IMG/VR virus record: IMGVR_UViG_3300001589_007665
Location: 14,910 to 78,909 of that record
Reading direction: 5' to 3' (one strand)
From: a virus
DNA: 64,000 bases
Of this stretch, positions 1 to 64,000 are shown in pieces (position 1 is the stretch's first letter; every line of letters starts with the position of its first letter). The notes under the pieces are model-generated. The model was not told the origin of the DNA, did no database searches, and saw only the letters and a program-made list of their open reading frames with translations. Made by a program: the position numbers and the translations under genes.

Positions 1-834
1 CCAGGTACTATTGGTGGTAGACCAATAGGGTCGAGAAGTGTGTCATCTACCTCGATAGAAAGACAAAAAACACATTGTCTGGGAATAATAGAAACTAGAC
101 AGCTTTTTGCTTGGGGAGACAATAGTTATGGACAGTGCGGAATTGGTCTTGGCTATGATGGATTAGACATTCCAGAACCACCATTTATTGGTAGCAATAC
201 AGACTATACTCGTCCAATTCTAAGACCTGCTCATGGACAGATACCATACATGTATGCATCTATTCCTGGTATCATTACTAATGGATCTGATCTTATTACT
301 AAAGTTCCGATTAGATTTGCTAATTATGTTAAATATGGTACTACTAATCCAGTACTCAATTTTTGTGATCAATTTACACATAATGGAGCAAACTATAAAC
401 CATTTCCATTTGGACAGGTGGGTAGTGATGGCATTAAAAAATATACAAAGATTCAAGAAATTATTATAGACCCAAATGATGACACATACATAACTCTTAG
501 ATTGAATTTCAGACCTGGTGAAGTACCGGGAACAAATACATTACCAACTGACAATTCTATATATGCCAGTGGTAAAGAAAGAACATTTACTAATGCATTA
601 TTTTATGCACTAAGACCAGAAGTTGGCAGAATGGCTGCAGGCAGACACACTTCGTTGTTTTTAAATAAGCTTAACAACTTGTACTATTGTGGTAATCCAA
701 ACAGTATTGTATGCACGGCTAGTGCTGGTTCTAAAGAACCATTTGCTACTTTACTTGGTTTGGAAGGTAATTACCATAAGGTTGCTGCTGGTTTAAGTCA
801 TTCTGTAGTAATTACCAGATCTCCAACAAGTTAG
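1..834 (+). CDS. RCC1/BLIP-II repeat protein, 5'-truncated (putative virion/tail protein)
   Basis: Frame is open from base 1; RCC1 motifs LFAWGDNSYGQCGIG, MAAGRHTSLFL, VAAGLSHSVVI. Confidence 0.75.
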   Translation, partial: PGTIGGRPIGSRSVSSTSIERQKTHCLGIIETRQLFAWGDNSYGQCGIGLGYDGLDIPEPPFIGSNTDYTRPILRPAHGQIPYMYASIPGIITNGSDLITKVPIRFANYVKYGTTNPVLNFCDQFTHNGANYKPFPFGQVGSDGIKKYTKIQEIIIDPNDDTYITLRLNFRPGEVPGTNTLPTDNSIYASGKERTFTNALFYALRPEVGRMAAGRHTSLFLNKLNNLYYCGNPNSIVCTASAGSKEPFATLLGLEGNYHKVAAGLSHSVVITRSPTS

Positions 835-844
835 TGACGCATAA

Positions 845-858
845 GGTGTAAATATAAT
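845..858 (+). promoter_or_regulatory. Candidate phage promoter motif GGTGTA + AT-rich tail
   Basis: GGTGTAAATATAAT in the gap before ORF 891; same hexamer precedes other genes (25718, 54402, 63726, 63767). Confidence 0.4.
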
Positions 859-890
859 TATGATTAGAACTTTTAAAATAGGACAATTTT

Positions 891-3287
891 ATGACACTTA
901 GGTATCAAGCACCACCATATATTCATGATGATGACTTTACGCATGGTAGCTATAATGGTGGATTCCCTCTGACTTATTTTGCTTATGGTAACGCATTAGA
1001 AAAACAAATAGGTCCTGTTTTTACTGCTGCGGTTACTAAAGACTTAAAATACACAGCGACAGTAGATCATACAAATGGTATAATTTATTTATTAGATAAT
1101 AATCTAATTCATCAAAATAGAGATATTGCTGATAATATAAATCCTAACGTCAATCCTCCTGTGCCTCCTAAAAATCCACCAAAATGGGCATCTGCTACAG
1201 AAAATGTTAAATGTTCTTCTGTAATTGGTTCTGGAGATATACTTGAAGATTTTAAAAAAACACCTAAACATTGTCATGTAAAATTTTTACAGTATTATGA
1301 AAATGGTAATCCTAAATTGTTCTGTGTTAATACTATTAAAGGATTATACTTTTTTAATATAGCATCTGATTTTTCAGACATAGGTTTAATTTCTGTATAT
1401 AATCATTTAAATTTAAATCTACAATGTACAAATGCTGAACTAACAGATGATGGAAATACACTTTTCGCTTCATTTGGTCACTACTTGGCTGCTTTAGATA
1501 TTACAAATGCTGAAACAGACAATCCTGTATTATTAGATCAATATGAAAATACTACCACACAGAATATTGTTGGTATGGGTTATGATAAAACAAATTCTAT
1601 ATTAGCAATGTCTATAACCAATATTAATGGCTATGCTGATCATATAAAATTTATTTATTATGGCGCAGCAACTAAAAAATTTACCCAAGATTTAAGATAT
1701 GAAATAAAAGACAAACCTAATCATGACTATAGGTCTTTATATATTAATTCTCCAATTACGGCTGATGATCTGCCAGTGTTATATGTTACAAATACAAACT
1801 CTATAGACATTAATGGTGAAGATAGTATGAGGAGTCAAGTTGGACTCAATGTTATATCTTTTAATAGTAACTATACCTCACATGTAAGAATGTTAGTTCG
1901 ACAATTGGGTGAATACTGGAACGATAATGTTATACCATTGGACAAAGCTAAAGAGCCCGGTTTTTTAGCGGGGCAACAAATAAAACAAAGATATATTACG
2001 GTCAATCCTGATGGTATAATGTGCGTGAATTTTTGGAAAGACTTAACTCCGCAGTACCAAAATGAATATAGAGATTATTCTAAAGAGCGACATTCTGGTT
2101 TTGTTATGTATGATATATCTACTAGGACTAATGTCCCTACTAATATAGGCACTATTTATACTCCTATTACCCCTTGGGCTATTTGCTCTAAAGACAGGCC
2201 CGTGTCTAGTTTAATTGCCGAAAGAAACAATTGGGATCAGCATTGTACTCCTGTGTTTGATACTGTTTTAATACACGATGATTCTATATTGTATAATAAG
2301 CACTATCTTTCAATGACGGCTGGTCCAAATTTAACCGTGGCGCCTCGTGTACAAATGATTAATTATAATATATCTACTTCATATCAAGATATATTTACTA
2401 CAGATGAGGCTTACGAAACAGCAATGACGGGAGATGGTCAATATATATTTGTAGCACATGGGGCTGCTGGTATTAAAGCATATAGCTATGATTCTACTAC
2501 TCAACAATATAACACAGACTCTTATTATACATTTACTTTTAATAATAATAAACCTGTATATACATTGGCTATGAGTTTTCGAAATACAGACGGCCTGAAT
2601 CAAGCTAATGAACCATATCAATTATTTGTTGGTGGCGAAAATATCTATGCAATTTTTGATATAAGCAATCCTATAGCACCTTCTTTAATATATCAAGATA
2701 ATAACGATATTGTGTTTGATACAGAGAATGGGAGTCCTGGTACTTTTAGAACACAATTGTTGCTAAGTAGTGGTTATAATGACTTAGAATATACCGTTAC
2801 TTCTATCAATCCTAACGAAACAGATCCAGAGAATACTACTATTAATTCTCAACCAGTAAATGTATTTACTGATGTTGTTGAAATTAAAAAATATGCTGTT
2901 AAAGTATATCGTCAACAATTTGATCCAAATAATCCAAACACTAAAGCATTTGCTTTAAAGCTATCTACGGGTGACGGAGGTTATGTTGTTCGTCCAGAAT
3001 TACCTATTGGGAGTAGTGCTTCTAATACCAACAGAATTTTAATATTTGATCAATCAGATATTTCTAACGAAGGGCATAGGTTGCTTTTCTCTACAACAAA
3101 AGATGGTACCCATAATACTACTCCCGGTTTTGAGTATCCTATAGGAGTAACAAAAGTTGGCACACCAGGTAATGTCGGTGCCTATACTAAAATTAAAATT
3201 AATAAATTATTAACGCCAAGATTATGGTACTATTGTGAAAATCACGCATGTATGGGATATACATGTCGTGGAGTATCACCCACATAA
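891..3287 (+). CDS. Putative virion protein: beta-propeller/LVIVD-like repeats plus C-terminal cupredoxin-like domain
   Basis: GQYIFVAHGAAGIKAY and IFDISNPIAPSLI are LVIVD-like; C-terminal FDQSDISNEGHRLLFSTTKDGTH...LWYYCENHACMG. Confidence 0.6.
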   Translation: MTLRYQAPPYIHDDDFTHGSYNGGFPLTYFAYGNALEKQIGPVFTAAVTKDLKYTATVDHTNGIIYLLDNNLIHQNRDIADNINPNVNPPVPPKNPPKWASATENVKCSSVIGSGDILEDFKKTPKHCHVKFLQYYENGNPKLFCVNTIKGLYFFNIASDFSDIGLISVYNHLNLNLQCTNAELTDDGNTLFASFGHYLAALDITNAETDNPVLLDQYENTTTQNIVGMGYDKTNSILAMSITNINGYADHIKFIYYGAATKKFTQDLRYEIKDKPNHDYRSLYINSPITADDLPVLYVTNTNSIDINGEDSMRSQVGLNVISFNSNYTSHVRMLVRQLGEYWNDNVIPLDKAKEPGFLAGQQIKQRYITVNPDGIMCVNFWKDLTPQYQNEYRDYSKERHSGFVMYDISTRTNVPTNIGTIYTPITPWAICSKDRPVSSLIAERNNWDQHCTPVFDTVLIHDDSILYNKHYLSMTAGPNLTVAPRVQMINYNISTSYQDIFTTDEAYETAMTGDGQYIFVAHGAAGIKAYSYDSTTQQYNTDSYYTFTFNNNKPVYTLAMSFRNTDGLNQANEPYQLFVGGENIYAIFDISNPIAPSLIYQDNNDIVFDTENGSPGTFRTQLLLSSGYNDLEYTVTSINPNETDPENTTINSQPVNVFTDVVEIKKYAVKVYRQQFDPNNPNTKAFALKLSTGDGGYVVRPELPIGSSASNTNRILIFDQSDISNEGHRLLFSTTKDGTHNTTPGFEYPIGVTKVGTPGNVGAYTKIKINKLLTPRLWYYCENHACMGYTCRGVSPT

Positions 3288-3299
3288 CAAGGAAAACCA

Positions 3300-5894
3300 A
3301 TGTCTCAATCATTTAAAATTATTTTTAGCGGCATAACACAAGCTGGAGATTCTAGTACAGTACCAGAATTTTCTGCCAGTTCTATTTTGAATTACGATAT
3401 CGCACCAAATAATAATAATGATATGGTTGTGATAGGTTCTACAAATTTAAATAGTTATTTTATAGACAAAAGACCAAACATAGGTAATACAAACCATAGT
3501 TATAATTATCCTAATACGCAGGTATATACAGATGTTAATTTTGCTTGTTCTACTGATTGGGATTTTAGTGGAGTAATTAGAGAGGGTCTTGTTAGAGCAG
3601 GACCATTAACAAAAATTACAGGACTTTCATCAGGAGCTGTTAGATCTGGAAGTACTATTTATCTATATAAAAATGGTGATGACGTTTATTTTCAAGGAGG
3701 TCAGGGAGCAGCTTTTGGGGCGAATAATGTTGAATTTTCGGATAATGAAATAATATTTGTACAATTTTATCATTTCTTCAGAACGGGAAATAATTTTGAA
3801 CAAGAAAAATATTTAGAATCAATTATTACAGGATATTATAAAGTTTCTTCAATAGAAGAGAGTTCGCCAGCAGGCAACTCTTTGATACATATTACTTGTC
3901 CAGATGATAATGTTGTTAATTTTACTAATCCTGTAGATATTGTAGGCGGTTATGATATCGGATCATTAACTGATAGTGTTGATTATCCTATAAATTTTGG
4001 TGGTAGTAATATACACTATTCTCATGAAAGTAGTGCTGGCAGGAAAGAGAGTAATTCTCCTAAGGTTGCTGCTATACCCCGATATAGAAGTGGTTTGTCG
4101 GTATGCAAATTAGACAGTCCACAAACCGATTTTGATATAGAAAATCCATCTAGCATTTCTACTATTTTAGAAAACTATATTTTAGGAGGCAACTATACTT
4201 CTAATAGCAGCAGAGTTATTGATATTGTATCATATGATCGTGCTGGTGTTTTGTTTGTAGCAGTCAGGGTTTCTGGCGGTGTGCAAATTCATATTGTTGA
4301 TAGCACCACTCTCGCTTTTCAAACTATCAGGAGGTTTCCGTTACTAAAAGATTCTGTCTTCCTTAAAGCAGATAAGAGCTTTAAATTAGAAATACCCAAC
4401 GCTATTACAGGAACAAGAACTGAAAATACTTATCCTTCACTACCAATACAGCCAGACAAATTAGTTGCTTCTTATGCTAGTGTCGATGGGACTAACGGTA
4501 TTAGAATTTACGATCTATCCAGTTTAGAAGATTTTGTTCCTATCATACCATCTGCTACTCCTACCCCAACGCCAACACTTACTCCTACAATTACCGTTAC
4601 TCCTACAGTAACACCAAGTATGCCAGTAACACCATCTAATACTCCCACACTTACTGCTACTTCTACACCTACTCCAACACCTACTCCCAGCGATAAGGCC
4701 CAGTATAGATATACCAGAAAAAGCATAGTATTAGAAAATTTAGACTGTGGAGAGTATGAGTTAACCATAGATTATATGTCTGCTCAATCCGGACCAGTTG
4801 ATGTACAGATATTAGATAGTGACGATATAGAAAAAGGACAGTTTGATAATATAATTAAATTTACTCCACAAAATATACAAAATTATCGAAGAGCAAGTGT
4901 ATCGGGCATTTCAGAAAAAATAGCTAGCGATGAAAAATATAATCAAAGAATATTTTATACTGTATATCATAGTATTAATATTGATCAAGCTATTTTAAAA
5001 TTTACTCTTAAACATTTGCAATCAGGCAAAGAAAGAGTTGAAACAAGAATAATAGAATGTGAAGGAGTAAGTAATTGCTTAGAAGATCGCGTTGAATGCG
5101 TAAAACAAGATATACAAAAATTTATACAGTTGCCTGACGGTTCTTTTGAGATGTACGTAAAACTTAATCCTCCTCCAACAGTTAGAGAAGACGAAAAAGA
5201 TGTAGCAAAAGCACTTAAAGAAATTATTAATAAAAGCAAGTGTTGCGACATAGCTTTGCAAGTAGAAGACATTCTAGATTGGTATGAAATAGACCGTACG
5301 AATATTACACTGTGTGATCCATATACCGGTGTTCCCACACCTACTCCTAGCGTAACACCAACAATTACGCCTACGCCATCTGTTACGTTAACATCCACAC
5401 CAACTGCAACATCAACTCCAACACCTACCCCTACTACAACTGATTCGGTTATTCCTTGTGGAGAACTAATACAAGAAGGTGGTCAAGGATTTTTTACATA
5501 TGATGTTCCATTATTACAAGAAGGAGGAATCATAATATTTGATGTTGATCCCGATGAGGTGCCAGATAAAATAGAATTAATTCATAATGGTGTTACCAAA
5601 GCTACTAGCAGCATGACTAATGATGGTAATTATGGACCATTTGATAGTACTGATGATCCGTTTGCTACACAATTTATTGGTACTTCAAAAGGAGAAATAC
5701 CAGATAGGATAGCACAGTTTAAATCTTCTACAGGAATAAGTTCTTATACGATATCTTCTGGATATAAACAGACGTTATGGTGGACATATACTTCATCAGA
5801 TTGGTCTACTGCGGTGTATGCAACTATTAGAGTTGGAGCTCCGTCTAGTGGAACTAAATGGAAACTTAATAGAAGATGTGAAGGAGAATCTTAA
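3300..5894 (+). CDS. Putative virion protein with two Pro/Thr-rich linkers and a C-terminal beta-sandwich-like domain
   Basis: 864 aa ORF, AAGGA RBS, (PT)n tracts; C-terminal domain resembles the middle of ORF 25767. Confidence 0.5.
4551..4690 (+). repeat. Coding Pro/Thr (TPTP) low-complexity repeat
   Basis: [23 protein letters not shown]... in translation. Confidence 0.85.
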
Positions 5895-5898
5895 AGAT

Positions 5899-8800
5899 AT
5901 GACCGATTATAAAAAACAAAGCTATCATGGGACTCCACCTCCGCCACCTCCACCACCTCCGCCATCGTCTCCACCACCACCTCTTCCACCTCCGCCACCA
6001 CCTCCGCCTCCGCCATCATCTCCGCCACCACCCCCACCTCTTCCTCCACCTCCTGGGGTTAGTCCTAGTCCTACTCCTACTAATGCCAACACGATTGCTG
6101 GTGCTATAGATGTTGTTATTTGTATAGATACTAGTTTTAAGTATCCATTACAGAATTGGACACAATTTAAAGATGAGTTATATAAATTTATTTATGACAC
6201 TAATAGCAGAGCAGATTTTGCTAACGATAAAGTAAGAATTGGTATCACTACCAACTTTAATGAATATCCTCTGACCTCAAACTATAATGCTTTATTACAA
6301 AATCTAAATAATATTTCTTTTGATTCGCCGCCACCGCCTTTCCCTCCTCCTCCTCCCGGCGTTGAATTTCCTAAGTTTTATACATTTCGCTTAAAACATC
6401 AACTGCAAAAAGCAAAAACACAACTAAACAATTCAAAGATTTGTAATAAATTAATCGTTGTTGCTACTCCTGCTTTCAGTACAGACATTGTACAAGAATC
6501 ACTAGCTATCGACGAAGCAAAAGCAATTAATAAGTTAACAGTAAATGATGGAACATCTTACTATCCTTATAGTATTAAGATGATTAGCGCATATAGTCCT
6601 TTAAGTAAATATCCAAAAACGCCATCAAATAATACTAAATTACAAATTATATATGACCAATCTACAGCAAAAAATGGAGGAGCTTCGTGGTTACAATATG
6701 AAAATTTATGGAACTACGGCTATGGAACTAATAGTACTACCGGTATTAATACGGTGGTTCCGACTTTAAGATACTTTATCACAAATATGGTATCAATATC
6801 TCCTACTCCTACTCCAACACCTACTCCTACAGCAACACCAATACCTTTGCCTGGGGGTATACCTAATAACATAGCAGGATGTAACGGCGAAGCATTTTTT
6901 GTAGATTGTCTTCCTACAGAAATAGCTGTTGGTAATTCTATAGATGACTATGCTAATATTTGGACACCTACTAATATTACGCTTAAAAAAGGCGACACAA
7001 TCAGAATATCCTCTAGAGGATGTATGTGTTCAGAAAGCGTTGCTTTACAAAATATTAATAATCAAGATTTACAATTAGACGACGAAACACTAGTTCTTAC
7101 AGAAGATGCTGATAGCTTATGTTCAGATTTTACAGGAGTACCAGGATCTAATGTTAATAGATTGTATGGTACGATTTTACCGGATGGAGTTAAGCCTAGT
7201 ATTATTAATCAATTTGATATTGATCTTGGACCAAATATGGCAGGAGGAACAGCGGTAAGTAAAATAACTAAACCTGGAACTGGTAAATTGTGGTTGCTGC
7301 CTTATGCTCCAAGCTATAGTAACACAAATGCTTATAAATTTTGTGCTTCTATTTATGTAGACGCATTTTTTGCTACTCCAACAGCTACTCCAACAATCAC
7401 CCCTACACCTACTGTCACTCCTAGTATTACTCCAACAATATCATTAACTCCATCTATTACTCCTTCTAATAGCCCAACTGTTACGGTTACTCCTACTGTT
7501 ACACCTACACTCACAATTAGCAGTACTCCTACTTTGACCCCCACTCCTACTTTAGCGGGATGTAATCTTGAAATATCATCTTTAGCATTAAATGATAGTA
7601 GTATGTCTATTATAGATGAGGGCCAAAACCATATATATGTTGCTGATGGTTATGACGGAATCAAAATAGTTAAGAATCATGGCAGTACTTTAGAATTATT
7701 AAAATACGTTAATAAAGGACAAAATATAGATAAAATAGCAGTTGACTTTAGTTTAAGAAAACTTTGTGCTGGCTACAATAAACAGATAGATATAATATCA
7801 ATTGCAACTCCTGCTACGGCCTCCGTTTCTGCTACAATAGATCTGTCTTCTGTACTTACTGGTGGCACAGATAAAATAACAGATATTAAAGTTTTAGAGT
7901 CTCATAATACTGCTTATGTTATCTCTAAGCTAGGTGTATTTGTTGCGATTAATCTTGCTACTAATTCTATCATTAATAGTTCTACTTTAGTTAGTAGTGT
8001 TAATTACGATTTCAATTCACTAGACATAGCAACTTATCCTAATTATGATTATGTTTATGTAGCATTAAGAGGCTCTACAGGTGGAGGAATTTACAGAGTA
8101 GAAGCCGACACTCTTACAGTAAGTAATGTTACTTCAGTAGCTATATTAGCACCCAGTTCAACATATAGTTATGTGTATCCAAAATCTATAGCCGTTATTG
8201 GTAATTATGCTTATTTAGCGATTACTACGGGTAATGTAATAATATTCAAATTAGATCCTTTTACACTAATGTCTAGTCTTGAAATTAAGACAGCTGGGAC
8301 TGCTGTAAATATTACTAAGTCTTGGGAAGATCAATATCTATTTATTGCAGACTCTCAACAAGGATATACTATAGCTAATGTAGCAGATGTTGATAACATA
8401 CATCTCAACTCTGTAGATAACCACAATACGGTTTCTAATGTCGATATGTCTTCTGATGCTACTAAATTAGTTTTGTCACAAGGATATAAAGGCATCACTG
8501 TTGTAAAAAGTTGTGTTGGTAATTTTAGACCTACTCCAACTTCAACCCCAACCCCTACAATTACGCCTACAAATACAGTTACTCCTACCGTCACTATTAC
8601 TGCAACACCTACTGTTACACCTACTATTACTGCTACTCCTACGGTTACTCCATCTTTAACTCCTACAATTTCTTTAACACCATCTAATACTCCTACTAAC
8701 ACAGTTACTCCTACTATTCCAACAACATTGACACCAACCCCAACAAATACTCCTACTTCATCACCAACACCAACCCTAACAGTAACTTCGAGTGTTACTC

Positions 8801-9792
8801 CTACTGTTACTGCTACTAAGACACCAACACCAACATTAACGCCTACACATACAACCACTCCTACTATTACTCAAACGGTTACGCCAAGTCATACCTCTAC
8901 GCCTACAACAACACCTACTAGCACCCCGACACCAACTATTACTTTGGTTGATAGAACCAATAGGGCTAATTATAATAGCACAGCTTCTTGGGGGAGCGGC
9001 TCTCGTATTACTACTGTAGGAACCAATGGTGGAACTAGTTATTATGGCTGCTATGATTTTTCTGGACTTTTATTTGAATGGCTAGATGATGAGCCTTCTT
9101 CATTATATAAATGGGTAAGGGGCGGAGCATATACATCTGCTTTATTTTATATAAGCAAAGCGTTTAGAAGTATACAATCTCCAGTAGCGCATTCACAATA
9201 TACTGGATTTAGAGTATCTGCAAAAACTACATCCTCAGACTTAATAGATTTTGTTACTGTATCAAATATAGACAATGCTAATGATAGCACAGGATTTGGT
9301 GCTGTATCTTACGAATACAAAATAGGTAAATATCAAATTACCAATGCTCAATATGTAGACTTTCTTAATGCTGTAGCTACGACAGATCTTTATGGTCTAT
9401 ATCGTGTATATATGGGAACAGAACCTGATGGAGGAATAACTAGACATGGATCATCAGGTACTTATGTTTATACCTATAGGAATTATATGCAAAATAAGCC
9501 AGTAAATCATGTCAATTGGTTTGATTGTGCAAGATATTGCAATTGGTTACATAACGGCAAACCCACAGGTTCACAGATAAGTTCTACTACAGAAGCCGGG
9601 GCATATACCTTAAACGGTGCTATTGCTGGTATTATAGATAAAAATACGGACGCCAAATATTATATTCCAACAGAAGATGAATTTGTCAAAGCGGCATACT
9701 ATAATAATTCGATATATTATGATTATGGTACCCAATCAAATACTGCGCCTTCTGCTGTTACAGCTAGTCCAGATGGCGACGGATTATTTTAG
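5899..9792 (+). CDS. Multidomain adhesin-like virion protein: polyproline, VWA-like, PT linkers, LVIVD-like propeller, circularly permuted FGE/C-type-lectin domain
   Basis: Start moved to ATG 5899 (AAGGAG upstream, removes overlap); [10 protein letters not shown]...VRIGI (VWA-like); [13 protein letters not shown] and [13 protein letters not shown]; FGE motifs [48 protein letters not shown]. Confidence 0.7.
5935..6075 (+). repeat. Coding polyproline tract
   Basis: About 40 Pro codons interrupted by Ser/Leu. Confidence 0.9.
8530..8943 (+). repeat. Long coding Pro/Thr repeat (about 135 aa)
   Basis: [21 protein letters not shown]... in translation. Confidence 0.9.
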
Positions 9793-9817
9793 AACATATA
9801 TAGGATAATAAAACAAT

Positions 9818-11797
9818 ATGGTATATAATAAATTTGAATTACCTGATTCAACAGTTGAGATACAGTCTGATGCTCCTAGAGATCCTACTGTTATAATAGA
9901 ATTTAATGGTAGTGGCATACACAAGATTGCTGGGCCAACTCCGCAATTTGCATTTAGTACTAGCTACAATAGATCTTCTGTAGGACAATTAGATAGTGTT
10001 GATAGAAAAATCACACTAGAAGGTCAAATAGTAAGATCTGCAAATCCATCATTTTCATTTCCTGTAGTACCAGATCAATCTGGAGTAAAGGGATTAACAG
10101 GCGCACACGAAGCATTAAAAGCTTTATTTTCTGAATGTAGTGCTGGTACTCTTGCCATGTATTGCGACGGAAACCTGTTTTTTGAAAAACATAATGTTAG
10201 AGTAGACAGTATAGAATTTAATAGTAGCGACAATAATTTTATACAAGTTGCTGAATATTCTGTTGGGTTAAGTTTCTTTGAAGCAGGATCTCATGGATAT
10301 GCTGTTAAGAGCACATCAGATGACTGGAGTATAGAACCTTTAGATGAAATTGTTCATCAAGATTTTACTATAACAGAAGCAGATGCTGGTGGAGAATTGC
10401 ATAATCCTTCAAGAGATTCAATTGGGGGAGGCAGACAGACTCCAACTGATAATACCGTCATTAATTTTTCCTCTATTCCTAGATATAAAATTTCTAGAAA
10501 ATTATCTGCCGCTGGATTACCTAATACTGGAGTTGGTAGTGGCTGTACAGATGTTGGTGTTAATACATCATACCTAGAAGCTAAAGGTTGGGTAGAATCA
10601 AAACTAGGAACCGCCTATAATGGATCGAGTAATGATAGTTCTGTTTTAAGTAGTGGATTACCATTTTTCACTGACTCTCCTGACTATGGTAGTATGAAAG
10701 GAACAACGTTCTTATATAATCATGTAAGAACTACTAATTTTAGTATTTCTGAAGGTGTGTATTCTGTTAATGAAACATGGTTAGCAATGCCAACAGGAGT
10801 TAGATTTTTAGAAAACTATGATATTGATGTTTCTACAGATGCAAGTTTTATAAAAACAGTTAGTGTCAAAGGAGAGATACAAGGTCTTTATTTAAAAGAA
10901 ATGACTGCTTTAACTGGAGAAAATTTAACTCCTAACAGTAGTGGTCTTATTGAAATTGACAATGACAACACGAAACAAGCTACCTTGCCAAACGGATCAT
11001 TGCCTGCTGCTTCTCCTTTTGGTAACGAAACTAGTAAAAAGAATCTAGTATCCAAAAATAAATTTGAGAATGCCCTTAGTGGCTATGTGGATCACGTTAA
11101 ACCATTTTTATATCAAAGAGCTAATATAGGATTAAATAATAGATATTATAAGAAATATTGGTTAGACGAAACCACTAGTCAAAATAATACTGTTTCTTCT
11201 GGTGATGATGTTATTCCTAACGCTCCACAAATTAGAAATCCAATTTATGTTAAAGAACAACAGTTAAATGTTATTCCTATCAGTACAAGCGAGGCCCATA
11301 ATATACAAAAAGGCAGTATTAGCTATAATTATCAGTTTGATAACAAAAGAAATATTTGTACTGGTGTATTAAGTTCTAATGTTACTGTAGATACAAATTT
11401 TCCTACAGATGTATTTGCTGAAGCTTTTGTTTTAGGAAGAGCACTTGGTCCAGTTTTACAAAATTTAGGAACAATAACTTCTGCTAAAAAAAGTATAAGT
11501 ATAGAGGTTAAAGTTATACCCCCTAGAGATATAGATGGATATAGTATGAATAATGTAACCTGTCCTCTATATGTGGGCGGGAACATATATCAAACTATTA
11601 CTGGCATCGCTAATTCTCTTAAACCTTATGGAGATCAAACAACAGCTTTGGGATATAAGAACGATAGTGTAAATAATAAAGGACACGTTTACACATCAAC
11701 AGATTCAGAAAATTGGAATCCCATAGATGGGTCTTATAGTCTACAACTTTCGTTTACTTATCAACCATGTAATCTCAGTCAATCTTTTAGGACTTAG
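9818..11797 (+). CDS. Hypothetical protein, probably tail/baseplate-associated
   Basis: 659 aa, beta-strand-like composition, within the structural operon; no recognised motif. Confidence 0.4.
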   Translation: MVYNKFELPDSTVEIQSDAPRDPTVIIEFNGSGIHKIAGPTPQFAFSTSYNRSSVGQLDSVDRKITLEGQIVRSANPSFSFPVVPDQSGVKGLTGAHEALKALFSECSAGTLAMYCDGNLFFEKHNVRVDSIEFNSSDNNFIQVAEYSVGLSFFEAGSHGYAVKSTSDDWSIEPLDEIVHQDFTITEADAGGELHNPSRDSIGGGRQTPTDNTVINFSSIPRYKISRKLSAAGLPNTGVGSGCTDVGVNTSYLEAKGWVESKLGTAYNGSSNDSSVLSSGLPFFTDSPDYGSMKGTTFLYNHVRTTNFSISEGVYSVNETWLAMPTGVRFLENYDIDVSTDASFIKTVSVKGEIQGLYLKEMTALTGENLTPNSSGLIEIDNDNTKQATLPNGSLPAASPFGNETSKKNLVSKNKFENALSGYVDHVKPFLYQRANIGLNNRYYKKYWLDETTSQNNTVSSGDDVIPNAPQIRNPIYVKEQQLNVIPISTSEAHNIQKGSISYNYQFDNKRNICTGVLSSNVTVDTNFPTDVFAEAFVLGRALGPVLQNLGTITSAKKSISIEVKVIPPRDIDGYSMNNVTCPLYVGGNIYQTITGIANSLKPYGDQTTALGYKNDSVNNKGHVYTSTDSENWNPIDGSYSLQLSFTYQPCNLSQSFRT

Positions 11798-11807
11798 GAA
11801 TGTATAA

Positions 11808-14800
11808 ATGCCAACTCAGCCGTGCAACAACAATAAAAAGATAGCACAAACTTTATTTCTTGGTGCTAGTGTTGCTAATTTTAATACTAGTTTAGGATGG
11901 GGAGATCAATCCTCACAGTTAACCGTTAATCTTATAGAAGATAAAGCCTCTGGTTTTTGTAATACTAGTGGAGGAGCACTATTTGCTCAATTCCCTAATT
12001 CAAGAGAGGTTTCTCCTAATCATTATCATAATTGTATTAATGATGATTGTTATATGTTGTCTGATGGTAAACCTTTTAATTCAAAAAATAATGACTATAA
12101 AGATAGACAATTATTAGGTAAAGTTTATTACCAGTTTTATGATGATCCTCCTGTGATTCCGACAACAGGAAAAACAAATGCCGTGCTGTCAAATTACTGG
12201 ACGCTTCCAGATCCAGGATTTATTGGTGCAGAAACAGCAATCAACAGAGATGGTACTACTATAGAAAGATATGATCCTACAGGAGCAAGTCTTAATCCTG
12301 GTTATGATATTATTAATTGTCCTGTATATTTTAGAGTTGGAGATTTTAGTTTTGGCGGATTAGTTCAGTCTTGGACAACATCAGCTTCTAATTCTGGTGA
12401 AACCATAACCGTTAATATTCAAGATATGAAATCTTTGTTGTCTGAATGTTATATTATTTTGGGTAAATTTTCTGGTGCTGTATTTAGCAAAATAAAAAAC
12501 TCCGAGAGTTTTTATGGAAAACCACATAATTGGGTAGGAGACAATGTAGATTACTTAGGCAGGCTTTATAATGGCAATACTCCCAACGTTTTTAATGTTT
12601 ATGGTTTTTTAGAATCTTTTGGAGCAAATAGTTTTGGTGCTGCTAATCTTAATCAAAATGGTATTTCCGCCAATAAAGTAATAGACGCTTTAAGTGTATT
12701 AGCGGGCAATGTAGATACAGACTCTAGTATTTTTAATCCTGCCCAAACAGGTTATGCTCAGAAAAGTGCTTTTTCTCCTTTTGGTAGAATATTATCTAAA
12801 ACACCACAAGCATATGATACTTATGTTAATATTAGTACTGGTTTTGGTAAGTTTGGAATAGTACCTCCTACGACATCTTTAGCAGATGGCGTCGATAGAA
12901 GTGAGTTTGTTTTAGATTTAAGTGAAATTCCTAGACTACCAGACGATTTTAGAATAGCTGAGCCTGTAATGAGTATTACTGACTTCATTACTAGAATAGC
13001 TGACGAATCTGGATTTGACTTTTTAGTAGATTATTCTCCTATAAGTTATAATAGTAAGATTACTAATGTTATTAAAATAAAAGTCGTATCTAGAAACAGT
13101 CAACCAGTGCCTAATCAAATTAGTAATACTGTAAAAAATCTTTCTTGTAATGGTTTCTTAATTTCTTCTAATAGCATAGGTAAAGAAAAAAATAATACAA
13201 ATTTAAAAAGCATTGTTATTGGAGGCAATCAAAAAAGATTATTACAAATTAAATCCAATAGACTTGCTTATACTCAAACTAATTTAATATTTAATCCTAC
13301 TACTTTAGAATTTGTGAATTATGACACATTAGGCAATAGTCCTACGGCATCAAATAAATTTGCACATGGTAAATACAGATTTCCTTCTGCATTTTCTACT
13401 AATAATATAGACTTATCTAAACAAGTTAATCCTAATCAGGAAGATAGGTATAATGCTGAAGACACATTTACTGATATTGTTACTGGTTCTGACGAGGGAG
13501 ATAAAGATACTTTATATAACGACTCTATGCTTGGTGGAGCAGAATCTGATCCTACACAAGGAAATTATTGGAAGACTATTGAAATTGATCAATCAGACCC
13601 TATAAGTCTTAATAATCCAGGTAGCGCAAGAGATAGTGTCGTTGGAAATGGCTTTAGATGGTTTCCTTTGTTTAAAGATGCTATCTGTCCCTTTTTTGGA
13701 TATGTGAGAGAAGAAGAGCTTAAAGTAGATACAGAAGATAAAAATACAGACTTTCGAGTTCCAAGACCTGTTTATCTAGATACTTGGACAGGACAGCTAG
13801 CTGTTATTGTTAGACTGCATGAATTGCCAGAAATAAGCATACCTTTAAATACAAACTTTTCATTAGAGGGACAACAATGTGTTCTAATTTCAGAAAGTGA
13901 AATAAGATCTGCTCTAGTAGGCTTCGATAATTTTTTAGTCTATTCTTTAGCTAAACAATATCGTCCTGATCTTTTAGAATCTTTAAGACTAAGTCATAGA
14001 ACTAAATATTTTAACAAATTGATAGCTGAAAGAACTAATTCAGCAGAAGCTGCTGCTATGGCTAATAAAAAATATGATTGGTTCTGGAGACAAATCCATG
14101 GAAACATAGCTGGTCCAGATGGTCAACCTATCGAGATAGCTCCTGCTAAGAATGATGGATCATCTTATATAGACGAAAAGGCTATGCAAGATTTACAAAT
14201 ATTACATCAGTTTATTAGTACTCTTGCTGGATATTATGGTAAACAGTACATGGTGTCTTTACCAAATTTACAGTCTTATAGAGATCAACAATATGCTGAT
14301 ATTACTCTAAATACAGAATATGGAGATGCTATTGTTTTTCAAGGTGGGGGAGAAATTTTTTATAATTATGAACCAACTGATGCTGCTTGGGAAGAACCAG
14401 GGAACGCTATAGATAATACTATTTCTGTAGGAGGTGCTAATTATTATGCTTTGGCTGAAAAAGATGGTAAAATAGGCCCTGTTTTAGGATATAATTCTAA
14501 TAAATATTTTGATTATACTAAAAAAGAAATGTGTCGATTTGCTCAATCTGTTTTTAATCAGAATAGAGCAGACTTAACTGATCAAAAAATTAATCCTGCT
14601 TGGAGTTATGATATATTTGATGAATTATTAACAATGAAAGACCAGCAATGTCCTGATAATGGTTTTATTTTTAATAGTATTAATTTAGCAAGTATACCGA
14701 CTACAGAATATATCAACATTAGTGCCGGAGGTGCTGCGAAAGATGCTTTTGCTCAATCTATGGCAAGTACACCTTTACAGAAATGTTATTTAAAAGCACA

Positions 14801-17800
14801 AGCTAATCCGCAAATAGCATATCTTAATCCTAAAAATTTCTATTTCCCTAAAGCTATTGTTACATCTCCAGGATTAACTCTTAATACATCCAGTAGTCAA
14901 TATAATCAAGATCCTAATAGGACAGTAATAACCAATGTATCTACTGAAGATCTAATTATTTATTTAAAAACAACAAATAAAAAATATTGGGACTATGAAT
15001 TTATAGGCTATTTATTATATTATGTTAGTCCTGCTTTTAGAAATCAATTCTACGGTAATTTTGCTGTCTCTAGTAATGAATCAGCTACGCATGTTGAAAT
15101 AGCGCCAAAAGCTGCACATCCGTTTTTTGCAGCAATCCCCATAGAATTAAAAAATTATGTATATGGACCTTGGGCTAATAATGTTTATGTTGATTATTTA
15201 AGAGATCCTCAAGCTGTTTTTCCAGATGGAGTAACGGTTAAAACAGGAGATGGATTTCCGCCAACATGCACAACAGACTCCTCAACGGTCAATGACGAAC
15301 AAGCAAAAAATATTATAGATAATTTAATTGGTCCCATGAACATAGAAGTCGATGAAGAATTAGTTCCTTGGAATTTCGGTGGTGCTGGTTTTATGGATAA
15401 AGTAGCTAATCTTAAAGCATATTCAAAACTAAACTATCAGAGTATAATAGAAACTGCTCAAATAAAAATGCCCGGAATCCCGATCTTTGATATAGGTTCA
15501 AGTTTTGACACTACTACTTTTAATAATGTAGCAATTAATTTTGGTAGCTATATTAGTAATAAAACATATACATATAACGACGTTAAGTTCGGCAATAATA
15601 CTTTAGATAATTATGATGGTTTTGATTTGCCCAATTCTTTAAGCACATTATATTCTTTTAACCCACCTAGTGCTCCTAAGACCGAAACATATAACTATAC
15701 TACAATTGCTCTTAAGACACCATTAGCTAGTCCTAGTACAGTTATTAGTAATATACAGGTTAATGTGGGGAACGGAGCTATTGAAACCACATACTCTTTA
15801 AGAACTTATACCAAGAAATTATCTCTATTTAATAAAACAGAAGTAGACAGGGCGGCAAAACAAGGAAGAGAAGGAATATCAAGAAATAAACAAATAGCCA
15901 GCATATCACAACAAAATAATAACAATTTAATACAACAGTTTAAAACTAGAGAAGATCAGAGAATAAATAGTGCTAATAAGAATTTTGATAGTATAGGCTT
16001 TAGTAGTAAATTATTTGGATGGAGTCCTACAACAGTTTTGGTGGGTCAGGCTTCTCCATATTTAAAGTCTCTAAACACTTTTCCTACTTTTATACCTCCT
16101 AGTTCTGAATATGTATTTCCTGATGAATTTGGATCTTTAGGCTCAGATAATAAAACATATACTTTGCCTACGAGTAAATCTATTGGTGATGACGATGACT
16201 CTAGGTCTGCTGCTTTAATTCAAGGAGAAAGTACCCATGTTCCTACTTTATTAAATAGCAGTAAGTTTAGAGTTGATGTTGGTATGTATGACGTTAAAGA
16301 AGTTAGGACACAATTAAGTTCTGATTATGGTTTGCAATCTGCTATGAGTTTAGACGGTTTATTATCTCCTGTTTCTTTTTATCCAACATTTAAAAGAAGT
16401 ACTTTTAGTTATAGCAAATATGATCTGAACAGCTGTCCATTTTGTAAAGGTACCAAAAAAATAAAATCAGAATATAAATTCTATATTAGCGGTAGTGAGA
16501 AAAAAATTGTAGATTTTGTATATTGTGACTATTGTGCTAGAAGAGATGAAAATCTTAAGTACAAGTTAACAGCAGGTGCTAGTAGTGCTTCTTCAGAAGT
16601 ATTACCTCCATATGTTATTACAAATGAAACAAGCCAATCTGTTCTAGAATTATTTAAAGGACTAAGTGGTGGAGGCAGTTCTTCCAGTACTGCTGGGGAT
16701 AAACCCGAAATTAATCTTGCTACTTTAAATCCAATCTTAGTCGGTGATGGAGATTTTCGTAATACAAATACCCAAAACTATGTTGGTAAGCATCCAGATG
16801 GCAAACATGAAGAATTGTTTTTTGGAAATACTCCTAGACCTTTTAAGGATAGATCTAGACATGGTATAGAAATAGTGGCTAGAGGAGCTGTTGTTCAAAA
16901 TAGTTTAGAAATTAGCAGTTCTAAATATGAATATCAATATGATTCAGACTTTAATCCAGATTATCATAGCAGAGATTTGGAATTAAATAAAAGTGTTAAG
17001 GCAGCAGGGGCAATACCAACATTAAAAGATTATCAGATGAATCAAAGGTTCTTAGGATTAAGAGGACCACTAGTGATGCATGCTTGGGGATACGACAAAG
17101 AAGGATATCCTGTTCCTAACGCTGCTGATGAGCCAAGACTGATTGATCAATTAGGAAGACCTAAAAGATTTAAATTAAAAATAAAACAAGGCTACCCTAA
17201 AAAGATAGCATATTCTGAATTAGCTAATGGATCAGCATATGCAAGCGGTAATGGTATTATAACAAAAGGTGAAGAGTCAACACCTCCAGAAGATGAGACA
17301 GAAGTACAGCATTATGTTTATGAAAACGACTTGGAAAATAATGGAGGTTTCCTAGATGCCAGCATGACAGGAGAAGATAGGATGACTGGTTTTCAGGGAG
17401 ATATTATTAGCAAGACACAATCTTTTGATAATGGTAAATGGTCAGAAAAGACTAAATTAAAAGAATTTTACTTAAATTTTGGAGAACGTCCTGATTTATG
17501 GCCAGTTGGACCAATTGATCTGCGATGGGATGAAGATAGACATGTTTGGAGTGTTCCTGTAGACGTTACTGTATACAAGATGGTTTATGTGACTTTAGAA
17601 GAGAATATGATAAAAGCAGCAGATTATTTTGATGAGACATTACCCGCTAGAGGATTTTTAGATGAATTAGAATATAGACAAGAACCGTTGCCTAATAATG
17701 CTAGGAGATTAGTATATGTAAGAGATAAAAGTGGTTATACCGCACCTAGAGGAGCAAAATTATTATGCAGATATGATACAGGCTCAGGATATTACGAGCC

Positions 17801-18014
17801 AGTATCTAAACCTTCTTTTAGTGCATATGGAGTTTTACTAGATGATAATCAGGCTACAATAGACATGGATTATGCTCAAGGTAAAGTAGCAGGTTCTGTA
17901 CCAACTATGCAAGTTAAATATGATAATAAATTTAATGAGACTTTTAGTATAAATGCTAAAGCATTTTTTAATTTTAATGGAGGCAAGTGGATATTAATTC
18001 GCGCTGGATATTAA
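11808..18014 (+). CDS. Giant hypothetical protein (2068 aa), probably tail/baseplate component; contains a CxxC...CxxC motif
   Basis: Uninterrupted ORF with TAGGA RBS; CPFCKG...CDYC; function inferred from context only. Confidence 0.4.
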   Translation: MPTQPCNNNKKIAQTLFLGASVANFNTSLGWGDQSSQLTVNLIEDKASGFCNTSGGALFAQFPNSREVSPNHYHNCINDDCYMLSDGKPFNSKNNDYKDRQLLGKVYYQFYDDPPVIPTTGKTNAVLSNYWTLPDPGFIGAETAINRDGTTIERYDPTGASLNPGYDIINCPVYFRVGDFSFGGLVQSWTTSASNSGETITVNIQDMKSLLSECYIILGKFSGAVFSKIKNSESFYGKPHNWVGDNVDYLGRLYNGNTPNVFNVYGFLESFGANSFGAANLNQNGISANKVIDALSVLAGNVDTDSSIFNPAQTGYAQKSAFSPFGRILSKTPQAYDTYVNISTGFGKFGIVPPTTSLADGVDRSEFVLDLSEIPRLPDDFRIAEPVMSITDFITRIADESGFDFLVDYSPISYNSKITNVIKIKVVSRNSQPVPNQISNTVKNLSCNGFLISSNSIGKEKNNTNLKSIVIGGNQKRLLQIKSNRLAYTQTNLIFNPTTLEFVNYDTLGNSPTASNKFAHGKYRFPSAFSTNNIDLSKQVNPNQEDRYNAEDTFTDIVTGSDEGDKDTLYNDSMLGGAESDPTQGNYWKTIEIDQSDPISLNNPGSARDSVVGNGFRWFPLFKDAICPFFGYVREEELKVDTEDKNTDFRVPRPVYLDTWTGQLAVIVRLHELPEISIPLNTNFSLEGQQCVLISESEIRSALVGFDNFLVYSLAKQYRPDLLESLRLSHRTKYFNKLIAERTNSAEAAAMANKKYDWFWRQIHGNIAGPDGQPIEIAPAKNDGSSYIDEKAMQDLQILHQFISTLAGYYGKQYMVSLPNLQSYRDQQYADITLNTEYGDAIVFQGGGEIFYNYEPTDAAWEEPGNAIDNTISVGGANYYALAEKDGKIGPVLGYNSNKYFDYTKKEMCRFAQSVFNQNRADLTDQKINPAWSYDIFDELLTMKDQQCPDNGFIFNSINLASIPTTEYINISAGGAAKDAFAQSMASTPLQKCYLKAQANPQIAYLNPKNFYFPKAIVTSPGLTLNTSSSQYNQDPNRTVITNVSTEDLIIYLKTTNKKYWDYEFIGYLLYYVSPAFRNQFYGNFAVSSNESATHVEIAPKAAHPFFAAIPIELKNYVYGPWANNVYVDYLRDPQAVFPDGVTVKTGDGFPPTCTTDSSTVNDEQAKNIIDNLIGPMNIEVDEELVPWNFGGAGFMDKVANLKAYSKLNYQSIIETAQIKMPGIPIFDIGSSFDTTTFNNVAINFGSYISNKTYTYNDVKFGNNTLDNYDGFDLPNSLSTLYSFNPPSAPKTETYNYTTIALKTPLASPSTVISNIQVNVGNGAIETTYSLRTYTKKLSLFNKTEVDRAAKQGREGISRNKQIASISQQNNNNLIQQFKTREDQRINSANKNFDSIGFSSKLFGWSPTTVLVGQASPYLKSLNTFPTFIPPSSEYVFPDEFGSLGSDNKTYTLPTSKSIGDDDDSRSAALIQGESTHVPTLLNSSKFRVDVGMYDVKEVRTQLSSDYGLQSAMSLDGLLSPVSFYPTFKRSTFSYSKYDLNSCPFCKGTKKIKSEYKFYISGSEKKIVDFVYCDYCARRDENLKYKLTAGASSASSEVLPPYVITNETSQSVLELFKGLSGGGSSSSTAGDKPEINLATLNPILVGDGDFRNTNTQNYVGKHPDGKHEELFFGNTPRPFKDRSRHGIEIVARGAVVQNSLEISSSKYEYQYDSDFNPDYHSRDLELNKSVKAAGAIPTLKDYQMNQRFLGLRGPLVMHAWGYDKEGYPVPNAADEPRLIDQLGRPKRFKLKIKQGYPKKIAYSELANGSAYASGNGIITKGEESTPPEDETEVQHYVYENDLENNGGFLDASMTGEDRMTGFQGDIISKTQSFDNGKWSEKTKLKEFYLNFGERPDLWPVGPIDLRWDEDRHVWSVPVDVTVYKMVYVTLEENMIKAADYFDETLPARGFLDELEYRQEPLPNNARRLVYVRDKSGYTAPRGAKLLCRYDTGSGYYEPVSKPSFSAYGVLLDDNQATIDMDYAQGKVAGSVPTMQVKYDNKFNETFSINAKAFFNFNGGKWILIRAGY

Positions 18015-18030
18015 TTAACTTAGGATAAAT

Positions 18031-21000
18031 ATGTCATCTTTTTTTAATAACTACATGGTAAATGATTTAGAATCTTATAATTTACCACCTGATGCTAGTG
18101 TTATAAATTTCCCTGAAGGATTTAGTGGCGACGTATCTATAAATACAGAGTGGCTACTAAGCCAAATGCAAAACACTAGTGTTGATAGAGAAGGGTGGAG
18201 ACCAATATGGGTGACATTAGGTAGTTCGAATGTTACTACAAAAACCATTAATAGGAATCTAACAGAATCAAAATCTATACTTGGCTGTGAAAGGTTTTTA
18301 AGTTTCCAGCCCAAATTTCGTGAGTGGCAAGTTAAGTCTGGTTTTCCTAATATGTCATTAGATTGGCACTTAAATACAAATGATTTACCCCACGATCCTT
18401 TGTATGGTATCATTGGATGGTTTGCTAAATCGACTGCTTCAAATTTTAATATCGGTGAACAATCATATAATTTATATATTGCTGATGGTGACATATTTTC
18501 TTATGCTGATTCCGCGTTGCCAAGGCAGGTGATATACAATTTGAGCCTATGTTCAAAAACACATATATCTCCTACTTTATGGAAAAAATATCAAAAAATA
18601 TATAGTATTTTAACTTCTAATCGACCAATGCAAAATACAGATGGCGATGCTATTTCTTTTCATCAACAAAGATGGTTAAGAAAAATAGCTGCTGTTTTTG
18701 CTTCTGGCCCACAGTTAGATGGTATCACACAAGAAATACTTACAGACTCTAATGTTTTAGACTTTTTGTTTACAGAGACAATACCTTCTCTTATTACGAG
18801 CTCAACAAATGAAATTACGGCTATAAATAAATTTTTAGATTATATTGATAATAATACAAGTAGTACACAATTAAATGGTAGCATATATGAAAACCAGATA
18901 AATTATAGTTACATAAGTACAAAAAAAGAACTCTTTACTAAACTAATGAGTAAATATACTGCTTATTTAGACTTGAATAAGCCTTCTGTAATTTCATATC
19001 CTATTGATAATGGTCCACATTTTTATATGAATCAAGTACTAACAGACCATTGCGACAAAAACTTAAAGGGAACAACCGTATATAATAATATACATTTTCA
19101 GGCAGGTCCATATGAATTTAAGTCTAATTTTAGCAATAGGACTACAGAATACATAATTAAAGGAGCTGATAAAGAATATAAAATTCCTACATTTGATATA
19201 GCTAAAAATTTTCAGTTTTATGAGATAGACAAGCCTATTGGAGTTACTGTTGGAGGGGACGTCTATATACCGGTTACTAAACAAGGTAATAGTAATTTAA
19301 ATGAAGACAATACGGCCAGATGCGAAGATGGAAGGCTCGCTACTGGAGTAACGTTGCCTAAATTACAATTAAGTACAGAATATTTAAGATCGGTTTTAGG
19401 AGATGCATATTTTCCATTTTTTGATATAGATGCTGCTACTTTTTCTTTTAAATTAATATCTGGACCTAATAAAGGTATTATATTTACAGAAAATGATTTA
19501 GAACAAGAAATGAATTTTACTAAAATAGGTAGATATAGAATAAGATTAACTGTTTCTATAGACACCTTATCTGTATCTGATGAATTTTCTGTAACACTCG
19601 TTAACAAAACAGGATGTATAATAGGTATTGATGCAAATGGGGAGATAGCTGTTAAAGATCCAGCATCTAATGATGGTGGCTGGTCTGTTGACGGAGGACT
19701 TTCTGACAGTGAGAGGCGGAGGTTTCTAGGAGGAGGAGCTGAAGCTGAAGAAGCTGATGAAGCTGTAGATTTTATACCAGATAATTATTATAGTCCTACC
19801 AATGAAAGCCCAGTTACATTTGGTAGAAATAGAGCTAAACAATATGTTAATTATATAGATAATAGAAAGTCTGTATTGACTATACAGGAAATACCTGTTG
19901 ATACTGTAAAACCATTATGTCCTGGAGTTAGACAGTTGATGATGAGTAAATATGGAGTTATTTGTCCTGTAAAAACCAATTCATATATTGCTGTTGACGC
20001 CCCAGACACATTACCTAATGACGATGGGCAATCTTCTGGTGCAGATACTATTCTAAGACTTGATGATGCTACAAGATTCAACAAGTTTTTCTTTAAAACT
20101 ATTGAATCAGGTGACAATTCTACAGAATTAAAGATAAGTTATATTCCTGGCAATGCGACCATGAAACTTTATAGGATGAATTTAGAATCTATTAGAGATG
20201 GGGATTCCAATGGCTTTTCGAATACCGGCTACGGATCAGGGAGTAGCACTGCTAAAAGTCCATATCAAAACTTTCTATACAAAATAAAGAAACCAAACAG
20301 AGAAAGGACAGCTAACGAAACCAAATTTTATAGAGAAGCACCTGGAGAAACAAGTATGCTATTAAGATATAATAAAGATAAAGCATACATCGAAAGCGTA
20401 GAAACTTATCCTAGTTTAGAATTTGGTCTTGAGCGTGCTCCGGGTATTGCTACTTTCGGTGGATGGGAAGGCGATAAAGAAGGTTTATTCGAAAATACCC
20501 CAGATTATGATCAGTTAAAAAATTATTTTATCAGTAAGGGCAATGTCAGTTACTTTCCAAAATATGTAAAAGGCCACTGGTTGAATTATCACAAACCTGG
20601 AGATGCTGAATTTGGAGGAGGCTGGAAGGGCCCACCCGCTATATGCTATTTAAGAGAAGCAAAAGTGTATTCTGATACAGATTCTTCAAACGGCTATGAT
20701 GCCCTTAATCCCAATATACGGTTTCAAAAAGGTACATTTGATCCTTCTGTTGGTTTTTTATTGGGAGATAATCCATATAACAATAAAACTAGTTCTTTAA
20801 AATTTAATGCTGGTAATAAAAAAAGTTTTCTTTTTAAAGGTCCAGGATTTTACAATGGCATTAGAGGTGATGGGTCTGTGCCTATTAAAGAAGGCAAGGA
20901 AAATATTAATGAAGTCCCCCAATCTGTTTCTATGAGGTCTAATATAACATTAAACAATAATGGATGGCAAGCACAATTTGTAAATGTAGAAGGATCAGAT

Positions 21001-24000
21001 GGACAGACAGAAATAATTTTAGATAATCCAAACGTTATAGAAGAATTTGCTACGCATCATGGCTACAGAAGATTGGGTGGCTATGGAGATGCAAAAATAC
21101 CACAATTGTGGAAGTCTGATGAATATGAAGTAAGTCCAGGTTCTTATACTTTCGCACAAAGAGGCAAGAGATTGATTGCAGAAGGTAGGGATCAAGATGG
21201 CACTCTAATAGCTGCACAAATTAAAGATGTAGAAGTAAAACTAAATTTCTTGAATCAAGTTAATCTGAAAGATGTTAAAATTAAATTATCAATGAGGCCA
21301 TCTTTTTCTACAAGATCTAGAATGAAACCCAAAAGTGATGGTATAAGTTTAAATCCAACTACTAAAGAATTCAACACAGATCCATATAGCTACGCTAATT
21401 CTACAACTACCCAGACGATACAAAACTTTAATACAGAAGCTGATGAGTATACAGAAGCATATGAAGATAGAAGCTCTTTATACGACAATATACAACATGA
21501 AGGATTGGCTCAGTATATGAGATCTTTAGATCTTGATAATAATATCACAACCGATTCGTTTACTTTAACCTTATTAAATAGAGAAAATGTAGATGCTAAT
21601 ACCATAGATACTTGCTTACGCTTTTCAGACAGAGCTAATAAATACAATGTTCCAACTAATTATAATATATATAATAGTGGTTTAAATTTAAATCAAAATA
21701 TTACTAGTACAATATTACCACCTTCATTATCGAATCCAAGGTATTCAATGAAAGAGATAAATGAATATTCCGCAATGATGAGAACTAATGACTTTATACC
21801 ATTGTCTAATACATTTGCTAAATTTAGAAATCATTTTATTTTTAAGGGTGCCCTAGAGGAATCAGATAAAGAAGGCTCAATAGTAAAACCAGACTCTAAT
21901 ACAACCTTTACTTTAGAAATAGAATGTTTTGGCGACGACGATATGGTAAGTCTAGATACCATTTCAAATCTAGCCAGCAAATTAGACGAAAAGCCATCTG
22001 AAAATAAAAGAAGTTCTGATAGCTTATTTAATTCCTTGTGTTCTTGGGAAGTTATTATTCATACAGATACTCCAAAGATGAATGATGGAGACAGTCTTGG
22101 TATGATTAATTATGGATATGCCCCAGATATACCAGGACATAATTATATATCAACGGATCCTAATATTAAATTAAAACTACCTAAAACAGTTTTAGATGCT
22201 CCAAATAATTCTTTGTCTGACTATAGTGATTGTATTTTTGATGACGAGACACGAGAAACTATTGGATATATAAGACCTCCTGAAGCTATTAAATTTCCAT
22301 CAGCTGCATTAGCTATGGCTTTGGCATCGATTGCATCTATGGGATTGCTTGGTGGAGTAGTTGGGATTATGGCTGCTTTTGTAATTTCATTACCAAGTTT
22401 TAGCTTTATCACTAAAATGTTAAGTAATATTAGAAGGGCAGAAGTAGATCAAGCCCTGTCTGACGCAACAGTAAAGAGCGATTATACTAAATATGGATAT
22501 GGTCAATCAGACAAGATATTGCTTAATGTTGGATCGAATAAAGGCATAGTATATAACTTAGAAGCGGCAATATATAGGTATTCAAATACTCCTATATTAA
22601 AACAAAAAGTTAGAGATTATGTTAAGCCAGGCCCTTGTTTCTTGCCAGAATTAGGAACGTTCCCCTTAACAGAACTTAAAGATATTCTTGATTTATTTGA
22701 ACCAGAAGATATTAGTAAGGAATTAGCAGATGAACTTAAAACAAAACCCAGCATTAATAGCATACCACATAAGATATTAATGAATAATAACATTATGTCT
22801 TTAGATCTTGAATCCCCTCAAACTATGAGATTAATTCCTGGTAAAAGAGCTTATAATTATTTTGATGTGGGTCAAGAAGTATATGATCCAGGAATTTTTT
22901 GTACAGACGTAGGGCCTAAATTCGACCTGGTCTCAAATCTTGGGCCTCCGTCCTACTCACCACCACCACCTTCTCCTCCACCTCTTCCTCCTCCTTCTCC
23001 ACCTTCTCCTCCGCCACCAAGTTCACCAGGTTTCGAGTCTGCGTCCTATCACGAGGAAGAGCCTTCTCCTTCGCCTCCACCTAGTTCACCGCCACCACCT
23101 GTTTCATTGCCACCTCCTCCTCCGCCACCGAAGCCTGCTACGATATTGGCAAAAGGTTTTATTTTAATAAATGGACTGTACTATACTATATTACAATTTA
23201 ATATCTCTTTACAATATTCTTCTATATGTTTAAAGCCTGATGAAAATCCTAATATTCTTGTATATTCAACAGTAGGAGATGCCCCTTCCTATAATCATGT
23301 AATTCCTGCAAGCCAAACAAACAATACTCTATTCCCCCAATTATCCTATGGCTCTTCTCAAATTGTAAATTCTTCTTTTGTTAGCAATCAAGATATTCAT
23401 AATAGACTACCAACTATATATGATATTTTTAATAATCAAGAAAACAATGTAAAGTCACTAAGTCGTGTAAATTTATTTGGCAAATATCTTACCAAAGGGG
23501 ACGGATCAATTGGAGGAAGATTAACAAGAAATTCCATACCTGAAAAACATGATTTAGAAAATTATAAAGGCAAAGAGTCTATGGCCACAACATCAGACCC
23601 TGATAACGGTTCGACTACTGCTGTAGCAGGATACTCATATAATTTATTTGATTTGTATTCTCCCATATCAAGAACAAGTTCCCAAGGAATAGAACTAAAA
23701 ACACAAGATAGCAATTTAATATCTCCTAACCTACAAGACCTATTAACAAATATAGAAAATGTGTCGGATAAACACTTTAATATAGTAGAAATAAAATCAC
23801 AAAAATTTTCAAAACCTTGGCAAGATGTAGATATTCAAGGTTTCGCTACTATTGAAAATGAATTTCAACCAGGTTTTTGTATTGGCTTAAATAGTATCCA
23901 AGGCAAAAATGGTACTATAGTAACACACATTATAGACAGATTAAACTTTTTAAATTCTACAGATTCTCTTGTGGGAGATGAATCCTTTAATCAAATGTCT

Positions 24001-25344
24001 ATACCTAACCTAAAGATAAAAATAGCAGGATTACAAGATGATAGCGTTGGTTGTTTTTTAGACAAACAAGGGAATGCTGTTCGGCCATCAAATCTTACAC
24101 AGTATGAGATAGACTGTCCTAAAACAGTTTGTACACAAGCATTTTTAGCCAGATCTCAAGAAAGAACAGATTTGTTTAAAGTATTAGAAGAAATAGGAGT
24201 TAAGTATCAAACAGATCCTAGTGACAATATTGAAGTTGTGTATTCTCCCTATACTGATAATCAGGATATACATTCTCATAAAACCTATCGCTTTACTAAT
24301 AATACCGAACAGTCTAAAGAGCCCTTTGTTTATAATATAGAAGTTGATGACGATTCATACTGGATCAATATAGACCCAAGACAAAAATGCAAAACTAGTA
24401 GAGATATGTCAGCTAAAATTTTAGTTAAAGCAGTTTACACTTGTGTTCCAACAGTAGGTATCGTTACTAAGATGATTGAATATGATGTAGCAACAGACAA
24501 TGCTCAGTCTATATGTGCTAGGAAGACCGCTAGTATCGAAGGTCCAGTTACTAGGATGGAAAACAGAGGCAATACTTTTGAATATACTTTTGACTTAGCT
24601 CATATATCTAGAATGAAGTTTTGGTATCAAGAAAAATATGGAATACCACTTAATGTTTGGGAAGAAAAAACTTTTCCTGGAAAAGCTCCTGCATTAGGAA
24701 ACGGTACTATTACTAGATCATTTTTTATAAGACCAGGTGTAGAAGCAGAAGATGTTTTGGTAGAAGTTACGGAGACTTATCTAACTCCTTCAGAAAATTA
24801 TTTTCGTAGTACTATAGGTCTAGACCCTAAGAACAATGTTGCTGCACAGTGGGACACTAGTGATCCGAGTTGGGATGAGGTTTATGGAAGAGGTCAATAT
24901 TCTGATGATTATGTAAATAAAGAACCTTATGTTGAAACATATGGTGAGTATGTTGGAGAAGTAAGAGATATTATACCTGATTCTATATTAGAGAATCCAT
25001 ATTTAATTTGTAGTAGTAGAGTTATTCCAAGAAAATTAAAAAACCTAGATACTCATTATGAAAAATATACATATGGTCCTATGGGCGAAGTATACAAGAA
25101 TTTTCCTAGTGTTGGGCCTGGAGGTCCTTTCACTAATATCTTACAAATGTGGCATTGTGTGGATCCTACTAAACAATTAAACAATACTGAAGCTCCAGAT
25201 TATTTTAAACTGCAAAATGAAATGATATTTAGAGCTTACTTTGGAAGTAACGACAATTTGGAACATAAAGATAATTATGTTGATAGTTTAGAAACTTTTG
25301 AGTGGACTCCCTATGAATACATACCAGAAAGGGATGAAAACTAA
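18031..25344 (+). CDS. Giant hypothetical virion protein (2437 aa) with PKD-like and P-domain-like segments, a hydrophobic segment and a polyproline tract
   Basis: FSFKLISGP...FTKIGRYRIRLTVS...SDEFSVTLV (PKD-like); IKDVEVKLNF...LCSWEVII; AALAMALASIASMGLLGGVVGIMAAFVISL. Confidence 0.45.
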   Translation: MSSFFNNYMVNDLESYNLPPDASVINFPEGFSGDVSINTEWLLSQMQNTSVDREGWRPIWVTLGSSNVTTKTINRNLTESKSILGCERFLSFQPKFREWQVKSGFPNMSLDWHLNTNDLPHDPLYGIIGWFAKSTASNFNIGEQSYNLYIADGDIFSYADSALPRQVIYNLSLCSKTHISPTLWKKYQKIYSILTSNRPMQNTDGDAISFHQQRWLRKIAAVFASGPQLDGITQEILTDSNVLDFLFTETIPSLITSSTNEITAINKFLDYIDNNTSSTQLNGSIYENQINYSYISTKKELFTKLMSKYTAYLDLNKPSVISYPIDNGPHFYMNQVLTDHCDKNLKGTTVYNNIHFQAGPYEFKSNFSNRTTEYIIKGADKEYKIPTFDIAKNFQFYEIDKPIGVTVGGDVYIPVTKQGNSNLNEDNTARCEDGRLATGVTLPKLQLSTEYLRSVLGDAYFPFFDIDAATFSFKLISGPNKGIIFTENDLEQEMNFTKIGRYRIRLTVSIDTLSVSDEFSVTLVNKTGCIIGIDANGEIAVKDPASNDGGWSVDGGLSDSERRRFLGGGAEAEEADEAVDFIPDNYYSPTNESPVTFGRNRAKQYVNYIDNRKSVLTIQEIPVDTVKPLCPGVRQLMMSKYGVICPVKTNSYIAVDAPDTLPNDDGQSSGADTILRLDDATRFNKFFFKTIESGDNSTELKISYIPGNATMKLYRMNLESIRDGDSNGFSNTGYGSGSSTAKSPYQNFLYKIKKPNRERTANETKFYREAPGETSMLLRYNKDKAYIESVETYPSLEFGLERAPGIATFGGWEGDKEGLFENTPDYDQLKNYFISKGNVSYFPKYVKGHWLNYHKPGDAEFGGGWKGPPAICYLREAKVYSDTDSSNGYDALNPNIRFQKGTFDPSVGFLLGDNPYNNKTSSLKFNAGNKKSFLFKGPGFYNGIRGDGSVPIKEGKENINEVPQSVSMRSNITLNNNGWQAQFVNVEGSDGQTEIILDNPNVIEEFATHHGYRRLGGYGDAKIPQLWKSDEYEVSPGSYTFAQRGKRLIAEGRDQDGTLIAAQIKDVEVKLNFLNQVNLKDVKIKLSMRPSFSTRSRMKPKSDGISLNPTTKEFNTDPYSYANSTTTQTIQNFNTEADEYTEAYEDRSSLYDNIQHEGLAQYMRSLDLDNNITTDSFTLTLLNRENVDANTIDTCLRFSDRANKYNVPTNYNIYNSGLNLNQNITSTILPPSLSNPRYSMKEINEYSAMMRTNDFIPLSNTFAKFRNHFIFKGALEESDKEGSIVKPDSNTTFTLEIECFGDDDMVSLDTISNLASKLDEKPSENKRSSDSLFNSLCSWEVIIHTDTPKMNDGDSLGMINYGYAPDIPGHNYISTDPNIKLKLPKTVLDAPNNSLSDYSDCIFDDETRETIGYIRPPEAIKFPSAALAMALASIASMGLLGGVVGIMAAFVISLPSFSFITKMLSNIRRAEVDQALSDATVKSDYTKYGYGQSDKILLNVGSNKGIVYNLEAAIYRYSNTPILKQKVRDYVKPGPCFLPELGTFPLTELKDILDLFEPEDISKELADELKTKPSINSIPHKILMNNNIMSLDLESPQTMRLIPGKRAYNYFDVGQEVYDPGIFCTDVGPKFDLVSNLGPPSYSPPPPSPPPLPPPSPPSPPPPSSPGFESASYHEEEPSPSPPPSSPPPPVSLPPPPPPPKPATILAKGFILINGLYYTILQFNISLQYSSICLKPDENPNILVYSTVGDAPSYNHVIPASQTNNTLFPQLSYGSSQIVNSSFVSNQDIHNRLPTIYDIFNNQENNVKSLSRVNLFGKYLTKGDGSIGGRLTRNSIPEKHDLENYKGKESMATTSDPDNGSTTAVAGYSYNLFDLYSPISRTSSQGIELKTQDSNLISPNLQDLLTNIENVSDKHFNIVEIKSQKFSKPWQDVDIQGFATIENEFQPGFCIGLNSIQGKNGTIVTHIIDRLNFLNSTDSLVGDESFNQMSIPNLKIKIAGLQDDSVGCFLDKQGNAVRPSNLTQYEIDCPKTVCTQAFLARSQERTDLFKVLEEIGVKYQTDPSDNIEVVYSPYTDNQDIHSHKTYRFTNNTEQSKEPFVYNIEVDDDSYWINIDPRQKCKTSRDMSAKILVKAVYTCVPTVGIVTKMIEYDVATDNAQSICARKTASIEGPVTRMENRGNTFEYTFDLAHISRMKFWYQEKYGIPLNVWEEKTFPGKAPALGNGTITRSFFIRPGVEAEDVLVEVTETYLTPSENYFRSTIGLDPKNNVAAQWDTSDPSWDEVYGRGQYSDDYVNKEPYVETYGEYVGEVRDIIPDSILENPYLICSSRVIPRKLKNLDTHYEKYTYGPMGEVYKNFPSVGPGGPFTNILQMWHCVDPTKQLNNTEAPDYFKLQNEMIFRAYFGSNDNLEHKDNYVDSLETFEWTPYEYIPERDEN
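22945..23130 (+). repeat. Coding polyproline/SPPP tract
   Basis: GPPSYSPPPPSPPPLPPPSPPSPPPPSS...SLPPPPPPP. Confidence 0.9.
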
Positions 25345-25718
25345 TGGAATTGTGTGAGCTATTAACACATGATGGATATGATTTTAAATGTAAAAACTGT
25401 GGTATAGTTTTGAGTTTTCAAGAGTACCAATTGAGTGAACCAGTATATGTTTGTAATATGTCTATTAAGAAAAATGAAAGTTTTCCATCTTTTATTAAAA
25501 AAATTAAAAATTTTGCATTGGCCACAATAACTCATATAGCTACTGGTGCAAAAATGTGTGATGATAAAACAATACAGAAACGTTATGAAATATGCCAATC
25601 TTGCAGTAATTTTACCAATAATTCTTGTAAATTATGTGGGTGTTCATTGAGTAGAAATAAGCGTTTTATTAGCAAATTGGCTTGGAAAGATCAAAAATGC
25701 CCAATAAACAAGTGGTAG
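25344..25718 (+). CDS. Small Cys-rich metal-binding protein (DUF6171-like)
   Basis: RYEICQSC...CKLCGC...KLAW...CPINKW; TAATG coupling to the upstream gene. Confidence 0.6.
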   Translation: MELCELLTHDGYDFKCKNCGIVLSFQEYQLSEPVYVCNMSIKKNESFPSFIKKIKNFALATITHIATGAKMCDDKTIQKRYEICQSCSNFTNNSCKLCGCSLSRNKRFISKLAWKDQKCPINKW

Positions 25719-25766
25719 GTGTATAAGTAAACATAACTATATAGTCTTAAAATGATAGGATAAGTC

Positions 25767-26813
25767 ATGCCCAAAATTTCAGAATTAGACATTATTAAAC
25801 GGTTAACCGAAGATGATTTTTTTCTGGTTGTAGACAAAGAGACTTCTACAACAAGACAGATTAAACTTTCTGATATTTTAGATATTGTTCAGCATGTTTT
25901 TAAATTAGAGATTAGAAGAGATCCTCCAGGACCAATAGAAAGACCTCCTTTAGCAGTTGTACGTACTCCTGGAACTTTAATTTCTAGCCCAGATTTATCC
26001 TCACAAATATTCAACACCCAAACCTCTGTCGCTGGTAAGATTGGAAAATCTGGTAGCCTGTCTTTTACAAGACACACAATCTCAAGATTAAATACAGAAC
26101 TTTTAGCTTTAGGATTCAAGCTAGTATCAACCTCAGGAGCTAATACTGGAGGTAAAACTAATTATACTCAACCAAACAATAATACTCATCATTCATGGAA
26201 TAGAGCTAAAAATACTTGGGAAACTATTCCCGCTACTCAAAGCAGCTGGATAGGCTCTATGACCATAATTCCAAATACAGATATCTCTAATTTAATTGAC
26301 TCATACTCTGTCACATCTACAGAAAGTATAATTACATTAGCATATGATTCATTTGCTTTGCCTAATAGATATATTGTTACTGCTGTCAACGCTAATGAAC
26401 AATACGGATCTGCAGAATCTAATGTGGTAATATTTGATACATATCATGAGGTTACTGGAGCTCAAACAGTTAGTATGTGTAAACCTTCTGGTTACAATAA
26501 AATAAGAGTACAAATTAAATCTGAAAGAGGAAATAGTTTTGAGTACACCTTAAAAGATAGTGGTACAGCATGTTCGGTATCTCCTACTCCTATACCTGTG
26601 ACACCAACTGTTACTCCGACATCATTTGCTACTCCTACTCCAACTTCTACTCCTAGAGTAACACCTAATGCTCCTACAGCGACACCAACTGTTACTCCAA
26701 CTAGTTCTGCAACACCAACCGTTACGCCAACTAGTTCTGTGACACCAACTGTTACTCTAACAAGCTCAGTAACTCCAACCAAAACACCGACACCAACAGT
26801 CACCCCATCCTAA
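25767..26813 (+). CDS. Tail-fibre-like protein with KISEL-type N-terminus and C-terminal PT tract
   Basis: MPKISELD...DDFFLVVD..TTRQIKLSDI resembles N-termini of phage fibre proteins; ends in (TP)n. Confidence 0.55.
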   Translation: MPKISELDIIKRLTEDDFFLVVDKETSTTRQIKLSDILDIVQHVFKLEIRRDPPGPIERPPLAVVRTPGTLISSPDLSSQIFNTQTSVAGKIGKSGSLSFTRHTISRLNTELLALGFKLVSTSGANTGGKTNYTQPNNNTHHSWNRAKNTWETIPATQSSWIGSMTIIPNTDISNLIDSYSVTSTESIITLAYDSFALPNRYIVTAVNANEQYGSAESNVVIFDTYHEVTGAQTVSMCKPSGYNKIRVQIKSERGNSFEYTLKDSGTACSVSPTPIPVTPTVTPTSFATPTPTSTPRVTPNAPTATPTVTPTSSATPTVTPTSSVTPTVTLTSSVTPTKTPTPTVTPS

Positions 26814-26833
26814 TAAAAATATAGGTTATAACA

Positions 26834-28981
26834 ATGGCGCATACATCACTATTTGATTTTACTAGACCCCATAGATCTGTTAATTTGCTCACCACTTCTG
26901 GTGAATGGGATGGAAAAATTAGAGCTACTACGGTAGGCACTAATGGCATGCCATCATATTATGAAACTTATGATCAAAATGGAGGAGTTTCTGAATTTAC
27001 AGAAAAGTCTGTACTTTTAAGAGACAAAGATTTAAATGGAATGCCATATAATTTTTCTATGGGTAAACAGGCTTGGGGAGGTAATTATCTTTTATCAAAA
27101 GATGGATTTACAGCTTCTAGAAACCAAGAATCATTTACTACAGTAGCTATTAGTTCTGGCAATTCCGGTTTTGGATTCAGAGTCGGTTCTATCAGCTCTT
27201 CTATAGAATTAAGCGGTACCGTTTCTGGTGCAAATATTACTTTTTCTGCTGGAACATATGATCCAATACACATGGATAAAAGAGTTGAAGTTTCAGGTTC
27301 TGGCATGTTGAGCTTTGCAACTATTGCTAATGTAGTTCTAAAATCTAACAACGAAGTAAAAGTCATATTAGATAGAGATAGTAATGTTAATGGAGACAGA
27401 AATATAAAACTTACTTTGTCAAACCCTTTTAATATTCCACATATGGCTATTGTAGCTAATTCTGGAAACAGTCCAGATGGTTTTTCACCAGGACATGGTA
27501 AAGTTGATTCTAATTATAATATTGGTAAATATTGTGTCACTAATGATCAATGGACAAATTTTTTAAATACAGCAGCTTCTGGATCTTTACATGATGAGCT
27601 ATGGAATTCAAAAATGGAAGGTATTGAAAGAACTGGCGTAGGCTCTACTTATGAATATACAACCAAAGATCTCTATTACAACAAGCCTTTAGAAGTTGTC
27701 AGCTGGCAAGCTGCTGCTATGTATTGCAATTTCTTGCATAATTCTAGTAAAAACGACACAAGACCAGCTTCTGCAAGATTATTAGATGGGGCTTATGATC
27801 TCAAAAGTAATGTTAAAAGCTTTAATAGAAGTTCTGGTGCGAGATACTTTTTGCCGTCTGTTAGTGAATGGTATAAAGCAGCATATTATAATCCTGGTGG
27901 TACAGATATTTATGGTAGAACATATATTCCTAGTGGTGCGGGATATAAAGATTTTGCTATTATGAATGATGAAGAACCTTCTGTTCAAGAAAGCATCAAT
28001 GATCATGGCGATGGTCCCCAAGTATTAGATGCTGGTCTTTTTGATAGAAATAGTTTCGAAGAAATTGTAAAATTATCTGGACATAGTGGTTCTGATAAAA
28101 TTTTATGGGCTTTACATGGAGCCGCTGACAGATGGGATAGTGTTATTACTCTTATTAGAGATTATAGACATAAAGATGCTCAGACACAAGGTCAATACAA
28201 GAATTCTGCTAGATATTTTCAAATGAAAACAGCATATGAGCATCATTCTGCAGCCATTAGAAAAACAGGAGCTCTTTGGTATGGACTTAAGCTAGATCAG
28301 ATTAATTTTTATTCTAGTTCTGATAACAGCATAGCGTCTTGTGGACCTCAAATGATAGCGTTTACAGATGATAAACTTCCTGGCTCTGTTACCTCATGTA
28401 GACAAAGATGGATGCCATTAACATTTGTTTTAGACGTTAATACACGTTTTTTAAATACTTTTAGCGAAAATGATTGGTTGGAAATTATGACTCATGAATT
28501 GGGTCATGGTTTAGGTTTCGGCACTTTATGGAACAGAAATTTTGGCCCTAACGTAAGAAATCCATGGAACAGCTGTAGTAGTGCAGGTGGAACTGGATCT
28601 GAAGGAGCATATAATGCTACTGATTTAGATGGAGATTTCTTTATTAACACAAGCAAAGCATACAATTCTGCTGTTAATGACGGAGTAGAAAGAAGACTAA
28701 TACCCATTACTGGAGCTCACTGGGTTAGTAATTATAGGGACGATACTACCGCTACAGACGGATTAGAATATCCAGGCTTAAGTAACGAGTTGATGCAAGT
28801 TAATTATATTGCTAACAGTATAATTTCAACAGTAACTATTAATAACATGATTGACTTAGGTTATTACGGTCATGTAAATCATATTACTGGCGAATCCAGC
28901 TTAAGTTTAGACAACAAAGTAGGTGCATCTTCTATACCTAGAATTATAGGTCTCGGTGACCCAAATTGTCGTCAAGTATAA
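26834..28981 (+). CDS. Circularly permuted FGE/C-type-lectin domain fused to a leishmanolysin (M8)-like zinc metallopeptidase
   Basis: FGE motifs YNIGKYCVTNDQW, VSWQAAAMYCNFL, LPSVSEWYKAAYY, GFRVG; protease motifs HELGHGLGFG, AHW, NELM, DLGY. Confidence 0.7.
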   Translation: MAHTSLFDFTRPHRSVNLLTTSGEWDGKIRATTVGTNGMPSYYETYDQNGGVSEFTEKSVLLRDKDLNGMPYNFSMGKQAWGGNYLLSKDGFTASRNQESFTTVAISSGNSGFGFRVGSISSSIELSGTVSGANITFSAGTYDPIHMDKRVEVSGSGMLSFATIANVVLKSNNEVKVILDRDSNVNGDRNIKLTLSNPFNIPHMAIVANSGNSPDGFSPGHGKVDSNYNIGKYCVTNDQWTNFLNTAASGSLHDELWNSKMEGIERTGVGSTYEYTTKDLYYNKPLEVVSWQAAAMYCNFLHNSSKNDTRPASARLLDGAYDLKSNVKSFNRSSGARYFLPSVSEWYKAAYYNPGGTDIYGRTYIPSGAGYKDFAIMNDEEPSVQESINDHGDGPQVLDAGLFDRNSFEEIVKLSGHSGSDKILWALHGAADRWDSVITLIRDYRHKDAQTQGQYKNSARYFQMKTAYEHHSAAIRKTGALWYGLKLDQINFYSSSDNSIASCGPQMIAFTDDKLPGSVTSCRQRWMPLTFVLDVNTRFLNTFSENDWLEIMTHELGHGLGFGTLWNRNFGPNVRNPWNSCSSAGGTGSEGAYNATDLDGDFFINTSKAYNSAVNDGVERRLIPITGAHWVSNYRDDTTATDGLEYPGLSNELMQVNYIANSIISTVTINNMIDLGYYGHVNHITGESSLSLDNKVGASSIPRIIGLGDPNCRQV

Positions 28982-28982
28982 A

Positions 28983-29309
28983 TTATTTTTTATTATTGGA
29001 TGTATATTTATACCATCCATTATTCTTGGTATAATTACCATCGGCATCTTTTCTCTTGGGGAAAAGAGTTCCGCCCTTTTTATGTTGACCATATGACAGA
29101 ACTGCTCCGCAGTCCATGCATCGTAATTCATAGTATTCATTATCATCCACAACTCTTACTACAAACTTAATATTTTCAGATCCACATATTCCACATTTAA
29201 CTTCTCCAAAAATTTCTTGGATACTAGCTATTTCTTTAAAAAGCTCTTTTTGGCCAGCACCATCTAATTCAAACTCAAGTTTGTCTCCTACCTTATATTT
29301 TGCTTTCAT
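28983..29309 (-). CDS. Hypothetical zinc-ribbon protein
   Basis: CGICGS...CMDCG. Confidence 0.55.
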   Translation of the reverse strand: MKAKYKVGDKLEFELDGAGQKELFKEIASIQEIFGEVKCGICGSENIKFVVRVVDDNEYYELRCMDCGAVLSYGQHKKGGTLFPKRKDADGNYTKNNGWYKYTSNNKK

Positions 29310-29313
29310 AATA

Positions 29314-29991
29314 CTATTTCCACTCCGAATTATATTCTAGGATAGTTGAAGGTATATTATCTACGTCTTGTTGATAGGCAGATAATTTTCTAATCATCTT
29401 AACAGCATCTCCATGGTCCATAGCATATATATTCTTAGAATCTATACTTTCAGAATCAAGCAATGATGTTATATTTATATTAAGTCTTTTTCCTAATACG
29501 TCAATGAAATTAATCTGATTATTTGTTATTTTACTAACAGTATTCCCATCTAGATCCTCTACCTCTTTAGCTATTTCTTCCGCAGCAACAACTTTTCTAA
29601 GCTTTAAGCCCCTTCTCAAGGCCCTACCTTCAGCCCTAGTTTCTGCTACAGCAATAGGATGATTTCTATATATCTTGTCGCAATTGCCCCAATAAACGTC
29701 AGCGGCCCCATTAACGGTTATTGTTTTAAATTGTTGATCAATCTTCGGATCATTTAAAATATAGACCAGGGTGTGTATCACTGTGGCTCTGTTGCCATTC
29801 TCTGGGTTTGGAAACTGAGGTATGCTAGAAGAACACTCTACGAGAGTACAATCCAAAGCGGCCTCAAATATTCTTCTCAAGCCATCTGTAGTAGGATTGT
29901 CCGCAATTTTTTCATCATCAGACAATAGTCCTAGAACGTAATCATTCCATTCAATATCATTAGGAGAAGGCTTATTAGGTTTTCTTGGCAT
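29314..29991 (-). CDS. Putative single-strand annealing protein (Rad52/Sak-like)
   Basis: AVAETRAEGRALRRGL...AEEI helix and a TNNQINFI C-terminal module. Confidence 0.4.
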   Translation of the reverse strand: MPRKPNKPSPNDIEWNDYVLGLLSDDEKIADNPTTDGLRRIFEAALDCTLVECSSSIPQFPNPENGNRATVIHTLVYILNDPKIDQQFKTITVNGAADVYWGNCDKIYRNHPIAVAETRAEGRALRRGLKLRKVVAAEEIAKEVEDLDGNTVSKITNNQINFIDVLGKRLNINITSLLDSESIDSKNIYAMDHGDAVKMIRKLSAYQQDVDNIPSTILEYNSEWK

Positions 29992-29993
29992 TT

Positions 29994-30803
29994 TTAATTA
30001 TCCTTAATGTGAAAAATTCTATTATCTGCATCTGGAAATTTATCAGTTATTTGTTTAACAATATCTAGTAATTGATCAAATATTAGGTAGGATCTAGAAA
30101 CGGAAAAGTCCATTTTTTGTTGTATGCGTACTAGCACCATTCCTTTGCCTAATATTAAACCTTGTTTTTTATTATCATATGTTTTAGTCTTCTTTAATGT
30201 ATCCGATCCCCATACAGGACTAAAATGTGAAGGCCCATCAACTTCTATCGCTACATTTATCTTAGGAAGATACAGGTCTATTTGCAACTTTGTATTTACA
30301 AGACTTTGCTCTTGATGAAATATAACATCTATATTGTTCTTAATGAGTTGCTCTAATAAAAATTTTTCTAGTTTTGACCCAACTTTACTAGTAGTTCTTA
30401 TCGCTTCATTAGCAGATTGTTTCATTAATTGCTTTTGCTCATCAGACATGTCATTCCATAGTTTTCTATGAGTTTCTTTTCTTTGTTCAAGTTCGTTACT
30501 ATCTAAACTATCCCAAGACTGCAAAACTCCCATGCCTATTTTCCTTTTCGTTTCTTCGGTGCGATGAGTACCTTTGGTTGGATGTTTATGTTTACCTGTT
30601 TTTAAAGCATTTTTTTGTGCTTCGCTTTTATTTCTAATTGGTATATTAAACTTTTTAGCATCTCTCCTTAACTTATTGGCATATGTATTATATGTGGACG
30701 CTATATCAGCAAAACTGTTTTTGTTTTTAACATATAAGTCTTTTAGCAGTTCTATTTTTTTAGCGTCTGTTAAATTATTATAGGATGTTTTTGATGCTTT
30801 CAT
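29994..30803 (-). CDS. Putative free-standing homing endonuclease (NUMOD3 + Vsr/DUF559-like nuclease)
   Basis: HPTKGTHRTEETKRKIG (NUMOD3); IDLYLPKINVAIEVDGPSH. Confidence 0.7.
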   Translation of the reverse strand: MKASKTSYNNLTDAKKIELLKDLYVKNKNSFADIASTYNTYANKLRRDAKKFNIPIRNKSEAQKNALKTGKHKHPTKGTHRTEETKRKIGMGVLQSWDSLDSNELEQRKETHRKLWNDMSDEQKQLMKQSANEAIRTTSKVGSKLEKFLLEQLIKNNIDVIFHQEQSLVNTKLQIDLYLPKINVAIEVDGPSHFSPVWGSDTLKKTKTYDNKKQGLILGKGMVLVRIQQKMDFSVSRSYLIFDQLLDIVKQITDKFPDADNRIFHIKDN

Positions 30804-31236
30804 GGTTTAGGTTCCTAGAGATACATATTGGTTTTTTCCAGCATAAGTCATAAACTTCTGATATTTTATCATTAGAAGCTATAAATTCCAAATTCTTTGT
30901 TTCAAACATTTCTTTTATGTTTTGATATCTAGAATATGATTGATTAGACCATATAGAATCTGAAACAAAAAAGAATATTTTATTAATATTAGGAAAATTC
31001 TTTGCCATCATTAATGACAAACTATCAAATACAACAAGATTGCCATAGAAAAACTTTGCCTGATTAATGTGTAATATAGGTATGTTTTTGGTGTGTAATT
31101 TTTCGTTATAGCTATTAAAAATACATATCTGATTATACGGATTGCTATCTATTATAGATTTTATAGACTCAAATATAGATTCATGCATTTGGGCATTATT
31201 CGTTTTTAGTATTATAAATCCTAAATCTTGTTTCAT
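30778..31236 (-). CDS. Hypothetical protein, possibly a glycosyltransferase-like fragment
   Basis: 152 aa, coupled to neighbours; weak Rossmann-like pattern. Confidence 0.35.
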   Translation of the reverse strand: MKQDLGFIILKTNNAQMHESIFESIKSIIDSNPYNQICIFNSYNEKLHTKNIPILHINQAKFFYGNLVVFDSLSLMMAKNFPNINKIFFFVSDSIWSNQSYSRYQNIKEMFETKNLEFIASNDKISEVYDLCWKKPICISRNLNHESIKNIL

Positions 31237-31892
31237 TTAATGATGCTCCCAATATAGTCTGAGTATGTTTGATATTTTTTAGAGTCTAAATTTATTTCGT
31301 TTAATTTTGTGTCTAATACCTTGCATCCACACAAAGTTGCCTCTAAAGCATAGAATTGATTTTGACAGATGTAAGTGTGGGAATCATTTAAGACATTATT
31401 TTTATCATTCTCTGTTAAGAAACCTAAATTCTGTACATGATTTATTTTTTGATTATTAAACATTTTAATTTTATATTTGCTTTTATTAGGATATAATAAC
31501 CGTGTCATATCATCGTTTATATCTGTTTCATTATCTAAAAAGTAAGAAGCATTAATGCCTCTGCTTTTATTTTGTTGATTAAAAAATCTATATGGATTGT
31601 ATAATAGAGGGATATCTTTGTCATATAGATGAACGATATTTTTTATCTTATCGACATCTGTTGCTTGTTCTGAAATATGATAAACTATTATTTTACTATC
31701 AGTAATATTTGTACAGAAATGAATCTCTTCATGCGTGAGTTTTTCTGCAACAAAAATATACAGATTTGGTTTTTTAGTTTGATGTATTTTATATACATTG
31801 TTGAAAAAGTCAATATACGCAATAGTATGGCCAGATACAGAGTCTAGATTATTAATAAACTTATTATCATCTTTTTGTACAATTATTTGCAT
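31233..31892 (-). CDS. Hypothetical, degenerate GT-B-like protein
   Basis: QNLGFLTE...NVLNDSHTYI...YALEATLCGCKVL resembles a GT-B C-terminal domain. Confidence 0.4.
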   Translation of the reverse strand: MQIIVQKDDNKFINNLDSVSGHTIAYIDFFNNVYKIHQTKKPNLYIFVAEKLTHEEIHFCTNITDSKIIVYHISEQATDVDKIKNIVHLYDKDIPLLYNPYRFFNQQNKSRGINASYFLDNETDINDDMTRLLYPNKSKYKIKMFNNQKINHVQNLGFLTENDKNNVLNDSHTYICQNQFYALEATLCGCKVLDTKLNEINLDSKKYQTYSDYIGSIIK

Positions 31893-32566
31893 TGAACAAA
31901 CCTTTTGGCTTTCTTTATGTCATTAGTACTATTTACTTTCATAATATTCCTATATGATATTGTATGATGCTCTATATCAGAACTTTCTTGTAAAAAATTT
32001 ATAATTTCAAATAGAAAATAATTATTAATTTGTTTCTGTTCATTCATTGTTAATATCTTTTGCAGATCAGACTTAACCAAAAAAGCACATTCGCACCATT
32101 TTTGTTGTAATTCGTAGAATAAATATTTAGAATCCTTGTTATGACAACCTATACTAAAATTATCTTTATCTCTGTCTAAAAGAAAAATTTTTGATTTATC
32201 TTTTTTTCTAATGCTGCTAAAACACCTATTTTTAAATAAAACTCCATTTTTTATAATAAACAGATTATTGAGACTATCTATATTGTTTTTAATATAATTG
32301 ATAATGTGCTTAGATTCGTTACAATTTTCGTATTCAGATTCATAAATACTATGTACATTTTTATACTTATCTGCAACCTTTTTAACTTTGTTATGTTGGA
32401 ATCCAGTAGATAAATATATTTTATTTTGTCTATTCATTATTTTTATTGATTTAATCTGATAGTCTAAGATTGTGTTTTTTGAATTAATAGGCAAAAGAGC
32501 TTTTGAACCTATTGATTTCATACCTTTTGTAATTTCTGGCATTATTATTAGATAGTCATTACTCAT
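31883..32566 (-). CDS. Nucleotidyltransferase-fold protein with degenerate signature
   Basis: IIMPEITKGMKSIGSKALLPI...ILDYQI...TGFQ; the usual LAAGxGxR loop is absent. Confidence 0.55.
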   Translation of the reverse strand: MSNDYLIIMPEITKGMKSIGSKALLPINSKNTILDYQIKSIKIMNRQNKIYLSTGFQHNKVKKVADKYKNVHSIYESEYENCNESKHIINYIKNNIDSLNNLFIIKNGVLFKNRCFSSIRKKDKSKIFLLDRDKDNFSIGCHNKDSKYLFYELQQKWCECAFLVKSDLQKILTMNEQKQINNYFLFEIINFLQESSDIEHHTISYRNIMKVNSTNDIKKAKRFVQCK

Positions 32567-33311
32567 AGTACGGATGTATTACTTCTGTGTCTTTTTTTAA
32601 GGTGTCCATATAGTATTTATTATTTTTTTCGGAATATGATTTAATTTCTTTAAACGTCACTATAGGCAGACATAAACCATTTAGATCTCCAGTAGATTTT
32701 CTTAATCCAGCAACTCCTGGTGGTCTTTTGACGGTAGCTAAAAAATTTACATAATTAATTTGTTCTTGTAGTTCTGAAAAATTTTCACGACTATAGCACA
32801 AGTATCCTGTCTTATTTGCTTCTAAATTAGTACCTGTAATTGTATTAAAAATATTATTTTCATCCATATTGCCTGTACTATTAACAAAATTATGTGATTT
32901 CCAAGAAATCTTATTTCTTTTTTTCATGCCATCAATAAATTTTAGAATATCTTCTTTATTTAGGACACAAGCTATAGATATTTCATATGGCTTGATATAT
33001 AATTTATCTATATAGTCGTCATATATTTTAAATATATCGTCTACTGTTTTATCTACTAAATTTAATATTAGGTAGTAACTAATAGCATTTTTACGACGAA
33101 CATAATCTATAAAATCTTTTGATAAATCATCTTTATGTTTATTGAATTGTTTTTTAGAAAAAGCGTAAGAACATTTATAGTTTTTAATAATGGTGTTACT
33201 GTCTGTTTCTTCAACCGTATATTCTTTTGAAATCAAAGAAGGTATATTAAACAAGCAATCACTGTCTTGAAAAAAATAACAAAGAGAACATACAGTATTA
33301 ACTTCGCTCAT
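32559..33311 (-). CDS. Hypothetical protein with Cys-rich N-terminus
   Basis: CSLCYF...C...C; coupled in operon. Confidence 0.45.
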   Translation of the reverse strand: MSEVNTVCSLCYFFQDSDCLFNIPSLISKEYTVEETDSNTIIKNYKCSYAFSKKQFNKHKDDLSKDFIDYVRRKNAISYYLILNLVDKTVDDIFKIYDDYIDKLYIKPYEISIACVLNKEDILKFIDGMKKRNKISWKSHNFVNSTGNMDENNIFNTITGTNLEANKTGYLCYSRENFSELQEQINYVNFLATVKRPPGVAGLRKSTGDLNGLCLPIVTFKEIKSYSEKNNKYYMDTLKKDTEVIHPYYE

Positions 33312-33721
33312 AAAGAAATCCTTTGAATTTTATACAAACTATGTATATCATCACTAGATACGTCTACAATTTTTACATCTGGCTTATTATGAAACATTTC
33401 AAAAATTTCTGGCTGGTTAATAATACAAGTAACTCCATGCATGGACTTACAAACATCATCATCAGATATTTTTTGAAACTTGTAAGAATCAATTATATGA
33501 TTAAAGTTTAACAGTTTTAATGTCAGAGTCCCAGACTGTTTAAGTTTGTTTACAGCAATATTAATAATATTTAAACTATCTGTTTTTGGAAACATATTTA
33601 ATATAGCAAGATACATATTGTTGTTTGAAAAATTGGGTATAGAGTCTAACGAATTGATGTCTATATTTTCAGCAGACTCCAACTGATGGGTGTCTTTATA
33701 ACAAATGTTAGTTAGGCGCAT
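33308..33721 (-). CDS. Degenerate class I methyltransferase-like protein
   Basis: ILNMFP...NKLKQSGTLTL resembles the LKPGG motif; no Gly-rich SAM loop. Confidence 0.4.
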   Translation of the reverse strand: MRLTNICYKDTHQLESAENIDINSLDSIPNFSNNNMYLAILNMFPKTDSLNIINIAVNKLKQSGTLTLKLLNFNHIIDSYKFQKISDDDVCKSMHGVTCIINQPEIFEMFHNKPDVKIVDVSSDDIHSLYKIQRISL

Positions 33722-34568
33722 TATTGGCTCCCTGTAAAATTTTTGTCAAATTATCATTAAAAGTTTCAATATTATATATCTCAGATAAGTCTGATATGTC
33801 TGTTGGGTCTTTACTCATTGCATAATTTACGCATTCAAAAGCATTCTGAAAACTACCAAATTGTAATATATGGTTATTTATAGGAGAGTCCGTCAAATCT
33901 AAACTTGTAATACCAACACCTTTACATAGTGTACAAAGTATTAAATTGATTTTTGATTCTAGGTCTATAACTACTTTATATTTACCTATTTGATTTATCG
34001 TGTTTTCTATATCTCCACTTGTACTATTGATCATATCAGAATCTTTATCTGTTTTTTTAATTTCTTCAAATAGCTGATTTAATACATCATTATTGCTGTG
34101 GTTAATAATTAATATATTTTTTTCTTTTTTAACATTTGTTGCATAGGGGATACCATATTCTATATTGTAGCTTTTTTTAAGTACACTGTCAGAATTTCTA
34201 TTAAAATTAATAATAGTAATATAATCATGTTTTAAATTATTATTTAATATATGTAAATCTTCTCTTTTTATCTTAGTAAGATCTTCATGATTAAAAATGA
34301 TAATATGTATATTTGAATTTTTTAATTCTAGCAGGGCAGAAGATTCTATCATAAGAGTGTTAAATAGCATATAGTCATAATTAAAATCGTATACCTTATT
34401 TTGTTCAGCAAGTGTTTGTTTATAGAGAACTACGATTTCAGGATGTTCAAAAAGTATAGCGTCAAAAATTGTATTGTTGGAGTTAGATAAACAGATATTT
34501 TTAAAACTATTTACCTTAGTTCTTAATCTGTGAAAAACATTAGATATGGGCCATTCATTGTTTAACAT
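33708..34568 (-). CDS. Hypothetical, degenerate GT-B-like protein
   Basis: YNIEYGIP, INQIGKYKVVIDL, GVGITS, YNIETF echo the GT4 layout without the ExFG motif. Confidence 0.35.
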   Translation of the reverse strand: MLNNEWPISNVFHRLRTKVNSFKNICLSNSNNTIFDAILFEHPEIVVLYKQTLAEQNKVYDFNYDYMLFNTLMIESSALLELKNSNIHIIIFNHEDLTKIKREDLHILNNNLKHDYITIINFNRNSDSVLKKSYNIEYGIPYATNVKKEKNILIINHSNNDVLNQLFEEIKKTDKDSDMINSTSGDIENTINQIGKYKVVIDLESKINLILCTLCKGVGITSLDLTDSPINNHILQFGSFQNAFECVNYAMSKDPTDISDLSEIYNIETFNDNLTKILQGANNAPN

Positions 34569-35488
34569 AATAAGTCTTTAATATTTATCTCGTTGTTTTT
34601 TGATTGTTTTGCGTCTTTTGTTTGAAATGATGCTTGCAAAGATTTATTGATAATAGTATAAGTTGTATTATTGTGGTTATTATTAATATCTAAGTCTAGG
34701 TCACTATAATCAATACAACGATTGCCGTATGATCTAGACAGAGAATATTGTAATACGGGGAAATAGTCTTGGTTTAAAGCCAAAAAGACATCTCCGGCAT
34801 TATGAAGAGAATGTAATACTTCTTCGTCTTTATCGAACATAAAAAATACCCTATCTGTATAGATATTGACATTATAGTACTTCTTAGCATTCCGATAAAA
34901 GTCAATAATTTCTGTTGCATTTGTTCTGTCATCAAATCGACAATAAATAACCAAAGAATTGTTTTGTGGTATTTGTAGAAAATTAGAAATTATTAGCTTT
35001 AATACTTGCATATCCTGATCTTCTGCTATTGCATAAAATTTTGTAGTATCTTCGTATACAGGTAAAGACAAAGTATCTGTTTTTGTTTCTTGTTCAAAAG
35101 GTTTCAAGTGTATCAATCTATCTTTTTTAATACCGATACCAACAAAAGCATTGTAGTCAGAATTATTTGTTGTTAAAATTTTATCTACAAGTTCTAATTT
35201 GTTTTTAAATTCTAATGGTATGCTTTGCGTCGGAGACATTATTGGGACGAAGTAAGTTTTACTATTAATGTCTGGATGTAAATCAATTATGGTACAGTGT
35301 TGAATATTTATATCGGGATATTTTGTACAGCTTAGAACATTTTCATATGAAATATTTTGAGAGCCTCCATATATTGGATAGACATAATTATTATTGCTCG
35401 TAACTTGGGATATCTCTTTGAAGAAAGAGACAGAAGCTTTACCGAGAAAAGAGTGTTGTAGTAATGGTCCTATATAAAGTATATTCAT
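34562..35488 (-). CDS. Degenerate GT4-like glycosyltransferase
   Basis: MNILYIGP...GKAS, INIQH, LHSLHNAGDVFLAL; lacks EGFG..EA. Confidence 0.5.
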   Translation of the reverse strand: MNILYIGPLLQHSFLGKASVSFFKEISQVTSNNNYVYPIYGGSQNISYENVLSCTKYPDINIQHCTIIDLHPDINSKTYFVPIMSPTQSIPLEFKNKLELVDKILTTNNSDYNAFVGIGIKKDRLIHLKPFEQETKTDTLSLPVYEDTTKFYAIAEDQDMQVLKLIISNFLQIPQNNSLVIYCRFDDRTNATEIIDFYRNAKKYYNVNIYTDRVFFMFDKDEEVLHSLHNAGDVFLALNQDYFPVLQYSLSRSYGNRCIDYSDLDLDINNNHNNTTYTIINKSLQASFQTKDAKQSKNNEINIKDLLC

Positions 35489-37140
35489 TGTTGTGTTTTT
35501 AATCTAGCATATTGAATAAAATCGTCGTCAAACTGTATATTATTGTCTATAGCAAATTTTAATTCATTATTGTTTTTTACATAAGTGTTGATTTGGTCTA
35601 TAATAGTATTAATGTCTATGGCTTTAGTCTGTAAACCATTCATCTGAAAGCCGTTGTCTATATCATTTAAAAAGTGTAACATTCTGCTAGAAGAAATTTT
35701 TTCTATATCTCCCAACCCTTTATGACACATTAAAATCATTTGATCTATATTTTCGGATATATCAATATCTCCAACACGGTCTACTTTTTGTAGTTCTGGC
35801 ACTTTAGACCAATCAGACTTATAATTCTGTTGAGACAAACTGTCTAAATATGTTTCCCATTTTTTAGCTATAATATCCCAGTCATAAAATTTTTCTGTTA
35901 ATTCTCTTATCTGTTTTCTTTTTTTATCTACCATAGACTGAGGCAGATTTAATGTCTTATTGATCGTACTAATTAAATCATCATTATCTGGATAGACTCG
36001 TACGGCTCTTGTTTCTAATTCTTTAAATGGAGACTGAACTTTTATAGGATATGCTTTAAGCTTTTTTATAACATCACACATAGCACTATAGTTTACTGTC
36101 GCTACCGGAACACCGCATGCTGCTGCTTCTACTTGTGGCATGCCGAAACCTTCGCAGATAGCATATTGCACATAAAGATTAAATGTGTTATAAATAGTAG
36201 ATAGTTGTTCTGTACTTATTCCAGAACTAACACTAGGAAATACTTTCGATCTTTTTAGACATTTTGTACACAATATATTAGGACCAGAAAATACCTGAGA
36301 AGAAACATGATCACAATTTTTGCAAACATAAGTAAATAGTACTTTATTGGCAAGCCGATTTTCTTTTAATACTTCTGGTAAATCCCATCCTGCATCGGGC
36401 CAACTAGTATGTAAATAAAGATATAAATTTTTACCTATAGAGGCATTACTTTTTTCGCATTGATCTAAAAGTTTTCTAAATGCACCACATAATCTAGGTA
36501 TAAGTTTTCTTTTTTGGTTTCTCATTACAGAACCAATAATAATACTGTCTTTATCTATGCCTAAAGACTGTTTGCATTCTTGCATATTTTTAATTCTAAA
36601 AGTCTTTAAGTCTACTCCAGGGGATGCTGTGTCTATATAATTAACATTATCACTAGACTGTTCTTTTAAAACATTGGCTCCCCAATCAGAATAAGTAAAA
36701 ACTGCGTCAGCAGATAGATATGTATCCATCCACATCTGCTGTTGTGGGGCAGAGTCTATCGTGGGCATAAGTATCCAATGAAAATATGGCCTACAGGGAG
36801 AAAGCTCTTGATAAGCACTCATCCAATAGTCTCTTATGTCTATAACAACATCTGGCTTAAAATCTACAACAACTTTGTCAAATCTCCATCGACCAAAAGC
36901 ATTGTCTGGTCGAGACGAATACTCTTTATGTCTTGAGTCTTGATCATTAACAGAATTAGCATATAGTTTCCATGGGATATCTTTATCTCTAGGGTCATTA
37001 ACAGTTGCATAACTAGCAAATTCTGCTATTTCATATTTTTGTGTAGCATATAACCTATTTAAAATTTCTCTGGTATAGGTGCCATATCCTGAATTTAGGA
37101 AACTGGCTTCTGAACACATTAGTATTTTAAGTTTGCTCAT
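35485..37140 (-). CDS. GT4 family glycosyltransferase with Cys-rich insertion
   Basis: SGYG, PGVDLKTF, RNQKRK, YAICEGFGMPQVEAAACGVPV; CKNC...CTKC insertion. Confidence 0.85.
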   Translation of the reverse strand: MSKLKILMCSEASFLNSGYGTYTREILNRLYATQKYEIAEFASYATVNDPRDKDIPWKLYANSVNDQDSRHKEYSSRPDNAFGRWRFDKVVVDFKPDVVIDIRDYWMSAYQELSPCRPYFHWILMPTIDSAPQQQMWMDTYLSADAVFTYSDWGANVLKEQSSDNVNYIDTASPGVDLKTFRIKNMQECKQSLGIDKDSIIIGSVMRNQKRKLIPRLCGAFRKLLDQCEKSNASIGKNLYLYLHTSWPDAGWDLPEVLKENRLANKVLFTYVCKNCDHVSSQVFSGPNILCTKCLKRSKVFPSVSSGISTEQLSTIYNTFNLYVQYAICEGFGMPQVEAAACGVPVATVNYSAMCDVIKKLKAYPIKVQSPFKELETRAVRVYPDNDDLISTINKTLNLPQSMVDKKRKQIRELTEKFYDWDIIAKKWETYLDSLSQQNYKSDWSKVPELQKVDRVGDIDISENIDQMILMCHKGLGDIEKISSSRMLHFLNDIDNGFQMNGLQTKAIDINTIIDQINTYVKNNNELKFAIDNNIQFDDDFIQYARLKTQQ

Positions 37141-37144
37141 ATAT

Positions 37145-37170
37145 AAAAACAGGGGTCTTTGCAGACCCCC
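37145..37170 (-). terminator. Rho-independent terminator after ssb
   Basis: Minus strand GGGGTCT-GCAA-AGACCCC followed by TGTTTTT. Confidence 0.8.
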
Positions 37171-37187
37171 TTAAAAGATAAAAATAA

Positions 37188-37583
37188 TTAAAAAGCCACA
37201 ACTTCTTCTTTATCGGAAGAACCAGTTTGAGCATTTTGTTCTTTCTTATATCTAGAAAGCTTGGTCAGCTTAGAAAAGTTGTTCACCCTAACCTTAAAGC
37301 TATTGTGCTTAACTCCATCCTTTTCCCATGAATCATTTCGCAAAGATCCTTCAACCATTACTAAATCTCCTTTGTTGAAAGACTCTGCAATAATTTCAGC
37401 ACCGGTATCCCATGCTTCACAGTTAATAAACGAAGTGACCTTGTCTCTTTCGCCATTAGCCTTAGTATATTCCCTAGAAGTAGCAACAGTAAAATTAACA
37501 ACTGTTGTATCTTTACCTCCAGTACTAACTTTTCTATGTTCTGGGTCTCTAGCTAGATTTCCTCTTAAAATTACAAGATTCAT
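37188..37583 (-). CDS. ssb: Single-stranded DNA-binding protein
   Basis: MNLVILRGNLARDPE...FINCEAW...KGDLVMVEGSLR; AAGGAG RBS supports start at 37583. Confidence 0.95.
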   Translation of the reverse strand: MNLVILRGNLARDPEHRKVSTGGKDTTVVNFTVATSREYTKANGERDKVTSFINCEAWDTGAEIIAESFNKGDLVMVEGSLRNDSWEKDGVKHNSFKVRVNNFSKLTKLSRYKKEQNAQTGSSDKEEVVAF

Positions 37584-37627
37584 TATCATCTCCTTAAAAA
37601 GTAAATTATCCAAAACCAACACAATGT

Positions 37628-37655
37628 ATTATAAAACCTAATCGGATATAGTCAA
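37628..37655 (-). promoter_or_regulatory. Sigma70-type promoter for ssb
   Basis: TTGACT-N16-TATAAT on minus strand. Confidence 0.65.
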
Positions 37656-39277
37656 GCCTTAGGAATAAAACATTTTTCTACGATTAGACTATCTTTATTT
37701 TTTGACTTCTTACCAGTAAAAATTAATACATTTCCTTCAAACACATGAGTCCTATATGACGCCCATGTTTCTGGAAAAAGAATAATAGAATCTAATAAAC
37801 CATACTGGTCTTCTCCTGTGACGAAAGCCATTTCTGCACCAGGGTTTTTACCGTTTTTTGTTTTGGTAACATTGACGCCAACAACTTCTGCCGCTAATAT
37901 AATATCATTAGTTTTATATGTTTTTTTAAAATCTTTGCAGTTGGTATTGGTCATTTCTATTTTGTAAGAATCTAATTTTGAGCATGTGATGGCTGCTCCT
38001 AATAGAGAGTTCTCTGAATCTGACAACCATTCTATTTTATCTGTTAGTGAATAAGGAGGATTATCTATAGAGGCTATTAAATTATTAATAATTTCTTTTC
38101 TATTGATGTTAACTCTTTTAGTTAGTAGCTCTGTGAGTATGGTCTTTAAATTATTTTCTTCATTAGCTATTGCTTCTTGACATTTTTCCATTTCTTTTTT
38201 TGTCAAGGTATTGAATACTTCGTACTCAAACAACATTTTAGTCCTAGATATTTTAAAATAATCTAATGCACCGCATGATATTAAGGCTTTAGTTGCGGTA
38301 CTGTTAATCTTACACAAAACTTTATTAAGCATATCGTACCAATTTAATTGTTTTATATTTATCTTGTCTTTTTCTAAGATTTCTAATATCTTTTTATATA
38401 CAGAGTTGCCTAAGCCTTTTATGTCTGTTAGTCCAAAAAATATTTTTCTGTCTTTTATAGAAAACAGTTCATTAAGATTTCTAATATCTGGAGTTTGTAT
38501 ATTGATATCCATCTCGTTGGCATTTCTGACCAATTCTTTAATCTCTTGTTGTGGATCTATTTTGTCTTTAGCGAATTTCAGATATGAAGCAAAGAAGACT
38601 CTTGGAAAATGAGCTTTGGCGTATGCTGAAAGATATGCGTTCATAGCATAACTTACTGCATGGGATTTATTAAAACTATATCTTTGACTTTTTTCAATCC
38701 ATCCAAATATTTCTTCTGCTGTGTCTTTATCTACCTCGTTGACCCTTTTGGCTCCTTGTAAGAAAGACTTCTTAACTTCTGCCATTAAATCAGCCTTTTT
38801 CTTACCGATAGCCTTTCTAAGAACATCGGCTTCTTGAAGATCAAATCCAGACACTACTCTAGATATTTCCATAGCCTGTTCTTGATAAATCATTTCACCA
38901 TAGGTTGTTTCCAATACTCTTTGCAGAATGGGGTGATAATAGTCTACAGATTCTTCTCCGTTTTTCTTATCAATATAGTGATTAGATACTGTTTTACCAT
39001 CTCTCACGGCCTCTAAACATCCAGGTCTTAAAATACTAATTAGGGCTGAAAGCTGTTCTATGTTTCCTGGCTTTAGTCTTTTAGCCATGCTTTGTCCTAG
39101 TCTAGACTCTAACTGAAAACAACCTTTTGTGTTTCCTGAAGAAATCAAGTCCCAGGTTTTAGAACATTCCAAATTAATTTTTTCTAATTTTGGCTCAAAT
39201 TGTATTCTAGGAAATTCTTCATTATTCCCTGTAATCTCAAATTTACAACCACAATCAAAAGTATAATAATCAGACAT
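37652..39277 (-). CDS. dnaE: DNA polymerase III alpha, C-terminal half (fingers, HhH, OB)
   Basis: GCFQLES, RPG, ETTYGEMIYQEQAM, ADVLRKAIGKK, YSFNKSHAVSY, FGLTDIKGLG, MAFVTGED. Confidence 0.92.
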   Translation of the reverse strand: MSDYYTFDCGCKFEITGNNEEFPRIQFEPKLEKINLECSKTWDLISSGNTKGCFQLESRLGQSMAKRLKPGNIEQLSALISILRPGCLEAVRDGKTVSNHYIDKKNGEESVDYYHPILQRVLETTYGEMIYQEQAMEISRVVSGFDLQEADVLRKAIGKKKADLMAEVKKSFLQGAKRVNEVDKDTAEEIFGWIEKSQRYSFNKSHAVSYAMNAYLSAYAKAHFPRVFFASYLKFAKDKIDPQQEIKELVRNANEMDINIQTPDIRNLNELFSIKDRKIFFGLTDIKGLGNSVYKKILEILEKDKINIKQLNWYDMLNKVLCKINSTATKALISCGALDYFKISRTKMLFEYEVFNTLTKKEMEKCQEAIANEENNLKTILTELLTKRVNINRKEIINNLIASIDNPPYSLTDKIEWLSDSENSLLGAAITCSKLDSYKIEMTNTNCKDFKKTYKTNDIILAAEVVGVNVTKTKNGKNPGAEMAFVTGEDQYGLLDSIILFPETWASYRTHVFEGNVLIFTGKKSKNKDSLIVEKCFIPKA

Positions 39278-39962
39278 TATTAAAGGCGTTTCTAAACTTA
39301 ATCTTTGGTGACAAACTTCTAAATAGCTTCATAAATCTAATCAGTATTTCTGCAGTATCTTGTACATCCTTTAACGCATCATGGGCATTTTCTTTAGATA
39401 GTCCCATATAGTCTCTAAGATTATCAAGAGTATAATTTTTTAATTCGTTATTATTCTCAAACCAATAAAAAATAACATTCATGATATCTAAAACATCTCT
39501 AGGATAAAATATGTCAGTTTTGTTTTCCTTGTTGACATTTTTATATTTTTGACTTAACCTATTAATAATTGGTAGGTCAAATCTATTAATGTTGTAACCA
39601 GCAGCAATAGGCGCACTAAAGCAGTTCTTTTTAACAGATCTTGTATGGTACATTTGTAAATAACTTACAAACATTTTCCAAGCCTGTTCTTGCTTTTGAT
39701 GCTTTTTCCAAGACTTGAGAACTTCCCCTTTGGTTGTTCCTTGGACTTTTGCATGAAAATCTAAAACATCAGAATCATCATAAGTATATTTAGGGTTATC
39801 TTGTAGTGCTTCAGGCTTTAAGCAAATATTAAATTCTGAATCTGGCACCACCTCCAATTTAATTGGATCAATAATAACGGCTGCAATCTGGACAGGACTA
39901 CAAACTTCTGGATTGCAACCGTCTGTTTCTAAATCAAAAACACAAATTTTTTGACTGTTAAT
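39270..39962 (-). CDS. DEDDh 3'-5' exonuclease (DnaQ/epsilon-like); probable ATT start
   Basis: ExoI DLETDG, ExoII YNINRFD, ExoIII HDALKD; GGAGGT RBS 5 nt before ATT at 39962. Confidence 0.85.
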   Translation of the reverse strand: MNSQKICVFDLETDGCNPEVCSPVQIAAVIIDPIKLEVVPDSEFNICLKPEALQDNPKYTYDDSDVLDFHAKVQGTTKGEVLKSWKKHQKQEQAWKMFVSYLQMYHTRSVKKNCFSAPIAAGYNINRFDLPIINRLSQKYKNVNKENKTDIFYPRDVLDIMNVIFYWFENNNELKNYTLDNLRDYMGLSKENAHDALKDVQDTAEILIRFMKLFRSLSPKIKFRNAFNNV

Positions 39963-40140
39963 CTGACACCTCCACCTTCTGGTCTGGACGAATAAAATGT
40001 TTGTTGTTAGGATCTGCTGCCACATAGCAGTTGATACTTTTACAACAAGTAACCTTAACTGAATTTACTTTGACATATTCTGTGTTGTTGAGTTTAAAAG
40101 ATTTACCAACAGCAACTTCTTGAAATATTTTTTGCATCAT
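39958..40140 (-). CDS. Small Cys-containing hypothetical protein inside the polymerase cluster
   Basis: 60 aa, TAATG-coupled to dnaE-N; TCCKSINC. Confidence 0.6.
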   Translation of the reverse strand: MMQKIFQEVAVGKSFKLNNTEYVKVNSVKVTCCKSINCYVAADPNNKHFIRPDQKVEVSD

Positions 40141-42011
40141 TATTCTCCGTATGATAGTGTATCTGATATTGACATAACCTTATCTAACATAGCCACACCA
40201 AGGATATCAAACTTGATAATACCCAAAGATTCTAGATCTTGCATTTCCATACCAGCTATAGTGGTTTTGTTTTTTGTATCATAAATCATTGGACACATCG
40301 TATCTAAGTTGTGACTACTAATTACTACACCGGCAGCGTGTTTTGATTGGTTGGATTTGGTACCCTCTAATCTAATAGCCTGTTCGAACCTTTTGGCAAG
40401 GGGGCCTTTTAATTTATTTCCCTGTTTAGATATTGAGCACCATTCTTTAAGTCTATCAGTATTATTTTCTAAAGCCCATCTAATTATAGAAGCTTCCCCA
40501 TAATCGTCTTTCATTTCTTGTAATTCATCTGCAATTTTTGCTTCATCGGGTATGCATTTTGTTATCTGGTTCATTTCATCAAAACTTATGTTGCCATAGA
40601 CACGCAAGACTTCTTTTAGTGCGCCTCTTCCTTTCATGGTATTAAAAGTGATCATTTGAGAAACTTTATTTTCTCCATATCTTCCTCTAATATATGATAT
40701 GATGTCTTCTCTTTTATTAATCGGGACATCTACATCTATATCTGGCATAGAGACCCTACCTTCTGTATTCCTACCAGAGTTATAAAATCTTTCAAAAATT
40801 AGGCCATATTTCATTGGATCAATTGAGGTGATTCCAATAAGATAAGATACCAAACAGCCAGCAGCAGAACCTCTTCCTGGCCCTGGCAACCACCCTTGAG
40901 ACCGCACACGATCGACAATATCGGCAACAATTAAAAAATAGCTAGATAAGTCAGCTCCTTGTAAAACAGACAGCTCTTGCTTGATTCTTTCGGTATATTC
41001 ATGATGTTTTTCTTTAGGTACATTATTGGCTATTTTGTCCCTCCAGCCGTTACGACATAACTGCCTTAAATATTCATCAGGATTTTGTTCGTTAGGACAT
41101 TTAAAAGGAGGAAGTAATGGTCTGTTTAATATATCGTATTCTTCACACATACTATCTATTAGTTGTGTATTTTCTATTTCTTCTTCTGTATGTATTTCTG
41201 CCATTTCTTCAGGAGAAAGAATATAGTATTTGTCAGACTTAAAAAAGCAACTAAAGGGAACATCTTGTCCATCCAACATCTTTTTATTAATATCTGTTAA
41301 TGTCGTTTTTATATTGTTGCACAAGAGGATTCTTTGATCCGTGGCATCTTCTTGCTCAGAATAATGAGCATCAGGAGTGCATATAACTTTTGTTTTTGTT
41401 ATTGCTGCTAAAGCTCTAATTTTTTCGCTTAATTCTTTTTGCTTTGGCATATATTCTTGATCCATTAATTGTGTTTCAAGAAAAAAGTTTTCCTTGCCAA
41501 ATATGTCCTTCATTTGATCTACAAAATTTAAGCAGAGTTTTTGATAATTATCTGGATTGTTTGCGATAAGATCTGGGATATATGAACCCATATGTCCGCA
41601 GAAGCTTATTAAATTTTCCCCCTTTACCACTTCTTGTAATTTATCTATAGAAAGTCTTGGTTTACGATAATAATTATTAGGATTATTGGATTCAGAAACT
41701 ATGCGAATCAAGTTTTTCCAACCTTCAAAGTTCTTAGCCAAAACTAAGAAATGAGTTAGCTTACTATTCTCTGGTGTCTTTATATTAGAATCATCAAAGG
41801 ACAAATATAATTCACATCCTAAAATAGGTTTTATATTATTAGATTTAAGAGTTTGATGCATTTGAACAGCACCAGATATCGAACCGTGATCAGTAATTGC
41901 ACAACTTTTAACTCCAATATTTTTACACCTTCTAGCTATTTGTTTAGGCTTAGATAGGCCGTCCAGCAAAGAATAGTGGCTATGAACATGTAAAGGTATA
42001 TAATTTTTCAT
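40140..42011 (-). CDS. dnaE: DNA polymerase III alpha, N-terminal half (PHP + palm/thumb)
   Basis: HVHSHYSLLDG, AITDHG, GPGRGSAAGCLVSY, FERF, MPDIDVD, HAAGVVI, KFDILG. Confidence 0.95.
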   Translation of the reverse strand: MKNYIPLHVHSHYSLLDGLSKPKQIARRCKNIGVKSCAITDHGSISGAVQMHQTLKSNNIKPILGCELYLSFDDSNIKTPENSKLTHFLVLAKNFEGWKNLIRIVSESNNPNNYYRKPRLSIDKLQEVVKGENLISFCGHMGSYIPDLIANNPDNYQKLCLNFVDQMKDIFGKENFFLETQLMDQEYMPKQKELSEKIRALAAITKTKVICTPDAHYSEQEDATDQRILLCNNIKTTLTDINKKMLDGQDVPFSCFFKSDKYYILSPEEMAEIHTEEEIENTQLIDSMCEEYDILNRPLLPPFKCPNEQNPDEYLRQLCRNGWRDKIANNVPKEKHHEYTERIKQELSVLQGADLSSYFLIVADIVDRVRSQGWLPGPGRGSAAGCLVSYLIGITSIDPMKYGLIFERFYNSGRNTEGRVSMPDIDVDVPINKREDIISYIRGRYGENKVSQMITFNTMKGRGALKEVLRVYGNISFDEMNQITKCIPDEAKIADELQEMKDDYGEASIIRWALENNTDRLKEWCSISKQGNKLKGPLAKRFEQAIRLEGTKSNQSKHAAGVVISSHNLDTMCPMIYDTKNKTTIAGMEMQDLESLGIIKFDILGVAMLDKVMSISDTLSYGE

Positions 42012-43057
42012 TCAATACTTCCTGGAGCTTGGTAATGACCTACATTATACCCTGGCACCGTGTACTCGTCAACTACATTTTCTAAACCTTTTAATTGTAT
42101 GTCATGAGCAACTTGTTCACACATGGTCATATTATATCCAGGATTACAAACTTGTCCTTCTCTATATTCTAGTATCGGCAATATATCCTTATTGTCTTGA
42201 AAAGAATTTTTGCCATAATGACATAATTTTCTACATTTCCATGTTTTAGACAGTTTGGGTCTTTTTGTGTTTTTAATATGATAAAATTTTTGCCTTAATA
42301 AATCTTCAGTCTTTTGCATATCTGACTTATTAAAAGTCATACTAAAAGGACCTCCGTCATTAATAAAGTATATCGTTATGATACAAGTTTCTATATGTGG
42401 ATATAGTTTCTGTACAGCATAGAAATATATCATTAGTTGTGGATCAACCTCTAATTTTTCTTGAGTTTTTTCCTCACCCGTTGCCCAATTTAATCTTCTG
42501 CCTGTTTTCCAATCGATAATTTCTAAGGTATTTTCTGCTGGTTGAGTAATTAAATCTATTGTGCCTTTAATTGACAGATTTCCTTTAAGCTTTTCTCCGC
42601 TAGGCAATTCGTACTCGTACTCTGCCCAAGGCTTATTAATAGTTATATCAAATCTTTGTTCGGGGTAAAGAATATTTCTATTTCTTGGATCAAACATACC
42701 ACCAGCATATTCTATTGCCTTGTATGTCCATTTTTTACAATCTTTAAAATCTTTATCTGACCAATCATGATGACTAAAGCCTGTAGTGTAATACTCATAG
42801 ACTCTTTCTATTATATCGTCTAGATCATAATTATATACATTAATTTCTCCAAGAATATCATCTTTGAATGTAGATTCCCCTTTCTGTACAGTATATTTTA
42901 CAAAAGCTAAAATTTCTAAATTTTTATGTACTATAGTTCCTTTGTCTGCTTTTTTATTGGAGGGAGATCTGTAGCCCATAACATAATCAAAAAGATATTG
43001 TTGTTCACACATATTATGTGTGTTATAGCTGGAACTACGAAAGTATGTAATTATTAT
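42008..43057 (-). CDS. PD-(D/E)XK nuclease (RecB/AddB/Cas4-like); probable ATA start
   Basis: GTIVH, KGTIDLI, IIDWKTG, QLMIY, CRKLCHY; in-frame N-terminal extension IIITYFRSSSYNTHN. Confidence 0.85.
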   Translation of the reverse strand: MIITYFRSSSYNTHNMCEQQYLFDYVMGYRSPSNKKADKGTIVHKNLEILAFVKYTVQKGESTFKDDILGEINVYNYDLDDIIERVYEYYTTGFSHHDWSDKDFKDCKKWTYKAIEYAGGMFDPRNRNILYPEQRFDITINKPWAEYEYELPSGEKLKGNLSIKGTIDLITQPAENTLEIIDWKTGRRLNWATGEEKTQEKLEVDPQLMIYFYAVQKLYPHIETCIITIYFINDGGPFSMTFNKSDMQKTEDLLRQKFYHIKNTKRPKLSKTWKCRKLCHYGKNSFQDNKDILPILEYREGQVCNPGYNMTMCEQVAHDIQLKGLENVVDEYTVPGYNVGHYQAPGSIE

Positions 43058-43794
43058 GATATCACCTCGTTTAAGATTGTTTCTATTTCTATGGATTGAT
43101 TATATATGTCTATGTCGTTATTATTAACAATATAGTCAAACTTTTCCCAATCGTAATTCTCTTTATCCAATGCTGTTTCGCTAATATGAGTAGAGTCATA
43201 AGTATTTCTATTAAGTCTAACTACCACGCCGTTATTTTGTTGAATACAATCTACCTCATTAGGGAATCTACAATCAGTAATTAAAGATAGTTTACTTTTA
43301 TCTCTTTTAATTTTGGCAATAATTGCTGCAGTCCAGACATCAGATTTCATTTTTCTAAACATGTCAGTACCGACATACTGCATAACTTCTCTAGCTGTCA
43401 TGGCACTATTAGTACCTGGCCAAAAACAGTTTACTAATTCATTTTTTGAATTGTCTGAACCATAACAATGTTCATGTGTTAATCCTAGTATATTCATACA
43501 TACATCTTTTTTTAATGGATCAGCAAAACTATATACTTTTATAAAAGGATCTATAGTGGAGCAGACCTGTCTCATAATATAATCATTAGAATCATGAATA
43601 TGAGATGGGTCAAATGGACCACTGTAGTCTTTATTTCCTAAAAGATCGCTAACATGTATTAATCCATCATCATTAATTTTTACTTTTTTAGCAATCCTAA
43701 GATTGATCATAAAAGTAGAATATATAAAATTAACACAAGTATTCTTTCCTGACTGCTTTCTTCCTGAAAAAGCAATAATATTTTTGTTAGACAT
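43054..43794 (-). CDS. Deoxynucleoside monophosphate kinase (T4 gp1-like)
   Basis: FSGRKQSGKNT, SFADPLK, TAREVMQYVGTD, ITDCRFPNE. Confidence 0.85.
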   Translation of the reverse strand: MSNKNIIAFSGRKQSGKNTCVNFIYSTFMINLRIAKKVKINDDGLIHVSDLLGNKDYSGPFDPSHIHDSNDYIMRQVCSTIDPFIKVYSFADPLKKDVCMNILGLTHEHCYGSDNSKNELVNCFWPGTNSAMTAREVMQYVGTDMFRKMKSDVWTAAIIAKIKRDKSKLSLITDCRFPNEVDCIQQNNGVVVRLNRNTYDSTHISETALDKENYDWEKFDYIVNNNDIDIYNQSIEIETILNEVIS

Positions 43795-44938
43795 ACTCCA
43801 ACCTTGGTTTAATAAATTCCTGTATTTGTTCCACTGTCATTGTCGCAATATCCTGATAATCAATCTGGACATCTACAATATTATAAGTCCTTTCGCATTT
43901 CTTGTAAACATTCTCTGCCGCCTTCTTACCAGCATCATCGTTATCCATAATTGTATATATCGTCATAGCTCCTGACGTATCTAAAATCATTTTTTGAATA
44001 TCCGCTAAAGAAGATCCAAAGATAGCAACAGAATTATGTATTCCTGCTTCTTCTAGTCTCCATACATTTCCGGGGCTTTCTACTAAAATTACAGATCTAG
44101 ATTGTTTGATATGTTCCTGAGCAAACCAATAATTATAAAGATGATTTTGTGTTTTAAATCCATAATTATGTCTCCATTTACAATAAAGATATAGTGACTC
44201 TTGTTTTGGACAGTCTTTTTCTAAATGATAATGATTACAAACATCGCACTTTTCTGTAGTAGCACGGCCAGTACATCCTACCATATATTTTCTATTATTA
44301 TCATATACAGGAACTACTGCTCTACCAGACATTGGCTTACCACTCTTTATACAATCTCCAACATCATATTTAGTAAGAATATTTTCGCTAAAACCTCTAG
44401 ACATAAAATATTTAGAAGGTATATCTAATGAGTTCATAATAGATGTTCTTGATATTTTTTTGGAGTCATCAGGTTTTGTATTACTTATATATTTGACAGC
44501 ATTGACAAAGAGACTTTTTTCTTTATCTTTATTGTTGATTTTTATATTACTTAACTTATCCCCTAGAAATTGTTCAGCAAATGTTATCGTCTCTTTAAAG
44601 GTGCATATATTTTCACTATTATTAGGCCAGTCAAACCTTCTCTTTGATAGACATCCTCTAATAAAACCTAATATCGAAGATTTAAATGTTTCTTCACACC
44701 CATGTGTTCTGCATTTCCAGTTGCCTCTATAAGAATCTCCTGTGTGATATAGATTAAATGCAGAATCATTATCTCCTCCATGTATTGGGCAACTACAAAT
44801 TACCATTTTATCTGATATTCTATAGTCTTCGACGTCTAATACATCTAATAGCTCTTCTATATTATCACAAAGCCTATCTGACATCACCTTTAGTTGGGCT
44901 TGATCAGGAAAATTCGATTGCTTGGTCTTCGTTATCAT
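43787..44938 (-). CDS. dnaG: DNA primase (Zn finger + TOPRIM)
   Basis: CPIH...CRTHGC; GRAVVPV..VGCTGR; LVESPGN; MDNDDAG. Confidence 0.85.
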   Translation of the reverse strand: MITKTKQSNFPDQAQLKVMSDRLCDNIEELLDVLDVEDYRISDKMVICSCPIHGGDNDSAFNLYHTGDSYRGNWKCRTHGCEETFKSSILGFIRGCLSKRRFDWPNNSENICTFKETITFAEQFLGDKLSNIKINNKDKEKSLFVNAVKYISNTKPDDSKKISRTSIMNSLDIPSKYFMSRGFSENILTKYDVGDCIKSGKPMSGRAVVPVYDNNRKYMVGCTGRATTEKCDVCNHYHLEKDCPKQESLYLYCKWRHNYGFKTQNHLYNYWFAQEHIKQSRSVILVESPGNVWRLEEAGIHNSVAIFGSSLADIQKMILDTSGAMTIYTIMDNDDAGKKAAENVYKKCERTYNIVDVQIDYQDIATMTVEQIQEFIKPRLEYV

Positions 44939-46364
44939 TGATTATAAACCCATCGTTATCAGGAGTGTTACCATTAGTTAATTCTAGTCTAGTTTGACCT
45001 TCTGTGATTTTTGCACACCAACCCTTCATATTGCAGTTGATGTAATCGTTGTCATCCAATCCTCCACCATGTCGACTAATAACAGGCAACAACTTTCTAT
45101 TGCCAGCATTTGGTCCGTCTTCTGCTATTTCTTCATCTGTCTTTCTTTTAAATATTGTAAAGTTGCTACAAAGCCATATAATTCTATCGGAACCACTAGC
45201 TGTATCAGTACTTTCTTTGGTTATGCCGTCTCTGTTAAGCTGTACAAATGCTACCACAGGAATACCATATTTGCAAGCAAAATTATGTAAAGAAGTCATC
45301 ATAAAGCCTAGGACCTGATATTCTTTAAGGTCTTGAGACATACCTTGACTATCCATTAGTTTAAGATAGTCATAGAATACAACACAGTCATTAGCTGTAC
45401 CGTCTGATTTTAAACCTACTTCTTTGACAATCCATCTTCGCATAACAGCTAGCTGTTCTTCAAAAGGTTTACCAGCAATACTTTTATGATATAGTGGGAT
45501 ATTTGCAATGTTCTTAGCAGAGTCTTTAATTTTCTTTTTCATATTAGGAGAATCAGCAAATTTACCAGATTCAATTTTATTAATTTCTACTTCAGTAGAC
45601 ATGGCTAATATTCTATGGATATGATCTTCTTTCGTCATTTCAGTATCCATATTAAGAACTGGTATTTTTAATTCGTTTGCTATATAAAAACCCATGTTGT
45701 CAGATAAAAGGGTTTTACCAGTTTTCGGTCTTGCAGCAATAACATTGATTGTATTTCTTCTTAATCCTCCGCCAATAGACCTGTCGTATACAGGAAAGCC
45801 TGTAGAGATACCTATTTGATCTACTGGATTTGTTTCTAGATAATCCACATAATCTTCTATAGAAGAACCCATGGTCGTTGGAGCAGTTTCGGAATCTGTT
45901 AATTTAGAAGAAAAGTCAAATACCGCATCTTCTGCAATACCTAATATAGCAGCTATAGATTCATTACCATTAATGTCTAATATTTTATTTTGTGTGTTTT
46001 TTAATTCTGAATGTAAGTCTCTAGCAATCTGTAGTTTTTTAATTTTGGCAGCAAATTTTCTAGCATTATTACCGTCTACAGGAAAGTCTTTAATTGCTTT
46101 TATATGCTGAGATTCTTGTTTAGTATTTAATAAGTTTGAAAGACCTAGCTCTTGAGCAACAGAGAATACAGATGCTATATCAATATGAACACAGGTTTCT
46201 TGTTCAGATATATGCTTTAAGCACTGGAACAGATATTGGTTACTGTCTATGGTGAAGGTCTGTTCATCAATTAAATCTGCAATGTCCAAGAAGGCTTTAT
46301 CACCACCTTGCATTATTGAACTCAAAACTGCTCTTTCGGCAGCGGGATCACACAATATCATCAA
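44904..46364 (-). CDS. dnaB: Replicative DNA helicase
   Basis: AERAVL, GISTGF, AARPKTGKT, YDYLKLM, QLNR. Confidence 0.92.
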   Translation of the reverse strand: MMILCDPAAERAVLSSIMQGGDKAFLDIADLIDEQTFTIDSNQYLFQCLKHISEQETCVHIDIASVFSVAQELGLSNLLNTKQESQHIKAIKDFPVDGNNARKFAAKIKKLQIARDLHSELKNTQNKILDINGNESIAAILGIAEDAVFDFSSKLTDSETAPTTMGSSIEDYVDYLETNPVDQIGISTGFPVYDRSIGGGLRRNTINVIAARPKTGKTLLSDNMGFYIANELKIPVLNMDTEMTKEDHIHRILAMSTEVEINKIESGKFADSPNMKKKIKDSAKNIANIPLYHKSIAGKPFEEQLAVMRRWIVKEVGLKSDGTANDCVVFYDYLKLMDSQGMSQDLKEYQVLGFMMTSLHNFACKYGIPVVAFVQLNRDGITKESTDTASGSDRIIWLCSNFTIFKRKTDEEIAEDGPNAGNRKLLPVISRHGGGLDDNDYINCNMKGWCAKITEGQTRLELTNGNTPDNDGFIINDNEDQAIEFS

Positions 46365-46771
46365 CCAGCTCCTTTAGCACAACTATTACATTTATATCTA
46401 TTTACACCATCAACGATTAGCTGTCCACTAACTTGTTCTTCTTTGCCGCATACTCTACATCTTACATCAATTAATGCTGCTGGCCTGTTACGCATAATCG
46501 GTTGCGAAGACTTTAATTTTTCGTCTATAGCAACATCATTTTTGTGCATATTTTTTTCTGGCATATCTAAGAATAGGTTCTCTTCTAAACCATAAGGCTG
46601 TCTTTTTCTAACATTGGGGTTTTTAGATTTAGGAGCAGATATTTTTTTTTGAGGAACTTCTATAGATTCTGATGTTGAAGACTTTTCAGGATCAGGAGTT
46701 TCTTCCCCGTCTAATGTTTCTATCATTGCATATAATAGTTGTTTTAATTTATCTGTGTCTACATTAGCCAT
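46361..46771 (-). CDS. Hypothetical protein with C-terminal zinc ribbon
   Basis: CRVCG...CNSC. Confidence 0.55.
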   Translation of the reverse strand: MANVDTDKLKQLLYAMIETLDGEETPDPEKSSTSESIEVPQKKISAPKSKNPNVRKRQPYGLEENLFLDMPEKNMHKNDVAIDEKLKSSQPIMRNRPAALIDVRCRVCGKEEQVSGQLIVDGVNRYKCNSCAKGAG

Positions 46772-47246
46772 TTTTCACCTTATTCCTTTGTATTGAAATA
46801 ATAATATCTGATAAGTTTTTTAAAGTATTAGCCATATAAGAAAGCCTGTCTATTCTTTGCTTGGCATATCGTTTAATCTTATTTAAAGAATCTGCTTTGG
46901 AGTTATGTTTGATTGCTTGCAAAGATTTTTCAATATATCCATATCCTTTGTAGCTGTTTATTTCATCAGCAATAACTTCTTTGATTTTGTCATCAGACCA
47001 ATTGTACCTAGCTAGTTCTCTGTTAATAGTTCTCTGTATATGGAAAGCAAATTGAGATAAGCGATATGCTATTTCTCCACATTGATCTGGAGTAACTTTT
47101 TCTAAAACATCCCTAGACATTGTTAAATACTCATTAAGTTCTTCAGAAGGTAGGCTTTCTGTGACGTAATTGGGTAGTCCCATCCCTTGTTCATATTCAT
47201 CTAATATTGTATCCCAGTGTTCTAATTCTTCTTTAGTTGTTTTCAT
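46764..47246 (-). CDS. Hypothetical helical protein in the recombination cluster
   Basis: ATGA coupling fixes start at 47246; coiled-coil-like C-terminus. Confidence 0.5.
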   Translation of the reverse strand: MKTTKEELEHWDTILDEYEQGMGLPNYVTESLPSEELNEYLTMSRDVLEKVTPDQCGEIAYRLSQFAFHIQRTINRELARYNWSDDKIKEVIADEINSYKGYGYIEKSLQAIKHNSKADSLNKIKRYAKQRIDRLSYMANTLKNLSDIIISIQRNKVKNG

Positions 47247-47647
47247 GTTAATAGTCTGTCTCTCCATTCCTCTTCTGATTCTGAATAAGGAAGTTCTACG
47301 TATTCAATATCGTTTTTTTCACACCATTCTTTTTTTTGCTGATCTCTTTTTCTATGCTTCAAAAATCCTAAAGTGTTGTTGTGATAAAATTGTACAAATT
47401 TATAATGCTGTTCACCGTGAACCTCTATACAAGTTTTACTCAATGGGAGATAAAAGTCAAGATACAAAGTTTCATTTTTTCTAATGGGTGCTCCTACCTC
47501 TTCTAATATCTGCAGTGTGGGGAAACATTCTTTAATTAATTTTCTAGCTTTAAGATGCAGACCCGATTTATTAAGCCTACTACCTTTTGCTATATGACCC
47601 TTTAAAGACCATTTCTTAATATTGTCGTCCAAATCACTGATGTTCAT
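47243..47647 (-). CDS. Vsr/DUF559-like endonuclease
   Basis: LYLDFYLP...IEVHGEQHY...RDQQKKEWC; ATGA coupling to recA. Confidence 0.7.
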   Translation of the reverse strand: MNISDLDDNIKKWSLKGHIAKGSRLNKSGLHLKARKLIKECFPTLQILEEVGAPIRKNETLYLDFYLPLSKTCIEVHGEQHYKFVQFYHNNTLGFLKHRKRDQQKKEWCEKNDIEYVELPYSESEEEWRDRLLT

Positions 47648-48657
47648 TGTATACCCATAGTTGTTTTTACTTCTTTCCAAAGACTATCATAAATTTTAGG
47701 ATTCTGTGCTATAAAATCTCTAGCTTTTTCTCCACCTTGAAACTTAGGACTATCTTTGACACCAGAAAAGGTATACCAAGCACCACCTTTATCTATCAGT
47801 CCCAAATCTGTAGCCAAATTAAACAGTTCCATTTCTTTATCTACTCCAATTCCATATCTAATATAGCTAGTAATTTTAGCACCCGGAGGACCTAGAGCAG
47901 AACATATTACTTGCCAATCAATCGTTTGACCAATTTGTGTCTCTTCCTTGCCAACGTTCCATGCTTTAAAATATGCTGCTTTTAATTTAATATCTGTTTG
48001 ATAAGCAATTGCTTGTCCGGATTTTTCTTTCCATTCACTACTGCCATATCCAGGATTGCCCATAAGATGAGTAATTCCTATCACAATATTTTTATTTACA
48101 GGGATTACATTAGCTACTTTTCTACAAAACTTTGCTAATAACTTTGCCCCATCTGCTCTTTGCATTTTGCTCATATCCGATGTAATTTCTGATTCTGTAC
48201 ACAACGCAGAATACGAGTCTATAATAACTACTGAACCAGGAACTTCATTAATGATTCTTTCTCCGATTTGTAGATATTCTTCAGCATGTAATATTTTCCC
48301 TGTTTTAGATCCTATAATATGGAACCTGTCTAAATCTAATCCAGCTATACCGTTAAGGTCTCTCTTTTTCAGCCTACCCTCTATATTTAGGTAGTACACC
48401 TCTCTACCATCAGCAAAATCTCCATGAGCATATTTCTTCTGTTGGGCAATCGCCGCAACAAAAAGAGATGTTGTTGTTTTACCACATTTCGGCTGTCCTG
48501 TAAAGATGACAAAACTACCTTCTGGAATACCTCCGTTAAGGGCTATATCTAAAGAAGGACTTATAGGAATAGTTACAATATTTTTATCAATTACAGAATT
48601 ACCAGATAGTATAATATCATCGCCAAAAGTTTTTTTAATATCAGTTTGTATGCTCAT
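47644..48657 (-). CDS. recA: RecA/UvsX-family recombinase
   Basis: SLDIALNGGIPEG, GQPKCGKTT, IIDSYSAL, GLIDKGGAWY. Confidence 0.9.
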   Translation of the reverse strand: MSIQTDIKKTFGDDIILSGNSVIDKNIVTIPISPSLDIALNGGIPEGSFVIFTGQPKCGKTTTSLFVAAIAQQKKYAHGDFADGREVYYLNIEGRLKKRDLNGIAGLDLDRFHIIGSKTGKILHAEEYLQIGERIINEVPGSVVIIDSYSALCTESEITSDMSKMQRADGAKLLAKFCRKVANVIPVNKNIVIGITHLMGNPGYGSSEWKEKSGQAIAYQTDIKLKAAYFKAWNVGKEETQIGQTIDWQVICSALGPPGAKITSYIRYGIGVDKEMELFNLATDLGLIDKGGAWYTFSGVKDSPKFQGGEKARDFIAQNPKIYDSLWKEVKTTMGIQ

Positions 48658-49060
48658 CGTCCATATCCTCTAATTTAGAAAGTATATTGTTTTTAATTTT
48701 ATTTTTCCGGAAGGTTTTTCCTTGGGCTCTTTCAATAGGTTTTGAAAGTTCATTATTTTCTGTCATTAATTTTTTTTGTTCTGATTCTATTACGGGAGAT
48801 AACAGAGGAGCCCTCAGAGAATATGTATTTCTGGTTTTTGGATTTTTTAATGCTCTAATTATAGCTTTTGCTTTATACTTTTTCAACAGTTTGTGTGCAG
48901 CACCAATTTGATTTTTATAAAAATTTTCCCATTCTTTATTTAACCAGAATCTATAATGCAAATCTTTCTTTTCTCTTTTAGCTTTTTTTTCACATATTAT
49001 TTCTGTAATATACTGAGCATCAGAGACCTCTTTGCCGTTAGAATATTTTGATATATACAT
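48641..49060 (-). CDS. Hypothetical basic protein
   Basis: 139 aa ORF with RBS. Confidence 0.5.
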   Translation of the reverse strand: MYISKYSNGKEVSDAQYITEIICEKKAKREKKDLHYRFWLNKEWENFYKNQIGAAHKLLKKYKAKAIIRALKNPKTRNTYSLRAPLLSPVIESEQKKLMTENNELSKPIERAQGKTFRKNKIKNNILSKLEDMDDEHTN

Positions 49061-49068
49061 AGCCCCAC

Positions 49069-49392
49069 CTATTGGTTTGGCTTATAAATATACGATTCTG
49101 GGTTTCTAAAAGATTGGCTTTTTGTTGATTCCTCAATTACTTGAGAAGCTTCTCCAGTCATTACCGTTACCCCAGAGCTTCCGCCGCCTGTTTCGTTTAT
49201 CATTAGCTTTTTAGCTGCTGATACTTTTTCTGTTTTTGTTTTAACCTGACCTTTAGAAGAAGCATTCTTTTCTAAAATACTACCAACCTGTTTAACGGTT
49301 AAATTCAATTCTGATGCAATATTTTCTTGTGACATATCTTCATTATCCAGCCACCTAATTGCATAAGATTGTGCTTTAGTTATTCTACCCAT
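49069..49392 (-). CDS. Helix-turn-helix protein
   Basis: MSQENIASELNLTVKQVGSIL. Confidence 0.55.
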   Translation of the reverse strand: MGRITKAQSYAIRWLDNEDMSQENIASELNLTVKQVGSILEKNASSKGQVKTKTEKVSAAKKLMINETGGGSSGVTVMTGEASQVIEESTKSQSFRNPESYIYKPNQ

Positions 49393-49769
49393 TATATTAA
49401 TTCCCTTTCAGTATTTAATAGCCATGATTTTACACCAGTTTTCAGAAAACTTATATAGTAATCAAAAGCTTTTTGGTTTACCATAATAAATTTTGAATCT
49501 TCTTTATAAGCAGAACTGTACGAATCCTTGTCGTTCCCTAGTTGATTATTAGGATCTACAGGTCTACTTGAACTGTCGCACTTTATCATAAGCCTATAGG
49601 ATCCATTATCACGCACTATCTTTTTAGCAAAAACAGTATCGTTATTTTCTTTTGTTCTTGGATTATTGTTATCATCTAAAAAATCTTCTTGTCCTACAGA
49701 AGTATAAAATTCATCGCTGCCAATTGTTACTTTGTTGTTTTTTGCTGTTGTTATAAAGTCATCCATCAT
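49392..49769 (-). CDS. Hypothetical protein, paralog of 50419..50790
   Basis: Shared YT..G.ED.LD....PR and F..VN...F..Y..FL.T...SW motifs. Confidence 0.6.
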   Translation of the reverse strand: MMDDFITTAKNNKVTIGSDEFYTSVGQEDFLDDNNNPRTKENNDTVFAKKIVRDNGSYRLMIKCDSSSRPVDPNNQLGNDKDSYSSAYKEDSKFIMVNQKAFDYYISFLKTGVKSWLLNTERELI

Positions 49770-50076
49770 TAGTTTCCTTTGCTGCATTAATTAAAGATTG
49801 TTGAAAATGTTGTAAAAACTTTTCCATATATTCATTAGCATCTGATGTTTCTGGCACAGGCATATGAAAATTTCTTTTATATAACTTTTTTAAATTTGTA
49901 TTTTCTCTTTTTTCATTTTGTTCAAAAACACTACACTCTACAGAAAACACTACCTCGTGTGCTGCGTCAGTGATTTTTTTAGGAGATGTATCTAATTCGT
50001 CATATTGGAGAAATTCAGATCTTTTTTCTGGATCTTCCATGATATCTTTTATCTGCTGCTCTATATTTACGTCCAT
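49759..50076 (-). CDS. Hypothetical protein
   Basis: 105 aa, overlaps both neighbours. Confidence 0.5.
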   Translation of the reverse strand: MDVNIEQQIKDIMEDPEKRSEFLQYDELDTSPKKITDAAHEVVFSVECSVFEQNEKRENTNLKKLYKRNFHMPVPETSDANEYMEKFLQHFQQSLINAAKETNDG

Positions 50077-50417
50077 TTTGTTCTTGGTCCTCTTCTGATT
50101 TTTTTGGAGCCATCAGGCATTGGTTTCTGGAACGAAGAGTCTTTGTATTCATTATGCTTATGGTATAAGTGGGTCTTATGGTCGTCGCTCAATCGGTCTC
50201 TATTTCTATTTGCTAAATCTCCTAGTTTTATTTGATCGTCAGACTTAATAACACTACCTGTCATATTTTGTAAATCTGTACTATAAGATCTTTCTATCTT
50301 TTTACTATTACATTTAGTACATTTAGATTTACTTACAGAATTATCATAATTGCTATAAGTAGCAAAAATTTCAAATGTGTGACCACATTTAGAACATTTA
50401 AAAGTATAAACCGGCAT
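50067..50417 (-). CDS. FmdB-family zinc-ribbon protein
   Basis: MPVYTFKCSKCGHTFE...CTKCNS. Confidence 0.85.
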   Translation of the reverse strand: MPVYTFKCSKCGHTFEIFATYSNYDNSVSKSKCTKCNSKKIERSYSTDLQNMTGSVIKSDDQIKLGDLANRNRDRLSDDHKTHLYHKHNEYKDSSFQKPMPDGSKKIRRGPRTKWT

Positions 50418-50418
50418 A

Positions 50419-50790
50419 TTAAATAAGGTCCCTATTTATTTCTTTAATCCACGAAGAGTTTTGAGTTGTTAAGAATTTTAAATACTTATTAAAAACATAG
50501 TAATTTACTTGTACAAAACTATATTTAGACTTACAAGTTCTGTCTACAAAATTACCGGTTGGTTGATTTTTATTATTAGGATTATATGCTTGTTGTTTAG
50601 CATCAATAGCTATATAGAATTTATATGAGTTATTGTCCACTCCTAAGCTACTGTTAGGAACCATGTGTTTTGGTTTTCTAGAAAGTAGTGCTTTAGCATA
50701 CAAAAAATTTGTATTTTCTTTTTCTAGTCTAGGGAGTTTATCTTCGTCAAGATAGTCTTCTGAACCAGATATTGTATAGTATTTATCCAT
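50419..50790 (-). CDS. Hypothetical protein, paralog of 49392..49769
   Basis: Same two motifs as the paralog. Confidence 0.6.
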   Translation of the reverse strand: MDKYYTISGSEDYLDEDKLPRLEKENTNFLYAKALLSRKPKHMVPNSSLGVDNNSYKFYIAIDAKQQAYNPNNKNQPTGNFVDRTCKSKYSFVQVNYYVFNKYLKFLTTQNSSWIKEINRDLI

Positions 50791-51369
50791 TTATATAAAC
50801 TTGCTAATATATTTTTCCCATATGTCTTTGGACTCTACATCTATAGTAATCACCTCTTGGTACCAAGGCAAGTATTTTGGAGAAAATTTTGGCTTAATCG
50901 GTTGTGAAAGTAGCGTCATATTAGCTTCTTCAGGTGTTTTATTAGCTTTCTTAGTATTGCATTTTCTACAAGCAGTTACTATATTTGTCCAACTGGTGCA
51001 TACTTTATTGTCTTTAAATTTAGACTTAGGCACAATATGATCATATGTTAGCTGACTTCTTAACAAATGTTTTCCACAATATTGGCAACTGTTATTGTCT
51101 CTGGTAAATAAGTTCTTACGAGATAACTTAACATTCATTCTAGAGGATTTAAAATATCTTGTAGCCCTAGCTACCGCAGGAACAGGTATTAGTCTATTAT
51201 TTGAGCAGATAATATTATCATCATATTGTTCTAATATCTGAATACCATAATTAAAATCATGCAAATATTTAATCTGCCATACGATAGCTTTTTTCCAATG
51301 AATGATACACATTGGAGTAAAGTCACAATTAAGTACTAAACATTTTCTATTATGGTTGTTCATTATCAA
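50791..51369 (-). CDS. HNH endonuclease (McrA-like)
   Basis: RDNNSCQYCG...TYDHIVPKS...WTNIVTACRKCNTKKAN. Confidence 0.9.
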   Translation of the reverse strand: MIMNNHNRKCLVLNCDFTPMCIIHWKKAIVWQIKYLHDFNYGIQILEQYDDNIICSNNRLIPVPAVARATRYFKSSRMNVKLSRKNLFTRDNNSCQYCGKHLLRSQLTYDHIVPKSKFKDNKVCTSWTNIVTACRKCNTKKANKTPEEANMTLLSQPIKPKFSPKYLPWYQEVITIDVESKDIWEKYISKFI

Positions 51370-52051
51370 GTCTACGGACTATATCCCCTATAATTGGATT
51401 TCTCACAATATCGGAAGTTTCTAGTCTACAAGATCCGACACTATTGATATCATCTAGCCTATTAATTAATTCTAAAAAACCACCCTGTTGTTGTCTTTGT
51501 AGATCCGACTGAGCGATATCTCCAGTAAGGACCATTTTACTGTTCATGCCAATACGTGTTAAAAGCATTTTCAATTGATCATACGAAGCATTCTGACATT
51601 CGTCAGCCACAATAAAAGAATTATGGAAACTTCTGCCCCTCATTAAACCTAAAGGTACAACTTCAATTTTTCTACCTACTTTTAATTTAGTATAACTCTG
51701 CATTTGTAAGAAATAATTAATTTCATCAAATAAAGGCAGCAAATATGGGTGTAATTTTTCTTCTGCTGTACCGGGTAAATATCCTAGTTTTTCTCCTGCT
51801 TCTACAACAGGTCTAGTGATTACAATTTTTTCTACCTTTAAATCTAAAAGATATTCTAGGGCCATGCCTATAGCAATATGTGTTTTGCCACTACCAGGAA
51901 CACCTTGACAAAATGTTACAGTATTTTCTGCTACTTCTCTGATATATTCTTTTTGATTTATTGTTCTAGGTTTTAGTCTATTTTTAAAACCAATAACATG
52001 TTCATCAGGAGTTAATTTATCAAGAGTTTTTTTGGGTTTTCTTTTTCTCAA
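51350..52051 (-). CDS. phoH: PhoH-family ATPase
   Basis: GVPGSGKT, ITRPVVEAGEKLGYLPG, MRGRSF, DECQN, LTRIG, GDIAQSD; TTG start with GAGGT RBS. Confidence 0.95.
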   Translation of the reverse strand: MRKRKPKKTLDKLTPDEHVIGFKNRLKPRTINQKEYIREVAENTVTFCQGVPGSGKTHIAIGMALEYLLDLKVEKIVITRPVVEAGEKLGYLPGTAEEKLHPYLLPLFDEINYFLQMQSYTKLKVGRKIEVVPLGLMRGRSFHNSFIVADECQNASYDQLKMLLTRIGMNSKMVLTGDIAQSDLQRQQQGGFLELINRLDDINSVGSCRLETSDIVRNPIIGDIVRRLDNEQP

Positions 52052-52075
52052 AACTTTACCTCTATAAGATTAGAA

Positions 52076-54274
52076 TTAAATTAGACAAGCACCACCGGCA
52101 CAACTAATTTCCTCTATTCCTACGGTATTATCCTCAGTTTCCATAAGCTGCGTATAATCAACCTTAGTAAAACTATTATATAAATCACAGTATATTTTCC
52201 AATTATATACGTCTTTCATACAATATGTTAATCTTTTTAAATCTTCTTCAAAATATTTTTTAGCGAACCTATGCATTTTTATAGCAAAGATTTTTTTATC
52301 GTCAGAGTCCTTGTCGGATTGCTGATCTAGCGTGATATAGTCACAAGCAGCCCATAGGTTTAAATTAAAGGCATTGAGTCCAAGTTCTATTAAACCAGAA
52401 CACCACAGTCCCGCGTCTCCATACTCTTTCACTATTTCTCTACTAGTGTAAACAGTAGTAAAAGGAGCTTGCGGATAATCTTTATCTCCACTTTGTGGTA
52501 TCAGACTAATTCCTGCAAAAAATTTACGATTATTATAAATAAACTTAGTAACAGATTCCCATTCGTCAGGTTGTACAGTAACTGTATTGCTAACATTGTG
52601 GCTTAGAAAGTCTTGAGTACATAAGGATCTGTTTTTTCCAGAATGCACCCAGTTTCTTTGAGCGTCTTTTACAACACCTAGCATCTCAACAGCAGGTAAT
52701 TGATTTTTTAGTTTTGACCCATCAGGCACTTCTATAGGAAATTTTACTACCTCATCTGTATCATTCGCAGACCAAGATGATTTTTCACAAGCTAACGGGT
52801 TATAGCTTTTAAAATATTGATATGGAGGTTCTAATATGTTGGCCTGTACATGCCTAATGTATCTTTTAGCATGGTGTGGATGAATGCCTGAACTAGTACC
52901 TAGCATACTACTACTTGTACCTTCTGGTTTTAAACAGGTTACTCTAGCAGCTTGATTAATGCCTATTATCTTAGCCAGTTCTTTATTTGTATCAACAGCA
53001 ATTTTAGCACCTTTTTTTAATACTTTTTCTGTTAAGACTAATTCATGTTTTTCCATAATGCCAGTTAGAGATACTCCTAGTAAAGCTTCTCTTTCAAAAA
53101 TAGCATTTGTTGTATCTCCTAAGTATTCTAAATCTGTAAAGCCAGCCTGTAATGTGCCAATAACAGCAGCTGCCTTACATCTTTCGTAAAAATCTTCTTC
53201 GTCAATTACAGAAGAACAATTAATAGTAGAAAGATTACAGCCTTGCCATCCAGACTTGCCTGTTTTTTCGTCAACAGGCCACATGCCTACTTCAACACAA
53301 GGGTTGAATGTCATTTCAGTAGAATCGCTCCAGATAAAACCTGGTTCTCCAAACTCTTTAACCGATTCCATGAGTTCTGAAAATTGTTCATATGTAGTAT
53401 CATCTTTCAAAAGCAAAGCAGAATTGTTGCTTCTGGCTCTTTGTGGATTATCTACATACCAGTTACCTGTCTTGGCCTTAGCCATCTCTTCGTCATCTGC
53501 ACTAAATAATGCTAAAGACGCACTTCTACGAACACCACCAGATAGTACAGCATCGCTGCTGTGCATAATAACATCATAAGCATCGATCGGTCGTAATTTT
53601 TTTTGCTTACTTTCAACACATGCCTCCAATAATTCTCTAATTTTTTCTAAACCTTTTTGTAGTGGTTCAAAACCAGGGGCTTTGCCAACACCAGAAGATA
53701 GGGTTGACCCCTTTTTACGAATATTGCTATAGTCAAAAACTATATACTTGTCTTTATATTCAGCAAATCTTGATTCACTAGGCTTACTAAAGTAGGAACT
53801 TAGTAAAACACCTAGAGAGTCTGCCCAGCCTTCGATACTGTCTTCTACTTTATACTTTACACCTTTTCTTTTGTCTTTTTTATTATGAGATAATGTTGGC
53901 AGTTTACTGATATGATGTTTTTGTACGCTAAAGCCCGTACCACTACCACACAACAGTAACCAAAAACATTCTTGAAAGAATCTTGAACGATCACAGTATG
54001 AACTGGTACAGTTATATATTTTTGCGTGTCTTTTTAATATCGGCTCTCCACCAAACTGTAAAGCTCTTTGGCTTCCTAATACTTTCTTCTTGAGCATAAT
54101 ATCGTACGCCCAATTAATTTGTTCTGTAATATTTTCATTTTTATATTGAGTATGCATCATGTTCTTGACACGATCTACTGCCTCTTTCCATGTCTCTCTA
54201 CGATTTTCTTTTTCTATCCATCTTGCATATTTACTAACGAAAGTATAGTTTTGCAGTTCGTTCAACGCCGACAT
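52076..54274 (-). CDS. nrdJ: Class II (adenosylcobalamin-dependent) ribonucleotide reductase
   Basis: YNC, GGVRRSA, NPCVE, CNL, KPEGTSS, YPQAP, C-terminal CAGGAC; no class I tyrosine pair. Confidence 0.85.
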   Translation of the reverse strand: MSALNELQNYTFVSKYARWIEKENRRETWKEAVDRVKNMMHTQYKNENITEQINWAYDIMLKKKVLGSQRALQFGGEPILKRHAKIYNCTSSYCDRSRFFQECFWLLLCGSGTGFSVQKHHISKLPTLSHNKKDKRKGVKYKVEDSIEGWADSLGVLLSSYFSKPSESRFAEYKDKYIVFDYSNIRKKGSTLSSGVGKAPGFEPLQKGLEKIRELLEACVESKQKKLRPIDAYDVIMHSSDAVLSGGVRRSASLALFSADDEEMAKAKTGNWYVDNPQRARSNNSALLLKDDTTYEQFSELMESVKEFGEPGFIWSDSTEMTFNPCVEVGMWPVDEKTGKSGWQGCNLSTINCSSVIDEEDFYERCKAAAVIGTLQAGFTDLEYLGDTTNAIFEREALLGVSLTGIMEKHELVLTEKVLKKGAKIAVDTNKELAKIIGINQAARVTCLKPEGTSSSMLGTSSGIHPHHAKRYIRHVQANILEPPYQYFKSYNPLACEKSSWSANDTDEVVKFPIEVPDGSKLKNQLPAVEMLGVVKDAQRNWVHSGKNRSLCTQDFLSHNVSNTVTVQPDEWESVTKFIYNNRKFFAGISLIPQSGDKDYPQAPFTTVYTSREIVKEYGDAGLWCSGLIELGLNAFNLNLWAACDYITLDQQSDKDSDDKKIFAIKMHRFAKKYFEEDLKRLTYCMKDVYNWKIYCDLYNSFTKVDYTQLMETEDNTVGIEEISCAGGACLI

Positions 54275-54395
54275 TATTTCTCCTTAAAAATTATTCTTGA
54301 GCAAGCCCTGGTAAGAAGTGATCATTTCATAGATATGATAAATCATAGGTTAGAGTTTTGCAAGGGCTACGGGACATTAAAACGTTAAGTTATTT

Positions 54396-54863
54396 TTATA
54401 ATACACCAGCTAAATTTTTGATCCAGGAAAAGTCTGTTTCAACTTTTTCTATAGTTATTTTTGTTTGGTGTACGAAAAGGTCAAATTTATTTTTTTCTTC
54501 CTGATTAAACAGATGTGTGCCGTGACTATCAGCCATAATGACTTTTTGTATTCCTTCTTGCCATAAAGACATAATACAATCATTACAACTTTGTCCTGTT
54601 ATATAAGCTACTCCATTATCCGGCCTAATCACACAATTAGATAGAGCATTTCTTTCTGCATGTATCATCCAATGATATTTTTCTGGTCTTGTTTTTGGTA
54701 AGGCAGCGTCGTCCATACCTTTTGGAAATCCGTTGTATCCTACTCCCAAAATTCTATGTTGCTGATCTGTTATTACACATCCGTGTTGTGTATGTATGTC
54801 ATGGCTGCGTTGAGAAATCAACTTAGCGATACCTAAAAAATAATTATTCCAGTCTGGTCTCAT
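54396..54863 (-). CDS. dCMP deaminase
   Basis: MRPDWNNYF, GYNGFP, HAERNA, SCNDC; start reassigned to ATG 54863. Confidence 0.9.
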   Translation of the reverse strand: MRPDWNNYFLGIAKLISQRSHDIHTQHGCVITDQQHRILGVGYNGFPKGMDDAALPKTRPEKYHWMIHAERNALSNCVIRPDNGVAYITGQSCNDCIMSLWQEGIQKVIMADSHGTHLFNQEEKNKFDLFVHQTKITIEKVETDFSWIKNLAGVL

Positions 54864-54869
54864 GTAATT

Positions 54870-54898
54870 ATCATATGTTAAATTAGGCACTGTGTCAA
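54870..54898 (-). promoter_or_regulatory. Sigma70-type promoter, probably producing a leaderless mRNA
   Basis: TTGACA-N17-TATGAT, 6 nt upstream of the ATG. Confidence 0.7.
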
Positions 54899-54910
54899 TA
54901 GCAAATAATA

Positions 54911-55963
54911 TTATTTCTTGTGCAAGATTGCGTAGTCGTAAAAACTGTCTATTTCGTCCTTGCTGATCTTTTGGCTGTTCTCGTCTGAATAGTTTAAAAT
55001 GAGATTGCTAACTAAATATTGTCTATTAATAAATTTTGCAGTTGCTATGTTTTTTGGATCTATGAATAATGTAAACAAACAATCAAGAGATTCTTTTATA
55101 AAGTAATCATATGCTACTTTAGCATTTACTTCTTGTACATAACTTTTTAAATAATTTTCTGTTAGTTTTAAGAACTTGATAAGTTGATCATTGCCTGTAG
55201 CATATAGGGCCGTACCTCCATTTATGTGTGTATTCATTACAGTCAGCCTTTTGCTCCCAACATCTTTTGTCTTCTGTTCTGTTCCATCATATATAGATCC
55301 ACATATCCAAAAATTACCATTATATTTAACGAAACCCCGTAATCTGTTTAACCAATCTTTACCAAAATAACAATCACATTCTAAAAACAAACATGTATTA
55401 TATTTTTGAAGCCAATCAAAAGTTTTATAAAAAGTATAATTAGGACCAGAATAATAACCATAATCTGGTATGGTAGCATACTCTTTATTGCTTTTTTTAT
55501 CATAGTATATATCATATTCTTTAGGAATATCTAAACATATAATTGTTACAGAATTAAAGAACTGTTTAAAGAATTTAATATCTATAGAGCTTTGCATATT
55601 TTGTTTGGTTACAACAACAAAGTCCAAGTCCACAGAATATGTATGCTTTTCAAGCTCTTCACAAAATCTCATATATAAACCGTTTGACAGCTCATTACCT
55701 GTCATCAAAAGAACAACGGCTTCTAGAGAATTTTTAAATTTTATAGGCTTGATATCAATATTTATTAATTCGTCTATAGCTGGCGAACACAAAGGGGTTG
55801 AACGATAATCTCTATTCTCTTCTTTGCCGTATTCTAAATAGTGTTGTTCGGCGTCTTTTTGGTTGTAAATACCAGCAGATACTAAATCATAATTATGAAA
55901 TAGGTATTGTCTCCATTTAAAGTTTACTGGTAATTTGTTTTCCATACTATAAAAACATTTCAT
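54911..55963 (-). CDS. Putative GT-A-like glycan-modifying protein with N-terminal Y..N.DL/HY...G..E.R module
   Basis: QYLFHNYDL...AEQHYLEYGKEENR; GPNYTF, LFLECDC (DxD-like), HINGGTALY. Confidence 0.45.
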   Translation of the reverse strand: MKCFYSMENKLPVNFKWRQYLFHNYDLVSAGIYNQKDAEQHYLEYGKEENRDYRSTPLCSPAIDELINIDIKPIKFKNSLEAVVLLMTGNELSNGLYMRFCEELEKHTYSVDLDFVVVTKQNMQSSIDIKFFKQFFNSVTIICLDIPKEYDIYYDKKSNKEYATIPDYGYYSGPNYTFYKTFDWLQKYNTCLFLECDCYFGKDWLNRLRGFVKYNGNFWICGSIYDGTEQKTKDVGSKRLTVMNTHINGGTALYATGNDQLIKFLKLTENYLKSYVQEVNAKVAYDYFIKESLDCLFTLFIDPKNIATAKFINRQYLVSNLILNYSDENSQKISKDEIDSFYDYAILHKK

Positions 55964-58118
55964 TTAAACAGTTGTTGAAAATCTTTTTATTAAATTTATT
56001 TTTTGTATATTGCTTCATATTATTTCTAATATTTGTCCAAATATTTTTATCTGTATATAACATAGCTATTTTTTCAGCAAAATCTTGATCATCTTTTCCT
56101 ATTAAGCATTCTTTTCCATTAGACCATTCTAGCTGTTTTGCAAGCAAAGGAGTTATAACTGAAGGCAAACCATAAGAAACAGCATTAGTAACTTTATGAG
56201 GTATGCCAGCAGCAAATCTTGTAGGACCAATAAATAGCTTGCAGTTATTATAATAAGAGTCTAATGCTTCGACACCACCTATTACTTTAATATTTTTGGT
56301 GTTATCTAAAGCCTTGATTGCTGGAGACCTGTTGTAGCCCACTAACAATAAATTGCAGTCTAGCTTATCTAGAGTTTTAGGCCATACATTATTAATAAAA
56401 TAGACTATAGAATCATAATTAGGATTATATTTATTTTCATTAATTATAGCTCCAACAAATAAAATATCTTTTCTTTTATTAAAAGATTTGTCTCCAAATC
56501 TAATTGGGTGGTAATGTCCAAGTATTTTAGTATTGGTGACTTTATTTTTTTCAAAAAAACCTTTTTCGTAATTAGACACAAGACATATCGTATCAGCAGG
56601 TTTGGTTATGGCAAGTTCTTTTAATCTGTGTCTGTCTTTAATCTTTTCAGATAGTTCTAGCCCATCTATTATCTCTGCTTGCAAAATCTCTCTATTGGCA
56701 TAAATTGCTTCAGCATCATATATTATTTTAGCTTTATTATTCTCCTTAATGTCATTCATATATCTTGCTGCATTATGTGGCCTACTAATAAAAGCAATAT
56801 CATATAAATTTTTTCTATCCAATATAAAACTTTTAAAATCTAAATCTTTATTAACAACCTCAACACCTAGTTGTTGAAATTCTGATAAAATATTTTTGTC
56901 TGTAACTGTTTCAGGACAAGTGGCATACAAAGTTATTTGTAAGCCTAAGGATGCAATATATTTTAAAATGTCGTATGATCTAGGATATCCTTGTCCTTTT
57001 TTAGGATCTGGCAATATATCATCTACATATAACAGTCTTTTGTTTTTATTAACGGATCTAGTTATATGTATGCTTTCTTGTCTAGAAGGAAAACTTTCTA
57101 ATGATTTATGCCATTTGCTAACAAATATATTTCTATTTTGTTTTTGAATGTCTAGGGCCTTATCTGCAAAAGTACTGTACTCAAAGTGATATATCTTAGA
57201 TAAAGGCTGATATATAATTTTATAGCCCATTTGTTTAAGCTTCATACAATAGTCTACTTCTTCATAATAACCAGGACTATATTCAAGATCAAAACCACCA
57301 ATCTGTGACCAAAGATCCTTTTTAGTTATTAATAATGCCCCAGAACAAAAATCTACTTGTTTAACATAATTATATTCTGGTTTTGTATAGTCATCATTTC
57401 TTCCATGCCCAAAACATGAACCGTCACTTAATACGATAGATCCGGCTTCTTGCAAAAGACCGTTAGACATAATTATCATGCCCCCAGCAGCACCAACATT
57501 TTTATTTTTAATCGTATGATATAAAGTAGACACTGTTTCTTTTAAAACTATAGTATCATTATTGAGAAATAGAATATAAGGAGCTTTTGATGAGTTTGTT
57601 CCTATGTTACAAGATTCTACAAAACCAAGGTTGGAACTATTATTAATAAGAGTAATACCCTGAACATATTCTTGTAAAACTTTATTAGTATTATCTGTGG
57701 AGCAATCATTGACCACAATGATCTCGCAATCTTTGATCATGTCTGCTTTGTATAAAGATTCTAGGCACGCTAGAGTATAATAGGGTTTATTATAACTAGG
57801 TACAATTATAGTAACTTTAGGCTTATTTGTTTTTTTGAAAATAATTTTTGTATTATTACAAATAGCTTGCCATTTGTCTATGGTCCTATTTAAAGACGTT
57901 TGTTGCAGCATTAAAGCAGCGGGTTTTGCTGTTTTATATTGTCTATTCTCTTTTATTCCAAATAACAGATAATGTTCTGTAGCGGATAACTCATCGTTAA
58001 CTCCGTTTTTTTGTAGGTCTGGATTTAGAGACAGATATGTTTTAAAACAAAAATCTGCTGGCCTTAAACTATGAAGATCTTTACATGATCTTGCTGTTTC
58101 TTGATTAGATTGCCACAT
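55947..58118 (-). CDS. Bifunctional GT2-GT4 glycosyltransferase
   Basis: VTIIVPSYN, VVNDCSTD, NLGFVESCN, FLNNDT, YYEEVDYC; C-terminal PTRFAAGIPHKVTNAVSYGLPSV. Confidence 0.88.
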   Translation of the reverse strand: MWQSNQETARSCKDLHSLRPADFCFKTYLSLNPDLQKNGVNDELSATEHYLLFGIKENRQYKTAKPAALMLQQTSLNRTIDKWQAICNNTKIIFKKTNKPKVTIIVPSYNKPYYTLACLESLYKADMIKDCEIIVVNDCSTDNTNKVLQEYVQGITLINNSSNLGFVESCNIGTNSSKAPYILFLNNDTIVLKETVSTLYHTIKNKNVGAAGGMIIMSNGLLQEAGSIVLSDGSCFGHGRNDDYTKPEYNYVKQVDFCSGALLITKKDLWSQIGGFDLEYSPGYYEEVDYCMKLKQMGYKIIYQPLSKIYHFEYSTFADKALDIQKQNRNIFVSKWHKSLESFPSRQESIHITRSVNKNKRLLYVDDILPDPKKGQGYPRSYDILKYIASLGLQITLYATCPETVTDKNILSEFQQLGVEVVNKDLDFKSFILDRKNLYDIAFISRPHNAARYMNDIKENNKAKIIYDAEAIYANREILQAEIIDGLELSEKIKDRHRLKELAITKPADTICLVSNYEKGFFEKNKVTNTKILGHYHPIRFGDKSFNKRKDILFVGAIINENKYNPNYDSIVYFINNVWPKTLDKLDCNLLLVGYNRSPAIKALDNTKNIKVIGGVEALDSYYNNCKLFIGPTRFAAGIPHKVTNAVSYGLPSVITPLLAKQLEWSNGKECLIGKDDQDFAEKIAMLYTDKNIWTNIRNNMKQYTKNKFNKKIFNNCLNEMFL

Positions 58119-58119
58119 A

Positions 58120-58611
58120 CTATTTGCAAATATTATTGTCTTTATCAGAAATTATTGTTGGCTCTATTGGCCAATCTATATTATAGTCTTTATAACAATA
58201 TGATTGATCCAATTTGCTATTATATTCATGGTCTTGTTGATATATTAAAATACAGTCTTCTAATGCTAAAAAGGCATGGCCACAAAATGCAGGAATGTAT
58301 AAACTATTAAATTTAGCTGATGTTAATTCTATTCCAAAATATTCTCCATATGTTTTGCTGGTAGGTCGTAGGTCCACACAAACATCATATACTGAACCAC
58401 TGATACAGGTAACATATTTTGCATATGGAGTCCTGTGAACGCCTCTTAAGGTCCCTTTTTTAGAAGAACTATAATTTGTTTGCACAGGTTTAAATGACGC
58501 ATCAGATTTAGAACTTTTGAAGATTTCACAAAAAATGCCTCTATGATCTTTAAACATAGTTGGCTCTATGCAAAAGCAATTATCTATATGGGTACTATAC
58601 TTATTCACCAC
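58120..58611 (-). CDS. rmlC: dTDP-4-dehydrorhamnose 3,5-epimerase
   Basis: DHRGIFCE, SKKGTLRGVH, DVCVDLRPTSKTYG, LYIPAFCGHAF. Confidence 0.92.
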   Translation of the reverse strand: MVNKYSTHIDNCFCIEPTMFKDHRGIFCEIFKSSKSDASFKPVQTNYSSSKKGTLRGVHRTPYAKYVTCISGSVYDVCVDLRPTSKTYGEYFGIELTSAKFNSLYIPAFCGHAFLALEDCILIYQQDHEYNSKLDQSYCYKDYNIDWPIEPTIISDKDNNICK

Positions 58612-59587
58612 TTAACATCCAGTCTATTGTTTTAGTTAGAGAATCATCAAAACTAATAGGCTGCTGCCATCCCATATTTCGAAGTTTACTGCCGTCAAGA
58701 CTGTATCTTCTATCATGACCGGGTCTGCTTTTTTCTAAATCAACATATTGTAGTCTAGGTTTTTTATTCATTGATAAACCTAGTTTTTTAACCATATCGT
58801 CATTATATAGCTCAACATCCCCAACCACATTATAGTGTTCTCCTGCTTTCCCGTGATTAAATAAAAATAGGGTAGCATTTGCTGCATTTCTTGCATGGAG
58901 CCAATGTCTTTGCCCTACATATTCAACATTGCCTTGACTATCTAACTTAGCATGTATCTTTACTGGCTGATTTCTATTTATGAGATCAATAGCTAAAGCA
59001 ACAAATTTTTCTTTATGCTGTCTTTCTCCAAAAAGATTCATAGTATAAGTATGAATAATTGGCAATTTGTATGTATTGTGGTATGCTATCCCCAATGCCC
59101 CTTGTCCTGCTTTACTAGCACTATAGGGATTACTAGGTCTCCACCTATCGTCCTCTTTAAAGTCGTACCCTTCTGGTGCTGGACCAAAAACTTCATCCGT
59201 TAAATAGTTAATAAATAAAGCCTTGGGGCAATATTTTCTATACCACTCTAATAAATTTAAAGTCCCCATAACATTATCTTCAACAAACTGTTTGGGGTGA
59301 GTTATACTGCGAGTAACATGACTATTTGCTGCTATATGAGCAACATAATCAACTTCTCCTATTGCTTCTATGGTATGAGGAGGTAGATCAAACTTTAAAT
59401 CGTGATATACTATCTTAATTCTATGAGCATTTTCTTTTACATGTAAACTATTGACTATTCTTTCCATATCTCCGACATAAGTTAATCTACACAGAGCTAC
59501 TATATTCCAGTCAGTATTTACTAATACCTCTTCTACAAAATGGGATCCTAAAAAACCGGAAGCACCGGTTATTAATACTGTTTTCAT
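58601..59587 (-). CDS. rmlB: NDP-glucose 4,6-dehydratase (RmlB-like)
   Basis: ITGASGFLG, AANSHVTRSI, TDEVFG, PYSASKA, RPGHDRRY. Confidence 0.88.
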   Translation of the reverse strand: MKTVLITGASGFLGSHFVEEVLVNTDWNIVALCRLTYVGDMERIVNSLHVKENAHRIKIVYHDLKFDLPPHTIEAIGEVDYVAHIAANSHVTRSITHPKQFVEDNVMGTLNLLEWYRKYCPKALFINYLTDEVFGPAPEGYDFKEDDRWRPSNPYSASKAGQGALGIAYHNTYKLPIIHTYTMNLFGERQHKEKFVALAIDLINRNQPVKIHAKLDSQGNVEYVGQRHWLHARNAANATLFLFNHGKAGEHYNVVGDVELYNDDMVKKLGLSMNKKPRLQYVDLEKSRPGHDRRYSLDGSKLRNMGWQQPISFDDSLTKTIDWMLSGE

Positions 59588-59608
59588 TTTTATCCTATAT
59601 GATAGATT

Positions 59609-59884
59609 TTAAGTATCGTGATGTTCGTCACTCAAGTCTGGTTCAACTTCAGTGCTTAACACTATATTAAGAGCAGCATCCTTTATGTCTACTTTCAAAA
59701 TTTTATCAGACCACGATAACAAAGCCTTGGTTATATCTCTTGGGTTAAGATCATCTCCTGAAGAGTCTATATGATCTTTTGCTTCGGAAGCGATTATACC
59801 AGGATTGGCCATATCTTCTACATATATATCTATAGTGTTTATGTCGTAAACTATAGAATCGAAATACTCAAAATGATTACTCAT
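59609..59884 (-). CDS. Hypothetical acidic protein
   Basis: 91 aa ORF in operon. Confidence 0.5.
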   Translation of the reverse strand: MSNHFEYFDSIVYDINTIDIYVEDMANPGIIASEAKDHIDSSGDDLNPRDITKALLSWSDKILKVDIKDAALNIVLSTEVEPDLSDEHHDT

Positions 59885-59887
59885 GTT

Positions 59888-60139
59888 TTATTTTTTCTCT
59901 GTTAATTTGTTATATAGTACTAGTGCAATAACTCCACCAGCTACTCCTAAAAATATACCAGATGGCTCTAATTGTGAATTAAAACCACAGATATAATGTA
60001 CTGCTCCTCCCATATAGGAACCAGCAACACCCAGCGCAATAGTTTTAAAAAAACCAAAATTTTCTTCTCCCGGTACTAAGCTTTTTGCAATAGCGCCAAC
60101 AAAAATACCATATACTGCCCATACTAATAAACTAAACAT
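59888..60139 (-). CDS. GlsB/YeaQ/YmgE (transglycosylase-associated) membrane protein
   Basis: WAVYGIFVGAIAKSLVPG...TIALGVAGSYMGG...GVAGGVIALVLY. Confidence 0.85.
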   Translation of the reverse strand: MFSLLVWAVYGIFVGAIAKSLVPGEENFGFFKTIALGVAGSYMGGAVHYICGFNSQLEPSGIFLGVAGGVIALVLYNKLTEKK

Positions 60140-60503
60140 TATTGGATGCCTCCACGATTTCTATAAGTTTTTCTTCCGTGAGTTCGTTACCTACTTCCAT
60201 GATTGATTCTGTCATAGATCTACCATATATTTTATATTGTTCTCTGCCTATGTGTTGTCTGATTGCCTTTTTTATTCTCATTACTGTATACCAAGAATTT
60301 CTATCACAAACTTTTTTGATTCTTTTTGCACAAGATTCCGGCGTTCGTTGTTTATCACAGTGCTGCATTATTCTAACTAAATTTAAAATAATACCTATAA
60401 TCATAATAGTTAAGATAATACTACCAAAGTTTTCATCTTTGCTTTTTTCTGCAGATTTAGTAGATATTGTTCGTGCTATATCTTCTAGTGTTTCATTATT
60501 CAT
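60132..60503 (-). CDS. Hypothetical single-pass membrane protein
   Basis: FGSIILTIMIIGIILNLVRI. Confidence 0.55.
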   Translation of the reverse strand: MNNETLEDIARTISTKSAEKSKDENFGSIILTIMIIGIILNLVRIMQHCDKQRTPESCAKRIKKVCDRNSWYTVMRIKKAIRQHIGREQYKIYGRSMTESIMEVGNELTEEKLIEIVEASNNV

Positions 60504-60795
60504 TGATTGATGTTATTGTTGGGTTAATAATTATTGTATTTTTAGAACCTTTTTCTTTGTCATCAGGTTCGCAGTATCCACAACTGACTTTTGCTATACC
60601 GTCACCACTTATATACCATCCTTTGCCTTTACAAATAGGACAGTCTTTTCTTTTGTATTTTTCTACAACCGTACCACCTTGCTCTGCTGCAATTTTACCG
60701 CCAACTAATGTTACAACAGAAACTGTACTATAGCTAGTAGTTGAAGCAGACAGTGCTACTACTCCGATTAATATGCCTATTGCTAGTATTTTCAT
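60496..60795 (-). CDS. Exported/membrane protein with CxxC...CxxC
   Basis: Signal-like N-terminus; CPICKGKG...CGYC. Confidence 0.55.
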   Translation of the reverse strand: MKILAIGILIGVVALSASTTSYSTVSVVTLVGGKIAAEQGGTVVEKYKRKDCPICKGKGWYISGDGIAKVSCGYCEPDDKEKGSKNTIIINPTITSINE

Positions 60796-60947
60796 TTGTT
60801 GAATATCCTGTCTAATAGATCTTTTAAAGGTCTTTTAGGTTTGGGTGTTGTGATATCGGTCGGTTTAAACATTTTTAAAATTGCTAATATAAAATTAGTG
60901 ATAGTCTTAACTAGACTATTTAATGCTATTTTATCTAATAATCTCAT
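60792..60947 (-). CDS. Small 51-aa protein not in the ORF track
   Basis: MRLLDKIALNSLVKTITNFILAIFKMFKPTDITTPKPKRPLKDLLDRIFNK; ATGA overlaps at both ends. Confidence 0.7.
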   Translation of the reverse strand: MRLLDKIALNSLVKTITNFILAILKMFKPTDITTPKPKRPLKDLLDRIFNK

Positions 60948-61870
60948 AAGTAAGCCTCAAATCCGTAATCTGGAAGTTTCTGTGGTGGAAATCCATTAAA
61001 GTCACTAAAGGCATAAGCTCCATTTTGCCTCAACATACCTTCTGCTACATCTGCATGTATTAAAAAAGAACCATCTGGGATAGGACCCCATTCTGGATGT
61101 CCTCCACTATTGAATTTACCCCAACTATTTTGTACGAGAAAAGCAGGCTCGTCGCCCGTATCATCGCAAGCTGTCCAGGCCATTGCATGATTCCAGCCTC
61201 CAGATTTTCTTGCAAATCCCTTCTTATCTCTTTTGTTTGAAAATCCATAGCTACTACATACACTTAATCCATACCCATTAGCAAGTGCGTCTCTAGCTTC
61301 TTCTACTGTTTTGATTAAAGACGCTGTCTTAACCTGATGATCATCTGCTTTGTCAATAACTTTATCTGGTAAACCTCTAGAGCCCCATCTTGTTCCTACA
61401 CTGCTATTATATTTACTAAAATCAGCTACTCCAGGATAATTTTTTCTGACTAAAACTCCACCTGTTTTACTTACAAATGAAGCAGCTCGACTGCAACTCA
61501 TACCTTGTCCACCATGACCACGACATCCGTATATGGCTTCTGTCGCTCCCCTAGCAATCCAGCTTTCTGCGTCTCCTTTGATATGAATTTCTACTGCTCT
61601 TGTTACATCACAAGCATTACGAGTAGCATGACTCACACAGTCTCCTGTGGTTTGTCTTTCAACATAACAGTTTTTATCAAAATGTAAAGCAGACTTAAAA
61701 GGAGTAGACAGCTTACCTTTTCCACTATCTTTAATTTTTTTTGATCCGTCTTTGAAATAGGCATATCTAGATGTTTCTATTAATTCATCATAAACATGCT
61801 GTTCCCAAAGACATCCACTAAAGCCTTTTCTGTATTCATTATATAATTGATCTGGTGTCATTCTTGGCAT
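60944..61870 (-). CDS. Papain-like (clan CA) cysteine peptidase
   Basis: QTTGDCVSHA (Gln/Cys), WNHAM (His), QNSWG (Asn). Confidence 0.8.
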   Translation of the reverse strand: MPRMTPDQLYNEYRKGFSGCLWEQHVYDELIETSRYAYFKDGSKKIKDSGKGKLSTPFKSALHFDKNCYVERQTTGDCVSHATRNACDVTRAVEIHIKGDAESWIARGATEAIYGCRGHGGQGMSCSRAASFVSKTGGVLVRKNYPGVADFSKYNSSVGTRWGSRGLPDKVIDKADDHQVKTASLIKTVEEARDALANGYGLSVCSSYGFSNKRDKKGFARKSGGWNHAMAWTACDDTGDEPAFLVQNSWGKFNSGGHPEWGPIPDGSFLIHADVAEGMLRQNGAYAFSDFNGFPPQKLPDYGFEAYL

Positions 61871-62370
61871 TATTTAGATCCTTGATAGAAAGCCCATGAT
61901 AAAGCTCTGAAAGATTCAGCAGCTTTTTTTCGTAATTCTGGTGTTAAAGAAATATCTTGATCTCCAATACCTGCTACTATTACTGCTTTAGATGCTTCAG
62001 CTAAATTAGGATATTTATCTTTTATATTTAGTCTCAACATTTTACCAGACAAAGCATTAGCTTCTCTGATACTTAAAGTGTCAGTAATTATTTTGTCATC
62101 ACCATCTAATTCTATTAGTGTTGCTAAATCACAGTATAAAGATGTTAGCTTAAGACAATCTCTTTTTCTTCCAGACTCTTCAGAAGATTGTAATATTTCT
62201 ACTACAATCCTAGATTTAGCCAATAAATTATCATCAGCAGGAGCATCTGTAACACACCCTTCTACTACAGATATAGCAGAGCCTGGAGTATAAATAGAAC
62301 TTAAATCTGGTTTTAAAAAACCAAAAGCCAAAAGTATTACCCCTATTACTAATAGAGTATTTTTTTTCAT
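61870..62370 (-). CDS. Hypothetical exported/membrane-anchored protein
   Basis: MKKNTLLVIGVILLAFGFL signal/anchor. Confidence 0.55.
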   Translation of the reverse strand: MKKNTLLVIGVILLAFGFLKPDLSSIYTPGSAISVVEGCVTDAPADDNLLAKSRIVVEILQSSEESGRKRDCLKLTSLYCDLATLIELDGDDKIITDTLSIREANALSGKMLRLNIKDKYPNLAEASKAVIVAGIGDQDISLTPELRKKAAESFRALSWAFYQGSK

Positions 62371-62771
62371 AGTTCTACATCCTTTTTAACTGGTTGTTTA
62401 TCTTTACAAACTGTTGGACTAAGGTAAGGAAACATTTCGTCTGCAACCTGAACAGCCTTTGAGCAGCCGCTGCGTTCTGCTAAGTCTCTTGTTTGTTTCC
62501 AAGAAACTACAAGATCAAAAAATAAATTTTGTGTTTCTACAGGAGCATCTTGTAAATGTTCTGGCATTTTAATCATTGGCTGATCTTTCTTTTTTTTAAG
62601 ATCTCCAAAATATTCTTTAAGACTAGCTATAGCATCTGTTACTAATTTTTGAACAGGACTAAGTCTATCCTTAAATAATACCCATATAATTATACCAGCA
62701 CCAGCATATAAAGCCAAATCCATAGGCCCCACACTACTACTAAACTCCTCGAAACTTTGTGTAAAATTCAT
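62367..62771 (-). CDS. Hypothetical membrane protein
   Basis: LALYAGAGIIIWVLF. Confidence 0.55.
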   Translation of the reverse strand: MNFTQSFEEFSSSVGPMDLALYAGAGIIIWVLFKDRLSPVQKLVTDAIASLKEYFGDLKKKKDQPMIKMPEHLQDAPVETQNLFFDLVVSWKQTRDLAERSGCSKAVQVADEMFPYLSPTVCKDKQPVKKDVEL

Positions 62772-62772
62772 T

Positions 62773-63249
62773 TTAGCTCCTCACTATTTTTTTAATATTA
62801 TTTAGGAAATTCTCAACAATAGGATTTTTCTCAACACCGCCTACAGTAGCTTCGACCTTAACGGTTTCTCTGGATGTAAAAACCCCAACCTGTCTAAATG
62901 TCGCAACCATAGCATCGATACCAGAACTAACAAGTATCATTAAAAAGCTTTTAACATGAGTATGTATAATTGGCTCTAAAACAGATGGTATCCATGGGAG
63001 ATCAACATAGGTAAAAATTTTGTCATAAAAACTACCAATTAATTCTAATGCTAGTTTTTTCTTATCTGGACTACTAAGGTCTTTGCCAAAGTTTTCTATA
63101 AGCTGGATTACTACAGCAGTTAATAGCTGTAAGATTTTCCATACTTCACTAATAGCAAATCTTTTTACATCTGAAAGCGACTTTTTAGTTTCATTAATTA
63201 AATTTTCTACTTCTTTTCTGATTAATTCTTTAGTTGTTGAATCGCTCAT
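62773..63249 (-). CDS. Hypothetical amphipathic helical protein
   Basis: 158 aa; GAGGT RBS. Confidence 0.5.
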   Translation of the reverse strand: MSDSTTKELIRKEVENLINETKKSLSDVKRFAISEVWKILQLLTAVVIQLIENFGKDLSSPDKKKLALELIGSFYDKIFTYVDLPWIPSVLEPIIHTHVKSFLMILVSSGIDAMVATFRQVGVFTSRETVKVEATVGGVEKNPIVENFLNNIKKIVRS

Positions 63250-63258
63250 TTTTTTACC

Positions 63259-63720
63259 TCATGTGATTATATATGGTTCAATCTCTTTAAAAATCTGTTC
63301 GCCTACGCCATTAATATCTATTAATTGTTTTGATGTTGAAAAATTTTGTTTTGTTCTATAGTCTACAATCTTTTGAGCAGTCACTGGGCCTATATGCGGT
63401 AGTTGTATTAATTCTCCTATACTAGCAGTATTTATATTAACATTTTTATGTTCTTTGTCTATCCCAATATAGTCTTCAAGTTCTTTACTTACCCTATCTT
63501 CTTTTTCTTCTCTTGCTTTTCTTTCTGATAGATATCTAGAGAAAAAAGCAAATTGACCACCAATTAGTATAATACTTTCAACAACATGAGTTGACACACT
63601 AATCAAATCATCTTTAGTGTCAGCTTCTGTAATTACTCCAAATATAAATAATCCACTAATAACAAAGCTTACTAATGTAAACCAAAATTCACTAGTTTTA
63701 TATCCAGGTTTGCTCATCAT
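63259..63720 (-). CDS. Two-TM holin-like N-terminus fused to a ComEA-type helix-hairpin-helix domain
   Basis: KPGYKTSEFW plus two hydrophobic helices; VNINTASIGELIQLPHIGPVTAQKIVDYR...INGVG. Confidence 0.75.
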   Translation of the reverse strand: MMSKPGYKTSEFWFTLVSFVISGLFIFGVITEADTKDDLISVSTHVVESIILIGGQFAFFSRYLSERKAREEKEDRVSKELEDYIGIDKEHKNVNINTASIGELIQLPHIGPVTAQKIVDYRTKQNFSTSKQLIDINGVGEQIFKEIEPYIIT

Positions 63721-63794
63721 ATAAATACACCAGACCTATATTTACTGTAATATCTCTATATATAGATACACCTTAATTAAGGCAATAAATACGA

Positions 63795-63896
63795 TTAAGA
63801 ACTAGTATAAATTTGTGTGCTACCTAGATAGATTTTGGCAACAGTCGCGTTGCCTATGTATATAGTAGCAATTGATGTGTCTGTTTTTACTGCCAT
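63795..63896 (-). CDS. 33-aa peptide, probable tail-fibre accessory (not in the ORF track)
   Basis: MAVKTDTSIATIYIGNATVAKIYLGSTQIYTSS; starts 2 nt after the upstream stop. Confidence 0.5.
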   Translation of the reverse strand: MAVKTDTSIATIYIGNATVAKIYLGSTQIYTSS

Positions 63897-63898
63897 AA

Positions 63899-64000
63899 TT
63901 ATATTATAAAATATAGGGTATTAGAATCTGGAGAAGAAATAGCATCATAATTAGCTTGAGTAATTTTTACCATATTTAATATTCCACTAGCACCAGTAGT
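63899..64000 (-). CDS. C-terminal end of a tail-fibre-like protein (begins beyond the window)
   Basis: ...ITQANYDAISSPDSNTLYFII*, a T.A.YDA....D.NTLY.I motif seen at phage fibre C-termini. Confidence 0.55.
   Translation of the reverse strand, partial: TTGASGILNMVKITQANYDAISSPDSNTLYFII

Follow-up and report, generated by a model that had tools for sequence, protein, structure and literature searches.

Can the palm and the fingers of a replicative DNA polymerase be supplied by two separate proteins? Bacteria replicate their DNA mainly with C-family polymerases, which are known only as single or intein-ligated chains. In an uncultured marine phage, a polymerase of the Pol III alpha type is spread over two proteins. 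The window (the whole stretch of DNA analysed, 64,000 nucleotides, positions 14,910 to 78,909 of IMG/VR record IMGVR_UViG_3300001589_007665) has four coupled genes on its minus strand. These are the DnaE N-half (40140..42011, 623 aa; PHP, palm, and thumb), a 60-aa microprotein ORF (39958..40140), a DEDDh 3'-5' exonuclease gene (39270..39962, 230 aa if an ATT is the start codon), and the DnaE C-half (37652..39277, 541 aa; fingers, beta-binding HhH, and OB fold). An earlier note, made from the sequence alone, had described Pol III alpha as encoded in two ORFs with the 60-aa ORF and the exonuclease between them. The coordinates and the alignments given below bear out this description.

In Pfam, the N-half matches PHP (4.6e-35) and DNA_pol3_alpha (1.6e-73), and the C-half matches DNA_pol3_finger (1.1e-44) and HHH_6 (1.8e-12). 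The domains of one half complement those of the other, and about 10-20 profile positions at the junction are matched by neither. In PHROG 405, a profile of 1190 positions, the N-half accounts for 41-611 and the C-half for 622-1077, while on NCBIfam PRK05673 (1146 positions) they cover 5-565 and 583-1052. The N-half aligns with residues 7-625 of Taq DnaE and the C-half picks up at 645; on E. coli DnaE, the alignment target proposed in the note, the C-half corresponds to residues 587-1055. All three catalytic aspartates are in the N-half, D424 and D426 in PDIDVD and D602 in KFD, and their motifs align to those of Taq. The break had been placed about 15 residues after KFDILG and before GCFQLES; it was found that KFDILG (residues 600-605) is followed by 18 residues to the end of the N-half, and that GCFQLES is at residues 52-58 of the C-half. 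Thus, the cut is at the palm/fingers border, in a surface linker. All catalytic motifs and those of the fingers are intact and do not vary, and the PHP domain appears to retain its metal ligands in the alignment to Taq. The C-half lacks the tau-binding C-terminal domain; its AF2 model (pLDDT 89.2) matches DnaE structures in Foldseek (E 1e-22). In summary, the phage polymerase is a C-family polymerase of the DnaE type, having the PHP/palm and the fingers/HhH/OB parts on two ORFs instead of on one polypeptide.

Are the break point and the gene order conserved in related phage contigs, a check that the earlier note had suggested? The gene order is kept in 32 IMG/VR loci at 58-94% identity, and 24 more split loci were found down to 37% identity, for a total of more than 55. 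Among the 150 nearest representatives of 50%-identity clusters, 142 end 0-60 residues past the N-half match. The C-half-sized relatives (E <= 1e-20) form 3402 clusters at 90% identity, and the best 120 of these are all stand-alone except for one, which has an intein. The dN/dS values are 0.034 for the N-half (against the relative L001), 0.017 for the exonuclease, and 0.024 for the C-half; both halves and the exonuclease are under strong purifying selection. With such recurrence, in the 32 loci and in the more divergent ones, neither chance nor misassembly can account for the arrangement. It is barely conceivable that a decaying dnaE gene or an assembly error is seen here and that the phage uses the host polymerase. 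Unsplit relatives at 40-50% identity might be taken to suggest this, but contigs from many samples, more than 55 of them and independent of one another, have the identical break, as do the 142 representatives, and neither the selection on the two halves nor the intact catalytic motifs fit a broken gene. Rather, these naturally fused relatives (L041, P0010, P0041, and P0078) indicate that the halves belong to one enzyme. They are nested among the split ones in the phylogeny (AU p 0.01). Three relatives that are 92-100% complete have neither PolA nor PolB, and their single DnaE palm is encoded in a frame of some 640 aa; that this is the only polymerase is known from these relatives, the window's own record being about 55% complete.

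The locus is compact. A gene for a PD-(D/E)XK nuclease (42008..43012, minus strand; Pfam PDDEXK_1 6.7e-15) lies directly upstream and its end overlaps the start of the N-half by 4 nt. The N-half and the 60-aa ORF overlap at TAATG (1 nt), the 60-aa ORF and the exonuclease at ATT/TAA (1 nt, if the ATT at 39962-39960 is the start codon), and the exonuclease and the C-half at ATGTCTGA (8 nt). The earlier note was therefore right about the stop-to-start overlaps, with the ATT start itself being deduced as follows. The only canonical in-frame start of the exonuclease frame is the ATG at 40025, which would give 251 aa. Aligned with this start, the relatives read ATG-ATT-AAT; the window, L001, L002, and L005 have CAG or AAG in place of that ATG, and GGAGGTG precedes the ATT by 5 nt. 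Because L005 has no canonical start ahead of the catalytic Asp, the exonuclease probably starts at the ATT. Downstream of the C-half, an SSB gene (37188..37622, minus strand; Pfam SSB 1.4e-25) is the last gene of the run, followed by a terminator-like hairpin at 37151-37170 in a terminator scan. The SSB gene is kept at this place in relatives, and the PD-(D/E)XK gene is the upstream neighbour in all related loci. Thus, the operon order is PD-(D/E)XK, N-half, microprotein, exonuclease, C-half, SSB, and terminator. The overlapping stop and start codons probably couple the translation of these genes, so that the parts are probably made together.

Might a single polypeptide be produced after all at the RNA level, by removal of a group I or group II intron carrying the ORFs or by a recoding bypass? 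Introns are frequent in phage polymerase genes, and the Bacillus phages vB_BceM_WH1 and Jayan have DnaE annotated in pieces with non-coding gaps, at other sites. However, no Rfam RNA or intron was matched at E <= 1 across 37000-42600, and the 864 nt separating the N-half from the C-half are entirely coding, with stops overlapping starts and no non-coding space. The exonuclease, with its low dN/dS, diverges in step with the halves, and the reading frames of the four genes vary among relatives. A spliced or recoded transcript is therefore highly improbable.

It is equally improbable that a split intein rejoins the translated halves, as happens in cyanobacterial DnaE. Such a mechanism has a precedent in the 'fractured' dnaE genes of marine metagenomes, in which adjacent parts with a homing endonuclease gene between them are ligated by split inteins (Dassa et al. 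2009, PMC2677866). Among the relatives, insertions of 120-790 aa occur in about 17 of the 142 representatives with a split N-half, and P0161 has a Pfam intein domain in its precomputed annotation. In the window, however, neither half matches a Pfam intein family at E <= 0.01. Only about 40 residues are unmatched at the junction, 18 in the N-half tail and about 22 in the leader of the C-half, far too few for a HINT domain. The tail lacks a conserved initial Cys/Ser, and a His-Asn preceding Cys/Ser/Thr is absent from the leader. The intervening genes encode the DEDDh exonuclease and the microprotein, and no homing endonuclease is present. Moreover, the cyanobacterial cut (NCBIfam PRK09532 and PRK07373) maps near residue 200 of the C-half, about 200 residues beyond the cut described here. 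The junctions had been called intein-free on first reading, and they are.

The exonuclease has the DEDDh motifs FDLETDG (Exo I), NRFD (Exo II), and HDALKD (Exo III), with D10, E12, D129, H194, and D199 as the active-site residues on the 230-aa numbering. It matches Pfam RNase_T (4.8e-10; 40.7 bits with a cut-off of 24) and PHROG 192, 'DNA polymerase exonuclease subunit' (9e-23). In all split loci, its gene is directly upstream of the C-half, with -20 to +7 nt between its stop and the C-half start. The complete relatives have one RNase_T gene each and no second DEDDh nuclease. A role as a separate proofreading subunit is plausible, though not needed a priori, because the PHP domain has apparently kept its metal ligands.

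The C-half opens with a leader (39164..39277, minus strand; residues 1 to about 38), and some 22 of its residues align to nothing in contiguous DnaE. The extra DCGC segment that the earlier note had pointed out at this place is real; it is conserved in most split forms and absent from the fused relatives. The invariant cysteines are Cys9 and Cys11 (CGC) and Cys38. In the junction alignment of eight leader-bearing split forms with six leaderless forms (two split and four fused), the three Cys columns are occupied in 8/8 of the former and 0/6 of the latter, with Cys38 in place of an Asp. The AF2 model of the single chain predicts a beta-hairpin with moderate confidence (pLDDT 68-76). A fourth ligand beside the three cysteines was not found in either half. 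Since the L061 clade is split but leaderless, the leader is not required for the split state. Its absence from the fused relatives fits a role at the interface of the two halves.

What is the 60-aa protein? No Pfam, PHROG, or NCBIfam family was matched. AF2 predicts a six-stranded SH3/KOW/Tudor-like beta-barrel (pLDDT 93.5, pTM 0.73). The class of small barrels to which it would belong also includes EF-P domain I, but its structural hits are generic and weak (Foldseek E 0.025 at best, Z no higher than 5.2). The ORF had been called Cys-rich, a description that does not hold; only three of its 60 residues are Cys, and two of them are invariant. A Cys-rich metal-binding module was rejected in favour of the predicted SH3-like barrel. 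Four residues do not vary in an alignment of 20 sequences, namely F6, F15, C32, and C33; the last two, a Cys-Cys pair, fall between the third and fourth strands of the predicted barrel. The protein is confined to the window's own clade (N-half identity of 64% or more); other split lineages have unrelated small ORFs (the L047, L061, and L065 lineages) or several kb of other genes instead. Its dN/dS, 0.24, is roughly tenfold the values for the enzyme parts.

The earlier note had counted this protein as a member of a four-subunit core. In an obligate core of this kind, the protein would bridge the halves, for example through a metal site built from its Cys-Cys pair and the CGC leader. The invariant pair sits in a loop of a confidently predicted fold, the leader offers three invariant cysteines with no fourth ligand in the halves, and the ORF is probably coupled to the N-half in translation. 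However, the three-Cys leader is also present in the L047 clade and in L065, which do not have this microprotein, and the higher dN/dS and the unrelated ORFs of other lineages also speak against it; a fused form was not found, which is weak evidence. The four-subunit core is therefore unlikely. Being limited to its own clade, the microprotein does not belong to the split enzyme in general, and it seems to be a lineage-specific accessory.

Taken together, the split is real, intein-free, and conserved, and it affects the sole polymerase of near-complete relatives, which leaves non-covalent assembly as the only reading standing. I put the probability that the replicative polymerase consists of two polypeptides assembling without covalent joining at roughly 0.8; judged from sequence, a non-covalent complex is the most likely working form of the enzyme. 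The N-half would provide PHP, the palm with all three catalytic aspartates, and the thumb, and the C-half would provide the fingers, which carry the nucleotide-binding motifs, together with the OB fold and the HhH domain for DNA and clamp binding. The two would associate physically, and the 22-residue three-Cys leader may help the C-half to dock. The DEDDh exonuclease, encoded directly 5' of the C-half, would act as a separate proofreading subunit, and the SH3-like protein would be an accessory of one lineage. More tentatively, the split may be old and the normal state in a very large radiation of aquatic phages, with an obligate heteromer of N-half, C-half, and DEDDh proofreader as the replicase, the three-Cys leader as a metal- or disulfide-stabilised clasp onto a partner chain, and re-fusion at least twice; this wider scenario is possible but rather doubtful.

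A widespread natural split form would show that palm and fingers can sit on separate proteins with a proofreading gene wedged between them, that two proteins can form an active site at their interface, and at which position such an enzyme tolerates a cut. It would be a natural and evolvable two-piece C-family polymerase, with catalysis by the palm and nucleotide selection by the fingers on different proteins, and an abundant group of aquatic phages, about 120-240 kb in size, could use it as their standard replicase. For annotation, it matters that pipelines give the name 'DNA polymerase III subunit alpha' to each of the two halves and may take these as fragments. I found no paper on this two-piece phage DnaE arrangement in the literature.

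The nearest known system is contiguous DnaE of Taq (2HPI/3E0D/4IQJ), E. coli (2HNH/5FKU), and M. tuberculosis (7PU7), which shares with the phage enzyme, as do the four fused relatives, the domain order, the catalytic and fingers motifs, and the fold of the C-half. In contrast, the phage enzyme is on two chains cut between palm and fingers, mostly has the 22-residue three-Cys leader, lacks the tau-binding C-terminal domain, and has an exonuclease gene inside the interrupted gene. The cyanobacterial split DnaE (dnaE-n and dnaE-c) and the fractured dnaE genes likewise make a replicative DnaE from two genes, but the phage halves have no intein, are separated by an exonuclease and a microprotein, and are cut about 200 residues further upstream.

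Intein-free splits are known for other phage enzymes that are contiguous in relatives and cut into two ORFs. NrdA of Aeromonas phage Aeh1 (NrdA-a/NrdA-b) is active only with the tails at its junction (Crona et al. 2011, PMC3045599), and the PolB halves gp43A and gp43B of Aeromonas phage 25 purify together and show activity, according to Petrov et al. (2010) as cited in PMC2988022; gp43 is also split in phage 44RR. The leader of the C-half, absent from the fused relatives, is a new tail sequence at the cut and thus parallels the essential tails of Aeh1 NrdA. Following this precedent, the phage DnaE may be a tractable system for split-enzyme reassembly. As far as these accounts go, the NrdA and gp43 splits occur in few phages only and are linked to insertions of homing endonucleases or UTS, whereas the split described here concerns a C-family polymerase in thousands of clusters with a proofreading-type nuclease in the gap. 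Finally, PolC of Firmicutes is also a C-family polymerase with a DEDDh exonuclease inside the polymerase coding sequence. The sequence similarity of the phage proteins to PolC is weak, and the PolC exonuclease is an in-frame domain within PHP on one chain, whereas that of the phage is encoded by a separate gene at the palm/fingers border.

The polymerase genes lie in a 78.9-kb IMG/VR virus record, which is about 55% complete, inside an unbroken run of replication genes on the minus strand. The run consists of a DnaB-type helicase (44904-46364), a Toprim primase (43787-44938), a dNMP kinase (43054-43794), a PD-(D/E)XK nuclease (42008-43012), the N-half of DnaE (40140-42011; 623 aa, PHP and Pol III alpha palm domain), a 60-aa ORF (39958-40140), a DEDDh exonuclease (39270-39962), the C-half of DnaE (37652-39277; 541 aa, fingers and HhH domains), and SSB (37188-37622). 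Directly after SSB, a terminator scan revealed a strong terminator-like hairpin (37151-37170, minus strand; 8-bp stem, five GC pairs and a T-run), which delimits the polymerase operon at its downstream end. No beta-clamp gene was found in this record or in four relatives. Elsewhere in the window, a free-standing HNH endonuclease gene (50791-51369, minus strand) adjoins phoH (51350-52051) in a replication/nucleotide module.

The two halves were found to be complementary on all four references compared: N-half and C-half cover positions 41-611 and 622-1077 of PHROG 405, 5-565 and 583-1052 of NCBIfam PRK05673, 7-625 and 645-956 of Taq DnaE, and 6-466 and 587-1055 of E. coli DnaE, respectively. 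In the E. coli DnaE structure, the palm extends to about residue 560 and the fingers start from 561. This places the cut where the palm meets the fingers. The N-half holds all three catalytic Asp residues (D424, D426, and D602), and the invariant fingers motifs FQLE, YQEQ, LRKAxGKK, and FNKSH are on the C-half, whose AF2 model is confident (pLDDT 89.2) and matched DnaE structures at an E of 1e-22. The phage enzyme shares every domain feature of contiguous DnaE except the single chain and, judging from its sequence, would work like it. The genes are best read as encoding a two-piece polymerase whose parts assemble non-covalently and with which the exonuclease is associated.

Is the DnaE chain restored by splicing? 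Beyond KFDILG the N-half runs on for 18 residues. At the front of the C-half stand about 22 residues with no counterpart in contiguous DnaE, after which the family alignment resumes. The earlier note had described the split as intein-free and the four genes as overlapping stop-to-start; the overlaps are correct on the sequence, and a Pfam scan of both halves, which found no intein family, bears out the former and rules out an intein at the split. An intron or other structured RNA was likewise ruled out, as no Rfam family matched at an E of 1 or better in 37000-42600. Since the unmatched sequence at the junction is also too short for a HINT domain, the four-gene region has no non-coding space, and NCBIfam profiles put the split-intein site of cyanobacteria about 200 residues beyond the cut, the sequence evidence, as far as it goes, excludes both protein and RNA splicing.

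This phage DnaE family seems to be a frequent target of inteins. Insertions of 120-790 aa were seen inside the N-half relatives P0012, P0014, P0016-18, P0024, P0028, P0037, P0038, P0061, P0064, P0065, P0085, P0127, P0132, and P0136, in the fingers region or C-half of P0008 and P0161, and in the loci L040 and L066. A Pfam intein domain was found only in P0161. The insertion sites differ from the split, and none of these relatives has an intein at the palm/fingers cut.

The gene order from PD-(D/E)XK through the N-half, the small ORF, the exonuclease, and the C-half to SSB is the same in 32 IMG/VR loci (58-94% N-half identity), and 24 further split loci with identities down to 37% keep the N-half followed, after a variable stretch, by the exonuclease and the C-half. 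The N-half was searched exhaustively against 1.84 billion cluster representatives; among the 150 top matches (38-65% identity), 142 proteins end 0-60 residues after the part that aligns, six are fused into a single DnaE ORF and one has an unrelated tail. P0113 (762 aa), an N-half homologue, ends not in the usual short tail but in 160 residues that are unrelated to DnaE and contain GGQTGADIAG. At an E of 1e-20 or better, C-half-sized relatives form 3402 90%-identity clusters; all except one of the 120 matches listed are stand-alone C-halves, some on contigs of up to 240 kb. The dN/dS values against the related locus L001 are 0.034 for the N-half, 0.017 for the exonuclease, 0.024 for the C-half, and 0.24 for the small ORF. 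This conservation and these values rule out a pseudogene or misassembly. Each of three near-complete relatives (92-100% complete, 137-157 kb, one with terminal repeats) has a single DnaE palm, encoded in a reading frame of about 640 aa, and one RNase_T gene; neither a family A or B polymerase nor a beta-clamp was found in them. Among 50,697 cultured phage records, the best tblastn identities were 33% (N-half) and 29% (exonuclease). Only one cultured phage, Chryseobacterium phage MA9V-3, matched at the DNA level, and its dnaE is contiguous.

The distance from the end of the exonuclease gene to the C-half start is always between -20 and +7 nt, and the gene after the N-half differs between lineages: the 60-aa protein in the window's clade, an unrelated acidic 93-aa ORF in the L047 clade, and a 78-aa ORF in the L061 clade. 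In two distant split lineages, L065 (7554-10221) and L040 (8529-11316), additional genes spanning 2.7-3 kb, among them a UDG-family/superfamily gene, separate the N-half from the exonuclease. This gap appears to accept cargo. Since the gene after the N-half varies and the adjacency of exonuclease and C-half is fixed, the conserved set is the N-half, exonuclease, and C-half, with the 60-aa ORF a clade-specific addition. The earlier note had proposed a four-subunit core including the microprotein; its observation is confirmed and its interpretation partly supported, since non-covalent halves with the exonuclease remain the best reading, but the microprotein, present only in the window's clade, is unsupported as a general core subunit.

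In the alignment of the 60-aa protein, F6, F15, C32, and C33 are invariant. AF2 predicted a confident six-strand barrel (pLDDT 93.5), whose best fold matches (EF-P/eIF5A domain I, the L2 SH3-like domain, FeoA, KOW, and Tudor) are weak, with Z of 5.2 or less and Foldseek E of 0.025 or worse. The modeled fold is a generic SH3-like one that implies no function. In the searches, this protein matched no family, had no Atlas name, and was not found fused to another protein.

In most relatives the exonuclease begins ATG-ATT-AAT, overlapping the small ORF stop. The window (39958-39975, minus strand) has no canonical start near the conserved N-terminus; CAG in the window, and CAG or AAG in L001, L002, and L005, replaces the ATG. 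In these four loci a strong GGAGGTG Shine-Dalgarno sequence lies 5 nt before ATT, which in the window overlaps the upstream TAA, and L005 has no ATG, GTG, or TTG from the preceding stop to the catalytic Asp. The simplest reading would be an AUU start or coupled re-initiation. A +1 shift would join the microprotein and exonuclease frames in the window, but a frameshift fusion was ruled out because relatives have a separate ATG or TTG start and their overlaps differ. No fused form of either protein was found among longer proteins, which is weak evidence.

Cys9, Cys11, and Cys38 in the C-half leader (residues 1 to about 38) are invariant across the eight split forms with a leader that were compared. 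In the six leaderless forms (two split forms of the L061 clade and the fused L041, P0010, P0041, and P0078), the first two Cys are absent and the third position is Asp, as in Taq DnaE. Neither half yielded a fourth conserved Cys or His. It is a reasonable guess that the leader Cys residues form a metal site or a disulfide stabilizing a docking hairpin. An inter-chain Zn site combining the microprotein Cys-Cys with the leader CGC is weakened, as the L047 clade and L065 hold the Cys triad without that microprotein. In the split NrdA of phage Aeh1 the junction tails are essential (PMC3045599), which parallels the putative docking role of the leader.

Fused relatives exist at 40-50% identity, with the exonuclease after SSB (L041) or before dnaE (L066); no viral locus was found with the fused P0010 as the query. 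In the N-half trees (151-row FastTree and 38-row IQ-TREE), two clades of fused proteins fall within the split forms, and the starred branches force at least three changes. The AU test rejects a single clade of all split forms (delta lnL 93.7, p 0.0105). The C-half tree agrees in grouping one fused clade with the L061 split clade (99) and places the other differently with weak support. Parsimony favors an ancient split that was followed by two or more re-fusions. However, the leaderless Asp38 state common to canonical DnaE would fit retention equally, and the outgroup branch is long.

In a full-text literature search, the only split DnaE found was of the intein type, with no description of an intein-free one. 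In the cultured Bacillus phages Jayan (L068, 3483-6890) and vB_BceM_WH1 (L069, 3411-7609), the annotation gives dnaE as two or three pieces; the breaks fall elsewhere in the gene and consist of short gaps or a small ORF. These interruptions are probably introns. The two-piece phage DnaE is neither a split-intein DnaE nor a 'fractured gene' (PMC2677866). Its closest precedents in terms of function are two intein-free split phage enzymes, NrdA of Aeh1 (PMC3045599) and gp43A/B of Aeromonas phage 25 (PMC2988022).
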